DNA of 64,000 nt, taken from the NCBI GenBank assembly GCA_963767735.1, contig CAVYES010000004.1:527342-591341 (forward strand), in the 5' to 3' direction. The notes under the pieces are model-generated. The model had not been told where the DNA came from, ran no database searches, and worked only from the letters and a program-made list of their open reading frames with translations. This DNA is from Candidatus Bathyarchaeota archaeon (GTDB taxonomy: Archaea; Thermoproteota; Bathyarchaeia; Bathyarchaeales; Bathycorpusculaceae). Below, one piece after another: positions 1-64,000 of the stretch; the stretch's first letter is position 1, and each line of letters opens with the position of its first letter. A program made the translations under genes and the position numbers.

Positions 1-715
1 GACTTTCGCTATTAACACCTACACGATTACGGTTACTCAGGGGTCAAATGGTCAGATTTCTCCTGGTACAAATTCTGTTAATTATGGCGCTACTGCGAGC
101 TACATCATTACGCCTGCCACTAACTATTTCATTGCAAGCATAACTGTTGATGGTTCTTCAGTAGCGGTTACTTCATCTTTGGGTCAAACAGTTGGCTTCA
201 CTAATGTTCAGGCTGATCACTCGATCACTGCAACTTACGCGCCAAACAACTATAGGCTCACAGTATACACAAATGGTCAAGGCTCAGTAACTCCTGGCAA
301 CGGAACCTACCCATACGACACTGTGGTTAATTTGACAGCGACAAGCGCGGACGGCTGGACTTTTGAAGGCTGGAGCAGCGAAGCTACCGGTCTAACAACC
401 ACAGTTAACATGAGTGCGGATCAGACGATAACCGCCGATTTTATGCAAAATCTTCCAACAACTCCTACGCCAACTCCGACTCCAACATCTACGGTTAGTC
501 CCACACCTGCACCAACCCCAACGCCAACAACCCCGTCTACACCTACAAGCACCCCTACCGCAACAGCTAAACCGCCTGCAGCAACCCAGACGCTTTTACT
601 TGCGGCAATGGGTCAATTCCTCCCTGTCATAGCGGCTGTAATCATCCTCGGAGCCATAATAACAGGGTTGCTCTTTCAGAAAAGAAAACGCCCAAACATA
701 ATCGTTCTAAGTTAA
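1..715 (+). CDS. Cell-surface protein, C-terminal part (InlB-B/Flg_new-like repeats, Pro/Thr linker, TM anchor); 5' end lies outside the window
   Basis: Frame is open from base 2; GWTFEGWS repeat signature, PTPTPT linker, hydrophobic helix followed by KRKR. Confidence 0.85.
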   Translation, partial: TFAINTYTITVTQGSNGQISPGTNSVNYGATASYIITPATNYFIASITVDGSSVAVTSSLGQTVGFTNVQADHSITATYAPNNYRLTVYTNGQGSVTPGNGTYPYDTVVNLTATSADGWTFEGWSSEATGLTTTVNMSADQTITADFMQNLPTTPTPTPTPTSTVSPTPAPTPTPTTPSTPTSTPTATAKPPAATQTLLLAAMGQFLPVIAAVIILGAIITGLLFQKRKRPNIIVLS

Positions 716-830
716 AAGAAGGCAAAAAGTCCTTATCTATTTTATTTATTTAGTACTTGGCTTCTAATTAGGGCTTTTGTGTGTGCGCTACATTCTACCC
801 CCCGGTCTGCTAGATGCTCCTATTAGATGC

Positions 831-907
831 CTAACATGATTCAACATAGTTCAACATAGACGAAAGGTCCCGCACTTTCTATGCAGAACAGTGCTTTTTC
901 AACATGG
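831..907. repeat. Phased decamer repeats (CTAACATGAT, TCAACATAGT, TCAACATAGA, later TCAACATG)
   Basis: Read directly at 831-860, with an extra copy near 899-907. Confidence 0.6.
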
Positions 908-1171
908 ATGCGTGTTTTTTACTTGCTTTTTTATAGGTGTGCTATTGCATAAGAGACGATTGTTAACACGCAAAGTGCGATGCATATGGGTGCCCCCGCT
1001 TTTCTTGAAAAAATCGTCGCGTAATATTCCGAAATCTCAGTCTTTAGGGCCGATTTGAGCCCTCTAAAGCAACGTCTTACCCTAAAATCCACTGGACTCT
1101 ACCTTCTCCAAGCCAATTAGAAAAGTTGCTCCTAATAAATTTCGTTCCGCACCTGTAATATGGCTGAAAGC

Positions 1172-1378
1172 TTAAGATTTCATTTCACGCTTGTTTTGCG
1201 TTCGAGCTAACAAAGCACCTGATATGCCTAAAACAAAACCTAGTAACTCTAAACCCGCGGTGGCACCATCGTATGGGGCTTTTAAAGCAAAAAATTCAAT
1301 CCCCAAATAGATTAGGACTGCCGAACCAACTGCAAAAAGAAAAAACCCCGCCAATCTTAAACGTCTCATGATGTGCAC
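1172..1378 (-). CDS. Small 2-TM membrane protein
   Basis: Two hydrophobic helices and a basic tail; TATA-like TTTAAG upstream. Confidence 0.7.
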   Translation of the reverse strand: MHIMRRLRLAGFFLFAVGSAVLIYLGIEFFALKAPYDGATAGLELLGFVLGISGALLARTQNKREMKS

Positions 1379-1450
1379 GAACTTTGTATTAGTTTGAACC
1401 TAGCTTAAAAAATTTTATTCTCAAGAAAGTAGAGGACTATGAAGCCAACC

Positions 1451-1465
1451 GTGGGGAAAGGTCTT
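1451..1465 (-). repeat. Inter-gene site AAGACCTTTCCCCAC (copy A)
   Basis: Directly after the stop of 1466..1786; matches copies B-D. Confidence 0.65.
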
Positions 1466-1786
1466 TCATTCTGTTATGTATTTGACCTGCTTTTGGAGTT
1501 TGAACGCTAAGTAAAGGTTTAGAATCACCGCAAGTATGAGTAAAATCAGACCAAAATTAAAGTCATTAAAAACTAGAATATCATATCCTGCTTTTGTACC
1601 GCCAAACTGGATGGATACGGGAAAGTGAGAGTTTACTGCTACCTGATACATCCCATTTAACCCTGAATATTCAGCCCAATTCCAAAGCAAGTATAATGCA
1701 ATAAAAAAAGCGTTAGATAAAACCATTAACTTGAATTCTTTTTTGAGCATTCCTGACCAACTTGAAATAATATGTTTATTATCCAA
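1466..1786 (-). CDS. Small 2-TM membrane protein, similar to the repeats in 2251..3054
   Basis: N..Y...W first helix, SHF loop, N-x-G/P..LN second helix. Confidence 0.75.
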   Translation of the reverse strand: MDNKHIISSWSGMLKKEFKLMVLSNAFFIALYLLWNWAEYSGLNGMYQVAVNSHFPVSIQFGGTKAGYDILVFNDFNFGLILLILAVILNLYLAFKLQKQVKYITE

Positions 1787-1870
1787 TTGGTTACTAACCG
1801 CTTTTATGACTTATGATTAGAACGATTGTACTTAAAATTAAAACGTGCTAGACGGTTGGTACACCCTACT

Positions 1871-1885
1871 GTGGGAAAAGGTCTT
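1871..1885 (-). repeat. Inter-gene site AAGACCTTTTCCCAC (copy B)
   Basis: 14/15 identical to copy A. Confidence 0.65.
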
Positions 1886-1920
1886 ACTTACCAATTACGG
1901 TTTTTTCGATAGGGTTGCAA

Positions 1921-2169
1921 CTAGGCATCATTGTCAAAATAATGAAAACCTAACTCCCTTAATCCAAGAACAATAAGCACAATTCCAAGAATCGCGAATG
2001 TTACGGCAATAACAATTGCGAACCATACAGGTACGGTGTTTGCAGGTAGGGTGCTTGCATATGTAAAACTACTAAACATTTCGCTATATATTCCGAGACC
2101 GATTCCAATAAGCAGTAAAGCGATTCCTATAATTAGTATTATTTCACCAAAGCCTTTGTTACCCAACAA
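1921..2169 (-). CDS. Small 2-TM membrane protein
   Basis: Two Gly-rich hydrophobic helices; CTTAAA TATA upstream. Confidence 0.7.
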   Translation of the reverse strand: MLGNKGFGEIILIIGIALLLIGIGLGIYSEMFSSFTYASTLPANTVPVWFAIVIAVTFAILGIVLIVLGLRELGFHYFDNDA

Positions 2170-2238
2170 TCAATCCCTGTCGGTTTTAATTAGTAATACC
2201 TTCCTACATTCAGGTTTTAAGTTTTTGTATCGCTTGAC

Positions 2239-2252
2239 GTGGGAAAAGCTCT
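2239..2252 (-). repeat. Inter-gene site AGAGCTTTTCCCAC (copy C)
   Basis: Overlaps the stop of 2251..3054. Confidence 0.6.
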
Positions 2253-3054
2253 ACAAATGGTTGATACTAACTTGCTTAATGACTTTAATCACTATCAACA
2301 CGTTCAGAATTAATGCTAAAGCAAAAATGAGTAAAGGCATATTGATGTATGTTAAAGTATCGCTGTAATTTATTGTGAAGGAACTTACCCATAAACCGTA
2401 ATGTGAACTTATTGTGTGTCCATTTGTCATGTCATACCATACAAAATCTTCCAGCCCAATGTAGGCAACTATCAAAAGAAAGTTAAGCAAAATAGCCATC
2501 GGCACATTCAACCAACCACTTCTTGGGTTGATATTGCCCGAGTTTCTGCTTTTTAGCGTCATTATAGAGATGAAAACGATATTTACAATACATGCTGTTA
2601 TGAAAAAGCATAGAGGTGTATTTTGGAAAAAGAAAGTACCCGTACCAGCACCCGATAATGGGAAATAGTAAAAAGTATTTATCAAAAAGTTGTATGTCGG
2701 ATAGTATCCACTAAAATTAATTACACCTTCCATGTTAAACCATGCCAAAGCATCAAACGATATATAGAGAATAAGCAATAGGATATTGAGAAAAATAGCC
2801 CCTTTAAGCCAATCACTTAGTTCGTCACTTTTCAAAGTTTTCTTTATGGTGTTTGTTATAGCAGTAAAGCTCAGAAGAATAAGGAAGCTACCTATTGCAA
2901 TGCAAATTAGACTTCCGAAGTAAAGTAAAAATGCAGAAAATAAGTTATAGGGTTCAGCTCCGGGCAGTAATGCTTCATGCAAAAATAGACTCCCAAATAT
3001 AATGATAACTATTCCCGCTGTTGTAAATTGAGCGTTGATTTTCGGCAGTTTCAT
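2251..3054 (-). CDS. Multi-pass membrane protein with an internal tandem domain repeat
   Basis: About 6 TM helices; two LN..LY...D..W...N.PL units. Confidence 0.8.
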   Translation of the reverse strand: MKLPKINAQFTTAGIVIIIFGSLFLHEALLPGAEPYNLFSAFLLYFGSLICIAIGSFLILLSFTAITNTIKKTLKSDELSDWLKGAIFLNILLLILYISFDALAWFNMEGVINFSGYYPTYNFLINTFYYFPLSGAGTGTFFFQNTPLCFFITACIVNIVFISIMTLKSRNSGNINPRSGWLNVPMAILLNFLLIVAYIGLEDFVWYDMTNGHTISSHYGLWVSSFTINYSDTLTYINMPLLIFALALILNVLIVIKVIKQVSINHL

Positions 3055-3158
3055 GTTGTCACTTGTTCTCTTTTTTTAGAATAAAAGGCTATTCGTAAAA
3101 GTTCCTTGACTGGCATTAGTCAAACTTTCTTGACTGATAGGGATCAGTATACACTTGC

Positions 3159-3171
3159 TTGGGAAGAGGTT
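3159..3171 (-). repeat. Degenerate inter-gene site AACCTCTTCCCAA (copy D)
   Basis: Same orientation as A-C, upstream of 2251..3054. Confidence 0.45.
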
Positions 3172-3274
3172 AAGTTATTTCTGATAGTTTGACAGGTGGA
3201 TAAATAAAAAAGTCCAGAATGTGCTTAATCTGTCTCTCAAGCACTTTTTTCAACAGTTTTTGGAGGTGAAAAAA

Positions 3275-3523
3275 ATGCATAAACAAAGAAATTGCAAAAT
3301 CTGCAAGTCAGACTTCGCAATAGTTTTACTTTTCATGAACCATTGCAATCACATGCCTTATGTAGAACTAATCGAGAGATATGAAAAATACATCCCACGT
3401 CTGAATTTATATAATATCTCTACCCATTTCAATAGACACATGGAGCAAAAAGATATCATTGAAGATGAAGCTTGCAAAAAACGTTTTGACAAAGAAAAGC
3501 AAGAACCGCAAGCTAACGATTAA
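3275..3523 (+). CDS. Small CxxC...HxxxH protein, possibly of viral or mobile origin
   Basis: CKIC and STHFNRH motifs; GGAGGTGA Shine-Dalgarno before ATG 3275. Confidence 0.65.
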   Translation: MHKQRNCKICKSDFAIVLLFMNHCNHMPYVELIERYEKYIPRLNLYNISTHFNRHMEQKDIIEDEACKKRFDKEKQEPQAND

Positions 3524-3655
3524 GTTTAGGCACTGTCAAAAAATTGAATAATTGTCCATGGAAGATTTAAAGCATGAGCAAAGCTCCGCTGGCGAGAATC
3601 GATACCCCAACGTCTCTAAAAGATATCTGATTGAACTACAAAAATTTTCATCGAA

Positions 3656-5272
3656 CTACCATTCAGCGTTGCCAGCGTTGCCTGTCTTTCGTTTTTTAAG
3701 CGTAAGCGCAACTGAAGCGGAGGCTGCTAATATGATGACCAGCGACAAGGTTACTGCTGAGGGAAACTCTGGAATGGTAGGCGTTGAAGAAGGCGTTGAT
3801 TGAGTTATTGGAGTTGAGGTGGGTGTAGAGTTTGGAGTTGTTGTTGATGTTGGAGTTGCAGTTGGTTGGGAGGTAGCAGCTGGTGCAGTTGTTGGAGTTG
3901 CGGTTGATGAAGGAGCAGGTGTTGGTGTTGGAGACGGCGTTGAAGTAGGGTTAGTTGCAAATGTTGCTGAGATAGTTGTTGCACTGTTAACATTTTTGAC
4001 AGTGTAGGAACTTACCGAACCAATCGTAGTTCCATTAACTAAAACGGTGGCTATGCTGTAGCCACTATTTGCTGCTATATCGAAAGTTTGACTGCCACCA
4101 TAGTTGAGGCTGATAACTCCACTTGGAGAAATGCTGCCGCCGGTGCCTGCACTGGCTGTAATGAAGGTTGGTGCTTCAGCGTTCGGTGTGGTCAAAAATG
4201 GACTGTACGTGACTACCCCTAAGTTAAAATCTTTGTAGTAGTCATAGATTGTTTGGCTTATTGCATCTGGGTCTGTTGTTCCCCACCAGTTGGAGGTTGC
4301 GTTAACGTTGGAGTTGAAGGTTAAGTAAATGTTATAGTATTGGTTGCCGTAAATGTTGTTGTTTGTAAGTATCGTTACTGGAGCACCGCACACTGAAATT
4401 CCATAGGAATTGCCAGAAACAGTGTTGTAAGTCACGTCGCAAACGTAAGATGACGTTTCGCCACTGCTAATGACGATACCTGCGCTGCCGCCGGATGCAG
4501 GGTTAAACGCTTGGCTTCCTTGACTGTCCGTGATGACGTTTAGTGTGACGGTGGCTGTCCCTGAAAAAATTGACAAGCCATTAATTATGATGCCTACTGG
4601 GTCATTATACAGGATATTACTAAATATAGTGGGGGAGCATGTGATTGCTGATGAGGTTCCGCTGACGAAAATTCCCCAGTCACTATCTGAAATCAAATTT
4701 CCATTTATCGTTGGTGTACCAGCGCTAATGTCTACCCCATAATAATAACTTGAGATAGTATTATCACTAATTATCGGGGAGCCACCTGAAATTAGGATGC
4801 TGGATGAACTGTCGGCGATGTTAACAGAAGTGCCTTGCATAATATTGTCGCTTATGTTTGCTGAGCTGCTGATAGAAAGAGTTGAGCTTACAATTGCATC
4901 CTGTATTATGCAACCTGCGCCTGTAGATTCTATCCAGTTAGTGCTGCTTTGCGTAAAAGTGATTTGTCCACCATTAAAAGTGATTGGTTGGGCATTGGTT
5001 CCGATTGCTTGTAACGTTCCGTTTACTTCTATGTAGTAGCTACCCAGATTCACAGTAGTTCCTACATCAATTGTCAAGGTTACACCGTTATTTACGAGAA
5101 CATTTCCCGTTAATGTGTATGGACTGTTTGCTTGTGTCCAAGTAGTGTTTGATGTTATTATGCCCGTGACGTTTGTGCCACTTTGAGCTGTACCAAAATG
5201 AGCAGTGCCGACAAAAGTTAATCCGCTAATCATAACGGCTATCAAGAACGCGCTCAACAGCAACTTTCTCAT
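3656..5272 (-). CDS. Surface glycoprotein with a right-handed beta-helix (NosD/CASH-like), Pro/Thr linker and PEF-CTERM sorting signal
   Basis: Signal peptide MRKLLL, N-x-I beta-helix repeats, NWWG motif, IPEFPS + TM + KKRK. Confidence 0.88.
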   Translation of the reverse strand: MRKLLLSAFLIAVMISGLTFVGTAHFGTAQSGTNVTGIITSNTTWTQANSPYTLTGNVLVNNGVTLTIDVGTTVNLGSYYIEVNGTLQAIGTNAQPITFNGGQITFTQSSTNWIESTGAGCIIQDAIVSSTLSISSSANISDNIMQGTSVNIADSSSSILISGGSPIISDNTISSYYYGVDISAGTPTINGNLISDSDWGIFVSGTSSAITCSPTIFSNILYNDPVGIIINGLSIFSGTATVTLNVITDSQGSQAFNPASGGSAGIVISSGETSSYVCDVTYNTVSGNSYGISVCGAPVTILTNNNIYGNQYYNIYLTFNSNVNATSNWWGTTDPDAISQTIYDYYKDFNLGVVTYSPFLTTPNAEAPTFITASAGTGGSISPSGVISLNYGGSQTFDIAANSGYSIATVLVNGTTIGSVSSYTVKNVNSATTISATFATNPTSTPSPTPTPAPSSTATPTTAPAATSQPTATPTSTTTPNSTPTSTPITQSTPSSTPTIPEFPSAVTLSLVIILAASASVALTLKKRKTGNAGNAEW

Positions 5273-5763
5273 GGTATTCCACAGTCTATTACTGTCTTGT
5301 TCTGGTTTATTATTTGTGGATGAATCCTCTACTTGCGTTTCTGAAACAAATATTGAGCAGCAAGATATTCGTGAAGTTGAAGCATTCAAAGCGAAATATG
5401 AACCCGATTAATGAAAGATTAGCAAATCTCTACCAAAGAGCTCCCTTGAGTTAGTCTACGAGATAGCAAGCGGCAAACCTGTGGTAAACAAGTGAATTTT
5501 CTTTAGTTGTTGCTATGTTTTTGCTCTGAACGCTTTAATCTCTCTTCAAGTCTTCTTTCCCGTTCTTTTCTCTCAAGCTCAACCAACGGAGCCATCGCAA
5601 GAACAGTTAGGTCCCGCTCAATTCTCTTGAAAAAGTTCATGGAGCTTTTCTCCTTTCTCCTCTGAAACATCTAACGATTTCATGTTTTTAAGCCAAGTTT
5701 CTTAAATTGAAATATATCGTGAACTGGAACATCCCGCTTAAGCCCTCAATTGATGAATGTTGA

Positions 5764-5940
5764 TACATCAATGGAGTACTTGATACAACTGCAGGAGCCT
5801 CGCCAACTGCGTTAACACAAGGGGATACTGCAACAATAGCCACCGCAGGTCTCGCAAACTACGCTCAAGAAAGCACAATTACAATTAAAGTAACCACGCA
5901 AGGCGGTACATACAGTCAAGTAAACGAACAGGTTCCTTAA
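5764..5940 (+). pseudogene. C-terminal fragment of a pilin-like or surface protein
   Basis: YINGVL...LTQGDTATI...IKVTTQGGTY..VP* with no start codon or N-terminus. Confidence 0.5.
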
Positions 5941-5981
5941 GTAAATTAATCGCTAAAGAAAAAAACGATAAACACGAAAAA

Positions 5982-6010
5982 TCCCCTATATTATATTATG
6001 GGGAAAAAAT
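5982..6010. terminator. Hairpin TCCCCTATA...ATGGGGA flanked by A/T tracts
   Basis: Inverted repeat between two convergent gene remnants. Confidence 0.35.
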
Positions 6011-6028
6011 TGTGTGAAATCTCAAAAT

Positions 6029-6130
6029 CTACCCTTTAGCGTTGTCAGCTTTTGCTTATCTTTCTTTTTCTAAACGTAAGCACAACTGCAACGGAGCTTG
6101 CTAATATTCACAATGTTAAAAGACTGGGAC
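6029..6130 (-). pseudogene. Orphan C-terminal anchor of a PEF-CTERM-type protein
   Basis: PSLLTL*ILASSVAVVLTFRKRK resembles the tail of 3656..5272. Confidence 0.5.
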
Positions 6131-6310
6131 GCTGTTTTATCAGCGGGGGATGATGTCGCCGTCCCAGTCTGATAGGGAAAGATGAAGAAGTAAAGTTGAC
6201 AGACCCCAAACAGTTTAGAGTCTATTTGCCTGTATGATTAGCGCCAAAATGCCATTATTATATTAGTGCTCACTAACTAAGTAGTACCCGTTTACTGGTG
6301 CATCTGAAGA

Positions 6311-6568
6311 ATGACTAAGATCAGAAAAAGTGCTGTTCAAATTCGATTTGAAATACTGGAATATCTGTTCTTTAATTCAAAACCTCAGCTACGCACCGTG
6401 ATTTGGCGGAAATCAACAAACGTCTCCTATGACGATTTTTTGAAACATTTGGCTTTTCTTGAAGAGAGAAAACTGGTTAAGGAAACTGCAGATGGTTACA
6501 GTTCGTTAACGGATGAAGGAAGAAAACTCTACGTTGAACTGCGCAAGTCGTTGCCTTCGATACTTTAA
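6311..6568 (+). CDS. Winged-helix transcriptional regulator (COG3432-like)
   Basis: RKS..I..EIL...NVSY...L..L...LV......LTDEG pattern. Confidence 0.8.
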   Translation: MTKIRKSAVQIRFEILEYLFFNSKPQLRTVIWRKSTNVSYDDFLKHLAFLEERKLVKETADGYSSLTDEGRKLYVELRKSLPSIL

Positions 6569-6639
6569 GCGGTTCTAGTTCATCTTTGGTGCATCAGGTA
6601 TAAAAACTCAAGAACGCTGAATAAGGACGGTAAGAAAAA

Positions 6640-6990
6640 TTGACCAGTGAACGTAGTGAGGAGAAGGTTTACCCCGTCAGGTCTCTACATGACTTTTTGT
6701 CTGAGTTAGATAAGGAATGGACGAAGTTTCGAAATGGCACTCTTATTGGGCTTGGTTCTTCAGTTGTTTTGTTCTTGGTTGTTGTTTTTTTGATTTTGAG
6801 AACTAGGCATTTTGGGTTGGGTTTGGTAGGTTTTATTCTTTTGATTCTTGCAGCAATCGTGATTGCTTACAGCATTTACGCGATGTATGCTCAATACCGG
6901 TTCTTGAACAGGTGGGAACGGCGAATCGGGTTGCTTGTGCATATGGAAGAAGAAATGTTATCTGAAAAACTAGATGAAGCCAAGGCTTAG
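6640..6990 (+). CDS. 2-TM membrane protein
   Basis: Two TM helices and a charged tail. Confidence 0.75.
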   Translation: MTSERSEEKVYPVRSLHDFLSELDKEWTKFRNGTLIGLGSSVVLFLVVVFLILRTRHFGLGLVGFILLILAAIVIAYSIYAMYAQYRFLNRWERRIGLLVHMEEEMLSEKLDEAKA

Positions 6991-7078
6991 TGTACATTTA
7001 AGGTGCACATCAGAAGTGCGGCTTCCTTTTTAAACACTCCAACAGAGTTGTTGATATCAAACAGTTGGAGGAAAAAAA

Positions 7079-7582
7079 ATGGTAAATTTAAAAAATAAAA
7101 ATAAAGTAGTTTTGGCAGCGATGGCTGCTTTTGCAATATTGTTGATGATTGCAGTACCCTTTGTCGGTGCTCAACCCGTTTCAAACGGCGCAGTTGGGAG
7201 TGTTAAGACTATGAAAGCGCAGGGCTTTGCTTACCAAGAAATCAACGGTCAAACCGTGAAATATCAAGCGAACTTCGCTTTGATGCTTCAGCAAACATCC
7301 ACTATCAGTGTACCCAAGGAATTTGATGTTGCGGGCGGAACAATAGTGGTAAACGGTGTAACTTACACGATGACAAGCGGAAACGGCGTTGTACGACCAG
7401 ACAGACACATTTTCATGCTGCAGGCTCAAGGCACAAGCCTCGACGGACAAGCAGTAACACTGAAACTTGAAGGTCGATACTTCTGGCTGGGTGGACAGCT
7501 ATACGTCGCCAGAATAGGAGCTAAACTGCAAACAGACAACGGCAACTACTTGTTACTAATGCGCGCAGCAATACGAGTGTAA
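7079..7582 (+). CDS. Secreted beta-rich protein
   Basis: Signal peptide; GGAGG Shine-Dalgarno. Confidence 0.8.
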   Translation: MVNLKNKNKVVLAAMAAFAILLMIAVPFVGAQPVSNGAVGSVKTMKAQGFAYQEINGQTVKYQANFALMLQQTSTISVPKEFDVAGGTIVVNGVTYTMTSGNGVVRPDRHIFMLQAQGTSLDGQAVTLKLEGRYFWLGGQLYVARIGAKLQTDNGNYLLLMRAAIRV

Positions 7583-7785
7583 TAACGCACTCGACATCTG
7601 TTTTCTTTCTTTGTTTTCTCTTATTTTTTGGTTTCTTAAATTAACATAAGGAACTTAATCGCCATTACAGCCAACTACACGATTCTTCTTCTGCAAAATC
7701 ACATTGAAACTTACCCTTTGAGTCAACGGCAAGAAACAATGTCTCCTTTAGGGGAATTCAGAAAAGCAAAAATTTCCTTGCACTA

Positions 7786-7830
7786 GTGGTTGTTCCAAAA
7801 TTAGTTTGCAAAGTACCTGATGCGTCTGGA
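7786..7830 (-). mobile_element. Isolated right end of a DDE IS (transposase tail plus IR)
   Basis: Encodes RRIRYFAN* followed by TTTTGGAACAACCAC, matching 17845-17889 (RSIRYFAN*, TTTCGCAACAGCCAC). Confidence 0.6.
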
Positions 7831-7984
7831 TATGGCCACCGAGAAGAACATAAGATTTTGAGAGAGCGGAGTTAAGGGAAGGGAGCGTTATCCATCTCTG
7901 GGCAAGGTTCATTCCGAGAGTCTTTCCCGTCTGGCTATTAATTTATCTATTTGCTCTTAGCAAATTATAATCATATCGCTCCCT

Positions 7985-9093
7985 TTGGACAAGGTGTTGT
8001 TAAGAACGCTAATAACGATAAATGAGTGTAGTCCCTTGAAAGAAAAACCCAATGTTTTAATCGTTGGTGCGGGGGCAATCGGTTTAAGCATAGCAGGCTG
8101 GATTTTTCCTAACAATGAAAACTTGACTCTTCTAGCACGAGGCGAAAGCATTGCTGCACTTAGAAGATATGGGTTACGGCTTTACAAAATAGGTCAAGAA
8201 GCAACAACTGCTCCAATGCCGATAAAAGTAATTGAATCACTAGACGAGATTCCGCCTCCAGACATTATAATCATTACCGTGAAAAACTATGATCTCGATG
8301 GAATAGCACAAACGCTTCGGCAACAGCTTGGAAATTTCCAGCCAATTGTTGCTAGCCTTCAGAACGGCTTAGAAAACCAACAGATACTACCCAAGTATTT
8401 TTCTAGAGCAATATACGGTGTTGTTTGCTACAACGCATGGCGAGACGGTTTCGGGAAAGCCACATATGTAAAACGAGGATACCTAATTATTGGAACCCCA
8501 AACAATGACCTACAACTCGAACTTAAAAGCGTTAAAAACGCTTATATCCCGGATTAGAATGCTTTATCACCAATCGTTTACAAGATGCAGTTCACAGCAA
8601 GCTAGCAATTAACCTCATAAATGCTTTAATGGCACTAGTAGGATTCCGAAAACGATCAGTCGAGTCTGAAAAGATTCTTGTGCACATGACTACAAGACTT
8701 CTAGGTGAAGGAATCCAAGTGCTTCAAGCAGCCGGGTTTAAAGAGCATAAGCTGGGCAGCCTGCCCTCTTGGAACGATATCCAAATAGCAGTCAACATGC
8801 CAGAATCCCCCACAAATCCACTTCATGACTTCATCGTCAACAGAATCGGACCAACCAGCATGACACAAGACGTATTCAGCGAAAAACCAACCACAGAACT
8901 AGAATCATTAAGCGGATACATGCTTGAATTAGCCCGCAAAGTAGGTGTTTCAATGCCAATTAACCAAGCAATCTATGAGATTGCAAAAGAACAATTCCGT
9001 CCCAGCTTTCGACCCATCCCAGAAATTGACCTTTGGGAAATGATAAACAACAAAATTCTCGACTCAAAAGAAGCTCGCGATAAAAAAATCTAA
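7985..9093 (+). pseudogene. panE: Ketopantoate reductase (ApbA/PanE family), split by a frameshift near 8545
   Basis: GAGAIG, ITVKNYD, SLQNG, then SKLAIN, SMTQD and TELE in the shifted frame. Confidence 0.8.
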
Positions 9094-9400
9094 AGGGTTA
9101 ACAGTTTAGCTATATCGTTTTCCTTGTCGTATACCCATCTGTTGGCTTCGGGAGAAAAAATAATATATTGCAATTCAACCCTTTTAAAAATACTTTGGTT
9201 AATCTGCCTTCTCTGCAAAAAACTATTCAGCTCTTCCTTAGTGGGTGTTTGGATCATGACTTATCCTGCGACATCTTCCATACGGTGATTATCGACTCAT
9301 CGTTCAACCAACAAAGAAATGCATTTTATCTCGGTTCTCTTGCGGCACCTGGGGGTACCGGGATTCTTTCCGTGAGAATAGAATATTAACGACGAGGGAA

Positions 9401-9429
9401 GTGTTCCCCACGGGATTTTTATAGAACAC
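9401..9429 (+). repeat. GTGTTC-CCCAC-N12-GAACAC site related to copies A-D
   Basis: TTCCCCAC core with 6-bp inverted arms, upstream of a TATA and gene 9480. Confidence 0.45.
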
Positions 9430-9479
9430 GAGTCAACAGTCTTAAATCGTTATTGCTGTCTATTCTATTCTGTTAACAA

Positions 9480-9959
9480 ATGACACAATTATTAGACTGG
9501 AGCAAAACTGTAGTGCCTCAGCGTCACGAATCTGGTTGTGTTCCAACAGGCTATGAGTGGATAATTCGATATTTGAAGATTCAAGGAGTGAATCTTGTGA
9601 CCTTTCAGGAGGATTTTGACCTTGGGCAAGATAATAGTTTTGACTCTGTTTCAGCTAAGATTAGAAGTGTGTATTCTATAATTAACATTAAAGTGGAAAG
9701 TTTCATTAAGGGAATAGATAAAGTGGATCGGATTAAATCCCTTTTAGAAGAGCAAAAGCCTTGTCTGATTTCATTAGCTTTAGGCAACGGTCAGGGTTGG
9801 CACATAATGCCCGTTGTGCGCATCGATGAAACTATACAACTGATACATCATGCGGATGCAGATGGACAATGTACTTGGGTTTTTCCTGTTGCAGAAATCG
9901 TTTGGAGACATGATTACTTGCAAGGTGGACATGATATATCGTGGGTTGAACCTCTATAG
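9480..9959 (+). CDS. C39-like papain-fold cysteine peptidase
   Basis: PQRHESGC (Q...C), WH, downstream D. Confidence 0.6.
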   Translation: MTQLLDWSKTVVPQRHESGCVPTGYEWIIRYLKIQGVNLVTFQEDFDLGQDNSFDSVSAKIRSVYSIINIKVESFIKGIDKVDRIKSLLEEQKPCLISLALGNGQGWHIMPVVRIDETIQLIHHADADGQCTWVFPVAEIVWRHDYLQGGHDISWVEPL

Positions 9960-10051
9960 GTCCCTAATTATCTGTAACTAAATCGTTTAGTGAAAGAATA
10001 AGCTTTGTCACTCTATCAAATCATCTGAAAATGTATCCAGTATTTGGGTCT

Positions 10052-10465
10052 CTATGCTTGACTTCCGAACTTTTTCTTCATGCATTCGTCACAAAAATTG
10101 TTCTTGAACTTTCTTATCCGTTTGGACTGGAAGAGTTTTCCACAACCACTGCACTTTATTTGATTGACCACTTTTGGCTCAAGCAGTTTAAGTCTCCGCT
10201 CTATCTCAGCTTTAATTTCAGAATCATCCTCTCTCTCCCAAGCAGCTTTCAACAAAGACATAGCTTGTTCCAAGCTTTTGTCTCCAAATAACTTAAGGAA
10301 AGCACTATCTACCTTCCCTTTTCCGAATTGTGAAGGTAACATACAAACAAAATTTTGAGGATAACTTTTAGACTTACTCGAGTCAACTACAGCGAAGCGA
10401 AAGCTCTTTCTCGAATAATTATCATCATCCGCATAATACTCGAAAACTTGTAGCTTAATATCCAA
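10052..10465 (-). CDS. Hypothetical protein with a C-terminal zinc finger
   Basis: CSGC...CDEC; likely TTG start at 10465. Confidence 0.8.
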   Translation of the reverse strand: MDIKLQVFEYYADDDNYSRKSFRFAVVDSSKSKSYPQNFVCMLPSQFGKGKVDSAFLKLFGDKSLEQAMSLLKAAWEREDDSEIKAEIERRLKLLEPKVVNQIKCSGCGKLFQSKRIRKFKNNFCDECMKKKFGSQA

Positions 10466-10589
10466 GTTGATAAACCTTGAATGGAAGAAAAGACCGGTCA
10501 AGTTAATATCTGTGTCTAAATAAATGAAGCCATCAAAAATAGTGTAGTTTCATCAAGTTTTGGTTTCTGTGTAGTAGATTTTAAAAAGT

Positions 10590-11045
10590 TTAGAGAGTAG
10601 GTGGATTTTTCTTAAGAGAGTCACGCATTTCTCTTATAGTTTCTTTTTCATTTTTGGTTTTTAAATTTTCCTTTTCGTTTTGTTCGTTTACTTCTTTGTT
10701 GTGTTGGTCAACTCGATTATTGACAATTTTTACCAACTGCATAACTAATTTAATATCTTCTTGGAGCTTCTTTGGATTAGTAATAATTGAAATTGTATCC
10801 CCTTGCGAACTATTTGGATAGTTAGGTTCAACTATCGGGAAAGAATCATTTGGTTTTGTCAGTACAGCTACTAATGGTTGAGGGGTTTTTTTCAATTCCT
10901 TTTCAAATAACTCTTGCCAATCCTCTTGCGGAATTCTATCTAAAGGCAATTCAACAAAAAAGGTATCTTCTTCTGTTGACAGTTTGGTTATTTTCAACGT
11001 TTCAGGGTCAATTGGTTTCAGATTTGTTTTCTCAATCATGTTCAC
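10590..11045 (-). CDS. Hypothetical protein with a coiled-coil C-terminus
   Basis: 151-aa ORF with TATA upstream. Confidence 0.7.
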   Translation of the reverse strand: MNMIEKTNLKPIDPETLKITKLSTEEDTFFVELPLDRIPQEDWQELFEKELKKTPQPLVAVLTKPNDSFPIVEPNYPNSSQGDTISIITNPKKLQEDIKLVMQLVKIVNNRVDQHNKEVNEQNEKENLKTKNEKETIREMRDSLKKNPPTL

Positions 11046-11241
11046 TTATGGCTAACCCTCAAGCATATGAGCTTGAATCCGCCTTTAAGTTTTTGTATAA
11101 ACCCAGCATAGCAATCCATCTCCCCTTTCAGCTTCCAGTTTTCCAAATCTTTCAAAAATTAAGCTGATAATCAAATGAACATGTTTTTCACTACGCACAT
11201 ATCGTTAATTCTGATTTCAGATTAACATTAAGACGATTGGT

Positions 11242-11535
11242 ATGAGGCGCTCCAAACTAGAAATGTATGTTGATATTCTTCAGGTCTTAGCACAAAGAGG
11301 ACCGCTAAAACTAACACATGTTATGTATAAAGCGAACGTTAACTGCAGTGTCCTAAAAGAGTATCTTGATTTCCTCTTAAAACAAGGCTTGGTTGAAGAA
11401 CGCACAATCAGAAAACAACGAATAGTTTACGCTGTTACACAACGTGGAATAACCGTTCTGAAATACTTCAAAGAACTAAAACAGGTACTGCCCATAATGG
11501 AGGAAGCACGAAACCAAACAGCAATACCTTCCTAA
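11242..11535 (+). CDS. Winged-helix regulator (COG3432/DUF4364-like)
   Basis: MRRSKLE..DIL...THVMYKANVN...Y..T.RG. Confidence 0.9.
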   Translation: MRRSKLEMYVDILQVLAQRGPLKLTHVMYKANVNCSVLKEYLDFLLKQGLVEERTIRKQRIVYAVTQRGITVLKYFKELKQVLPIMEEARNQTAIPS

Positions 11536-11579
11536 AATCCCAGTTCCCCTGGTAAGAAAAATATATTTGTGTGAGGGAT

Positions 11580-11780
11580 TTATTTCTTTAATTGTTTAAC
11601 TTTTTCCCATGGAACTTCTATTTTTACTTCTTTTCCATTTTCATCTTTGCACGTTATAGCCATGGTTTCTTTTCCATTTACGTCATGCTTTATTTCAAAA
11701 TTTGCTTTATCGCGTTTTTTGTTAACAATTACTTCAATGGTTTCGACTATTCCAACTTCTTCCTTTTGTTTTTTTGACAT
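11580..11780 (-). CDS. Small Lys/Glu-rich hypothetical protein
   Basis: ATG 11780 after a GGTGA-type Shine-Dalgarno. Confidence 0.55.
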   Translation of the reverse strand: MSKKQKEEVGIVETIEVIVNKKRDKANFEIKHDVNGKETMAITCKDENGKEVKIEVPWEKVKQLKK

Positions 11781-11946
11781 AACCTTTTCACCATTATAAT
11801 TGTAATTAATAGTCTGCTTAAGAGTTTTTTCTTGCATTTCGGATTAGCGTTATCAGGTCAAGGTGAAAGGTGTCTGGCAGTAACTTTTCTGGCAGGTTAC
11901 TGAGTGGACAAATGCTTAAAAAACAATCATTATGTAATAGCTCTCT

Positions 11947-12219
11947 ATGACAGAAGATGTTGTTAACCTAACTTCTCAAAGGATAATGTTGATTATCAAA
12001 GAAAAACTGAAAGAGACTAAAGGTGAATGCATCGACTATTGTTTAGAACATATATTTGATGAATGCGAACTACCAAAACTTAAACTAAAACTGCATATAG
12101 CTTGCAAAGGAATCTGTACTAGCCAAGTAGTAAGTGACTGTCTTTCCCTTGAGCACATACGCAAAATTCATGTTATAATAGAAGAGTTCGCCAAACAAAA
12201 CAAAATAAATATTATGTAA
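11947..12219 (+). CDS. Small Cys/His-containing hypothetical protein
   Basis: ORF with CTTAAA about 30 nt upstream (leaderless). Confidence 0.6.
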   Translation: MTEDVVNLTSQRIMLIIKEKLKETKGECIDYCLEHIFDECELPKLKLKLHIACKGICTSQVVSDCLSLEHIRKIHVIIEEFAKQNKINIM

Positions 12220-12701
12220 AAAAGTGTCTGATTATTTTTTTCATTGTTTTCTGCTTGCATTTTGTTTTAGTGTTTTCCACTTATTATGTTCTTCAAGTTG
12301 TATTCCCTTGCCTATGCTTTTCTTGTTTCGGGTTTCATGTGGTGTAATTTAGTTATGATAAAGTTGGTAACGCTGAAGGATTACTGTTGTATGTTCTTAG
12401 TTGTATGTAGAAAAATCAGGTTCCTACTTCCTTGAAATTTGAGCTGGAAATTTTATCTTCTGTATTTACTTGTGGTTGCTTCTTTGAAACAACATAAATC
12501 TTATATCTTACTATTAGTGATGTATTCAAAGACTGCATGAAACATCGAGAGGTATAAAATGAATAGTCAATCTGAACATAGCAAGCTAAAGCCTGATGGT
12601 AGCGTTGTTCCAATAGTTTTGACGCTAAACGACGGGCTACTTGAAGCAAGAAAAAAATCTGCAAACGAACCAATTTACATTGACCATTTATAAAAAGCTG
12701 T

Positions 12702-12911
12702 TTAACTCTCGAAAATAACCAAATAATCTTTGTTTTCTTCTGCTGAGAATTTATTTTTGAGAAATTGTTTTACTGCTTGAAGGTCATAATCGCCTTTAAT
12801 TTTCAATTGGTAAATATCTGGAAATCTGTGTTCAATACTAACAACTGTAGGGCTAACAAGTTGGTTGACACTTAAGTTTTTCAGAAGGGCAACAGACTCT
12901 TCTCTATTCAC
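12702..12911 (-). CDS. Small protein, NRxEA family (paralog 1)
   Basis: NREESVALLK...YQLKIK...LVIF, shared with 16985 and 17296. Confidence 0.7.
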   Translation of the reverse strand: MNREESVALLKNLSVNQLVSPTVVSIEHRFPDIYQLKIKGDYDLQAVKQFLKNKFSAEENKDYLVIFES

Positions 12912-13273
12912 TTGCTTCCCCCAAGTCCCTAATGGACGTACAAAACTAATAACACTTTGCTGAAAAATTGTGTAAATAAACGTTACACTGTCAGGCAAAT
13001 TTGCATTGTAAAACGCATTTACCTGAAACCATTAAAATCTATGCTGAAATGTCTTTGTTTGCTCTATTTTACTTAGTACAGACCTTTAGTTTACAGAAAT
13101 TAAAGTAATCTGTTAGAAATATTATGTGAAATAGTTACGCTTACCAAAATCATAATTCATCTGAACTGCCGACTTGTTAGTTTTAAGGAATTTGATTGTG
13201 TAATAAGCGGAAAGTTTACAAAAGCGTATATAAACCGCTCCAAGCCCTTGGAAAAATCTGGAGAGAACGGAAA

Positions 13274-13456
13274 ATGCTTAAAATAATAGTCAACAGCGAT
13301 ACTTGTAGCGGATGCGAAACCTGCGTAAACTCTTGTCCAGTGGGCGTCTACGAAATGAGAGACGGCAAATCGTCCCCAGTCAACGTAGATTGCTGCTTAG
13401 TCTGCAGAGGCTGCGAAATCCAGTGCCCAACTGACTCCATTCAAGTAATTGAATAG
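13274..13456 (+). CDS. 2x[4Fe-4S] ferredoxin
   Basis: Two CxxCxxCxxxCP motifs. Confidence 0.92.
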   Translation: MLKIIVNSDTCSGCETCVNSCPVGVYEMRDGKSSPVNVDCCLVCRGCEIQCPTDSIQVIE

Positions 13457-13782
13457 TGCCAACTCAACTTCCTTAAAGTTTGAGCTCGAAAACCCAGTTT
13501 CAAGAAAATCCTTTCAATTTTCGACATATTAGTGCAGACGAAATCAGCTTTAAATTAGTTGAAGTCTTGAATGCATAGGTGCGCACGACATTAGTGAAAG
13601 AAGAAGTTAGGATGGTGACGTTTTGGCTGTGAATGATAGCAAGTGTTCCTGCGGGGAAAACGCCACTGTTTTCGAGAACAACGAGAAGTTCTGTAGCAAA
13701 TGCTACTTGAAAAATAAAGGCAGGCGCTAACCTGATGTTTGACGAAAACACAGAAGATGCAATATGTGAGGGAGGCAAGTCA

Positions 13783-14178
13783 GTGGAAACTAAAAAAGCT
13801 GAAGACAAAGCTGGTCCAAAAATAGCCACAAATATTCTGAGAATTGTGTCCACCAATAATGCCTTCTACTTCTTCACAGATGTTGGACAGTACACTGATA
13901 GATGTTCATCCTGCCTTGCAGATTTTTGTAACACAATACAAACGATAGATGTCAAGTCAGTAGAGTTCCACTTTAGGCGTGGAGACTTTGCATTATGGAT
14001 AAGCGAAACCTTGGGAGACAACGAACTAGCAAACGAAATTGATAGAGTTAGCAAGGTTAGCAAGACAATTCGAGGAGAAGAACTCAGAACAACAATACAT
14101 CAAACCGTAGATGCACGTTTGATTAAACTGAAAAAACTCCAAGCTTCCGAAGAGCCTTATCTAGAACGAGATGAATAA
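13783..14178 (+). CDS. DUF5752-like protein
   Basis: AFYF..L.DF...SVEFH..RGDF..W...LGD.ELA. Confidence 0.8.
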   Translation: METKKAEDKAGPKIATNILRIVSTNNAFYFFTDVGQYTDRCSSCLADFCNTIQTIDVKSVEFHFRRGDFALWISETLGDNELANEIDRVSKVSKTIRGEELRTTIHQTVDARLIKLKKLQASEEPYLERDE

Positions 14179-14714
14179 GCACATCGCGATTTTATCCAAA
14201 CTTATAGCTATCTCTGAACTCTAAATTTCCTTGAATTTTTTAGCTGGTACCGCTTTATCTGCTGATATTACATAGTACATGGTTTATAGTAAAGAAGTTT
14301 GGTTCACTATCCAAACGTTGATTCTGGTTTAACTTCATTTTGGTAATGTACGACTTTCTTAGAAAGAAAATAAATTGCTGTACAAGAAACGGTTTTGAAT
14401 GGAGAAAGAAAAAATTACTGTGAATCCTTAATTGAGTGACTATCGAAACTTAGCTGGATTAAGGATGGTTGAGCCCTCCCAGACGTGAGGTAGTTGGAAC
14501 ATAGAGTGGTCAAGAGTTTGTTTCCTTGGGAATATTTAGAACTCCATGCCGATCCTTATGTAGCAATCGTTTACTTCTTAATTGCTTAGTTAAGCTCACG
14601 AAACTACAATAAAGCTGTTTAAGAAAGTTCTAAGATGGGGTTAACTGAAAATAGGTGTATTTTTATATTTCTAGGTGCGGTATCTTTGGTAATTTAAACG
14701 GGTGAAGCCTACTC

Positions 14715-16944
14715 ATGTCATCAGACGTTTTAGCGGGTGGAAGGGCGAAGGCTCTTAGCGGCGATCGGAAACAGTTTGACATGTTTTTCAATAAGATGCT
14801 GGATGGCTTTGCTTATCACAAGATTGTTGTTGACAAATCGGGTAAGCCAATTGATTATGTTTTTCTTGAGGTTAATCATGCTTTTGAAGAAATGACGGGG
14901 CTCAAGGGAGAGCGAATTATCGGCAAGAAAGTAACGGAAGTTCTTTCTGGAATTGAGAAAGACCCTGCTGATTGGATTGGAGTTTACGGGAAAGTTGCTT
15001 TAACGGGCAAGTCACTTCAGTTTGAGAATCATGCGATTCCTTTAGGTAAATGGTATAAAGTCTCGGCTTATTGTCCAGAGAAGGGCTATTTTATTGCTTT
15101 ATTTGAGGACATAACTGAGAGCAAGAAAGCTGAGCACGAGCTTTGGCAAGCAAAGAAAGATTGGGAACGAACTTTTGATAGCGTCCCCGACTTTGTGGCT
15201 ATTCTTGATAATCAGTTTAGAATCGTGCGGGCTAATCGAGCCATGGCGCAACAGCTTGGAGTAACTCCCGAAAAAGCCATCGGACTCTTCTGCTACCAGT
15301 GCGTTCATGGATTAGATAGTCCCCCTGCTTTTTGTCCACACGCACAAACAGCGAAAGATGGAAAAATACATCAAGCTGAGGTGTATGAACCCCGCCTCGG
15401 AGGAGATTTCTTAGTAACTACGACTCCTTTAAAGGATGAGCAAGGGTGCTTGGTTGGGTCAGTCCACGTAGCGAGGAATATTACTGAGCTCATGCAGCGA
15501 GAACGAGAAATTGAAAACGTAGCAAAGTTTCCTTCTGAAAATCCTAACCCTGTATTTCGCATAGATGGAAAAGGCACAATTCTGTTCAGCAATGCATCTG
15601 GAGCTTCCGTTTTGACGGCATGGAGCAGGCGGATTGGTGAGCGTTCTCCTGAATACATAAGCAAAGCTGTTGCCGAGGCTTTAGCATCTAATAGAAGGAT
15701 TGAGGTAGAAGAAACATATGGAGATACTGTATTTTCGCTATTGTTTGTTCCTATCACTAGGGAAGGGTACGTAAATATTTACGCAAATGACATTACGGAG
15801 CGTAAGAAAGCTGAAGAAGTGATAGTGGCATCTGAGAAGAAGTACCGTAGACTTTTTGAGACTTCGCAAGATGGAATAATGGCTAGGGATTTAGAGGGGC
15901 GGATGATTGACTGCAATCAGGCTTATTCGAGGATGATAGGCTACTCAAAAAAAGAACTCACAAATGTATCCGCTACTGACCTTTTGCCCGAAAAATGGTG
16001 GGGACAGAGGGAAAAAATCGTAAAGGAGGTCTTGGAGACTGGGGGTTCAATTGTTTTTGAAAGAGAGTATCGCAGGAAGGACGGCGTCGTCTTTCCTGCT
16101 TCAGTTAGGACTTGGCGTCTAACAGATGAGAAAGGGAATATGGTTGGTACGTGGTCTATGGTTCGGGATATTACGCAGCAGAAGGAACTTCAAGAGAAAC
16201 TGCAACGGCACACAACACATCTAGAGCAACTTGTTGAAGAGCGCACTCAACAGTTGAAGGATTCAGAGCGGTTGGCTGCTATTGGAGCTACTGCGGGTAT
16301 GGTTGGTCATGATATTCGTAATCCTTTGCAAGCAATTATTAGTGACGTGTACTTGGCTAAAACTGAGTTGGCTTCGATTCCTGAAAGCGAAGAGAAAAAG
16401 AATACCTTAGAAAAGTCTGGAGGGAATTGAAAAGAACACTGAGTACATTAACAAGATTGTGGCTGACCTGCAAGACTTTGCCCGACCGCTTAAACCTAAT
16501 GCTGAAGAAGCCGACTTAAAAATCATAATTGAAGTTTTATTGAAAAAGAATGGTTTGCCAGAAAACATTAAAGTAACCTTTAAAATAGAAGCTGAAGCTA
16601 GGAAAGTTGTGGCTGACTGTTCTTACATTAATCGCATCATGTATAATTTGGTGAATAATGCTGTTCAAGCGATGCCAAATGGCGGCAAACTGACTATACG
16701 TGTCTTCAAAGAAGCAAACGACACCATAATAACAGTAAAGGACACAGGAGTTGGCATACCCGAAAAACTAAAAGGCAAGCTGTTTACTCCAATGTTTACG
16801 ACTAAATCAAAAGGTCAAGGTTTCGGCTTACCTGTTGTTAAGCGAATGACTGAAGCTTTAGGAGGCACCGTAAGCTTTGAGAGTCAAGAAGGCAAAGGAA
16901 CAGCATTTATGGTGCGTTTGCCTCCAAAAACAATAAAACGGTAA
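14715..16944 (+). pseudogene. Multi-PAS sensor histidine kinase with a frameshift at the A run 16411-16414
   Basis: PAS domains, H-box GHDIRNPL; N, G1 and G2 boxes lie in ORF 16459..16944; the shifted frame reads SLEGIEKNTEYINKIV. Confidence 0.85.
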
Positions 16945-16984
16945 ATGGATTTACTAATAAATAAAGCTAAAAATGTTTGCTCTT

Positions 16985-17254
16985 TTACTTTTTAGGACGG
17001 TAAATGATAGCTACATCTTCTCCATGTCTATTAATCAAGGATAAAGCACAGTTGTACTTTTTAGCGACCTGTTGCATGCAATCTTGTGTTTCTTTGTCAA
17101 TAGGTACTTTGATGTGAACTTGATAACCTTCCGAAAGCAACCCCGCAGCATTAGGCGGCATCAAAGAAAGATACTGACCATCAAACAATGTGCATTCTTC
17201 AAAAATTTCCCTAAGCACCAAAACTGCTTCTTTGCGATTCAGAGTAACACCCAT
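16985..17254 (-). CDS. Small protein, NRxEA family (paralog 2)
   Basis: NRKEAV.VLREI...GYQVHIK...IIYRP. Confidence 0.8.
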   Translation of the reverse strand: MGVTLNRKEAVLVLREIFEECTLFDGQYLSLMPPNAAGLLSEGYQVHIKVPIDKETQDCMQQVAKKYNCALSLINRHGEDVAIIYRPKK

Positions 17255-17295
17255 AAGCACTAACTATTAGGGTCTCTAAAAAAGGTTAAGTTAGT

Positions 17296-17550
17296 TTATT
17301 TCTTCTCAGGTCTGTAAATGATAACTAAACCTTCTTTTTCTTTTTCCAAAGCTAACCCATACTTATCAGCAACATCGCACAGAATGTCTATTTGATTTTC
17401 TTTGTTAAAGTTTGTTTTTACGAGAACTTGATAACAATTCGAAAGCAAATTTTCAAAATTAGGATTTATCAGAGAAATGTACTGAAAATGAAACAGCGTG
17501 GACATTTCAAAAATATCCCTCATAACTTGGACTGCTTCATTTCGATTCAG
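17296..17550 (-). CDS. Small protein, NRxEA family (paralog 3, tandem duplicate)
   Basis: Clearly similar to paralog 2; probable CTG start. Confidence 0.75.
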   Translation of the reverse strand: MNRNEAVQVMRDIFEMSTLFHFQYISLINPNFENLLSNCYQVLVKTNFNKENQIDILCDVADKYGLALEKEKEGLVIIYRPEKK

Positions 17551-17633
17551 AAAAACACCAATAAATTCAAAGGTAACCATTAATAAAAATATTTTTATGA
17601 TTTTCTGTATTAACACAGGTATAGTACCGTACC

Positions 17634-17889
17634 GAGGCTGTAGCACTCATGGACCTCAACAGTTCAGGAGAGCCTACAGGAAACGGGTTGCTGTTGAGCA
17701 GTTTTTGGCAGACTCAAGAACCCGGCAAGTCTCACACAGCATAATCTGAGAGGATTAGCCAAAGTAACGTTTCATTCTTAACTCTGCGTCCTAATTATGC
17801 TTCTCACAGCCCAAGCAGCTATCAACACGCACAAATCAAACAAAGCCAGAAGCATCAGATACTTCGCAAACTGATTTCGCAACAGCCAC
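17634..17889 (+). mobile_element. Internally deleted DDE IS (MITE-like) with both IRs and a decayed transposase 3' end
   Basis: IRs GAGGCTGTAGCA / rc GTGGCTGTTGCG; THGP..Y.KRVAVEQ..HNLRGL..RSIRYFAN. Confidence 0.65.
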
Positions 17890-17896
17890 GAGCGCC

Positions 17897-19083
17897 AGCT
17901 TGTTGCTAATTCGATTTCTTTGCGTTTACGTTTCTTTGCCCTTACCTCGCGAGCATAGTGATTGACCGCGCTTTTTCGGCCTGCCTAGCCTCAACGCAAC
18001 CACCCCATTGAGCAACATGGCGATCATGCACAGCAACGCATGCGTAGCTATTCTTTCGAGACCTCTAGCCCTATGCCTTTCAAGACAAAGTTGCTCCTTC
18101 TGCCTCGAATTCACCCGCTCAACCTCGCTTCTCTGCTTGTAGAGCTGTTTCTCTAAGCTGGGACCATGCGTTCTGAAGTACTTGTCCGCCCGCAGCACAT
18201 TAACTTCTTTGTTCTGGTTGGCCGGATACGGAATCACCGCCTTAACACCGCAGACTGAAAGCTGATCTCTTAGTTTTCTGCTCGAATACTGTGAATCTGC
18301 AGTGAACGTTTTAATTCGGTGCTCGCTTATGTTCCATGCCATGCGAAAAAGGGCTGAAGCATGCTTCTTCTCGTTATCGTTCGCAGGCGCAGCGATCACA
18401 GCGAGGGGCAACTCTGACTTAGCATCAGTGAGTATGTGCAGTTTATAGCCGAGCTCGTAGGTTTTGCCGTTTCTGCCAACTCTGGATTCTGGATCAGACT
18501 TTCCGCGACTGTTCTCGTGCGGGTCACGCCGACTGTACGCCTTTACGAACGTAGCGCCCGAGTCCACCGTTTCGCCGCTTATCACACCGCCCCTTAATAA
18601 TTCCTTGATCAGTTTGTTCATGATTATCTGAAGCCTTCTGTTTCCGACACGCTTCTTAAACCGTGACAACTGAGACGGATGATAGGGATTTTCTTCAGCT
18701 TCTATGCCGCAGAGCTCCCTCAAATTATCGTCTTTCCATAGCCTACGGCACAGTTCTCTCTCGCTGGGGATCTGCTGGAGCCGTTTAACGATAAGTGCTT
18801 TGAAGATGCCCATGGGTTTTCTCGGTGGTCTGCCTGGGCTATTTTCCTTGTGGTATGCTTCCTTGACGACTTTTTCTATGTCATCTGAGTTTAGTTTGGA
18901 CAGGATATGGTATATGAAAATTGCTCCGCCGCCTACAGGTGTTCTTCCACAAGCATCACAAGGTCTGAATAAATCAACCGTATAAACACATAGAATTCAA
19001 CCGTTAAAAAAACAAATGCTCAAACTACATTTTAGCACAGTAGAGACTATCTTGAAAGTAAATCGGGAATATGAGAACAGAGC
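17897..19083 (-). mobile_element. Degenerate IS5/IS1182-like element with a DDE transposase pseudogene (ORF 17926..18813)
   Basis: GRPP, SERELC, GYKLH, ADSQY, R..VER; first Asp appears mutated (SGATF); frameshifts at both ends; imperfect IRs GGCTCTGTTCTC / AGCTTGTTGCT. Confidence 0.8.
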
Positions 19084-19295
19084 CCAAAATGTTAGAACAC
19101 ATATTCATATAATCTTTCTAATGCTGGCGCGACCTTTCTTGTTTCATTGTGATGCTCCTTTTAGCTTCAAGCATCAAGGTGAAAATGCATAATTGGCTTG
19201 GATATGATGTTCCAAATTTCGGAATATTCCAAAATTGGTAACATTAAAGATATTCCCGAAAACAGTTGAGAACATAAGAAAGAAGAGACAAAGCA

Positions 19296-19688
19296 ATGAG
19301 GACGTTTCTGAGTAGAGACCAAATTAAAATACCTACTTTCACCTCAAAGTGGCTAGCCTACTCCTATGCCTTCTTGGTTGTTGCGGAGTTTTTGGATGGT
19401 TTGACAACTAAGATTGGCTTGAATTTAGGGCTTACTGAAGTTGGAACGTATGCAGAGGGAGTTTTAGGTAACTATGGCTTTTGGGGTTTGATGGCTTGGA
19501 AATACAGCATTGTCGCTGCTGTGGGGGCGTTGATTTTCTTATTTTATTATGGAGTGAAGAAGTATTATCCTACACGTTTGAAGCTTGTCAGCGTCATTCT
19601 GACTATTGGCTTCTTAATTGCAGGTATAGCTTCAGTTCAGGTTGTCGTAAACAACGTCCATCAGATTGAGCTTGCCCTACATCCTTAA
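19296..19688 (+). CDS. DUF5658-like membrane protein
   Basis: LDGLTT..GL..G..E motif with TM helices. Confidence 0.75.
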   Translation: MRTFLSRDQIKIPTFTSKWLAYSYAFLVVAEFLDGLTTKIGLNLGLTEVGTYAEGVLGNYGFWGLMAWKYSIVAAVGALIFLFYYGVKKYYPTRLKLVSVILTIGFLIAGIASVQVVVNNVHQIELALHP

Positions 19689-19779
19689 CATTTTATTCAA
19701 TAAAACACTTTAACTTTCACAGAAGGGATAGTCCCAAAACTGCAATCTCGCATAAGCCTTTGGTTTTGAGATAACTGTA

Positions 19780-20130
19780 GAGCGTATGGCAAATGTGGAT
19801 GTAGCCGCACAGTCACACATACCCCTAAAGCATTTAGCAACCCACATATTTCTTGAAGCGAAAATGATATGAAAAAGACGCTGATTTCTTGGGCAAAGAA
19901 GTTATTTTTGAGCTGAGTAAAAAAGTTGTATTGGTATCTTGAGTGGCAGTAACTACCCATTCATCATTGTCAAGCATATCGCTGGATACTTTAACAATTA
20001 CTATCATGGCTATGCACCAGAGAATTGCCAACAGCTAATTGAGAAGTTAGGATTGACAACTGAAGAACCGAAGAAGGCGAAGGCTAAAAACACCGTCAAA
20101 CAATCACAATTAGGCCCATTTTTTAGCGAA
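19780..20130 (+). pseudogene. DUF72 (YecE-like) C-terminal remnant
   Basis: GYFNNYYHGYAPENC..L...LG motif; upstream part decayed; bounds approximate. Confidence 0.6.
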
Positions 20131-20670
20131 ACTTTTCACCCATCGGGCACTCTAAGGGTAATTTGTCTTGGCTATACATTAGCTCAATCCAACAGGTATA
20201 GCAGAAGTAAATTTGGCATTTGGGGCAGTGTTAAAGCCTCCGCCGATCATTTTGCGGCAATCGCCGCAAAGTCGGGACAAATTTATCATAGAAAATAAAT
20301 GTTAAGCAATTAGTTCAAAAAGACAGCGTTGAAACTGCTCTTTAAAACCGCAGAGACATAAGCGAAAGTAAGGGGTTTCAAAAACTTACTTCGGTTAGCG
20401 TGTTTTTGTGGTTCCTCATTCTATGCTCTCTTAGGTCCTTCGGATTAGGCAATTCAACTTTGCATATTGGGCATCGGTATGTTACAATCATCGAAATGTC
20501 CGCCTCAGTTTTGAGAAAAGATTTTCTTCATAAATAAGCCTTACAGACATAAGCTATATAGATGCTATTTTTGACTTTAAACTATGAAAATAACTCTTAT
20601 TTGATTGGAGTCACTTAACTAAAAAACATGTGTACTCTAATAATGCTTGAAAATCCATGCAAAAACAGCG

Positions 20671-20811
20671 ATGGAAAACAGTTTAAAAGTGATTCAACTG
20701 GCGTACGAGAATGCTTTAAATCTGAACAACAAAGACAAGCTCCAATACTTGTTTAAGCAACGCTTCAAGAGCGGGTTTGCTGCTTTCGATCTGCGTGACT
20801 TTGGCCTTTAA
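20671..20811 (+). CDS. Putative 46-aa protein
   Basis: MENSLKVIQLAYEN...RDFGL*; below the ORF-track cutoff. Confidence 0.35.
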   Translation: MENSLKVIQLAYENALNLNNKDKLQYLFKQRFKSGFAAFDLRDFGL

Positions 20812-20956
20812 ATCAGCCATTTATTCTTTAGTCACTTAAATTTCTGTGCTTAAGAATTAGCCATGAAAATGGATTTTTTGATTAGTTTAAGTGACTTAAA
20901 CTTCAGCCTATTTTTGTTAGAGACATGTAGCACGTGCTTCTGATTCGATGCCCCGT

Positions 20957-21184
20957 CTAAACTTGGTTTGCTTTGCCGATGGCGCAGTAGTACGTTTTTT
21001 TAAGTCCGTACTTAACCAAGACTGGACATGAAGGACAGATGCACCCGGTAGTCTTGATTTGTTCTTTTGCTTTTCCCCTAGCACAGAAAAGTGTGTCAGT
21101 TAAATTTGAATCCTTGTAGGTAGGGCAAGTTGGGCATGTACATAATTTCACGTTTTCTTCGTTATCAGGTATAGAAATTGACAT
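20957..21184 (-). CDS. DUF2769-like Cys-rich protein
   Basis: CxCPxCPTY..LFCARG..GCxCPxCPV..YYC. Confidence 0.85.
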   Translation of the reverse strand: MSISIPDNEENVKLCTCPTCPTYKDSNLTDTLFCARGKAKEQIKTTGCICPSCPVLVKYGLKKTYYCAIGKANQV

Positions 21185-21374
21185 TTACAATCAATTGAAA
21201 GATAAGCGCAGCCCAATTAATAACTATTAGTGAATAGGTTCAGTCAACAACAAAACATGTGACTGATGAATTCTCTGACTGTTTTTTGCTGATTCTGAGT
21301 CACGACCAAAAAACGTTAATTACCATTGATAGACTAGTAAAGAGAGAAAGAATAGCGAGTGGAGGTGGAAAACA

Positions 21375-21701
21375 TTGACTCTTGTTAAAGTTGCTGAAAT
21401 TTCAGAGATATCTCTGGGACAAATTAAGCCTGTAAAGGTTGCAGAAAAACAAGTTTTGATAGCCAACGTAAACAACATCTATTACGCCATCGGAAATATT
21501 TGCACACATATGGGCGACGACCTTTCAAAAGGAACGTTAGAGGGAAACACAGTGACATGCCCCAAGCATAAGTCAAAATTTGACGTCACAACAGGCAAAG
21601 TCATTTCTGGTCCAAAAGTTCCTTTAATACACCCAAAAATCAAAGATGAACCTGTTTATTCAGTAAAGGTTGAAGGGAAGGATATTCTAGTCGAACTTTA
21701 G
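21375..21701 (+). CDS. Rieske [2Fe-2S] ferredoxin
   Basis: CTH...CPKH..FD..TG. Confidence 0.92.
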   Translation: MTLVKVAEISEISLGQIKPVKVAEKQVLIANVNNIYYAIGNICTHMGDDLSKGTLEGNTVTCPKHKSKFDVTTGKVISGPKVPLIHPKIKDEPVYSVKVEGKDILVEL

Positions 21702-21857
21702 TAGTTACTGGATTTAAGGCTGACTTCAACTCTGTTGGAAGAGGGCGTTTATTTTAGTAGGTAGCGCGGATAGAACAAAAATGGCAATACTCTGTTGTTC
21801 TTGATTGAACTTGAGCTATACGATAGCATTTTCTCTTTTGAGGTCCTCATCGCTGTA

Positions 21858-21960
21858 TTCGACTTTTTTTGACTTTTATCGACTTTTTTTGACTCAACCT
21901 GCAAACGATTTAAGCTTTGCTTCAAAAAACCAGCCTGAAACAAAAGAAACAAAAAATTAA
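21858..21960. repeat. Unit 1: about 4x TCGACTTTTT decamers plus a conserved ~60-bp block
   Basis: The block CAACCTGCAAACGATTtAAGCTTTGCTTCAAAAA recurs at 22170. Confidence 0.75.
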
Positions 21961-22113
21961 GCAAGAACTCCCCTCACTTCAGCTTGTAAAAGTGGTGTCA
22001 TCTGAAACGACACAAGTAATGTCTAACCTTTCTAGCTAACGGAAACTTGAACAATTCTTTTCTTCAAAAAGACACATAAGGACACAAAAATACATCCTGC
22101 TATATTCCTCTAC

Positions 22114-22232
22114 GCGATTATTTGCGATTAAACGCGATTATTCTCGATTATTTGCGATTATTCTAGATTCAACCTGCAAACGATTCAAGCTTTGCTTCAA
22201 AAAAGCAACCCAAAACAACCAGAACAAAAAAA
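22114..22232. repeat. Unit 2: about 5.5x GCGATTATTT decamers plus the same conserved block
   Basis: Read directly. Confidence 0.8.
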
Positions 22233-22442
22233 GGCTTTGGCAATTCAAGAACCTTATCATAATCTACTCAAAATGAACTAATAAAATTAAAGTGCCGTTG
22301 AAGCCTGGTGATTTACAGCACGTATATAAGCTGGCGCTTAAAATATTAAATTAGGCGCATCAAGAGTCGCAAAAGCTCTCTAAATTGCCCAGTTTTGATG
22401 TTTCACAAAAAATAGCCAACAATTCAGAGGTTATTTAACTTC

Positions 22443-24614
22443 ATGTATGCAGCAAATAATCAAGAAAACGAATCTCCTAAGCTTCCTCCACGAATTGGCA
22501 GATTATTCGAGCTTGCCAGTAACCTGTGGTGGAGCTGGCATGAGGAAGGAAGACAGCTTTTTCGCTCCTTAGATTACGCTTTTTGGCGAACCAGCGAACA
22601 TAATCCGGTCAAGCAGCTGTGCAGTATCAGTATGGATAAGCTGGAGGCAGCGGCAAGAGACCCGTCTTTTCTGGAACTCTACGACACAGTAATGTCAAAG
22701 TTTGACGAAGAAATGACAAGAGGCCACAACTGGTGCGGCAAAACAAACCCAAGCAAACCTGATGGGCAAGTCGCTTATTTCTCAGCCGAGTATGCACTCC
22801 ACGCTTCGCTACCTATTTACGCGGGAGGCTTAGGCGTTTTAGCAGGAGACATATGTAAAGAAAGCTCGGACCGCGGGCTACCCCTAGTCGCTGTCGGATT
22901 CATGTATCCTCAAGGCTACTTTCGCCAGCGCATATCTTCCGAAGGCGACCAACAAGAAGACTACCTGCAACTGAACTTTAACGATGCACCTATCTCCCCT
23001 TGCGCTTGGCCCTACAGGTGCGGACCTCTTATCCCGATTCAACTCGCTGACCGCCAACTGTATGTTAAGGTGTGGCAGGTGCATGTTGGCCGCGTTAGCT
23101 TGTACTTGATGGATACTAATGTTGATGAAAATAACCCTCAAGATAGGATGTTGTCAGCCCGCCTGTACACAGCCGACCAAGAAGAACGTCTACGTCAACT
23201 AATTGTTTTAGGCGTAGGCGGAGTGCGGACACTGCGCGAGCTTCATGTAGAACCGGTTGTGTGGCATGCTAACGAAGATCACACGGCTTTCATGATGCTT
23301 GAGCGTCTACGGTTAGAACGGGCGAACGGAGCCTCTTTGGAAGAAGCCATCGAAAACGTACGCAGATGCACCGTTTTCACCACTCACACGCCAGTTCCAG
23401 CCGGTCACCATGTCTTCAGCTTTCAATTAATGGACCGCTATTCACGTAACCTCTGGGAGCCCCTTGGAATTGACAGAGAAACTTTCCTGAAGCTGGGACA
23501 GTATGAAGGCTTTAGTCCAGAAAAATTCAACCTTACAGCCTTTGCGCTTCGTCTATCAGGACAAGCTAACGCCGTATCCAAACTGCACGGCAAAGTAACG
23601 CGGCGAATGTGGCAGGTCCTTTGGCCCGGCAAGACCGAAGATCAGGTACCGATTATATCAATAACAAACGGTGTCCATTTGCCAAGTTGGCAAGCGCCAG
23701 AAATCAGGGGGCTCTGTGAAAAGCACCTGGGTTCTGAATTGCTTCAAAAAGAAGACGACGAAGAATATTGGAAATGCGTAGATGATATACCAGATGAAGA
23801 ATTGTGGCAGGTGCGTCAAACATTAAAAACCCGATTGATACATACAATTCAAGACAGAGCGCAACAGCGTTGGATGCAAGGGGCAGCAACCACTCAGCAA
23901 GTGATCGCTATGGGTTCACTACTGGATCCCTACGCTTTAACCATTGCTTTTGCTCGCCGATTCACCGAATACAAACGACCACAACTAGTTCTATCTGACA
24001 TCGAACGGCTAAAACGCATAATAACAAATCCAGAGAAGCCTGTGCAAATAATTTTTGCAGGCAAATCCCATCCAGCTGACTACCAATCAAAACAGCTTCT
24101 CAAACAGGTATACCACGCAGTTTTGGACAGAGGATTCCAAGGGCGCCTTGCTTTTGTTGAAGACTACGACCTTGATGTGGCACGAGAACTTGTCCGAGGC
24201 GTCGATGTTTGGCTCAACATGCCACGACGGCTGCAGGAAGCATGCGGAACCAGCGGAATGAAAGCTTCGATGAATGGTGTACTCAACTTCAGCGTTCGCG
24301 ACGGATGGTGGGATGAAGCCTACAACGGCAAAAACGGGTGGGCAATCGGCGATTCCGTGGGAAGCAGCCCAGAGGAAGAAGACAAAAGAGACACCGAATC
24401 ACTCTATAACCAACTAGAAAACGGAATCGCACCTATCTACTACAACCTAGACCGCAAGGGTGTACCGCACCAATGGATAAAATTCGTCAAAGAAGCAATA
24501 AAAACCGTCACGCCTGCTTTTAGCGCTTGCCGAATGATGAAAGAGTACACCCAACAGATGTATTTGCCTGCTGCCGGACAGCAAGAACCAAAAAGTAATC
24601 CGGTTGAGGGATAA
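22443..24614 (+). CDS. glgP: Alpha-glucan phosphorylase
   Basis: NLWWSW, YAGGLG, FTTHTP, ARRFTEYKR, EACGTSGMK PLP site. Confidence 0.95.
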   Translation: MYAANNQENESPKLPPRIGRLFELASNLWWSWHEEGRQLFRSLDYAFWRTSEHNPVKQLCSISMDKLEAAARDPSFLELYDTVMSKFDEEMTRGHNWCGKTNPSKPDGQVAYFSAEYALHASLPIYAGGLGVLAGDICKESSDRGLPLVAVGFMYPQGYFRQRISSEGDQQEDYLQLNFNDAPISPCAWPYRCGPLIPIQLADRQLYVKVWQVHVGRVSLYLMDTNVDENNPQDRMLSARLYTADQEERLRQLIVLGVGGVRTLRELHVEPVVWHANEDHTAFMMLERLRLERANGASLEEAIENVRRCTVFTTHTPVPAGHHVFSFQLMDRYSRNLWEPLGIDRETFLKLGQYEGFSPEKFNLTAFALRLSGQANAVSKLHGKVTRRMWQVLWPGKTEDQVPIISITNGVHLPSWQAPEIRGLCEKHLGSELLQKEDDEEYWKCVDDIPDEELWQVRQTLKTRLIHTIQDRAQQRWMQGAATTQQVIAMGSLLDPYALTIAFARRFTEYKRPQLVLSDIERLKRIITNPEKPVQIIFAGKSHPADYQSKQLLKQVYHAVLDRGFQGRLAFVEDYDLDVARELVRGVDVWLNMPRRLQEACGTSGMKASMNGVLNFSVRDGWWDEAYNGKNGWAIGDSVGSSPEEEDKRDTESLYNQLENGIAPIYYNLDRKGVPHQWIKFVKEAIKTVTPAFSACRMMKEYTQQMYLPAAGQQEPKSNPVEG

Positions 24615-24618
24615 AAAG

Positions 24619-25818
24619 ATGGAAAAACAAAATAATTTTGCAGAAAAGTTTTTTGAAAGTGCAGACGCCTTTATGATTGCCATCGGCAGCGACGAAGTCG
24701 TAACCGACGTGAACAAAAAGGCATGCGAAATTCTTGGATATTCAAGAGCCGAGATTAAGGGTAAAAACTGGTTTGACAGCTTTGTTTCAAAAGCAAAAAG
24801 GGAAGATGCTAGACGGTTTTTCCACGATATGCTACAGGGTTCTCTTAGTCATGTACATTCTGACTATATAGTTATTACTAAACGAGGCGAAGAGCGGATA
24901 TTTAGCTTTCATAACATAATCGTCAGCGACGAAAAAGGTAACACTATTGGAATGCTCAGCTCAGGAGACGACGTTACCGCGCTTAGGCGGAAAGAAACAG
25001 CTTTAAAAGAGGTGGAGACCCGTTTGCAGATTTCGTTGGATTCCATGTTTGAGGGATGCCAAATTATCGATCATGATTGGCGCTATGCGTACGTGAATGA
25101 GGCAGCAGCGAAGCAAGGAAGAAAAACCAAAACGGAATTGTTAGGTTACACGATGATGCAGGCTTATCCGGGCATTGACAGAACAGAAGTGTTTAGCCAT
25201 CTTCGGAACTGCATGACAAATCGTGTTCCTCACCAAATGGATAATGAATTCACTTTTCCAGATGGATCCAAAGGCTGGTTTGAGCTTCACATCGAACCTG
25301 TCCCCGAAGGGGTCTTAATTTTATCAATGGATATCACCAAGAACAAGGAGACAGAAGAGGAACTGAACAGATATCGCTACAGACTTGAAGAGGTAGTTGC
25401 ACACCGCACTGCGGAATGCTCAAAGGCAAACGAGGAACTTACCCGAGAAATTGAAGAACACCAAAAGATGGAAGAAGGGCTTAAACTAAGAGCCATAATC
25501 TTAGACAACGCAAGAGAAGCCATATTTCTCATGAATACTAAAGGCGACTTTGCATATGCAAATCAGGCAGCATCAAAAACATACGGCTACAGCCTTGACG
25601 AATTCCTCAATATGAATATTCGTTCACTTTTGCAGCCTAAAGATGTACCCACAATCGAATCGCTTCTAAAAGATATTATAGAAAAAACACTGGTTAGCCA
25701 CGAAATGGTTCATGTACGAAAAGACAAATCTCCAATTCCAGTAAAAGTTAACCATAGCTTGGTAAAAACGCTTCACGGGCAATTTATCGTCGTTGTTATC
25801 CGCGAAATCACCGCTTAA
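24619..25818 (+). CDS. PAS-only sensor protein (3 PAS plus coiled coil, no output domain)
   Basis: Three PAS signatures; ends VIREITA* with no H-box. Confidence 0.85.
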   Translation: MEKQNNFAEKFFESADAFMIAIGSDEVVTDVNKKACEILGYSRAEIKGKNWFDSFVSKAKREDARRFFHDMLQGSLSHVHSDYIVITKRGEERIFSFHNIIVSDEKGNTIGMLSSGDDVTALRRKETALKEVETRLQISLDSMFEGCQIIDHDWRYAYVNEAAAKQGRKTKTELLGYTMMQAYPGIDRTEVFSHLRNCMTNRVPHQMDNEFTFPDGSKGWFELHIEPVPEGVLILSMDITKNKETEEELNRYRYRLEEVVAHRTAECSKANEELTREIEEHQKMEEGLKLRAIILDNAREAIFLMNTKGDFAYANQAASKTYGYSLDEFLNMNIRSLLQPKDVPTIESLLKDIIEKTLVSHEMVHVRKDKSPIPVKVNHSLVKTLHGQFIVVVIREITA

Positions 25819-25838
25819 CCGCGCAACACCAAAAATCG

Positions 25839-27296
25839 CTAATATTTTATAATTAGTGTTGTGCCATTTTCATTTGTCAATGTATAGATGACAGCTATTT
25901 CGTTGGATATGCCGTTTCCAGGATTGGCGAATGATGTTTGGGGCTCGAAGTGTTCGGTTTGGTTTTGATTAAAGTTAGGCATCTCGTTTCGCAATGCTTG
26001 ATTGGGCGGTGCAATATTTTGCAGGTTTGGGTTTTGGAAACTGTAAATTTGACCGAGCATCGGGTTAAACGTTAGGTTGGAGCTGATTACGATCATGTGG
26101 GTGCCCGATAAGTCTGTGCTGAAGCCTTTCACATACGCTGCCTCAGTTAATACGGTTTTAGAAGTGACGTATCCAGATTGAATGTTAACTAAGGCACAAG
26201 TGGTAGCAACACCAGCCACAATTATTACGCATGTTAGAAGAATTGCAGCTATTAGCTTGCTGGATTTGGGTCTCTTTGGTTTTATGGATGTTAGCTGGTT
26301 TATGTTTTTTAGCCGCAGGTTTATTTTTGGGTGACCAGACAGGATTTGGGGTCTATGAATGATTGGTGAGGTTACTAAAAGGTTTGAGGTAACTCGAATT
26401 AACCTGCCTTCACCCGGCAAGCTTTGCAGAGCCTTGGTGATTTTTGTTAATGCATTTGCTAAGCTTTCCGGTTTTTCCAGAAGTTTTGCTCCGTTTTCAT
26501 CTGCCAGCATTTCTCTTTCTCTTTGACTGTTGAAAAAAGCAAAGTATGCCAGAGGGTTGAAGAATGAGATAGCCGTCAAAGAGTTTGATAGAGCCTTGAA
26601 TAAGAAATCGTGGTTTTTGATGTGGGCAAGTTCATGAGACGCAACAGCCAATATTTCCTCTTTATCCAAAATGTTCAGTAGCCCTATGGTGAAGACAAGC
26701 TTCGTTTTGCCTCCATTTCCCATGGTGAAAGCGTTGGGGCGCAAGTCTTCAATGAGCGCCACTTGCGGAGTTGAAATGGATAGTTTCCTGGAGATGGTAG
26801 CTATTTCTGTTTGAAGCCACCCATACTCGTTTGAGTCAAGGTTGATTACGTGTAGGAGTCTAGACGCTATCCAATCACCCATCACTATAGTTGTGACAGC
26901 GTAAATTCCTCCTATCGCTAAGCCGGTTAAGCAGAGGATTCCTGTCATTGAAAAAATCTGATTTGTTGAAAGCGCCACAAGCGTGATTGTCTGCGATAAA
27001 GGCGGCTGCATCAGGTGGAAGGGGCCAAAAAGTGCGGGTGCCTGAGGAGCGGGAATGCTGAACGACCCGATTAAACGGGAAGAGACCGCCTGTATCGCAG
27101 TTTTGGGCGGAAATGAAAGCATAACAAAGAGTGGAGCAACAATTGGAATTAGGTAAATCAGGCTTTTGGCTCTACTGCCCATAAAAGGGCAACATTTCAC
27201 CACGATTTTTATGCAAACAAACGATACGGCCAAAGCTATAACTGAATAGTAAAAATACGGTTGAAAAACCTGAACCAGAACGTCTTCAAAGTTCAC
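25839..27296 (-). CDS. BlaR1-like M48/M56 membrane zinc metalloprotease
   Basis: PNAFT, HELAH, E..AD, HP motifs; TM helices; extracellular C-terminal tail. Confidence 0.88.
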   Translation of the reverse strand: MNFEDVLVQVFQPYFYYSVIALAVSFVCIKIVVKCCPFMGSRAKSLIYLIPIVAPLFVMLSFPPKTAIQAVSSRLIGSFSIPAPQAPALFGPFHLMQPPLSQTITLVALSTNQIFSMTGILCLTGLAIGGIYAVTTIVMGDWIASRLLHVINLDSNEYGWLQTEIATISRKLSISTPQVALIEDLRPNAFTMGNGGKTKLVFTIGLLNILDKEEILAVASHELAHIKNHDFLFKALSNSLTAISFFNPLAYFAFFNSQREREMLADENGAKLLEKPESLANALTKITKALQSLPGEGRLIRVTSNLLVTSPIIHRPQILSGHPKINLRLKNINQLTSIKPKRPKSSKLIAAILLTCVIIVAGVATTCALVNIQSGYVTSKTVLTEAAYVKGFSTDLSGTHMIVISSNLTFNPMLGQIYSFQNPNLQNIAPPNQALRNEMPNFNQNQTEHFEPQTSFANPGNGISNEIAVIYTLTNENGTTLIIKY

Positions 27297-27329
27297 TTCA
27301 ACCCCCCCTTCAAAGTAGCCATATTAATT

Positions 27330-27779
27330 TTAATTTTTATTCCGTTTAATTTTGCTGAGTTGTTCTCGGAGCGCTTTGCGTTCTCCTTCTTCCATGTTGG
27401 TTTCTTCGATTAAGCAGCTGGTAACGGCTTCACCGAAATTTCCAATCAAGCTTGCGAGAACCTCGCGGACAGCTGATTTTTGAAAATTCTGTTTTCCAAG
27501 CTTAGGCCAGTAGACATAGTAGAGTCCGCCTCTTCCTTTTTCGATTTTCCTGTCCAGTAAGCTTTTCTCGAAGAGTCTGTCCATGGTGGACATAACGGTT
27601 GTGTAAGCTATTTTCTTGGTCTTGTTTAGTGCAGAGTAGATTTCTCTGACTGTTATGGGTGTTTTTTTTGAACCCCATATTGCCTCCATAATGTTGGATT
27701 CCAGTGGACCCAGAAAGGCTTCTAATGCTTTGCCGTCTAAGTTGTATTGTGAGAATTCTGGTTTTTTCTCTTCAGTCAT
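27330..27779 (-). CDS. BlaI/MecI/CopY family repressor
   Basis: LGPLE..IME.IW..TVREI...AYTTVMSTM.RL..K. Confidence 0.92.
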   Translation of the reverse strand: MTEEKKPEFSQYNLDGKALEAFLGPLESNIMEAIWGSKKTPITVREIYSALNKTKKIAYTTVMSTMDRLFEKSLLDRKIEKGRGGLYYVYWPKLGKQNFQKSAVREVLASLIGNFGEAVTSCLIEETNMEEGERKALREQLSKIKRNKN

Positions 27780-27794
27780 GGCTTCCGACCACAT

Positions 27795-27812
27795 TACTAT
27801 CCTCTATAGTAG
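27795..27812. promoter_or_regulatory. Operator TACTA-N7-TAGTA (blaI promoter)
   Basis: Palindrome between TATA and the start; 4 copies in the locus. Confidence 0.75.
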
Positions 27813-27894
27813 CTCTTTAAGCTTTCGAAAACAAAACACGCCGCTTTCTCCAACTTGATTCACCAAAAAAAGAAAGCGGGGGAGCTTGCCATTC

Positions 27895-29124
27895 CTATGC
27901 AGATGTTCCTGTGCCTGAAGGGGCAGGTCGTGCGCCAAGTACAACGGATATGTTCACGGTTTGATTGTTTCTTACAATTGTTAAGCTAACGGTTTGTCCA
28001 GGCAACGTGTATTCTTCCAGGTATGAGGATAGGTCGTCTCCGTTTCTGACTCTTGACCCATTAATTGCTGTTATGATGTCGCCGCCTATGGTTATGGTGT
28101 TTCCGTCTATAGTAGCTTGAGTGGTGCCTGCTTTGAGACCTGCGTTGTCTGCGGGTCCACCCGTTGTAACTTGCTGAATTAAGACGCCGTAATTGACGCT
28201 TACTCCCATCTGGTTAGCGATGTCATAAGTCATGTCTATCGTGCTTATCCCCAAGTACGGGTGCTCAGTGTATGTACCAGTCGAAGCTAAGTCTTGAACT
28301 TCTCTAAGTATCGTGTTTGAGGGTATGGCGAAGCCTAAGCCCACGGAGTTATCGACTATGGCTGTTGTTATACCTACGACTTGACCTTGGTCGTTGAGTA
28401 AGGGTCCGCCTGAGTTGCCTGGGTTAATAGCGGCGCTTGTTTGGATGATGTCAGCTATGTCGTACCCGTTTGTGGTGTCTTCAGTGATTGTTCTTCCCAA
28501 GGCGCTGACTATGCCTGTGGTCATTGACCCTGATAACCCGTAGGGGCTGCCGATTGCTATGACCGAGTCGCCGACCTGTAGGCTTGATGAGTTAGTGATT
28601 GTTAGTGGGACTAGTTCGCTTTGTGGTGCGTCTGTTGAAAGTACCGCTAAGTCTGAGTAGGGATCTGAGCCTAGCACTTTAGCTGTGTATGTGTTTCCAT
28701 CTTGGAACGTAACCGTGATGTTTACGCCGCTATCTACTACATGGTAATTTGTAACTATGATGTCTTGGCTGTTGAGGTCATAGGTGAAACCTGAACCTTG
28801 GACTTGTGAGTATTCAGTTTGGCCGAATATGCTGGTTTCTGGTTGGAAGTCTTCGACGACTACTACTGATGGCGCCACTTGCCGGTATATCTGTGAAAGT
28901 GACGCATTATCGGGCAATGTAGCGTCAGTTTGAGCGGTAGAAACGGCTGAATCGGTTGAGGCAGCTGAGGTGGTTGGGGTTTGGTTTAATGAATTGTTGT
29001 TAGTGGCGGCTGGGTGACCTATGTAATATCCTGCTGCTCCTGCTGTTATGCTGGCTACGATGAGTATTGTGGCTATGAAAATGGCAAGTTTGGTTTTTTT
29101 GGGTTTTGGAGTTGGGTTTTCCGT
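27895..29124 (-). CDS. htrA: Membrane-anchored HtrA/DegP serine protease with PDZ domain; probable ACG start at 29124
   Basis: TNYHVV, DLAVL, GNSGG; frame is open upstream of the tracked ORF through a TM helix. Confidence 0.88.
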   Translation of the reverse strand, partial: TENPTPKPKKTKLAIFIATILIVASITAGAAGYYIGHPAATNNNSLNQTPTTSAASTDSAVSTAQTDATLPDNASLSQIYRQVAPSVVVVEDFQPETSIFGQTEYSQVQGSGFTYDLNSQDIIVTNYHVVDSGVNITVTFQDGNTYTAKVLGSDPYSDLAVLSTDAPQSELVPLTITNSSSLQVGDSVIAIGSPYGLSGSMTTGIVSALGRTITEDTTNGYDIADIIQTSAAINPGNSGGPLLNDQGQVVGITTAIVDNSVGLGFAIPSNTILREVQDLASTGTYTEHPYLGISTIDMTYDIANQMGVSVNYGVLIQQVTTGGPADNAGLKAGTTQATIDGNTITIGGDIITAINGSRVRNGDDLSSYLEEYTLPGQTVSLTIVRNNQTVNISVVLGARPAPSGTGTSA

Positions 29125-29152
29125 TTGTTTTGTCTCCTTGTAAAGCTTTGTT

Positions 29153-29171
29153 CTACTATCTTTGGTAGTAG
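29153..29171. promoter_or_regulatory. Operator CTACTA-N7-TAGTAG (htrA promoter)
   Basis: Palindrome just downstream of the minus-strand TATA. Confidence 0.75.
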
Positions 29172-29189
29172 CTTTGTGAATATAAATGT

Positions 29190-29207
29190 TACTATTGTGA
29201 CTAGTAG
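29190..29207. promoter_or_regulatory. Operator TACTA-N7-TAGTAG (upstream of the htrA TATA)
   Basis: Palindrome. Confidence 0.7.
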
Positions 29208-29294
29208 CCGCCTTTTAATGCTTTTTTGACTAGTTCATTATTGCCCGCGGGCAAACAAGCTCTAACCAAGATCGGCGATTCTGTTTTTGATAGC

Positions 29295-29317
29295 AGCTAC
29301 TACCTTAAATAGTAGCT
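29295..29317. promoter_or_regulatory. Operator AGCTACTA-N7-TAGTAGCT enclosing the CTTAAA TATA of the ArsR gene
   Basis: Perfect 8-bp arms. Confidence 0.78.
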
Positions 29318-29358
29318 ATGTAATAGATAAACAAGGAAACTCACAGGAGCACCTATAC

Positions 29359-29733
29359 ATGATAAACAACAATCAATCAGTAAGACAATTAATAGGCTGG
29401 CTAATCGCGGGAACAAAAGGCGGCAAAACCCGCGCCAAAATAATCAAAATACTAAAAAATTCCCCACAAAACTCAAACCAACTAGCCACGCTCCTCAAAG
29501 TAAACTACAAAACAATTAGACATCACATCGCGATTCTGGAGAAAAACAAATTAATCATCTCCGCTGGAACCCACTACTCCACCGCGTATTTTCTCTCGGA
29601 ACTAATGGAAGAAAACTACGCGCTATTCGAAGAAATAACAAGCAAGACCAAAGATACGAAAATAAGGTCAATTCGAGTAATAAATAAAATAATCCTTAAA
29701 CCTTGCCTTCAACCTTCTCCTAATTTGTCGTAA
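29359..29733 (+). CDS. ArsR-family wHTH regulator (paralog of 37553..37855)
   Basis: WLIAGTKGG.TR..II...P.N.NQLA...YKTIRHH. Confidence 0.88.
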   Translation: MINNNQSVRQLIGWLIAGTKGGKTRAKIIKILKNSPQNSNQLATLLKVNYKTIRHHIAILEKNKLIISAGTHYSTAYFLSELMEENYALFEEITSKTKDTKIRSIRVINKIILKPCLQPSPNLS

Positions 29734-29792
29734 TCTTTAATAATGAAACGGTTCCAACCTAAACCGAAGGGAAGAAAACGCCGAACGTTGAA

Positions 29793-29930
29793 ATGCGCTG
29801 TCCTAAATGCGGTTCTCCAGAGGTAGAAAAAACCAAAAATCAAGAGTGCCACTGTAGCAGATGTGGCGCAATATTTTATTTTGTTACCCCAAAATGCGGT
29901 TCTTCCGATTTTGAAAGATACAAACTTTAG
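29793..29930 (+). CDS. 45-aa zinc-ribbon protein
   Basis: MRCPKCGS...CSRCG; missing from the ORF track. Confidence 0.7.
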   Translation: MRCPKCGSPEVEKTKNQECHCSRCGAIFYFVTPKCGSSDFERYKL

Positions 29931-30016
29931 CTTTTAGCTTTGCAGAATTTGTGAATTGGGAAAACTTAAATACGATTTCATATTAGTGGGAAATGAAAGA
30001 AACACTGAAAACATAA

Positions 30017-30547
30017 TTGTTGGTAGGCCAGATGTTTGGAAATCGTGAAGGAATGCATCGACGGTTACAGGGGTTAATTGAGAAGTTCCGCCAAAAAGGA
30101 GCCACAAGTCCGGAAAAAGCCATGACTATTCAGGAGTTGGGGTTGCCGCCGCGTTTTGAAGAAGCTATGCATCGGAGACTTGGTCAATCGGGCATTTTTG
30201 TTGAAACAAACGGCAAGTACTACCTCAATGAAGAACGGCTTAAACAGATCCAAGACCAACGTACCAAAATGGGGCCTGGCGGTGGAGGAGGCGGTGGCTG
30301 GAATAGCGGGGGATCATCAAGCTGGTACCGTTTTGCCGGGCTTTTTCTTATGCTGCCGATTGGCATAATCATTGCGCTTGTGCTCTTTTACTTTGTAGCC
30401 TTCAGAGGAGGAGGATATTTTCCAGGTGAATTCCTTGTTATTTTGCTGGTTATCGTCTTAGTGTTGTTTGTGGTCCGAATGCTTTTCTGGAGGTCAAGAA
30501 GGCGGTATTGGCGTGAACAGTGGCAAAAAAACCAGCAGTTAGGATAA
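30017..30547 (+). CDS. Membrane protein with a wHTH-like N-terminus, Gly linker and 2 TM helices
   Basis: GATSPEKA...ELGL...GKYYL; poly-Gly; TM helices. Confidence 0.8.
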   Translation: MLVGQMFGNREGMHRRLQGLIEKFRQKGATSPEKAMTIQELGLPPRFEEAMHRRLGQSGIFVETNGKYYLNEERLKQIQDQRTKMGPGGGGGGGWNSGGSSSWYRFAGLFLMLPIGIIIALVLFYFVAFRGGGYFPGEFLVILLVIVLVLFVVRMLFWRSRRRYWREQWQKNQQLG

Positions 30548-30850
30548 CCTCATGGTCAGATCCGCTATTGGAGTTTCCTCTTTTCTCGAATTGCTGCTTT
30601 GTGCCTATTTGTATTTGAAAAAAGGTTTTTAGAATTTTATAGGGATCATTTTTCTATACCTTTTTTCCAGAGAAGCCCAAAAAACTTCAGGTTATCATGG
30701 TGGTGGACTACCGTATTCGGACTGGTGAGCTTCTGCTATTCACTTCACTCCGATTCGTTTTGCTCCAAGAGTCTAGCAGCATTGACTTGTTTTCTTTGAA
30801 TAGACGCTTGTCGTTTTCAACTTTTCTTTTTTAGCTCTTGGGATTAACAG

Positions 30851-31030
30851 TTATTGAAGTTTGAGAACCAGAAATGAGTTATCTCCCGAATCAATGGCCT
30901 TAATCGATTGCGTTCCAGCAGTGTTCAATGTGACATCAAATTTGTGCAAACTCTTATCGGTTGCTTGAAATTTGTATTTTTTAACTGGAATCGTGGCACT
31001 TTGATCGCTTGAAGTTACCTCAACTGTAAA
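30851..31030 (-). pseudogene. Fragment of an Ig-like surface protein repeat
   Basis: TSSD..A..P..Y.F..TD...H.F.VTL.TAGTQSI.A.D. Confidence 0.55.
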
Positions 31031-31172
31031 GGGGTCCCCCCAAAATTGGTCAGAATTGACCAATGGAGAATTGAAAATTAAGACTAAAAAAGACTAAAAC
31101 TGAACCCATTTTCAAAAGGGTATCCCCCCTAAATTCCTCAGAATTGAGGAATGGAGAGGTGTAAATTAAGAT
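31028..31172. repeat. Two ~57-bp units (period 88) with co-varying palindromes
   Basis: ATTGGTCA-GAAT-TGACCAAT and ATTCCTCA-GAAT-TGAGGAAT in conserved flanks. Confidence 0.8.
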
Positions 31173-31390
31173 TTGAAGCAAAAGCAAAATCAATCAAACA
31201 ATAAGGCATGGTTGAAAAGCAGAAACAAAAAAAACTTTGGCGCAATATCTCCAAATAAATGGATAATCAATGCTTGAAGAAAACAGAGACACGGAAAATT
31301 CAATTGAACAAAACTCAACACGTTAATTTTTAGTAATTTCGTTATTTGACGATAAATCCTCTGGTGCTAGTGCTCAGACCGAATTGAGAG

Positions 31391-31465
31391 TGGGCCGGAC
31401 CGGATTCGGACCGGCGACCTTCTGCACGTCAAGCAGATGTCCTAACCAGGCTAGACGACCGGCCC
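31391..31465 (-). tRNA. tRNA-Val(GAC), intronless, CCA not encoded
   Basis: GGGCCGG/CCGGCCC acceptor stem; TCTGC-TTGACGT-GCAGA anticodon arm; T arm. Confidence 0.95.
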
Positions 31466-31662
31466 ACGGGTCTTATGTTTTTTACAGTGTTTTCTTATTC
31501 AGGCGCTTCGTCTTTTCGGCTATATTGCATATTCAAAATTCCCGCTTGTATTAATCTATTTCTTAAGTTGAGCGGGATCGAACTATATAGCCTAACAGTC
31601 ATTTACGACGACAGCAGTTTTAAGGGGCTTTACATGTATATGCCTTATAAACGGGATGCACC

Positions 31663-32913
31663 ATGGCGACCGACGAAGTGCTTTCTTTACTTGTTGATTT
31701 CATTAACAAGAACTCTAACGTTGGTGACGCCCAATGGGACCAGAGGATGAGTCCACGGCTGCCTTTTAATCCGTACTCCAAAAGTTATGAAGAGCGGAAA
31801 ATAGTTGCTCACTACTTTTTACTGGTTGCATCCATACTTGATGATGCGGTGGTAGGTTACCCTGAAAACGCGAGAATGTTGCTTTCGTATTTCCATGAAG
31901 CTTTGGGCGACAGTTTTTTGGATATTAAAAAAGCACATATTTTTGAAGAAGAAATCGTGAAATCAGATTTTTATTATGATTTGGGTCCAAACAAAAAAGC
32001 GGCAGCCGAAATCATGGCATCCGTCAACACGTTTGTCAAAACTAATGCGGAAAAAAATTTGCTAAAATATTCTCAAAGATTTAGTAAGCCCAAGGATTTC
32101 GTTGATAACTTGGCACAAAACATCAATGCCTTTGGCGGACCCCGCGTTGATAAGGCGTGGATTTACATGCGGTGGATGGTGCGGCCTCAACCTGACCTGC
32201 ACATCTATGACCACCTTTTGCCAGAAGACCTCTACGTTCCATTGACCAAAGAAAACGCCAACGTAGCAGCGAGCTTTGGGATAATAGACTCAGCTTCGCC
32301 ATCGCTATGGCGAGACGAACACACCGCTGCAATTGCAAGACAAAAAATAACAGACTTTGCAAAAAAGCTCTTTCCCAAAGACCCCGCGAAGGTTGATTAT
32401 CCCTTCTCCCTCTTAGGCAGATGGCTTAGGAAAAAAAAATTAAACCGGTACACGTTGAAAACTGCACTTGATTTTCTTGACCGAATGCAAAAGATCACTG
32501 GTCAGTCCCAAGCTTATTACCAAAAGATGAGCCGTTACAAAAGTGGATGGGAGAAAAAAACCGCTCTGACTCTTTTAAGGATGCACATTGCTTTTGGTTA
32601 TGAAACCATTAGTTTCCCTTTGCCGAATAATGAAATTTACACGCCCGATTTCATTTTGGAAAAAACTGTTCAGGGGAGAAAAATTGTTCTTGAACCCCAT
32701 TTCGAAATGACTAAAAAGCAAGCTCGCAAATATGCATTATTCAAACGAACTTACGGTCACCGGTTCCTCTTAATACTTCTGCTGAAAAATGATTTAATTT
32801 CTTTGTATCATCAGCGAAAAATATTGACTGACGATGTGTGCGACGATGTTTGGCCGATTGAGTTTATTCATTTGTTGGCTGAGAAAATACGAAGAGGCAC
32901 CTACGGCGAATAA
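31663..32913 (+). CDS. DUF2400/TIGR02757-like domain fused to a T7 endonuclease I-like PD-(D/E)xK domain
   Basis: MRWMVR..DL..L.VPL...P.DP.K.D; then YKSGWE...YE...YTPDF...LEPH. Confidence 0.75.
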   Translation: MATDEVLSLLVDFINKNSNVGDAQWDQRMSPRLPFNPYSKSYEERKIVAHYFLLVASILDDAVVGYPENARMLLSYFHEALGDSFLDIKKAHIFEEEIVKSDFYYDLGPNKKAAAEIMASVNTFVKTNAEKNLLKYSQRFSKPKDFVDNLAQNINAFGGPRVDKAWIYMRWMVRPQPDLHIYDHLLPEDLYVPLTKENANVAASFGIIDSASPSLWRDEHTAAIARQKITDFAKKLFPKDPAKVDYPFSLLGRWLRKKKLNRYTLKTALDFLDRMQKITGQSQAYYQKMSRYKSGWEKKTALTLLRMHIAFGYETISFPLPNNEIYTPDFILEKTVQGRKIVLEPHFEMTKKQARKYALFKRTYGHRFLLILLLKNDLISLYHQRKILTDDVCDDVWPIEFIHLLAEKIRRGTYGE

Positions 32914-33103
32914 TCCCTATAACAACATCTTTTGTCCTAGTTTAACTCCTTTGGGATCATCCTAATTTAACTTTTAAACCACAACAGGCTCCCCCCACTA
33001 CTATTAACAGCCAACTTCAACAAGTAAAAAGCAAACACAAGCCTTTCTCAGCTAAACTGAACGCGTTAATTAAGCAGCATAGCTTTGTATTGCTGACGGC
33101 GCA

Positions 33104-33481
33104 ATGGTGCAGGACAATTTCAAACCGGTGGTAGTCTGGCTTATACTTAATGGAAAAACAGAAGAAGCGCTTACACTGCTAGCAAAAAACTACAAAGTTA
33201 ACGTTCCCACCCTAAAAGTAGGCTTACCGAAAGGACACAAAATTAAAGCGTTCGGATGTTACACCAACAAAAACGAAACCATTTCAGTGCTAAACAGCGA
33301 TATATTGGCAAATCCCTTTGTGATTATCCACGAGTTCTATCATCATCTACGAAGCAAAGGCGTAGATAAAATGCATCGGGGCACGGAGAAAAACGCTGAC
33401 AAATTCGCAGTTGAATTCCTGCGTGAATATGAAATGGCAGCAAAAAGGGCTCAGCAGATTACTCAAAATTTTCGTCTTTAG
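33104..33481 (+). CDS. Small HExxH zinc metallopeptidase-like protein
   Basis: IIHEFYHH...E..AD.FA. Confidence 0.75.
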   Translation: MVQDNFKPVVVWLILNGKTEEALTLLAKNYKVNVPTLKVGLPKGHKIKAFGCYTNKNETISVLNSDILANPFVIIHEFYHHLRSKGVDKMHRGTEKNADKFAVEFLREYEMAAKRAQQITQNFRL

Positions 33482-33887
33482 AATCTTCGCCTATTGGGTT
33501 AGTAATTGTTATTGGCAATTTCTCAGCGTTGCAATCATATGCTGCAATGCAGCCTTTCCCTTCAAATGGGTACCCTACAATCATGAGGATTCTCCCAAAA
33601 AAGTGATTCATGTCCACGTGGCTTGGTGAAATATTTCCTGAGGGATGAGAATGCACCGTGCCTACTAGCGAGAAATCTCCTGAAAACATGTACGGGTTAA
33701 AATTGGCAAACCCGCGTCCATGAGCAGCGAAAGGAGCCAAAACTAGATCCGTTATTTTGATGACGCCTTTGCTTTTTTTGCCCCTTAAGAGCAGAAAACT
33801 TTCCCGCGGGTAAAGCTGCTTAGCACCATTGTAAATGGTATCCAATATATCCTGGGGAACCTCAACAACTATTGATTTTGATGCCAT
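33459..33887 (-). CDS. JAMM/MPN+ metalloprotease
   Basis: PRE...HSHPSG...S..D. Confidence 0.9.
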   Translation of the reverse strand: MASKSIVVEVPQDILDTIYNGAKQLYPRESFLLLRGKKSKGVIKITDLVLAPFAAHGRGFANFNPYMFSGDFSLVGTVHSHPSGNISPSHVDMNHFFGRILMIVGYPFEGKGCIAAYDCNAEKLPITITNPIGEDSKDENFE

Positions 33888-34039
33888 GCCAAGAAAAATG
33901 GCAGTAGTTAGTTAATTACTTTGCTTTAAAACATACTAGTTCTTCCAATTGCTGCTACAAAAGCATCTTCGTAAAAAAATACGCGCAAACATTTTATTGA
34001 GGTAAGAACAGAATTAGCCAATTGGCGCTGGGAAATCGC

Positions 34040-34154
34040 GCCGGGATAATGCTTCGACAATTGTTGGGCATCCCGATGGCAGAGTGGTTAACGCGCGGGC
34101 CTTGAGAGCCCGTGGATCGCAAGGTCCGCATGGGTTCGAATCCCATTCCCGGCG
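34040..34154 (+). tRNA. tRNA-Ser(TGA) with a 30-nt intron (34048-34077) at position 8/9
   Basis: GCCGGGA/TCCCGGC acceptor stem; CGGGC-CTTGAGA-GCCCG anticodon arm; long variable arm; GTTCGAAT; G73; BHB at the intron ends. Confidence 0.88.
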
Positions 34155-34350
34155 CCCTTTTTTCCAATTTTTCTTTTTCAAAAAGGCTCTGGATCTTTAG
34201 TTCCCGTTTGAAAATGAAGCCATAGCTTGCTAGTAAATTGCTTTTTCAATCGATTGGTTATCTCAAGGGCTTGATTTGGAGGGAAATTGGAGCAAAGCTT
34301 TTAAGAATTGTGTAGATAAAAGAACGTTAACAGGGAAACGATGGGCTTAA

Positions 34351-34530
34351 ATGGTGAGATTAAATGTTATGAGGTTCGACACTGTGAGAGGGGCACAGGA
34401 GTTTCTGTTTAAAAAGTCAGGTTACAAAGTTTTCTTTTTTGACCCTTATCTCTACGCTGACCTCAAGAGCCCAGAAAAACACTTTGGTTTCACATTTATT
34501 TCCGATAAAACCTATAATTTAAGGATATAG
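34351..34530 (+). CDS. Putative 59-aa protein upstream of the GT2 gene
   Basis: MVRLNVMRFDTVRGAQEF...LRI*; ends 7 nt before the next ATG. Confidence 0.5.
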   Translation: MVRLNVMRFDTVRGAQEFLFKKSGYKVFFFDPYLYADLKSPEKHFGFTFISDKTYNLRI

Positions 34531-34537
34531 AATAAGC

Positions 34538-35731
34538 ATGATTATTATACTTGATTATTTAATTTCGGTGATTTGGCTTTCTCCTCTTCTATACCTGTTC
34601 ATCTTAGGGTTTGGCGTTCTGTTTAACAGGACAAGAAAGACCGCTCTCTTGAAACAGAAAGGTGAGGTTGATAAAAAAGTTGACAACATTATCTTTCAGA
34701 TACCAACGATTGGTAACGTCAAGTCAGTAAATAAAATATTGGAAACAGTAAAAAACTATGCTTTGCCTATGCCCGTGGAAACCTGGGTAATTATTGAAGA
34801 TTCGGATACACATAAACCTGAATACGTATGCGATAGGGTAGTTGTTGTGCCTCCAGATTTTGAGTGTGAAGACTTGTACAAAGGTCGGGCGTTAGAATAC
34901 GCTCGCAGGTTAAGACAAAAATTAGTTGATGAAGGCAAACTGGGACCAAACTACTTATTGCTTCAAGGTGACGATGATGCGGTGCCTAGCCTTGAGTTTA
35001 TAAAAGAATGCTTAACCGTTCAAGCTGACATTATGATTGGGACAATTACTCCACAAGTAAACGGCGTATGGAACACTATTCTCGACTACGAACGTTGTGT
35101 TGCATGCGGGATCTTCTGCAATTTTTTTACAAATTTGGGGCATCCGCTGTGGGCTCATGGCGAAGGAACCTGCATGAGTGGTCAAGTAGACAGGAACGTT
35201 TCTTATGACATAAGCACATTTACCCATAATACTAAGCACAAGTTGATACTCAACGAAGACTCTTTCTACTTCCACAAAGCTGCAGTAATGGGTTACAGTA
35301 TATTTAATTCGGAAGAAAAAATTTTAATATTGCCGCCATTAACTTTTGCCGATGCAGTAACACAGAGACGCAGATGGGTTTGGGGGCAAATAGCAATTTT
35401 AAAGCAGAAAATGCTGCCTCTTCCAAACAGAATTAGGCTGAGCATAATTGGCTTCTCAGGATTATGGCTATTCTCCATTGGAATGTTAGGGCTGCCACTG
35501 TATTATTTAGGCGTCGTTCAAATACCCGCAGTGCTCTTGCCAGTTCTTTTTACAACTTTAGGCATATGGCTTGCAATTAGAGCCTACACCATTGGAAAAT
35601 GCATGGGCTGGAAACACGCTATAGCAGGCACTGCAGCAAGCTACATAACAGTGGCAATGAATTTTATTGTTCATGTAATTGGACTTGCTAAGGGAGATCC
35701 AAAAAAATTCGAAGTAATCCGCAAAGAATGA
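34538..35731 (+). CDS. Membrane GT2 glycosyltransferase (egghead-like)
   Basis: KGRALEY, DDD, HGEG, ED, QRRRW. Confidence 0.88.
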   Translation: MIIILDYLISVIWLSPLLYLFILGFGVLFNRTRKTALLKQKGEVDKKVDNIIFQIPTIGNVKSVNKILETVKNYALPMPVETWVIIEDSDTHKPEYVCDRVVVVPPDFECEDLYKGRALEYARRLRQKLVDEGKLGPNYLLLQGDDDAVPSLEFIKECLTVQADIMIGTITPQVNGVWNTILDYERCVACGIFCNFFTNLGHPLWAHGEGTCMSGQVDRNVSYDISTFTHNTKHKLILNEDSFYFHKAAVMGYSIFNSEEKILILPPLTFADAVTQRRRWVWGQIAILKQKMLPLPNRIRLSIIGFSGLWLFSIGMLGLPLYYLGVVQIPAVLLPVLFTTLGIWLAIRAYTIGKCMGWKHAIAGTAASYITVAMNFIVHVIGLAKGDPKKFEVIRKE

Positions 35732-35799
35732 TCGCCAAAAACTTGTCAATTATGAAAAAAGACAGCTTGAATTAGCCAGGAATTCTGTACGGTGCTGTT

Positions 35800-36770
35800 C
35801 TATTGTTTCTCGCTTTCTTTTTTTCCTATTAGTGGCAAGCGTCGTTTTTGTATTTCTGGCGTGTTGATTATTTCAAGTATGGTTAATGTGACAACCGCAT
35901 ATATTGGAAGCCAATCGTAGGGGTACATCAGCGATATGGTTGTTCCATTCATTTCACCGTGCAAGAATGAAAATCCTATTCCATAGTAGAAGAAAAAAGG
36001 CAAATTTGTAACAGCAAGAAACGAGACAGCTCCCACAAGAAACGGAAATATACTTTTTCGGTTGTACCATAAAAGCAGCGGCAGCACAAAAAGCGCAGCA
36101 CGCGGATCAAATGAACCAAATGCAAATAGCAATGCTGAGAACCAAGGTCTTTTAGTGAATCCAAAGTACAACGCTCCTAGCAATAAGGTGGTTTGAAGTA
36201 CGTGGGCATTGCCTAAGACATAACCAGCGTAGTAACTGGGGGAGAAGGACTGGGGATTCAAGCTAAAGAACCGGAACAAGAGTAGGTTGAGTGCGTCTTG
36301 ATTTATTGGTGGCGTAGGGAGTGGTTGTATCAAAATAATGATAGCTGCTATAGCGGCGAAAACATAGTTTTTGTCTTTAGCCATTTTGTAAACAAAAAAA
36401 GCCAACGCTGGAATCAAAGCAAGCTGTAATAAGTCAAAAGCAGTAAATGCATTTTGGTAACTTAAGGCTAGAAACGGCGCAAACAGAATCAGGAACGAAG
36501 GAGCATACTTGAAGGTTTGCGGAGCCGGTTGAATCTTGTAATCTCCAGGTTGAACAGCACCCCAATAGATCGTAGTTGGATTATGGAACAAGCGCCATTC
36601 TCCAATGTAGTATGCTGAGAAATCTCTCGCCCATGTAGTCGATTCTGGCTTAAATGTTTCAGGGAATGCAAGGCAAAAGGTGATTGCGTTCAACGCCACG
36701 GCTATGAGGATGACTAAAATGATTTTCTGTTTCTGGGCAAGCTTGATTTATTTTCTTCTCCATCTTCCAT
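35800..36770 (-). CDS. GT87/DUF2029-like membrane glycosyltransferase; probable 1-nt frameshift near 36750
   Basis: DFSAYY, FKYAP..L...P; multiple TM helices. Confidence 0.7.
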
Positions 36771-37083
36771 TGCGAAGAGCAGGGCTAGAGCGATTTGTTT
36801 GATTAACAATTTATTTTTTGCCCAACTACACTTAAACGCTTATCACGCATTTTAAAACGTGCGCCAACATTTTAGCCTTAATGGCTTTGATTTGAGACGA
36901 ACCTTAACAGAACCTTGATAGTACCTGATTGCTTTTTGTATAGAACACGCTTCTTATTTTCAATGAGTAGCTCTGTCGCTATCAGTATTTCATAAAAACA
37001 TTTTTCTTTACTTTATCCACGCGCGTGCCCAGACGAATTTTGCCTTTCAAATAAATTAGTTGTTCTTTGGCCGCCGTTTTTTC

Positions 37084-37533
37084 CTAGTACTTGACGCTTA
37101 GGTAGAGTAGTACAGATAATGCGACGAACTCGAATAAGCCAGGCAGAAACTCGAATGGCCCAAGCCCATATGCTCTAAATCCAAATGGCGCTGAAATAAA
37201 GGGACTTGACGTCACATTTTGCACTAGAAAGACTAAAGCAAAAATTACAAGTCCGATTGTGAACTGAGAGCGAGTTTTAATATAGATATTAACGTAAATT
37301 ATTGCTAAGATTGCTAAGAGCGCTATGTTGATCGTAGAAATTATTGTATTTGCAACATAAAAATACTCGAAGTCGCCCGGAATAAAACGGGGCGATGGGG
37401 CTCGTATTTGCTGAAACCCCGGAAGATGCTGCTGACGCAAATATAGTGCCCAAAAAGCCGCAAAAATAGCAACCGCTGCCAGTATCACAACAATTAAGCC
37501 ATATCTTAACCGTCTATTCATTTGTTTCTCCAT
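37084..37533 (-). CDS. 4-TM membrane partner of the ArsR regulator
   Basis: Y..Y....S.FT.GL..F motif; operonic with the regulator. Confidence 0.8.
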   Translation of the reverse strand: MEKQMNRRLRYGLIVVILAAVAIFAAFWALYLRQQHLPGFQQIRAPSPRFIPGDFEYFYVANTIISTINIALLAILAIIYVNIYIKTRSQFTIGLVIFALVFLVQNVTSSPFISAPFGFRAYGLGPFEFLPGLFEFVALSVLLYLSVKY

Positions 37534-37552
37534 CTTGCCAGTTCTCCTTTTT

Positions 37553-37855
37553 CTACTTTTTCCCGATTTTCTTCATAATCTCCTCAAATAGCACATAATT
37601 CTCCTCCATGGTTTGCGTCAAAAAATAGGTTGCTCCATACCTGTCGCCGACAGAAGTAATTATTTTGTTTTTTTCCAGCACTTCAAGGTGATGCCTCATC
37701 GTTTTGTAATCCATCTTCAGCATAATCGCCAGTTGATTTGCGTTCTGAGGCGTTTCTTTTAATGCTTCAATTATTTTGGCACGGGTTGGTCCGCCTCGCG
37801 TTCCTGCGATAAGCCATCCAAGCAAGTATTTCAACGAGCGGATATTTGCAGACAT
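37553..37855 (-). CDS. ArsR-family wHTH regulator
   Basis: WLIAGTRGGPTR...YKTMRHHL. Confidence 0.9.
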   Translation of the reverse strand: MSANIRSLKYLLGWLIAGTRGGPTRAKIIEALKETPQNANQLAIMLKMDYKTMRHHLEVLEKNKIITSVGDRYGATYFLTQTMEENYVLFEEIMKKIGKK

Positions 37856-38079
37856 TCGTAGACTCCGTGCATGAAGAGATTCTTTGTCACTCTTAATCTG
37901 GCTGAAGTAATAAATGTGTTCTTTTAAAATGCCAAGTCACTATAAGCATAGGCTAAAATTAGGTACCAATTTAACGCTATATTAAATCATTTAATAATTA
38001 ATGGCTTTAGGGGTAAAGAGTTGAAAAAATAACGTATCTTCTGTTCATTTTAAAGAAAAAAGGGAGAATAGTTGGGAGG

Positions 38080-38754
38080 TCATGGACTGCTAGTGGATTG
38101 TATATTGAATGGCAATACCGCAGTTGCTGTTGTACCTGTTGAATTGGTGGCTTGGTAACCAACCATCTCGTTGAGGTTGAAGCTTGTGTTGCTGAACACG
38201 TTGCTTTCTAGTACTAGTAGAGTTACTGTTTGTCCTGAGGTGGCGAATGCGCCATTGAAGAGGGTAGATCCGCTTATGACTTGACTGCCTATGTTCCATT
38301 CACTCGGAATCTGAATGCTGACTTGACCTGAACTAGTGTCTAACAATAGAAGTCCTCTGGTTTCTGTGACGACTGAACCTGAAACTGATGCTATTGTAGC
38401 GTTCTGCAGGAACTCTCCTGAGAGTTGTGGACCAAATGTTTGTCGTCCATGCATCCCATGCATCATTCGTCCTTGGAACCCGAAGCCGCCTTGGACTGCG
38501 AAGTTGCCTGGGAATGTAAAGTTACCTGTGAACGTAAAGTTACCTGTGAACGTAAAGTTACTTGGAATCATTGGTCCGCCTGGATTACATGCGATCTGTG
38601 AAGGCTGAACGTCTACCTGTGGAACTGCGCTGTTGACTGCAGGAGTATTTGGGGATGCGGAAGCGCTAGCAAAGAGGACAGCTCCGACCACGCACAGCAT
38701 GACTCCTATGACTGCGATTGTTATAAGGCTCTTTCTCATGGTTTGTTGTATCAT
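38080..38754 (-). CDS. Secreted protein with GNFTFT repeats and a Gly/Met/His segment
   Basis: Signal peptide; 18-bp coding repeat at about 38510-38560. Confidence 0.8.
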   Translation of the reverse strand: MIQQTMRKSLITIAVIGVMLCVVGAVLFASASASPNTPAVNSAVPQVDVQPSQIACNPGGPMIPSNFTFTGNFTFTGNFTFPGNFAVQGGFGFQGRMMHGMHGRQTFGPQLSGEFLQNATIASVSGSVVTETRGLLLLDTSSGQVSIQIPSEWNIGSQVISGSTLFNGAFATSGQTVTLLVLESNVFSNTSFNLNEMVGYQATNSTGTTATAVLPFNIQSTSSP

Positions 38755-38886
38755 CTCCGCATATGGCTGTCCCCAAAAAGCTATTAAATCTTTTACCAAT
38801 CTTTTACCCTAATCAAGCCCTATTTCCTCCGAAGTCAAGTTTTGATGTTTCTATGAAGCTAATTGGATTTTAAAAAAAACTCTGAT

Positions 38887-39198
38887 TTAAATTCCGTCTT
38901 CGGGAAATATCAAATCATCGTCTTTATCAGCGTTAAAAAACAAATCAGCTTCTTTATCATCTACTGATTTTTCTTCACTTTTCTCAATGTTTGTTTCTTG
39001 CTGCCGACTTGCAATTTTCTTTCCGCACTTAACGCAAAAAGTAGCTTCGGGCGGATTCTCAGCGTCGCAGTAGCTACAATAAACTTTTGGCTGTGGCGTA
39101 TTTTTTGATTCTTTCCTTAACTTGCGAATTGAATAAGCAAGCAAACCTATCCCAATCAAAATGAAGACGATTGCAATGAGCCCTTCCCACAACTGCAT
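38887..39198 (-). CDS. Membrane-anchored zinc-ribbon protein
   Basis: TM helix plus CSYC..N...FC.KCG. Confidence 0.8.
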   Translation of the reverse strand: MQLWEGLIAIVFILIGIGLLAYSIRKLRKESKNTPQPKVYCSYCDAENPPEATFCVKCGKKIASRQQETNIEKSEEKSVDDKEADLFFNADKDDDLIFPEDGI

Positions 39199-39498
39199 AA
39201 GGCCATTTCCTTAAGGCTCTCATTGACTAGTTCAGTTTAAGTTTTTCGTTTTTTTAATTATCTGTACCCATCTATATTTTAAAAGCAAAATTTGTTTGCT
39301 GCTTTTTGAATTATGGTTGGATTTGGGTGAGATTTTGAGAAATTGTTTAATAAGACTTTATCAATAAGCATGAAAAGGCAATCAAGACGAGAGGAGAAAA
39401 TAAAGTAAAGGCCATAAGCCCAATTGACTGCCCAAATAAAATTCCCATTCGATTCTCTCTTGGTTGCCTTTCAAAGTAAAATCTGAAAGGTATGAAAT

Positions 39499-40986
39499 AT
39501 GGGTATAGTAAGTAGAGCGGTAAGAAATATTTCAAGAAGAAAAATGCGAGCGCTACTAGTAATAATCGCTTTAGGCTTTGCCTTATCAATTATGATTTCA
39601 ATTCCTGCAGGTGTTTTGGCTAACGAGAAGACAGCAAACACTGTGGCATCAAACTTAAGTGACCTAATTAATCAAACTGGCGCCACAATTAACCAAACAT
39701 TAACTCAAATTGACTGTAGTCTTGCGCCAAGCTTTTCAGGGTTCGGTTTCACTCCTCCAAGCGGCACGTCTGGTGGTACCGGAACGTATAGAAGCGGCGG
39801 TTACGGAGGAGGCGGATCCGGTGGCAGCGGCTTTACGCCGGGTCAATTTGGCGGCGGCACTGTAGGCGGCTATTTTGGTGGCGGTGCATTTAACGGCGGA
39901 CAAGCTACGCCTATGAACGAGAGCCTGTACAATGATATTAACACCAGTATATCTGGGGTTTCAGCTGTCGAGCCTATACTGCAAGCTTCTGAAGGAAATA
40001 ACGTAACAAGAAACTTGGATTTTAATGGATATTCACGTACTATTACAACCCTCGATGTCACATACACGATTGAAGGGGTCCCGTTGACTTCCGATCTTGT
40101 GAACAATTATCCGATTCTGCCTACAAACATAACTGCTGGAAGTAATTTACAAGCGGGCGATAGCGGAGATGTCTTGCTTAGCGAAAACAACTCAGCATAC
40201 TTCGGAGCAGGTGTAGGCGATTCAGTTAGCATTTTAGGTCAAAGCTTTACGGTGGTAGGCATCTACAGTCCATCATCAGTTTCGGACACGCAAACGTTAT
40301 ACATGAATCTATCTGACGCCCAAGAAATAACTAACAATACCGGATACATAACTAGTCTCACAGTCTTCGCGCAAAACAGTGGTGATGTTTCTGCAGTGGC
40401 TAGCGCCATAAGTACACTACATCCCGAGCTTACAGTTACTACAGCTCAAAGCCGCGAAAGCGCACTTCAAACCGAGGAATCGACCTATAATACTGAACTC
40501 GCAAGCGCGAACGCATCGGATAATACAACAAATTCAACTGCAATAGAAGAAATCGTAGTAGTGGTTTTAGCAACAAGCTTGATAGTGTTATTCGTAATGC
40601 TCTACACCGTCAAGGAGCGAACCAAAGAGATTGGCACGCTTAAAGCAATAGGCTTTAGCAACTCTACAGTCATGAGCCAATTTATGCTCGAAGGCATCCT
40701 CTTAAGCATAATCGCAGGTGTAGTTGGTATTGCAATTGGCATGGTGGCAGCACCCACAATTGCACAATATCTGCTTCCGCCCGTTGGCGCGGCACCAAGG
40801 GGAACGGCGGGAGCTGCGATCATTTCAGGCACCTCGAGATTCGGTGGATTAGCAGTGGCGACATTGACGCCCGAACTTGTACTGTTAGGTTTTGGTGTAG
40901 CTATATTACTTGGGACTTTAGGCAGCCTGTATCCAGCGTGGAGAGCAGCAAAAATAAGACCAGCAGAGGCAATGAGATATGAGTAA
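39499..40986 (+). CDS. MacB/FtsX-family ABC permease
   Basis: RN..RRK.R, ERTKEIG.LKAIG, PAWRAAK..P.EAMR. Confidence 0.92.
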   Translation: MGIVSRAVRNISRRKMRALLVIIALGFALSIMISIPAGVLANEKTANTVASNLSDLINQTGATINQTLTQIDCSLAPSFSGFGFTPPSGTSGGTGTYRSGGYGGGGSGGSGFTPGQFGGGTVGGYFGGGAFNGGQATPMNESLYNDINTSISGVSAVEPILQASEGNNVTRNLDFNGYSRTITTLDVTYTIEGVPLTSDLVNNYPILPTNITAGSNLQAGDSGDVLLSENNSAYFGAGVGDSVSILGQSFTVVGIYSPSSVSDTQTLYMNLSDAQEITNNTGYITSLTVFAQNSGDVSAVASAISTLHPELTVTTAQSRESALQTEESTYNTELASANASDNTTNSTAIEEIVVVVLATSLIVLFVMLYTVKERTKEIGTLKAIGFSNSTVMSQFMLEGILLSIIAGVVGIAIGMVAAPTIAQYLLPPVGAAPRGTAGAAIISGTSRFGGLAVATLTPELVLLGFGVAILLGTLGSLYPAWRAAKIRPAEAMRYE

Positions 40987-41845
40987 GACAGTATTGCAAT
41001 CAGATAAACCAGCACCACAACCACTACAATCAGCATCGCAAGCAGGTAAACCAGTGCTGCAATTGGAAAACCTGAGCAAAACGTACACGCTTGGCAAACG
41101 CGAAGTTCCAGCCTTGGCAAATCTGAATCTTACAGTAAACGCCGGCGAGTTTGTGGCTATCATGGGTCCATCAGGCTCGGGCAAAACTACGCTATTAAAT
41201 GTTATCGGCTGCATTGACAAACCAACCAAAGGCAAAGTTTTATTGGACGGCATTGATGCTTCAGCGCTTCCGGAAAATCAGCTATACAAGATTAGAAGAG
41301 ACAAAATGGGTTTTGTATTTCAAACCTTTAATCTGTTGCCATATCTAAACGCTAGAGAAAACGTCGAGTTACCCATGGAAGGACGAGGCAAATCGAAAGC
41401 TGAACAAACACAAAGAGCAAAGGAGCTCTTAGCCATGGTTGGTCTTTCAGGAAGAGAAGAACACCGCCCCCAACGACTCAGCGCTGGAGAGCAGCAAAGG
41501 GTAGCTATTGCACGCGCGTTAGCAAATAATCCCGCTATAATCCTTGCGGATGAGCCTACAGGAAACTTGGATAGCCAGAATAAGCAGGGAATCATCAAGC
41601 TGCTGGGAAACCTTAATCTCAACCAAGGTACCACAATAATCATGGTCACCCATGACAGTCAAGCTGCACGCAATACAGAGCGAATGCTTCTGCTCAAAGA
41701 CGGAAAAATAGTTAAGGAAATGCAAGGTTTACATGCAAATAAAAAGAACCAGACATGCCCACACTGTGGAAGCCGCATTCAAGCCACTGACGATAAATGT
41801 CCAGCCTGCAAAAAACCGATTTATGCAAGCGATGAACTCTTCTGA
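40979..41845 (+). CDS. LolD-type ABC ATPase with a C-terminal zinc ribbon
   Basis: [29 protein letters not shown]. Confidence 0.93.
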   Translation: MSKTVLQSDKPAPQPLQSASQAGKPVLQLENLSKTYTLGKREVPALANLNLTVNAGEFVAIMGPSGSGKTTLLNVIGCIDKPTKGKVLLDGIDASALPENQLYKIRRDKMGFVFQTFNLLPYLNARENVELPMEGRGKSKAEQTQRAKELLAMVGLSGREEHRPQRLSAGEQQRVAIARALANNPAIILADEPTGNLDSQNKQGIIKLLGNLNLNQGTTIIMVTHDSQAARNTERMLLLKDGKIVKEMQGLHANKKNQTCPHCGSRIQATDDKCPACKKPIYASDELF

Positions 41846-41903
41846 CCTAAAATGCAAAGACAACAACTTCCAAAAACTTTTTTTAAATTTATGAGGATTT
41901 ACT

Positions 41904-43142
41904 ATGGAAACTCCATCTTCGCCTAGCCCAACGGTTAATTCATTCCAGGCGCCTCAAAAAACCCCAAAAACAAAGCGCTTTTCAGTTTTTATTATTGTTT
42001 TTCTTCTGATTGTGGGTTTGGTTGCTGGCGGTTTAATCGGGTACGCGGTGACTATTTCAGATTTTAACGGGAAACTCAATAGCATTCAAGCTCAGCTGAA
42101 TGGTTATTCTCAAAATGCAACTTATTATCCAAACGCAACATTCCTATTAGGCACTAATGTTTCTCTTTCGAATCTTTATTCACAAGTTCAATCGTCAGTA
42201 GTTATAATTCAAGATGTCGTACCCGAATATGGCGGTTTCTTTGATACTCTAATAGGATACGCCGAGCAGCAAGGTTCAGGATTCATAGCTTCAATAGACA
42301 ATCAATTGGTCATCGTAACCAACGACCATGTCATAGCAGACGCAACTAATGTCACCATAAGCTTCGCAGATGGCAGCAGCTACCCCGCGCAAGTGCTGGG
42401 TTCAGACCAACTATCTGACCTTGCAGTGCTTTCGATAACTCCCATGCCTGGCGGTTTGACGCCGCTGCCGCTTGTTAGCTCCAGTACTTTGCAGGTGGGA
42501 GAACCCGTCGTCGCGGTAGGTTCACCTTACGGCTTACTGGGAACATTAACCACAGGCGTCATCAGCGCGTTAGGTAGAACAATCACTGAATCAAGTGAAA
42601 CCGGAAGTACTGGTCCAACAATCTCAGATATAATTCAAACAAGCACCGCCATTAACCCGGGCAATTCAGGCGGTCCGCTTCTTAGTTATGCGGGCGAAGT
42701 CGTCGGCATAACAACTGCAGCTGTGTCTAGCTCCACTGGTTTAGGCTTTGCAATTCCATCAGATACAATAATGCGTGAACTCAGATCACTGGTGACAACT
42801 GGCTCATACAATGAGCATCCAACCATTGACGCCACGCTAACCGACATGAACTACCAGATTGCTCAAGCCATGGGAACCACCTTCACCTACGGATCACTCG
42901 TGGAAAGCGTTTCAGCGCAGAACGGACTTAAAGGCGGCACAACCCAAACCACAATTTTAGGCTCACCAGTAACAATAGGCGGTGACTTAATCATAGCTGT
43001 CAACGGAGTAAGAATAACCAATACTGACGACCTGCTATCTTATCTGGAGGAAAACACGCTGCCAGGCCAAACAGCCAATTTCACAGTTGTGCGAAACGGG
43101 CAAACACAAACAATCTCAGTAACCATTGGAAACTTATCATAA
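41904..43142 (+). CDS. htrA: Membrane-anchored HtrA/DegP protease (paralog 2)
   Basis: TNDHVI, DLAVL, GNSGG, PDZ. Confidence 0.92.
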   Translation: METPSSPSPTVNSFQAPQKTPKTKRFSVFIIVFLLIVGLVAGGLIGYAVTISDFNGKLNSIQAQLNGYSQNATYYPNATFLLGTNVSLSNLYSQVQSSVVIIQDVVPEYGGFFDTLIGYAEQQGSGFIASIDNQLVIVTNDHVIADATNVTISFADGSSYPAQVLGSDQLSDLAVLSITPMPGGLTPLPLVSSSTLQVGEPVVAVGSPYGLLGTLTTGVISALGRTITESSETGSTGPTISDIIQTSTAINPGNSGGPLLSYAGEVVGITTAAVSSSTGLGFAIPSDTIMRELRSLVTTGSYNEHPTIDATLTDMNYQIAQAMGTTFTYGSLVESVSAQNGLKGGTTQTTILGSPVTIGGDLIIAVNGVRITNTDDLLSYLEENTLPGQTANFTVVRNGQTQTISVTIGNLS

Positions 43143-43352
43143 CAAAAGGTCCACCCTAATTTTTAAACAAGAAAAACCCCAATTAGAAATAAGCCTCGCC
43201 CCACCATTTACACGCATTTCCTTGGTAGTAAAAGACAACAGGCAATTCTTTTCGAAAATTACTAAGGTCAGCCGAATTAGCAGTTGCCATTTTTAAGTGA
43301 GAAAGGTAGTAATCGGTATTTTTATAAGTTTAACGTTTGAAATAATTGGTTC

Positions 43353-44138
43353 ATGCAAGCTGAATTTGGAATAATCGGTGGAACAGGTCTCTATGACCCT
43401 AAGCTTCTCAAGAATGTTCAGGAAGTAACGGTTGAAACTCCCTACGGTAAACCTTCAGACGCCATAACTGTTGGCGAGTTAGAGGGTAAATGTGTGGCTT
43501 TTCTGCCAAGACACGGAAAAAAACACACAATCAGACCCACGGACATCAACGTTAGAGCCAACATCTTTGCGTTAAAGAAGCTTGGCGTGAAACGAATTCT
43601 TGCGCCATCAACCGTTGGATCCTTAAGGGAAGAATATCATCCGGGCGAAATCGTCTTCTGCGACCAATTCATCGACCGAACCACAAGGCGAGAACAATCA
43701 TTCTACACCGAGAATCAGGTATGCCACATATCTGTAGCTGAACCCATGTGTCCCGAGCTAAGACAAAACATAATTGCCGTCGCAAAAAGCATGGGCGTAA
43801 AAATGCATGAGACTGGAACTTACGTGTGCATTGAGGGACCGCGGTTTTCCACCAAAGCAGAATCAAAAATGTATCGACAGTGGGAAGCAGACGTTGTCGG
43901 CATGACGCTGGTTCCTGAATGTGTTCTGGCAAGAGAAGCAGAAATATGCTACGCGTCGATTTCAACCGTAACCGACTATGACGTTTGGAAGGACCATCCA
44001 GTCAGCGTTGACGAAGTCGTCAAGATAATGAAGTCAAACATCGAAAACGTAAAACGAATAATAGCTGAAACAGTGGCTAAACTGCCAAGTGAACGAGCCT
44101 GCAAATGCAACGAAGCCTTAAAAGGAGCCATAGTTTAA
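43353..44138 (+). CDS. mtnP: S-methyl-5'-thioadenosine phosphorylase
   Basis: GIIGGTG, RHG, EGPRFST, VGMT, TDYD. Confidence 0.93.
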   Translation: MQAEFGIIGGTGLYDPKLLKNVQEVTVETPYGKPSDAITVGELEGKCVAFLPRHGKKHTIRPTDINVRANIFALKKLGVKRILAPSTVGSLREEYHPGEIVFCDQFIDRTTRREQSFYTENQVCHISVAEPMCPELRQNIIAVAKSMGVKMHETGTYVCIEGPRFSTKAESKMYRQWEADVVGMTLVPECVLAREAEICYASISTVTDYDVWKDHPVSVDEVVKIMKSNIENVKRIIAETVAKLPSERACKCNEALKGAIV

Positions 44139-44152
44139 AGGAGAAACAAAAA

Positions 44153-44698
44153 ATGAGCAAGAAAACTGCCGAATTGGATCTTAAGTTAAAAGTTCGAAGA
44201 ATACCCGAGTTTAAAGGCGTGGTTTTCTGGGATATCACCCCCCTTTTGAAAGACAAGAATTGCCTTCACCGTTCAATTAAACAGTTAGCAGACCATTACA
44301 GGGGAAAACCAATTGACGTGGTGGTCTCAAACGAAGCTAGAGGTTTCATAGTTGGCGCAGCTGTAGCTTACGAGTTGGGCGTAGGTTTTGTTCCTATACG
44401 CAAGAAAGGCAAGTTGCCTTCCAAATGCGTTGACCTCACCTACAAAAAAGAGTATGAGTCTGACACTATCGAAATTCATGAAGACGCCATCGAAAAAGGC
44501 CAAAACATTTTGCTGATTGATGATTTACTTGCCACTGGCGGCACCGTGAAAGCGAATATTGAATTGGTCGAAAAGTTAGGCGGCAATGTGGTAGGCTTAG
44601 GCTTTTTGATTGAATTGGGTTATTTGAATGGCAGAAAAATGGTAGGCAACAAATACGATGTGTACTCGCTTATTCAATTAAAAACACCAAAAGGCTAA
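44153..44698 (+). CDS. apt: Adenine phosphoribosyltransferase
   Basis: EARGF, RKKGKLP, IDDLLATGGT. Confidence 0.93.
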   Translation: MSKKTAELDLKLKVRRIPEFKGVVFWDITPLLKDKNCLHRSIKQLADHYRGKPIDVVVSNEARGFIVGAAVAYELGVGFVPIRKKGKLPSKCVDLTYKKEYESDTIEIHEDAIEKGQNILLIDDLLATGGTVKANIELVEKLGGNVVGLGFLIELGYLNGRKMVGNKYDVYSLIQLKTPKG

Positions 44699-45033
44699 AA
44701 CTCATTTTCCGGGCTTGGCTTTTTAAGAAGGTACAGGTTAAGCCTCAATTCTTTTCCTCCACGAGGCGACAAAAATTAGTGCGAATGGGCTCGGTTTGCT
44801 TTCTTTGTGCCTTCTGAGGAAAAAGCAGGTTTCCGCCAAGCCCCAGCTTCTTCAGCTGCATGCACCAATGATGCTGGCGATGTTATATTGATTTGTTGGA
44901 GGTGCTATACAGCAACCCAGCTTTAATAGCTGTGCTTCGAAAATTTAAGGTAGTTATGCGTGGGAATTGTTTGGAAAACGTTTTCATTGATTTAGGTGCC
45001 CAAATAAACGCCGTCTATCCTGAAGGGGAGATA

Positions 45034-45270
45034 ATGAAGCTTAAAAGAAACGCTTTCGTTTTCATAAACGCTGAACCTAACGCGGGCAAAAGCACATTTG
45101 ATGATTTGAAAAAAGTTGAAGGCGTAAAAGAAATGTGTCTTTCAAATGGCGCTTACGATTATGTTGTAAAAGTCAGCGGCGAATCCTTAGATCATCTTCG
45201 AGAAATCATCTGTAAGCAAATAAAGAATTTGAGCAACATCAAGTTAACTTTGACTTTAATGGTAATTTAA
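45034..45270 (+). CDS. Lrp/AsnC ligand-binding (RAM) domain protein
   Basis: AFVFI...GV.E....GAYD. Confidence 0.8.
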   Translation: MKLKRNAFVFINAEPNAGKSTFDDLKKVEGVKEMCLSNGAYDYVVKVSGESLDHLREIICKQIKNLSNIKLTLTLMVI

Positions 45271-45298
45271 CTTCTCAGCGCAGAGTAAACCAAGGTTT

Positions 45299-45679
45299 TC
45301 AGGTTTCCAACTCTAGGTACTTCTGCAGACTATAAGCGAACTCAACAAAATTCAACTCGCCATTTTCTGGAGTATACAAGAAGTCCTTGTATTTTGCGTG
45401 AAGCCGCTCGACTATTTTTATTTCAAGTAGTTTTGCAACTGGACCAAAGATTTTCTCGATGGCTCTAGCAAAATCTTTAATTTCATAGGGAATCTCGTTT
45501 TCATTTATGCCGTAATAATTTTTTAAGTGACGGTAAATGGCTTGCTTGTTGACGTCGCCTAAACCTGAGAGAATATCGTCTATTGCCTCCGATAGTTGTG
45601 TTTCAAAAATAATTTCAGACGGTTGGTTCTCGATTAAAAACGATATGGGAGTACTTAGGTCAGTTTGAGTTTGCATCAA
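45299..45679 (-). CDS. DUF3227-like protein
   Basis: AID..L..LG...IY.HL...IP....F..A.E.IFG. Confidence 0.7.
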   Translation of the reverse strand: MMQTQTDLSTPISFLIENQPSEIIFETQLSEAIDDILSGLGDVNKQAIYRHLKNYYGINENEIPYEIKDFARAIEKIFGPVAKLLEIKIVERLHAKYKDFLYTPENGELNFVEFAYSLQKYLELET

Positions 45680-46094
45680 TTTATCAACTCTTACCTTTTT
45701 TGTCTCAAGGGTAACACAACTGTATCGTAATATTTAATATATAAATGTTGACAAAACGTTGAAAAAAGTAACAACTGTAGAGCACATATTCAAGTGCTAC
45801 TAATTAGTGAGTTATGAGTAAAGAACAAACCGGGACTTGGCGTATTTTAGTTTTCAGCCATATTGAGGGATATCTCTTTACGATGTTGTATTGACTTTTT
45901 TGATATGTTCGTTTAAATGTTTCCAAAACATGTAGCGACTTCGCCACGGTTCACCGTCACAATAGGGACAACTAAACGTTGGCTCTCTCAATCAGCCATC
46001 ACACCTTAACTTTAAAAAAGTATCTCATGCGCGATATATGAGTATGTGGCTGCAAAGGAACTACAACGAAAAAATCGGCGAATCTTCAATCTTC

Positions 46095-46637
46095 CTATTT
46101 TGATAGAACGGACCTTGTGGTTCGCAAATAAACTTGAAAATCATTATCAGAGAATAAAACGAAAATAACTTTCTCAAGCTTATCTTCTTTTTCCAAAAAA
46201 TCTTTAACGGTTTTCACGGCTATTAGACTGGCGTCTTCAATGGGGTAACCATATGCTCCAGTGCTGATTGATGGAAACGCAATTGTCTTAAGTCCTTTGG
46301 TAACAGCAAGCTTTAACGAGTTTTTGTATGCTTGCTTCAGTAGTTCAGCTTCAACATGGAATCCTCCGAGCCACACGGGCCCGACCGTGTGAATGACATA
46401 TTTGGCTTTTAAGTTGCCGCCTGAAGTAATGACTGCTTTTCCAGTTGGAAGACCATCTGGCCATTCCGTTGCCCTTATGCGTCGGCATTCCTCCAGAATC
46501 ACAGGTCCGCCTTTGCGATGAATTGCCCCATCCACTCCGCCGCCGCCCATAAGTGATGAATTTGCTGCGTTCACGATCGCGTCTGCTTCGATGTCTGTGA
46601 GGTCTCCTTTAATTAGTTGCAAGCGTGGCTTTTCCAA
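46095..46637 (-). CDS. Macro-domain O-acetyl-ADP-ribose deacetylase (YmdB-like)
   Basis: GD.T, NAAN..L.GGGGV, HTVGP, ISTGAYGYP. Confidence 0.93.
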   Translation of the reverse strand: MEKPRLQLIKGDLTDIEADAIVNAANSSLMGGGGVDGAIHRKGGPVILEECRRIRATEWPDGLPTGKAVITSGGNLKAKYVIHTVGPVWLGGFHVEAELLKQAYKNSLKLAVTKGLKTIAFPSISTGAYGYPIEDASLIAVKTVKDFLEKEDKLEKVIFVLFSDNDFQVYLRTTRSVLSK

Positions 46638-46673
46638 CTTGAAATTCCATGAGCATTATTTCACTCTTGTTTA

Positions 46674-47327
46674 CTATATAACTATGCTAATGACTGAAGC
46701 TATGGCTGATCCCATAAAGTATGCGCCGAAACCTATGAAAACGGCCACGCAAAAAAGCGTTATTCCTATTCTTACCTTCTGGTTCCAGCGTTGAGACCAG
46801 AGTTGCTGTGATTTAAAAATCGCGAGTGCTATAACCGTGTAAAATGACAAGTCGCAGAGCCAATGCACTCCAGCAAACAGTGAAAAGCCTATTATCCCGA
46901 ATAGTTGAGCGTTAAGAATCAGAGCTGTACCTATAGTTAACCACCAAAGGATAAAACCTGCGTTTACCGCGGTTGTATAAATTCCTGCTAGCACTGAATC
47001 TCGACTGGAACTAACAGGAGCATCCTCAGTTTTATTTCGTTTCCTAAACGTTTGAACACCCATCAAAACCATCAATAAGCCGCCGACTGCTTCCACCGAA
47101 ACCTGAACAAAACTCGGAATCTTAAATTGGCTTAAAACGAAAAAGATTGCAAGCATCAATGGAAACTCAACTATTCCGTGGCCCACGGCGATTAATGCGC
47201 CTGTAGCTTTACGTTTAGTAGCTTTTTGAATAGTGACCGCGAATAATGGTCCAGGCATTAAAACGCCTGACAGCGAAATTAAAAAAACCGAAGCTAAAAA
47301 CAAGTATTCGTTAGTGATAAAAGCCAT
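46674..47327 (-). CDS. LysE-family transporter
   Basis: SG..PGP, GH..VE, WW..G. Confidence 0.88.
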   Translation of the reverse strand: MAFITNEYLFLASVFLISLSGVLMPGPLFAVTIQKATKRKATGALIAVGHGIVEFPLMLAIFFVLSQFKIPSFVQVSVEAVGGLLMVLMGVQTFRKRNKTEDAPVSSSRDSVLAGIYTTAVNAGFILWWLTIGTALILNAQLFGIIGFSLFAGVHWLCDLSFYTVIALAIFKSQQLWSQRWNQKVRIGITLFCVAVFIGFGAYFMGSAIASVISIVI

Positions 47328-47350
47328 AGACCCTTAACTGCTCCTCCACA

Positions 47351-47959
47351 TCAATGCTTCCTTCCCACGGTTATTAAGAGAATCCGTGACCACCGCCATG
47401 GCTCTTGCTGTAACTCAACACTTAACTCTGCTTGCGTAAACATTTCGCGTATTTTTCCGGGATTGTTAAATCTGAAATGGCGAACGAAAAGTGATAACCA
47501 ATGTGGAATTGTGATATCGGCCAGCAAAAACATTCCTTGCGGTCGTAAAACACGCGCGATTTCGCTGATGCCCTTAGCTTGATTTGCCCAATGGTGAAAT
47601 GAAAGGGTGCTAAAGGCAAGGTCAACGGAGGCATCCGGCAGAGGCAAGGCTTCAGCCATAGCAACATGAAATTCTGCTTCTGAGAAAAGCTGAGTTGCCT
47701 GCTGTATCATTTTCTCGGCTGCATCAACACCAACCAAACGGGAATTGGGCCATTGTTGCTTGGCTTTTCTGAGAAGTCGTCCCGTTCCGCAACCCACATC
47801 CATAATGACTTCTGGGCTGCTTTGATTCTTAGCTAATTTTAAAACTCTTCTCTGCACCCTATCAAAAAAATAACTCTGGCTACTTGCAGTCTCATAAGTT
47901 GCTGCTCTGCGGTTGAAATGTTCAACATCAGGGTTCTGCTGCTCTGATCCCATGCTCAT
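47351..47959 (-). CDS. Class I SAM-dependent methyltransferase
   Basis: DVGCGTG, LP.D..D, RVL.P.G. Confidence 0.9.
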   Translation of the reverse strand: MSMGSEQQNPDVEHFNRRAATYETASSQSYFFDRVQRRVLKLAKNQSSPEVIMDVGCGTGRLLRKAKQQWPNSRLVGVDAAEKMIQQATQLFSEAEFHVAMAEALPLPDASVDLAFSTLSFHHWANQAKGISEIARVLRPQGMFLLADITIPHWLSLFVRHFRFNNPGKIREMFTQAELSVELQQEPWRWSRILLITVGRKH

Positions 47960-48032
47960 TTCCTTAGGTAAATTGAAACAAACGTTTACCTTGCTTAAGT
48001 ATTGTGGTTAATTAGCCTTTTCAGGTCTGGTT

Positions 48033-48055
48033 GTATACAAAAGCATCACCAAAAC
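48033..48055 (+). repeat. Dispersed motif copy 1: GTATACAAAAGCATCACCAAAAC
   Basis: Intergenic; 8 copies in the window. Confidence 0.85.
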
Positions 48056-48059
48056 AAAG

Positions 48060-48617
48060 TTAATCGCATCTTTTCCCCTTCAGAAGCCGCGTCTGCATCT
48101 CCACGATTTCACCGCTGTCTTTCGCCAACGAGTAATTGTCTAGCAAAACGTTGTTCAGCTCGAAAAACGTGTGTCCCCAAGTGAAAATCGACAAAAGCTC
48201 TTCAGCTTCATTCTTGAAACCCGCAATATACAAGGCGGCAGCGATGGCTTCAGCGGTAGTTAGCTTTGTAAGTTTGCCATAATTAACAGGGTTGCCCGCA
48301 ATCAAGATTGGCAAGCAGCGGCTGGTTCCTTTAACGTGTTTTCCCATAACTTTCTGGGCATGTTCCCAACTGCAGTCCAACGCCGCCAACCCAAATTGCT
48401 CAAGCCGTTCCCTGTCTGCTGGAGAAAACGCAATCTTGCCGAAAGGGTTCAGGACGATGGCTCGCTTTGGCAAAAACCTTGCCTTAGTGACTATCCTAGC
48501 TAGTCCCCGACGTTTCAGCCTTAGCGCAGTGTTTTTTTTAGGGTCATCCTGCGCTGCATGATAAATGTTAATCCTTACGGGGAAAGCTGGTTTTTGAGCA
48601 GCAGAGTTATTTTCCAC
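48060..48617 (-). CDS. tsr3: 16S rRNA aminocarboxypropyltransferase
   Basis: DDPKK.TA, DCSW, R.LP.L.A.NPVNYG, F.WG..F. Confidence 0.93.
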   Translation of the reverse strand: MENNSAAQKPAFPVRINIYHAAQDDPKKNTALRLKRRGLARIVTKARFLPKRAIVLNPFGKIAFSPADRERLEQFGLAALDCSWEHAQKVMGKHVKGTSRCLPILIAGNPVNYGKLTKLTTAEAIAAALYIAGFKNEAEELLSIFTWGHTFFELNNVLLDNYSLAKDSGEIVEMQTRLLKGKRCD

Positions 48618-50148
48618 TTGGATTACGCACCTTCAAGTGACTCATAGGATCTTCCAAAACCTGCGGAATCCAATCAATAATGTCCGTGGCAACCATGTGA
48701 AAACCAATTTCGCTTGCAACAAAGTCTCCTGCCGCGCCGTTGACGAAGGCGCCAGCCACGGAAGCTTCAAACGGGTCAACATGCTGAGCCATTAAACCGC
48801 CAACGATGCCGCTGAGAACATCTCCAGTTCCCCCGACAGTCATGCCTTGGTTCCCAGTGAAATTCAACTTTACTTTTTCAGCGCTGCATATAATGTCAAC
48901 TTTGCCCTTAACAAGAACAACCGAGTTAAGTCTTTTCGCGGTTTTTTGTATTGCCATGACGCGTTCTTCTTGGCTTTCAGGTAAGGTTTCACCAGTAAGA
49001 ATCGCGTATTCACCTGCGTGGGGGGTAAGAACAAGTGGCACCTTTAGGGGTCTTTTGAATTTCGCAAAGGATTTTAATCCATCCGCATCCAAAAGCAAAG
49101 GTTTTCCAGCCTTCTCCACTTCTTCTACACAGAGCCTGACAAACTCTGCAGTTTCAGAGTTTAATCTTAAGCCTGGACCCATCGCAACTGCGTCAACCAT
49201 GCTAAGATAGGGTTTTAGCGTTTCCATGTTGCTTGGTTTCAAATTGCTGCCTTTCAGCTTTATCGTTATTAAGTCAGGGGACATTGAAGAGATGGCATAT
49301 GCAGTCTTTTCGGGAGCTGCAAGATAAACGATGTCGACGCCCGTCCGCATTGCACCAAGTGAAACCAATGTAGGCGCTCCCGAGTAAACCTCACTTCCGC
49401 CGATAACCAGTAATCGCCCGGAATCACCCTTATGAGCTGTCGGAATACGTGATTTTGTAGCCAACTTAACATCACCTGGACCAGCGTATTCTTCTACTTC
49501 ATGCGGCAAACCTATATCTTTCACAACCAGTTCGCCCACATGCTTTTGCGCTTTTTCCAAGCCTTTTTTCGCCCTATGGAATGACACTGTTAGATCGGCT
49601 TTTACAGCGGTACCTAAAGCTTCGCCGGTATCCGAATCTATACCTGTTGGAACATCAACAGCTAATTTAAACGCCTTCAAAGAATTAATATATTCAACTA
49701 CTTGGCTGATTGGCGGCTTAAGTTGGCCTTTAGTTCCCGTTCCCAGCAAAGCATCAACGACTATGTCAGCAGTCAATTTTGGTAGGGCAGAACTATCGGT
49801 TACTTCAATCAGCATAATCTTATCTTGCAAAGACTGGAGAATCAAATAGTTTTTCAATGCAGAGTCATGGTTAATGTCGCGTCCTCTGCCCACAAGAATA
49901 ACTGTAACGCTGTAGCCGGCGGCTAAAAGGTGTCTAGCAACTACAAAGCCGTCACCGCCGTTTCCGCCTAAACCGCAGAAAACAGCAATTTTCATTCCTT
50001 TTGGGAAGCGCGAGGTGATTTCTTGAGCTACGTTACATCCAGCGTTTTCCATAAGTTGAAGCAGGCTTATGCCAAAGTATTCCGAGTTGGTTTCGAGGGC
50101 ACGCATTTCCCTGCTTGAAATGAAAGAGTCTTGGTTTTTAACCTGCAT
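48607..50148 (-). CDS. nnr: Bifunctional NAD(P)H-hydrate epimerase/dehydratase
   Basis: LMENAG, GNGGDG, DALLGTG, TPH.GE, GGTGDVL. Confidence 0.93.
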   Translation of the reverse strand: MQVKNQDSFISSREMRALETNSEYFGISLLQLMENAGCNVAQEITSRFPKGMKIAVFCGLGGNGGDGFVVARHLLAAGYSVTVILVGRGRDINHDSALKNYLILQSLQDKIMLIEVTDSSALPKLTADIVVDALLGTGTKGQLKPPISQVVEYINSLKAFKLAVDVPTGIDSDTGEALGTAVKADLTVSFHRAKKGLEKAQKHVGELVVKDIGLPHEVEEYAGPGDVKLATKSRIPTAHKGDSGRLLVIGGSEVYSGAPTLVSLGAMRTGVDIVYLAAPEKTAYAISSMSPDLITIKLKGSNLKPSNMETLKPYLSMVDAVAMGPGLRLNSETAEFVRLCVEEVEKAGKPLLLDADGLKSFAKFKRPLKVPLVLTPHAGEYAILTGETLPESQEERVMAIQKTAKRLNSVVLVKGKVDIICSAEKVKLNFTGNQGMTVGGTGDVLSGIVGGLMAQHVDPFEASVAGAFVNGAAGDFVASEIGFHMVATDIIDWIPQVLEDPMSHLKVRNPSGK

Positions 50149-50203
50149 GTTTGATGCCTAGTTAAATTATTGTTACAGTTAAAAGATAAGCCTATCCTTA
50201 ACG

Positions 50204-50226
50204 GTATACAAAAGCATCAACAAAAC
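50204..50226 (+). repeat. Dispersed motif copy 2
   Basis: GTATACAAAAGCATCAACAAAAC. Confidence 0.85.
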
Positions 50227-50357
50227 AAACTAAAACAGCAACTTACTTTTAGGCAGGTTCCATCAATAACGTTTATCAATAGTATTAACCCTATCTTACA
50301 TAGAAGCTTAAGTGATTTTTTAAAGAAAACTAAACAATTTGAAAACAGGTGTCTTGT

Positions 50358-51086
50358 ATGAAAAAAAAATATATAATAACAATTTCTGATGCCCTTTTGA
50401 TAACTGATATCCAAAAAGATTTCATGCTTAGCGGAGCCCTGCCCGTTGAAGGCAGCGAGGAAATAATTCCTGTTTTAAACGCCTATGAAAAACGTTTTGA
50501 AAATGCCAAAGCTCACGTTTTTGCTTCAAGAGGTTGGCATCCAACCGATCATATTTCATTCAAAACACAAGGTGGTCCTTGGCCGCCTCATTGTGTTCAG
50601 GGAACGGAGGGTGCAAAATTTAGTCCTGACCTTAAACTGCCCCCTGGGGTCGTGGTTATTTCGAAGGCTACAAATCCTGAACACGAAAGTTATTCAGTTT
50701 TTGACGGAACAAGCTTCGCTCATGAATTACGGATGTGTGAAGTTAAACGGCTTTTTGTCGCTGGCTTAGCAACAGATTACTGCGTCGTAAACACGGTTCT
50801 TGACGCACGTAAACTTGGCTACGAAACAGTGGTGCTTATGGACGCAACGTTAGGCATAAACGTGGAACCTGGCGACGTGGACAGGGCGTTTGCTGCGATG
50901 CTTAAAGCTGGAGCTGAACACGCAATAAACGATGACTTTCCAGATGCAGTTGACACTTTACCTTTAGAGGAAACCGAACCCGACGCAATAGAAGAAAGGC
51001 CTTTGGAGAGAGCGGCTGTCAAGAAAAAAGCACGAATGCGCCCAAGAGGATCCTCTAAGAGGATTCGCACGGAAAACACCAAGTAA
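50358..51086 (+). CDS. pncA: Nicotinamidase/isochorismatase family
   Basis: DIQ.DF, WPPHCVQGT, K, LATDYCV; the usual RDWH reads RGWH. Confidence 0.88.
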   Translation: MKKKYIITISDALLITDIQKDFMLSGALPVEGSEEIIPVLNAYEKRFENAKAHVFASRGWHPTDHISFKTQGGPWPPHCVQGTEGAKFSPDLKLPPGVVVISKATNPEHESYSVFDGTSFAHELRMCEVKRLFVAGLATDYCVVNTVLDARKLGYETVVLMDATLGINVEPGDVDRAFAAMLKAGAEHAINDDFPDAVDTLPLEETEPDAIEERPLERAAVKKKARMRPRGSSKRIRTENTK

Positions 51087-51656
51087 ATTCTCGAAGTACA
51101 ACGAACCTTATATAATCATAGTTTCTTTTTTCTAAAAAAGCTTAACTTGCTCTCCTTCAGTTTGTTTCAACGGAGAAATTGGCATCGAGTTGGATTTTTA
51201 TCGCCCGGGACGAGTAGAAATTGCATTAAGTAAGGCGGCATCAAGGGTTCTTTAGACCAAAATTTAGTAGTTACTTGTGTTTGAAGGTGGTATTCATTCG
51301 GCTAGGACACATTTTAAAAAATCAGATGCAAATTATCTTTAGCTATCTTGGGTTTTTTTGTGCTGTGCCTCCGTTTGGGGCTATATCTTGCGTCATCGAT
51401 AGGCAGTTTCAGCTTATCTGGGCGTTAGCGATGTTTTAAATTGTGGCATTGCGTTTTTCGACCTAAACGAAATTTGACCGAATGGTAACTTTTTACAATA
51501 AATAGTTAAAAAACCATGTGTTGACTTGTACAATTAGCATCAAATCATTAAAAAAGCATGATGCCTATGTTGCTTATGCTGATGCAGTAAGCGAAAAGTA
51601 GAAACTCCATAATTTAACGCGCCAATTAAAAAGATGCTGCCGCTTGATTTTAAATT

Positions 51657-52073
51657 TTATAATTCGCCCATTACTTGGATTATTATGGTTCTTTTTCTCG
51701 GGTAAACATCTGTTTCCACAAAAATCAGTGACTGCCAAGTTCCAAACGCCACGTTGCCATCAACTATTGGCAAAGTTTTGTCTGGCGGAAGAAGCATGGA
51801 ACGCAAATGTGAATGGGCGTTGGAGGGATGCTGGTAAGCCTTATTTTTAGGTACGAGTTCCTCGAGTAACTCCTTGATGTCATTTAGCAATGCGTAATCG
51901 TTTTCAGTTAAAATTAGTATGCCTGTCGCGTGCGGCGCAAAGATGTGGGCTACTCCGTTTTTGATGCCTGAGAGTGAAACCTCTTCCTGCACTTTATCGG
52001 ATAAATCAATGAAGTCTATTTCTCCTTTAGTGTTGAAGCTATAACTTTTGTTTACAACTTTAAAGTTTGACAT
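51657..52073 (-). CDS. yjbQ: YjbQ/UPF0047 protein
   Basis: H.T, EN, Y.H..NAHSH, GTWQ. Confidence 0.9.
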   Translation of the reverse strand: MSNFKVVNKSYSFNTKGEIDFIDLSDKVQEEVSLSGIKNGVAHIFAPHATGILILTENDYALLNDIKELLEELVPKNKAYQHPSNAHSHLRSMLLPPDKTLPIVDGNVAFGTWQSLIFVETDVYPRKRTIIIQVMGEL

Positions 52074-52616
52074 TCTTAGCATCTTTCCTTATTGTTTATC
52101 TTTATTGAAACGTTGAAAAATGTTTCGAGACTAAGCACTTTGAAACTTTCCATTTGTTAACGTAACGATTAAGGTCTACCTCAGCAGAAGCCCTTCAAAA
52201 ACTGAAATACCCAAATAATTGCTTTAACTGTTTACTTTTTACTTAAATATTCGTATTTTTTTAACATTTATTTGTTAAAAATAACCATTCCTAAAGGCCT
52301 TCGCTGAATAAAAAAGTTTAATCAACCATCAGATACGCAAAAACAGTTGAGTTAAAGCTGAAAGATAACCCTGCTGACTCCAGAAATCACTTAATTCAGC
52401 CCAAAAAAAGGTAATTTTAATCGATTTTTCCTCTTTTGACTACGTTTACTTTCTATCCTCATGCTAAAAAACGTCTTTTGCTTGCTCAATTGCGATTTTT
52501 AAGTAACTTTGTTTTTGTTTGCATCATGTATATTTAAGGTTCGCTGTTTTTCGAGATTTGGGTTAGTTAAAAGGTCAAAATTGCATGTAGTTTGAGACTT
52601 TTAAGATGAGGAGTCA

Positions 52617-52632
52617 GTTGATGCTTGTATAC
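52617..52632 (-). repeat. Dispersed motif copy 3 (2-nt deletion)
   Basis: rc GTATACAAGCATCAAC. Confidence 0.7.
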
Positions 52633-52844
52633 AACGCTTCAAAGAAGATACCTCTGTCAACTGCCAGTTGATCCTTTGATCATTCAAATTTGGTGTGGCA
52701 CAAGTTTCATTTAATTCACACAGGTATAATCAATATCCCAACGGGGCAAATGTCAGCTCTTAAGATAGCGAGATAAATTTGGAAATAAAAACAAGCTTCC
52801 ATTTTAAACAATCACGCTTTTCAGATTTATAAAAAACTTAGCAG

Positions 52845-53080
52845 AATACCTGCCGCGTTAGCGGCAGGATGAATGCGTCCAACCCGCAGTTCTATTAGCC
52901 GTTCAAGCCGATAGGTCTAGTCACCATTGGATAAGGGGGGGTGATAGAACCTGAGCGAGAAAGTCAAGATCGTGTGCTTACCAAGCTAACTACCACCTTA
53001 TCTGGGCCACCAAATACCGGCGCAAGGTACTTCTAGGCTCAGTTGAGGTTAGATTGGAGGAAGTACTTAAAACGATTGCT
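52845..53080 (+). mobile_element. tnpA: IS200/IS605 left part: end hairpin plus truncated tnpA
   Basis: Hairpin CCTGCCGC-GTTA-GCGGCAGG (52849-52868); 52955-53080 reads RKSRSCAYQANYHLIWATKYRRKVL..VEVRLEEVLKTIA. Confidence 0.8.
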
Positions 53081-53099
53081 CTAACACGCTTTTATCCTC

Positions 53100-53951
53100 A
53101 TGGAAGCCTGTGAAGTTGTCAGGCTTTTCGTCAACAAAGCAATAGTTTCTGCAGAACCAAAACGACGGGGAAATCCAGGATACGGACGCCTAAGAGCACT
53201 CAGAGTTCTTGTCTACGCAAGACTGAAAGGATTAGAGAACGACACCCGCATAGTTGAACATCTAAAGAAGCATTCGGACGCTGCTAGAACACTTGGGTTG
53301 TGCAAAGTGCCTGATAGAACCACTGTTGGAAGATGGTGGAGACGCTATCTCAGCCTACTTGAAGAGACTTTTGGAAAAATATCTAGCATGCTTCAACTCA
53401 TGTCGCCAACCACTTTTCTAATTGTTGATTCAACACCACTAGTAGACCTCTACGATATGGAAGCCGGCTGGGGTCACACAAGCAGAGGAAAATTCAGAGG
53501 CTTCAAACTTCATGCAGCCGTAAACCAGTTAGGATTGCCATTGAGAGCAGTCGTCACGCCGGGGAACCGTTATGATTCGCCGTTTCTTCCCAAGCTCATT
53601 GAGGATTTGGAGGCAGATTACGTTTTAGCTGACGCGGGCTACGACTCGAAAACAAACTACAGAGCCGTCAAGGACATTGATGCTGAGCCAGTTATTGCTT
53701 CTAACCCTAGACGAGGGAAACGCAAGAAGATCAAGCATGCCCAGCTCTTGAAGACTAGGCGTTATGTGGTTGAGCAGTTTAACGGGCACATTAAAGCTAA
53801 CGTTTTGAAGCAATGCTGGATAAGGCCAAGGGGTTTGGTAAAGAAAGCGGCGATGGTTATGGCTGGATTGATAAGTTTTGATGCAGAAGCAATGAAATCT
53901 TTGGTTCTTGGCGAAGAAAGTCTAAAGCACGTGAGCAAGTACTGGGCTTGA
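53100..53951 (+). mobile_element. Intact DDE transposase (IS5/IS982-like)
   Basis: VDSTP, GFKLH, ADAGYDS, R..VE; CTCTAA direct repeats at 53079 and 53959. Confidence 0.88.
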
Positions 53952-54039
53952 TCCAATACTCTAAAGGTTATGGAGCCTGCGAGACACCAAACCAATGGCA
54001 TTTCAGGATTCCAGCCCAGACCTGCTCAATAGATTAATA

Positions 54040-54501
54040 GTTAACAAAACTATAAAAAACGAATTGTGCACAGGTCAACTCCAGTTTTAAATCCAACGTA
54101 TTAGGCGGCTTTCGCTCCGTCTTGTCAACTCGGACGAAGGAAGCCATTATCGAAATCGTCTTCGCCACAGGTCTGTCTAATGTTGTTATTATCGCTTCCA
54201 AAACGTCTACATTGGAAAGAACGTCAATATTGGCGCTGGAACAAGGATTTTTGATAGCGATTTTCACTCTCTTAACTATTTGGAGCGTAGCCACAGGCCC
54301 GAAATAAACATTAAGTCAAAACCAGTAATCATCAAGGAACCGCGCATTCATCGGCGGGGACGTCATCATTCTAAAGGGGGTCACAGTAGGCAAAGAGGCA
54401 GTGATTGGGATGGGATCAGTTGGGCCAAGGATGTACCTGCAGGAGAGATATGGGCTAGAAACCCTGCCCGATTCATCGAGAGGGTTCATCAGAATCAATG
54501 A
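54040..54501 (+). pseudogene. Hexapeptide-repeat (LbH) O-acyltransferase with several frameshifts
   Basis: Pieces read IGKNVNIGAG..IFDSDFH, ILKGVTVG..AVIG, KDVPAGEIWA.NPARFI; start approximate. Confidence 0.75.
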
Positions 54502-54838
54502 TTTATAGCGAGCTACTTCGTTCCGGAATAAACGTTTTGAAGAATACCGTTGACGTGTTTCAAAGGAAATAGAGCAAACTTTGCGGTAGGATGTCGCTGC
54601 GTCAGTTACAATATAAACATGGAACATAGTCACATTTTGGCATATCCTTGCGCTTCCGCTCGTTTCCAATAAACTAAAAATAAATTAAAAATGAAAGATT
54701 TTTGCCAAAATAAACGATGTCGCTTAGCCGCTTGTTGTCTCGTGTCCACCTATATGTAGAGAAAAGGCGATAAGCAGTGCAGTTTTACTTACAACATTAA
54801 GAATCTCGTCCGAAACTGAAAAGGAAGAATTACTCAAA

Positions 54839-55274
54839 TCATTCCTTGAATCCTGCTCCAATCCCGTAAAATATAGTTGAAAGCTTTGATGGACGCTTTG
54901 TAAGAACCTCTCTAATACCTAGAAGGACCCAACCAAAAAGAGCAGCAAACTGGAAAATCTCCAAATTCCCTCCTCTGAAAGCCGCTGCAGTATAATACCA
55001 CAATATCTCGAATAAGCCCAAAGAAAAGATAACTGCCAACAAAGCATAGTAAATAGGCTTCAACGTGTTTTCCCTCTGCAAGAACAAAACAAGAGCAAAA
55101 CATGTAATTGCAGTAACCAGCGTGGAAATTCGAATTCCAGAGAAAGGGAAAACGAACCATATGCTCTCGATTTTGACCCATTTCGTTTGCAACATCACAA
55201 TTACAGTGATTAAATACTGCAAGAACAATCAAGGTGGGTTTAATGATTTGCACATTTATTGTCTTTAATTTCAT
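54839..55274 (-). pseudogene. Membrane protein, probably frameshifted and truncated
   Basis: TM-rich ORF 54839..55228; upstream ATG 55274 is in another frame. Confidence 0.5.
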
Positions 55275-55401
55275 GAAGCTTATTTTCTTCTTTCCGTTTT
55301 CTATCTTTAGATTATTATTTTGATGCTTTAGATATAAGATTTTAGCGCGATGTCTTGCCCCTTATTATGAGTTGACTTGGGTTTGATTAAACTTTAAGTG
55401 C

Positions 55402-55424
55402 GTTTTGGTGATGCTTTTGTATAC
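55402..55424 (-). repeat. Dispersed motif copy 4
   Basis: rc is identical to copy 1 over 23 nt. Confidence 0.85.
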
Positions 55425-56426
55425 CGCTAGCCCTGGACTTAAAGCCGCTCAACGTTGTGACTATTTACCAATATTCTGCCTTCTGAAAGTTAAGGCAGGC
55501 AGTGTTCAACCAATCGAAGTATTTCTGCTTCTTACCCTTCAGGCCCTAAAAAAATATCCTTTAACCTTATTCAATCCTTAACTTATTTTACAATTGAAAA
55601 TAATCCCGGAGCCCCACTGCGACTATTGAGTCTAACTGTTGGGTGAACTAGCGAACTCTATTGTGCAGTTTCTAATTTTTTGCTTTCCAGTCGAGGGAAG
55701 AAAAAGCCAGACCGAGGCTGTTCAGCCAGTGCTTTTTTGAGGAAGAATTTTTAAATTTACAAATTTTTTTGCGGCTTTTCTATCTTTAAAAAACGGTCAA
55801 TCGTTTACGTTATTTTAATAAAATAGGCAATTTTAAAGGCTATTTCACCATAAGTGTTATGTGATGTTGGTGTTTTTGTGCGAAACTGCAAAGCTAAAAA
55901 ATCAGCCAAAATTTTTCTATGGTGACGATAATTTAAACGCTTGCTTTAGAGCTTGAAAGCCAAAATAGCCTTGATTCAGCCTTTTCTCTGCTTGCCTAAG
56001 GACACTGGCATGGGGAATATCGGGGCCTCATATAAGTACCCTCGAAAATCTCCATACGAAGCAAAGGCCCGTTTTTTCGATTCAGCTTCGAGTATTTTGC
56101 AGCTTTTGTCAAGAGCTGTGAAAACTTCGCCGATTTAGCACAAAAACTAATAATGAAATTTTTGACAATCCGAACTCAATTGAGGGCTGCTGTTCAGTTG
56201 AGAGGGTCACAGTGAATTTTTTCTTAGGGGCATTCTCGCCACTCGAAGGGTTTGCTAGATTTTTTCCAGCCAAGACCAACTAACTAAATTTTTGTCTTCA
56301 ACGCCTCTTTTAATTTTGCTGGGGAAATTCAGTTACTAAATTGATACCCTACCCGCCTTCTAAGTCAACTTTGGGTGTCTACTGATAGCTGGCGGTGGCC
56401 ATTTCAAATGATGTATGGAAATGCAT

Positions 56427-56450
56427 GTTTTGGTTGATGCTTCCGTATAC
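56427..56450 (-). repeat. Dispersed motif copy 5
   Basis: rc GTATACGGAAGCATCAACCAAAAC. Confidence 0.75.
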
Positions 56451-56703
56451 AATTGGGGTTGCTGAAGTTGTTTTGGCTTCTTCACTGAACTTTGCAGAGC
56501 GGAAATTTTGTCTCTAAGGGGCTTTGTTTTGTGGTCTTTTGGGGTCAGCGCTTGCTTTTGTAGTGGTTAGTGTAGTCTAAACAGGCAAGATTTTGTGTGT
56601 GTGAATGAAAGGTTTTACGTTGCCAGTAACATTAGTGAGGTTGGTATTACTATCAATCATTAACGTCACCAATGTTCTCCAGAAGCACCAACCCCTTTCA
56701 ACA

Positions 56704-56726
56704 GTATACAAAAGCATCAACACAAC
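56704..56726 (+). repeat. Dispersed motif copy 6
   Basis: GTATACAAAAGCATCAACACAAC. Confidence 0.85.
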
Positions 56727-56804
56727 ACAGTTTTCCCCGCTCTTCAAGGCAACAATTTTTATCTCCAAAGCCTGATAAAGTAGCAAACATAAAAGGGAAA
56801 AACA

Positions 56805-57239
56805 TTGAGCACCGAATTAGATAGGGTAAGGCTTCGCCGTTGGCGCAAAAGAGGCTTCTACAGTGAAACCGTACTCGTGAAGCTTCTGCAGAAGAAAGGC
56901 TACAACGCAGTCCGAATTCCAGTAAGCAACCCCAGCCTCAACCCCCTGCCAGACATAATGGCTCGAAGGGGCGAACACAGCTACGCTTTCGAAGTAAAAA
57001 ACGCCACCTACTACGCTTACTTTCCCAAACAGCAAATTGATAAACTCTTCAGATTTCTCGACCTCTTCATCCCAGCCGACAAAGCATATAAACACGCCGT
57101 CGTTGCAGCACATCTGGGCAAAAGGTGGCTTTTCAAAGAAATCAGCTGGAGTGATTGGGAGAAAAATAAGCTTCCTGAAAAAGTTAGGATTCTCAAGCGG
57201 GACAGAGGAAATCTTAACCTAGATACAACTTACACTTAA
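56805..57239 (+). CDS. Hjc/Hje-like Holliday junction resolvase family nuclease
   Basis: G...E..L...L...GY..VR...S...PD......EVK. Confidence 0.8.
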   Translation: MSTELDRVRLRRWRKRGFYSETVLVKLLQKKGYNAVRIPVSNPSLNPLPDIMARRGEHSYAFEVKNATYYAYFPKQQIDKLFRFLDLFIPADKAYKHAVVAAHLGKRWLFKEISWSDWEKNKLPEKVRILKRDRGNLNLDTTYT

Positions 57240-57313
57240 AAAGGGAGAAATTTACCCCAACATTATTATCTTTAATATCCACCCTCTTTTTTCAAGTTAA
57301 AGGTGCGGTTACT

Positions 57314-58024
57314 GTGTCGGAAAAAGAAGGCACCATGGTCTATGCGGAAGCTTTAGGTAAAGTCTACCAAATAGGCAAAACTAAAATTGAAGTGTTAAAG
57401 GACATAACTTTTTCAATTCCTAAAGCAAAATTTGTGGTAGTCAGCGGTCCTTCAGGCTCAGGCAAAACAACGCTGCTAAACATAATTGCTGGAATCGACA
57501 GGCCGACAAGCGGAAAAATTTTTGTCCAAGGAGAAGATTTGAACGATAAAAATGAAGATTTCTTGTCAGATTTTCGGTGCACCAACGTGGGCTTTGTTTT
57601 TCAAGCTTATAATTTAGTTTCCACTTTAACGGTTGCTGAGAATGTTGCTTTTCCAATGGAATGGAGTGAAAAGCCTGAAGAAGAAATAGAAAAACGCATA
57701 GCTGAATTGTTGGAAACGGTAGGGTTGCAGGATCGGGCGAATCATTTTCCATCTCAACTTAGCGGTGGGGAGCAGCAACGTGTGGCTTTTGCGAGGGCGT
57801 TAGCGAATGACCCGCCGCTTTTACTTGCGGATGAGCCAACAGGCAATTTAGATGAAAAAAATGCTCAGAAAATTGTTCAAGTGCTTCAATTGTTGAAGGA
57901 AAAGGGAAAAACGGTTATTGTTTCAACCCATGACCTCCAAATAAAGCGGTTAGCAGATAAAGGTTTAAGCCTTGAAGCTGGCAAATTGGCGAGCGAAAAT
58001 GAGTACAGCAGCTTTTCCAATTAA
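57314..58024 (+). CDS. LolD-type ABC ATPase
   Basis: [21 protein letters not shown]. Confidence 0.93.
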
Positions 58025-59873
58025 TGATTTGCTTCGAAGGAAGCTTCAGACAACCTTAATCATTGCTACTTTAACGTTAAGTGTCGCCTCTACACTGTTT
58101 CTTTTACTATACAGCAGTCGTCTAGGCTTCAACTTAACCTCAGCCACCGGAACTTTAACTGCAGGCTTAACCACTACCCTTACTCAGTTCTTACTTTTCG
58201 TCGGCATATTGATTTTTGCTGTAGGAGCCGTTTTAACCTCCTTCATCGCTTTCTTAATGATGGCTCAACGAACACGTGATTTCGGCTTGATAAAGGCAGC
58301 CGGATGCCCAAATAATCTTGTTGCAGGATACTTCCTGACAGAACTTTTAATAACGACATTCGCTGGATGCATTTTTGGCGTAATTCTTGGTTTTTTAATG
58401 GATTCTGTCGCTGCTAACATCGTTTTTTCTGCATATCAGTTGCCCAATTTATGGTTTGCACTCTTGGTTTTTGTTGTGTTTTTTGTTCTTTCACTGATTT
58501 TTGGGGCTCTACCGCTCCTTAAAGCATCCAGAATGTCGCCCGTGAAGGCGCTTTCACCCGTAAACTATTACAGTTTAACCGCGGAAAACAAGCATAAACC
58601 GCTATCACGGCACGGTATAACTTGGAAAATCTCTACCCGAAGCTTGATTCGTCGGCAATCAGCAAGTCTTAGAATTATCCTGTTGCTATCAGTAGTTTTC
58701 ATTCTCCTAACGGTTTCTGTTGCGGGAGGAATTATTGCCAGCGCCACCTCAATATCATGGGTTCAACAAACCACAAATAAAAACGCGGTTGCAATTGCAA
58801 CCAATGGCATGGGTAACCAGTATGAACTGCTTTTGTCAAAGTTTTCTGGAGCCTCAGCAACCGGCGTTTTTAACTATTCAGACTCCTCTCTGGCGATTCC
58901 CGAGTCAGTCATTGAGCAGCTTAGCGCCCTGCCAAGCGTGAATGTAGTGGATTCGCGGTTAGTTTTAAACGAGGAGGTTCATGAAATTGACAATTTCACG
59001 ATTGACCCTGACACTATGGTAACCTCGACTGTGGGCGGAAATAGGGAAAGAAATTCAATAATAATCGGGGTTAATCCAGACAATTTGAGTGGAACTTGGA
59101 ATGTTGAGGGTCGACTTTTAAATGCCAATGATGATTTTGAGGCCGTTATTGGCGATTCCATTTCTCAATCAATGTACATGCCTGACCCAAGTAAACAAAT
59201 AACATCAGCCAACCCTCTGGTGGAAGGCATCGCTTTCCAAAATAACACCTTCAACATCGTTGGAGTTTGCATTGATCCAATAAACAATGGTTTAGTAACC
59301 TACGTGCCCATTGAAACACTGGAAAATATAACCGGTCTGTCTAACCCTAATCTGCTATTGATTACGCTAAACAGCTCAGCAGATCAGCCTGTTGCCATTG
59401 CGCAAATTAAGACATTAGTCCAATCGATAGATCCTAACTTGAATGTTTTTCCTTTAAACAGCGTTGTGGAAAAAAACACGGGTTTTTTGGCCTCAACTTG
59501 GCAGACGATAATGCTTCTGCCGCTCTTTATCTTAGCCTCTGCCGCTCTTTGTCTAGTGGGTTTCATGATGCTTGCAGTGGATGAGCAACATCAAGAATTT
59601 GCCGTTTTGCGGGCTGTGGGGGCTAAACCAAGAATTGTTATCTTTGTTTTGGCAATCCAGAGCATAATTGTGCTGATTTCGAGTTTTGCGGTCGGAATAT
59701 CTCTCGGTACCATTATAACTTTGCTTATTTTGACGCCCCAGCCAGTGGTTACAAGTTTTACGATTTTGGAGATAACAGGTTGGCTTCTTGCAGCTTTAGC
59801 AGGAATGTTCCTTTTGAGCCTTTACCCAGCTTTCAGATTGGCCAGGGCTTCAATTTTAAAAATTATGACTTAA
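57999..59873 (+). CDS. FtsX-like ABC permease (two FtsX domains)
   Basis: QRTRDFGLIKAAG and EFAVLRAVGA. Confidence 0.88.
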   Translation: MSTAAFPINDLLRRKLQTTLIIATLTLSVASTLFLLLYSSRLGFNLTSATGTLTAGLTTTLTQFLLFVGILIFAVGAVLTSFIAFLMMAQRTRDFGLIKAAGCPNNLVAGYFLTELLITTFAGCIFGVILGFLMDSVAANIVFSAYQLPNLWFALLVFVVFFVLSLIFGALPLLKASRMSPVKALSPVNYYSLTAENKHKPLSRHGITWKISTRSLIRRQSASLRIILLLSVVFILLTVSVAGGIIASATSISWVQQTTNKNAVAIATNGMGNQYELLLSKFSGASATGVFNYSDSSLAIPESVIEQLSALPSVNVVDSRLVLNEEVHEIDNFTIDPDTMVTSTVGGNRERNSIIIGVNPDNLSGTWNVEGRLLNANDDFEAVIGDSISQSMYMPDPSKQITSANPLVEGIAFQNNTFNIVGVCIDPINNGLVTYVPIETLENITGLSNPNLLLITLNSSADQPVAIAQIKTLVQSIDPNLNVFPLNSVVEKNTGFLASTWQTIMLLPLFILASAALCLVGFMMLAVDEQHQEFAVLRAVGAKPRIVIFVLAIQSIIVLISSFAVGISLGTIITLLILTPQPVVTSFTILEITGWLLAALAGMFLLSLYPAFRLARASILKIMT

Positions 59874-60563
59874 CGAATTGAAAGTTTTCTGAAAACATTT
59901 TAGCGTTTCGGTGTAGACTGGTAGTTGGTTTAGGAAATCTTGTAGTTGAAGGACAGGTACGATGGGTACCTCATAGTAGAACTTAAATGAGCTAGGCATT
60001 AGGGATAATATAGCCGGAATAAACTTTGCTTCACTCCAATTAGTGCACTCAAGTTTTAAAGCGATGTTAGGCAATGAATCGGCGAATGACCTTGTACGTT
60101 CCACCTGAGAATTAACGATTCTCTTCAAAGCTGAAGCTGCAATGGCATGTTGCCAATGTTTGCAATCTATACAAATGACTAAGGGTCTCTTGCACCCAAC
60201 TACATCTATCTCCCATCTGCGAGATGCACTTTTAAATCGAACGTTATTTGAAACCGTGTATCCGTTTTTTTTCAATGCAAAGGCGGTCATTTCTTCAAAT
60301 TCTTGCCAACAAAGCAAGTTGCTGATATTCTCTAAGTCTGCTCCTAAAGATGCTGCTTTAACTGCTAGTTTGAGCCTACCGTCGCTTTCTACTTCGACGC
60401 TGTTCTGTTTTAAATAAATGAGGCCTTCGTTTTGCAGTTTATCAAGCAATTTTCGGCCAGTAGGTGATGGTATACGGGCATCTCTATTGACATTTTCAGC
60501 TAAAACCGATCCTTTTTTCGTCAATTTAAGAAGAGAAATTAAAAGATTACACTCAACACTCAT
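59856..60563 (-). CDS. wHTH plus Mrr-like restriction-endonuclease-fold protein
   Basis: WQEFE...GY...EIDV...DCKHW. Confidence 0.82.
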   Translation of the reverse strand: MSVECNLLISLLKLTKKGSVLAENVNRDARIPSPTGRKLLDKLQNEGLIYLKQNSVEVESDGRLKLAVKAASLGADLENISNLLCWQEFEEMTAFALKKNGYTVSNNVRFKSASRRWEIDVVGCKRPLVICIDCKHWQHAIAASALKRIVNSQVERTRSFADSLPNIALKLECTNWSEAKFIPAILSLMPSSFKFYYEVPIVPVLQLQDFLNQLPVYTETLKCFQKTFNSLSHNF

Positions 60564-60655
60564 GGTAAACCCTTAAGCAGATTGATATAAAAAACGCAAA
60601 AAGCAGCAAATCGGGTCAAGACTAAAGAAAAATTAGGTTTGTGCAAACTAAAACG

Positions 60656-60678
60656 GTATACTAAAGCATCAACCAAAC
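60656..60678 (+). repeat. Dispersed motif copy 7
   Basis: GTATACTAAAGCATCAACCAAAC. Confidence 0.8.
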
Positions 60679-61263
60679 ACATTTTTGAAGCCCTCTCAAA
60701 TAATTTTAGCTTCATCCAAGACAATTCATTGCACCTGCAGCTTTGCCCTCATCCACATTACTGAAACGTTATTTCAGACTTACTGAAATACCCTTTCTCT
60801 CACTTTTCGCAAAAAGCAAAAACAACGAGCCTTCGTCCCCCGAAGACGTCAGCAGCAGAAAAGCGCATGGATGATTTATCAGTTATGTGTAGATTTAACA
60901 ATAACTTTTATAATATTTTAAACTATATCATGTAAAAAATCACCATTCGATTGATTTTCGCTCTTAAAAATCGCCCCCGGCGAAAACTTTGCGCAAAAAT
61001 ACTTATCAAAAAACCTGAGAATAAGATACTAACCGTTAAAACGCTTTAATTAAGAGTGTAAGAGGAGAATTTAAATGCTTCCTTGCATATTTCCAGCTTT
61101 CACAGGCCATCTTTCATGCTTTAAAGGCTGATTTTTGTAATTTATTGCCTTTTTTGACTCAATTTGCTTTTCGTGGGCGTTACGTATATTTAAGGTTCGC
61201 TTATTTTCGAGAAATTTTGGGCGTTTAAGGAGTTTAACTTCAGGTATGCAGTGCTTTAAAGTG

Positions 61264-61286
61264 GTTTCGGTGATGCTTTTGTATAC
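61264..61286 (-). repeat. Dispersed motif copy 8
   Basis: rc GTATACAAAAGCATCACCGAAAC. Confidence 0.85.
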
Positions 61287-61373
61287 AACGGATGTTTAAC
61301 CGTGAGAACTGACAGGTTAACCTATCCGATAAGGTTGTTAAAATAGAAAGGAACAGATGAGAGAAAAATTATT

Positions 61374-61574
61374 TTATTTCTCTTTTTCTTGGATTTCGCA
61401 TTGAAGCCTTTTTATGATTTCATCCGCTCTTAAAGGCTCAATTTTCAACGTATAAAGTTGGCGGGGTGTACGAAGTTTAAGTTTAACAGAGCCTTTAAGT
61501 CTCTGCACTGAGCAGTGCTTTGCTTTGGCGCTCATAGCTACAAACTTATCAACATCAGTAATTTCAGACGGCAT
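61374..61574 (-). CDS. rpl38e: Ribosomal protein eL38
   Basis: MP.EI.D...F.......K.K.RT...LYTL. Confidence 0.85.
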   Translation of the reverse strand: MPSEITDVDKFVAMSAKAKHCSVQRLKGSVKLKLRTPRQLYTLKIEPLRADEIIKRLQCEIQEKEK

Positions 61575-61773
61575 ACAGTTTCCTCTTACAAGTAGCTCTC
61601 ATGGATGCAAGTCCAGTTTTTATTTGTTGCGGTGAAAAATAATTGAACCCACCGAAAGGGAAAAAATCTTTAACTTTAGTACTCATAATCAAATATGCTA
61701 AATGGAAACAGTTTAAACATGCTTAAAGAAAAAAAGGTTCAGATTTATTTCTGCCGATAGAAAGCCTTCTCAC

Positions 61774-61974
61774 TTAAGGCTTTTTTGACCGTATGCCAAG
61801 CTTAAGGTTAACCTCAACTGTGTATTCTTTTTCAGCTTTTCCAACCGCAAAGTTCCATTCTTTTACATCGACTTCCATGTCTTTGAATTGATTCATAATC
61901 GCTTCTCTATAGTCTTGAGCAGTTTGGCCGATTTTCTGTAGCTTCTCAGTTAGATTAATGGATGTTTCAGGCAC
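61774..61974 (-). CDS. Small hypothetical protein
   Basis: GGAGGTG Shine-Dalgarno before GTG; plausible composition. Confidence 0.7.
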   Translation of the reverse strand: MPETSINLTEKLQKIGQTAQDYREAIMNQFKDMEVDVKEWNFAVGKAEKEYTVEVNLKLGIRSKKP

Positions 61975-62220
61975 AATTACACCTCCTAATAACAATGCTA
62001 ACTACGCTAAAGGCATTGATAATTAACTGCTTTTAACAATTTGTGACTGTACGGGCACAACAACAAAAAGTTCAGTTTCAAAAACGGATAGGCTTGTAGT
62101 CGGCAGGTTCCTGCAGGACGTAAAAACCTCTAAACTAAACTTGCAATTTGGTACAAGTTAACGCAAAGAATGTTTTAAACCGCACAATTTTATTGATGTA
62201 AGAACGCTGCTCTTTTGGTT

Positions 62221-62508
62221 TTAGTGCTCTGGATGCGTATGGTTTATGCCGTAAAATACAGTTATGACAAACAAGACTATGAAGATAACTTCGATTATTG
62301 CAGCAAGAATGATCGCAATATTGTAGTTTGCACGTTCATGTGGAGTAATTACAATTGTAATGTTATTTGCTCCCTGCACAGGACTAACGCCCGGAATTAT
62401 GTACTTGTATATTGTATTGTTCGTCTGAAGGATAACGATAACTGGAGGCACCACTAAAGCTACCACTAAAAACACGGCGGCAAGCAGAAAAATACGTTTT
62501 CTATGCAT
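62221..62508 (-). CDS. 2-TM membrane protein
   Basis: Two hydrophobic helices. Confidence 0.7.
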   Translation of the reverse strand: MHRKRIFLLAAVFLVVALVVPPVIVILQTNNTIYKYIIPGVSPVQGANNITIVITPHERANYNIAIILAAIIEVIFIVLFVITVFYGINHTHPEH

Positions 62509-62657
62509 AAAAATCCCATTAAATAATATCGTTTTTCAAGTTAATAAGCGTTAAATTTCGGAGGATCGGCACTTTAGGGCAAGCTTACCTTAATGGGTTT
62601 AGCGGTTGAAACAATTTTTATTAAGGATAATTCACATAATGCTTAGCGAATAGAGAC

Positions 62658-62951
62658 ATGATAAGAAAAGTTGCTCTATCAACTCTCTTACTGGCATGCG
62701 CACTCTATATCTTCCTTCCAACGCCTGATGAACTTTTCATCTACCCAGCTGTAGGATTGTTCCTAACTTACACTTTTCACATATCGTTTGTTTACGCAGT
62801 TCTAGTGATAACACTGTTCTATTATGGCAGCGGCGTAGTAGCTTTATTAGGCGCCTTAACACTCGGTGGCAAACCGATTTATAATAACTTGAAACAAATT
62901 TACAGAAAAAGAAGAGTCCAACCGCTGTTTAAGCGATGGAGGACCGTTTAA
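62658..62951 (+). CDS. Small membrane protein
   Basis: Hydrophobic; LPTPDE motif; basic tail. Confidence 0.7.
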   Translation: MIRKVALSTLLLACALYIFLPTPDELFIYPAVGLFLTYTFHISFVYAVLVITLFYYGSGVVALLGALTLGGKPIYNNLKQIYRKRRVQPLFKRWRTV

Positions 62952-63245
62952 TTTTATTCTTGAATCTTGGGAGCAAGGGAAAGGCTGTTATCCAGCGCAA
63001 ATTCAACGGTGAAAAGTTGCTGGTGGGCCGTACCGGACTTACCCCGTACACGGTATGAGTCCCTATCTCAAACTTACTGAATAAGGATATTTTGCGAATT
63101 TTGACCATGGTTTGAAGCTGCCCATCCCCATACCGAACGGGTTCAAAACCTGTCTCTCTGAGGGCTCTCATAAGACCTGTTTTTAAGTTTACGGTTGTGC
63201 CGCGAGGATTAGTCCGGCTCGATCCGCAAACAATAGAGAACTACA

Positions 63246-63620
63246 TTATGTTGAATAGCATCTCTTTCCCAGTTCCCAATAATAGAGAAATAAATCGTTT
63301 GCCCATCTTAGTAACTTTGGGTTTTTTCCATAAAATACTGCGCTGTCTGCTCTGCCGTCGATTGAAAGCATGTTAATACCCGCAATTTTTTCACTGATTA
63401 AACAATTGCTGGAACAACTTGAATTACTCTCTTTTCAAAATGATCTTTTATCTCTGGAATATTTCGTAGAATTTGCGGTTGCTTTCATCAAATAACAGTC
63501 TAACCGTAACACCTTTTTGGACCATATCGAGTGTTTTTGCGTCCAGGTTGCTTAACGGTCTTTGTCCGATAAGCCAAATGTATTTTTCAGCTCCCAATAT
63601 TAGTCGTTCGGCATCTCGGT
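63246..63620 (-). pseudogene. DUF1724/COG4742-type regulator C-terminal domain, frameshifted and lacking its N-terminus
   Basis: AEKYIW...GVTVRLL...ISEK...W..DLFLYYW read across frames. Confidence 0.65.
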
Positions 63621-63645
63621 GTGTCTATTGTAATTATGGAAGTAA

Positions 63646-63834
63646 ATGATCTTGAAACAGGCACAAGTGCTTTGCGTCGATTGTACTAATAATGAAATTC
63701 ATCTTATTCTGAAAGAATTAGAGATCCACGTGAGTGCCACAAATGGCGAGAACTTTGATGATGCTGCTGCAATCAGAAAAATTATGAAAGAAGAAGCCCT
63801 TAAACCACTTTTTCTTATGCACGACGATAGTTAA
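63646..63834 (+). CDS. Small hypothetical protein
   Basis: 62-aa ORF only. Confidence 0.35.
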   Translation: MILKQAQVLCVDCTNNEIHLILKELEIHVSATNGENFDDAAAIRKIMKEEALKPLFLMHDDS

Positions 63835-64000
63835 ATGGTTACTTTAGAAAACTTCTGCTGAATAAGATAACCTATGCACTTCAATATGGACGCGCATTTT
63901 TGAAAAATCAACGTGTACAGTTTAAAAAAAGTAGTTAGAAATAAAAACTAAATAGTTAGTTAGAAATCGCGCTGTAATTGCTAAACGGGTTTAAATCCCT

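Follow-up and report, generated by a model that had tools for sequence, protein, structure and literature searches.

A tRNA-Ser(UGA) gene of a Bathyarchaeia archaeon very probably interrupted by a 30-nt BHB intron between positions 8 and 9

Introduction

In its strict archaeal form the BHB motif has two 3-nt bulges that are kept apart by a 4-bp helix (PMC4090602). According to the text of the same review, the BHB of the canonical tRNA intron between positions 37 and 38 continues the anticodon stem, with the remainder of the cloverleaf still folded (PMC4090602). Non-canonical BHB introns are known, as far as the consulted parts of the literature go, from Thermoproteales, Thaumarchaeota, Korarchaeota and ARMAN-2 (PMC4090602, PMC3239211, PMC12397907), and the two-subunit EndA is the type of splicing endonuclease with which the same texts link them (PMC4090602, PMC3239211). 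The running text of the review names the sites 3/4, 20/21, 22/23, 25/26, 29/30, 30/31, 45/46, 53/54, 56/57 and 59/60 and closes this series with “etc.” (PMC4090602). A further body of evidence comes from Asgard archaea, for which the available text of a recent preprint reports many non-canonical intervening sequences in tRNA genes that are often missed by annotators (bioRxiv 10.64898/2026.10.13.758758). For Bathyarchaeota or Bathyarchaeia, none of the papers listed in literature searches had tRNA introns as its topic, judged by title and abstract.

Here we describe the tRNA-Ser(UGA) gene of a soil archaeon. Judged from its sequence and from that of its relatives, it is very probably a working Bathyarchaeia gene that is split by a 30-nt BHB intron between tRNA positions 8 and 9. 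Unlike the non-canonical introns of the review text, this one lies at a site that the text, its figure 2 aside, does not name, and its host belongs to Bathyarchaeia. We found no mention of an 8/9 site in the literature texts that were searched; site numbers written with a slash are unsearchable there, and the main position catalogues, figures and supplements lay outside the search.

Results

Layout and identity of the gene

The gene occupies positions 34040-34154 of the + strand of the window, i.e. the whole 64,000-nt stretch of DNA that was analysed, and comprises two pieces that together with the insert span 115 nt. Exon 1 (34040-34047, +) holds tRNA positions 1-8, namely the acceptor 5’ strand GCCGGGA, which is read in the sequence at 34040-34046 and is complementary at 7/7 positions to 34147-34153, followed by U8 (T34047); it is the same as the 5’ end of intronless orthologues. 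The 30-nt insert (34048-34077, +) separates it from exon 2 (34078-34154, +), which carries tRNA positions 9-73 with the D arm, the anticodon arm, a long variable arm, the T arm, the acceptor 3’ strand TCCCGGC (34147-34153) and the discriminator G34154. The anticodon TGA (34103-34105, +), which reads UCA and, by wobble, UCG, sits in the only TGA anticodon arm of the genome with a T loop behind it. G73 is a serine identity element, and the TGA anticodon, the stem-loop variable arm and G34154 at position 73 identify the product as a class II tRNA-Ser. The preliminary description had held that removal of 34048-34077 leaves a canonical tRNA-Ser start, and this was borne out by ARAGORN, which recognized the joined exons as a complete tRNA-Ser(tga) whose acceptor stem has 7 bp. 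The CCA end is not encoded in the gene.

Upstream of exon 1, the A/T-rich box aaacattttatt (33987-33998, +) may be a TATA-like promoter element of the tRNA gene, and an aaacattt-like box is found upstream of the orthologues of relatives, too, at a comparable distance. A run of six T (34158-34163, +), three bases past the gene, is by its sequence a likely transcription stop.

Several features of the locus are recorded here in their own right. The D stem contains an A-C mismatch between positions 12 and 23 (34081 and 34092) that is conserved across the genus; T was found at position 23 in two relatives, one from another family (G030) and one a congener (G018). The window also contains, at 31390-31465 on the – strand, an ordinary uninterrupted tRNA-Val(GAC) gene with 58.5 bits over the full Rfam model. 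A split or permuted tRNA gene was ruled out, as the two exons lie together in the normal order within 115 nt. Self-splicing introns of group I or II have a ribozyme core of hundreds of bases; this class was ruled out as well, the insert being 30 nt long and Rfam seeing only tRNA in the window. Inspection of 34048-34077 by eye revealed no box C/D guide motifs (UGAUGA, CUGA).

The BHB motif at the exon-intron junctions

Around the junctions, the precursor can be folded into a strict hBHBh’ form, with two 3-nt bulges on opposite strands, a 4-bp helix between them and flanking helices on both sides. The outer helix h comprises the 2 bp G34040-C34080 and C34041-G34079 (5’ strand 34040-34041, +) and thereby joins tRNA positions 1-2 with 10-11. 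In the central helix H (5’ strand 34042-34045, +), CGGG of tRNA positions 3-6 pairs with CCCG at 34072-34075, the last paired letters of the intron. The 5’ bulge is ATA (34046-34048, +) and the 3’ bulge is ATG (34076-34078, +), while the 4-bp inner helix h’ (34049-34052 with 34068-34071; 34049-34071, +) closes a small hairpin (34055-34058 with 34063-34066). EndA is known to cleave each bulge behind its second nucleotide, which places the predicted cuts after T34047 and after T34077, so that G34078 becomes tRNA position 9. All elements of the earlier reading, i.e. GC/GC, bulge ATG, 4-bp CGGG/CCCG, bulge ATA and ATGC/GCAT, could thus be located.

The motif as such carries little weight. Under a lenient definition (h of at least 2 bp, H of 4 bp, h’ of at least 3 bp, G-U pairs allowed, insert of 12-100 nt) the window contains 1119 and 1116 BHB motifs per strand in comparison to a mean of 1069 in 10 dinucleotide shuffles. 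Motif frequency was dropped as evidence for an intron due to this count at chance level. Because the BHB motif is no rarer than expected by chance, the case for an intron rests on the comparison with relatives.

Orthologues without the intron

The gene was searched for in 40 relatives and in this genome and was found in 36 of these 41. Among 30 loci that were read, 29 contain the Ser(UGA) gene, this genome’s included, and in 26 of the 29 orthologous genes the insert is absent. Ten intronless orthologues read GCCGGGATGGCAGAG, which is exactly the predicted spliced joint, and in the others the only differences from it are paired substitutions of the acceptor stem. The genes compared are positional orthologues: a JAB-domain gene flanks 17 of the 29 relatives’ loci, an ORF of 125 aa flanks 16 and an ORF of 416 aa flanks 12. 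An insert at the same site is present in three of the 29 genes, those of this genome and of two genomes of other families. The expectation that cutting after the second bulge letter yields the right product is supported by these data, the predicted 5’ end being equal to that of intronless orthologues of the same genus (10 of the 29 genes).

Unbroken contigs across the insert also bear on the question whether it could be an artefact of assembly or binning that joined two populations. The same sequencing runs do contain intronless versions from co-occurring relatives, which appear as loose ends at 34075 and 34077. However, DNA contigs from three runs of three studies extend without a break from 33800 to 34104 or 34116 and thus cover the first exon, the intron and the beginning of exon 2. 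Two of these contigs are more than 99% alike and one is about 92% alike with one change in the intron; one of the runs may be the source sample. No RNA run was listed among those that contain 33400-35800. The same insert also occurs in 25 other genome records, and an artefact has a negligible probability.

The register of insertion

In the window gene the letters AT precede both cuts; sequence comparison alone therefore cannot place the insert there. The homologues are more informative. The first two letters of the 3’ bulge vary among them (AT, TG, TA, AG, AA or TC), and G9 is constant. Where the 3’ bulge of a relative is TGG, TAG, AGG, AAG or TCG, the 8/9 register is the only one that restores U8, giving U8-G9. 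A strict BHB in the 8/9 register is foldable in 24 of 26 distinct homologous sequences. The first pair of h’ is A-T in 24 of these 26, and the second is T-A in 23, C-G in two and T-G in one. Most letters of h and H were preset by the search pattern, and covariation in those two helices is therefore uninformative.

The same letters permit a second BHB, one base pair over and absent from the preliminary description, with an outer helix of 34040-34042 and 34078-34080, a central helix of 34043-34046 and 34071-34074, and bulges at 34075-34077 and 34047-34049. If EndA mainly used this shifted BHB, 28 nt would be removed and two extra letters would remain between the acceptor and D stems. Folding energies speak for such a use: among the predicted folds of the 5’ portion of the precursor, the shifted BHB has the lowest energy (-16.1 in comparison to -14.4 kcal/mol), it can be folded in 16 of the 26 distinct homologues, and in all 16 it is predicted to be 1.1-1.7 kcal/mol more stable. 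The product, however, would have a 4-nt connector that no intronless orthologue matches, and one of its extra letters would vary by species (T, G, A or C). In addition, the shifted register is missing in 10 of the 26 homologues, while the 8/9 register is kept in 24. The tRNA-Arg(CCU) gene of the same genome, described below, has an intron at 9/10 for which reading by hand gave a single usable register, and the cut rule there leads to the exact joint of the orthologues. Conservation and the sequences of the orthologues thus favour the 8/9 register, and we consider predominant use of the shifted BHB very unlikely.

Conflict between the BHB and the acceptor stem

The 8/9 BHB takes acceptor bases 1-6 and D-stem bases 10-11, so the acceptor stem cannot coexist with it. 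This incompatibility, already pointed out in the preliminary description, follows from the use of the same bases, and the predictions add that the acceptor-stem fold is the more stable of the two by about 8-9 kcal/mol. For the complete 115-nt precursor the predicted energies are -52.5 kcal/mol for the acceptor-stem fold vs. -44.2 kcal/mol for the best BHB fold, with an ensemble difference of 8.9 kcal/mol. When the precursor is considered only up to base 34146, i.e. before the 3’ acceptor strand, the BHB fold is at most 1.7 kcal/mol away from the predicted optimum.

Splicing enzymes and the need for the gene

Two EndA-type genes were found in the genome (PF01974, 100.5 and 73.8 bits). The alpha-like protein has its best matches in crenarchaeal catalytic alpha chains (2cv8_A with E 1.9e-42, 3p1z_B and 2zyz_B) and contains the catalytic His of EHAPY. 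In the second protein a Thr stands where the catalytic His would be, as is expected for a structural subunit. The alpha gene (C2:3-521, equal to L031:3-521) lies at the very start of its contig, and its 5’ end is absent from the assembly. A putative broad-specificity loop with its conserved Lys, of the type to be expected where non-canonical sites are cleaved, was tentatively assigned in this incomplete gene. The two-subunit make-up and the crenarchaeal alpha matches would fit an EndA of broad specificity. A 3’-phosphate RNA ligase, RtcB, is encoded in an open frame of 494 aa (PF01139, 589.5 bits).

A further question was whether the interrupted gene is the only Ser(TGA) gene of the genome. 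ARAGORN, BLAST, a search with the joint pattern and a genome-wide scan for anticodon arms with TGA all answered it in the affirmative for the assembly, which is 94.9% complete; at this completeness, the unassembled part could still contain another Ser(UGA) gene. In 504 long ORFs, UCA accounts for 24.8% of the serine codons, and it is one of the two serine codons that the genome uses most.

These data bear on the possibility that the insert has disabled the gene, leaving an unspliced pseudogene while UCA is read by another tRNA. It would agree with such a loss that most congeners are without the insert (one of 88 has it besides this genome) and that the genome completeness of 94.9% leaves some room for another tRNA. 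Both exons are intact, however, and nearly identical to working orthologues, and within the order three families have kept the same-site insert together with its BHB. The genome yielded no further Ser(UGA) gene, the codon in question accounts for about a quarter of its serine codons, and EndA and RtcB are both encoded. A pseudogene is highly improbable on this evidence, and a working, spliced gene is the reading that we retain.

Distribution and history of the intron

In 185,579 species genomes, a scan with a pattern of the interrupted 5’ end matched at 30 loci. Twenty-five of them are Ser(UGA) genes with an insert at the same site, and 24 of those belong to records titled Bathyarchaeia or Bathyarchaeota; the other five of the 30 are chance matches in bacteria with no tRNA there. 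One of the 25 comes from a record titled Acidoferrum, a bacterium (L046); this record contains an archaeal tRNA-Ser gene with both an 8/9 and a 37/38 intron, and its contig was probably mis-binned. Eight of the 25 homologues (L038, L039, L044, L046, L053, L054, L059 and L062) have a further insert directly behind the anticodon, where the canonical 37/38 site lies. In another homologue (L049:301-362) the first 10 letters of the gene, i.e. exon 1 and two intron letters, are doubled 13 nt apart ahead of the remaining intron, which gives an insert of 44 nt; the doubled letters may be a duplication scar.

Within the order, the interrupted pattern occurs in 22 of 401 sampled genomes, this genome included. 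It was found in 13 of 247 genomes of the own family, in three of 25 and five of 60 genomes of two other families and in none of the remaining nine families, and it occurs in 13 of 117 genera. The intronless joint pattern was found in 224 of the 401 genomes of the order and in 80 of the 88 of the genus, without a match in this genome; as it also matches other serine tRNAs, these counts are an upper bound.

A tree of two flanking proteins (21 rows, 254 columns) has mostly weakly supported forks. On it, four intron-bearing genomes, among them this one, form successive early branches beside the clade of 13 intronless congeners, and a fifth intron-bearing genome clusters with three intronless ones. 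Two changes explain the presence of the intron on this tree, a number that was equalled by one of 500 label shuffles. The tree fits an old intron that was lost at least twice, and transfer is also compatible with it. We regard the 8/9 intron as probably old in this order of Bathyarchaeia and repeatedly lost.

Other introns in the genome

The tRNA-Arg(CCU) gene (C6:581931-582035, equal to L070:232-336) is interrupted at 9/10 by an intron of 30 nt that has a strict BHB. Twenty-two loci were read for this gene, and it was seen in 20 of them. Three congeners, this genome included, have the 9/10 intron, and an insert at this position was also seen in one genome from a different family. In six congeners the gene is intronless and shows the exact predicted joint; 10 genes carry a different insert, which lies in the D loop. 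The acceptor stem of tRNA-Arg(CCU) has an A-C mismatch between positions 6 and 67 that is conserved in the genus; in the precursor, A6 pairs with a U within the BHB. Taken together, the 8/9 and 9/10 introns mean that the connector between the acceptor and D stems was used more than once in the lineage. With Ser(UGA) and with Arg(CCU), which depending on the congener is uninterrupted, interrupted at 9/10 or interrupted in the D loop, the genus is a good system for the gain and loss of archaeal tRNA introns.

Over the whole genome ARAGORN found 42 tRNA genes, with none for Phe, Tyr, Gly(UCC), Val(CAC), Glu(CUC), Ser(GCU) and several Leu; Rfam adds partial matches. By eye, a Leu(UAA) gene with an insert in the D arm was recognized at C9:60118, and a Met gene with several inserts, one of them near the 3’ end, at C5:383415. 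It is likely that many more tRNA introns are hidden in the genome. Two tRNA-like pieces with UCU anticodon loops were observed as well (C7:287459-287512 and C5:397205-397259, both on the – strand). Acceptor 5’ strands were not found for either piece within 90 nt upstream, and the pieces could represent gene fragments, pseudogenes or genes with a deeper split.

Consequences for annotation

The preliminary description had warned that standard scanners may mis-call the gene, and both programs that we applied do so. On the window, ARAGORN reports only 34073-34153 as the gene and gives it an acceptor stem with mismatches. The Rfam tRNA model covers the interrupted gene at model positions 6-65 only, with 37.1 bits, in comparison to 57.5 bits and model positions 1-71 for two intronless orthologues. 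Three intron-bearing genes scored 37.1, 37.1 and 34.8 bits, all of them with partial matches. tRNAscan-SE 2.0, according to its publication, lengthens candidate genes by 60 nt so that introns close to their ends are included (PMC8450103).

The practical value of our findings therefore lies in annotation, as ARAGORN and Rfam both cut the Ser(UGA) gene short. A Bathyarchaeia genome annotated with scanners that shorten the gene can seem to be without its only tRNA for UCA, or to have a damaged copy of it.

Discussion

Splicing of the precursor could proceed as follows. Acceptor bases 3-6 would pair with the four letters that end the paired part of the intron and are a copy of the acceptor 3’ strand, and D-stem bases 10-11 would pair with acceptor bases 1-2. 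Two 3-nt bulges would result, 4 bp apart, and the two-subunit EndA would cut after the second letter of each. RtcB would then ligate U8 to G9, and only after this joining could the acceptor and D stems and the cloverleaf form. Because the BHB excludes the more stable acceptor stem, the cut is most likely made while the transcript is nascent and its 3’ acceptor strand not yet produced, or on a minor conformer that is captured by EndA. Splicing, its register and its timing at the RNA level are what we infer from genome sequences and folding models.

The understanding of BHB splicing is left unchanged by the 8/9 intron. Its mechanism appears ordinary and the intron is conserved, while the site is unusual and possibly unlisted. 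What the gene offers is a natural test case in which a splice motif competes with the acceptor stem for shared bases and in which two foldable registers lie one base pair apart. Since close relatives are intronless, the mature product is known by comparison.

It is tempting to combine the 8/9 intron of Ser(UGA) and the 9/10 intron of Arg(CCU) into an uncatalogued class of connector introns in Bathyarchaeia, whose splicing would be forced to take place before the tRNA folds, most likely on the nascent transcript. The 3’ end of a connector intron would copy the acceptor 3’ strand, and the splice motif could therefore exist only as long as the cloverleaf is unfolded. We put this forward tentatively and think it rather unlikely in this full form. 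If such a class were real, one of two competing registers would also have to be selected when Ser(UGA) is spliced.

Compared with known systems, the intron resembles the described non-canonical introns in being a short BHB-flanked insert away from 37/38 in a host with a two-subunit EndA, as far as the literature texts allow the comparison. With the canonical 37/38 intron it shares the motif and the predicted enzymes, EndA and RtcB. Unlike the BHB at 37/38, the 8/9 BHB consumes bases 1-6 of the acceptor stem and bases 10-11 of the D stem. The acceptor-stem intron at 3/4 in some Thermoproteales tRNAs, which the review text calls “an extreme case”, likewise lies very near the 5’ end (PMC4090602). 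For introns so near the 5’ end, at 3/4 as at 8/9, the BHB must use the acceptor strand. Compared by site alone, the 3/4 intron lies five positions further towards the 5’ end and within the stem, whereas 8/9 lies in the connector. The Asgard inserts, according to the available text of the preprint, were found via compact relatives, as was the 8/9 intron, in a different lineage (bioRxiv 10.64898/2026.10.13.758758).
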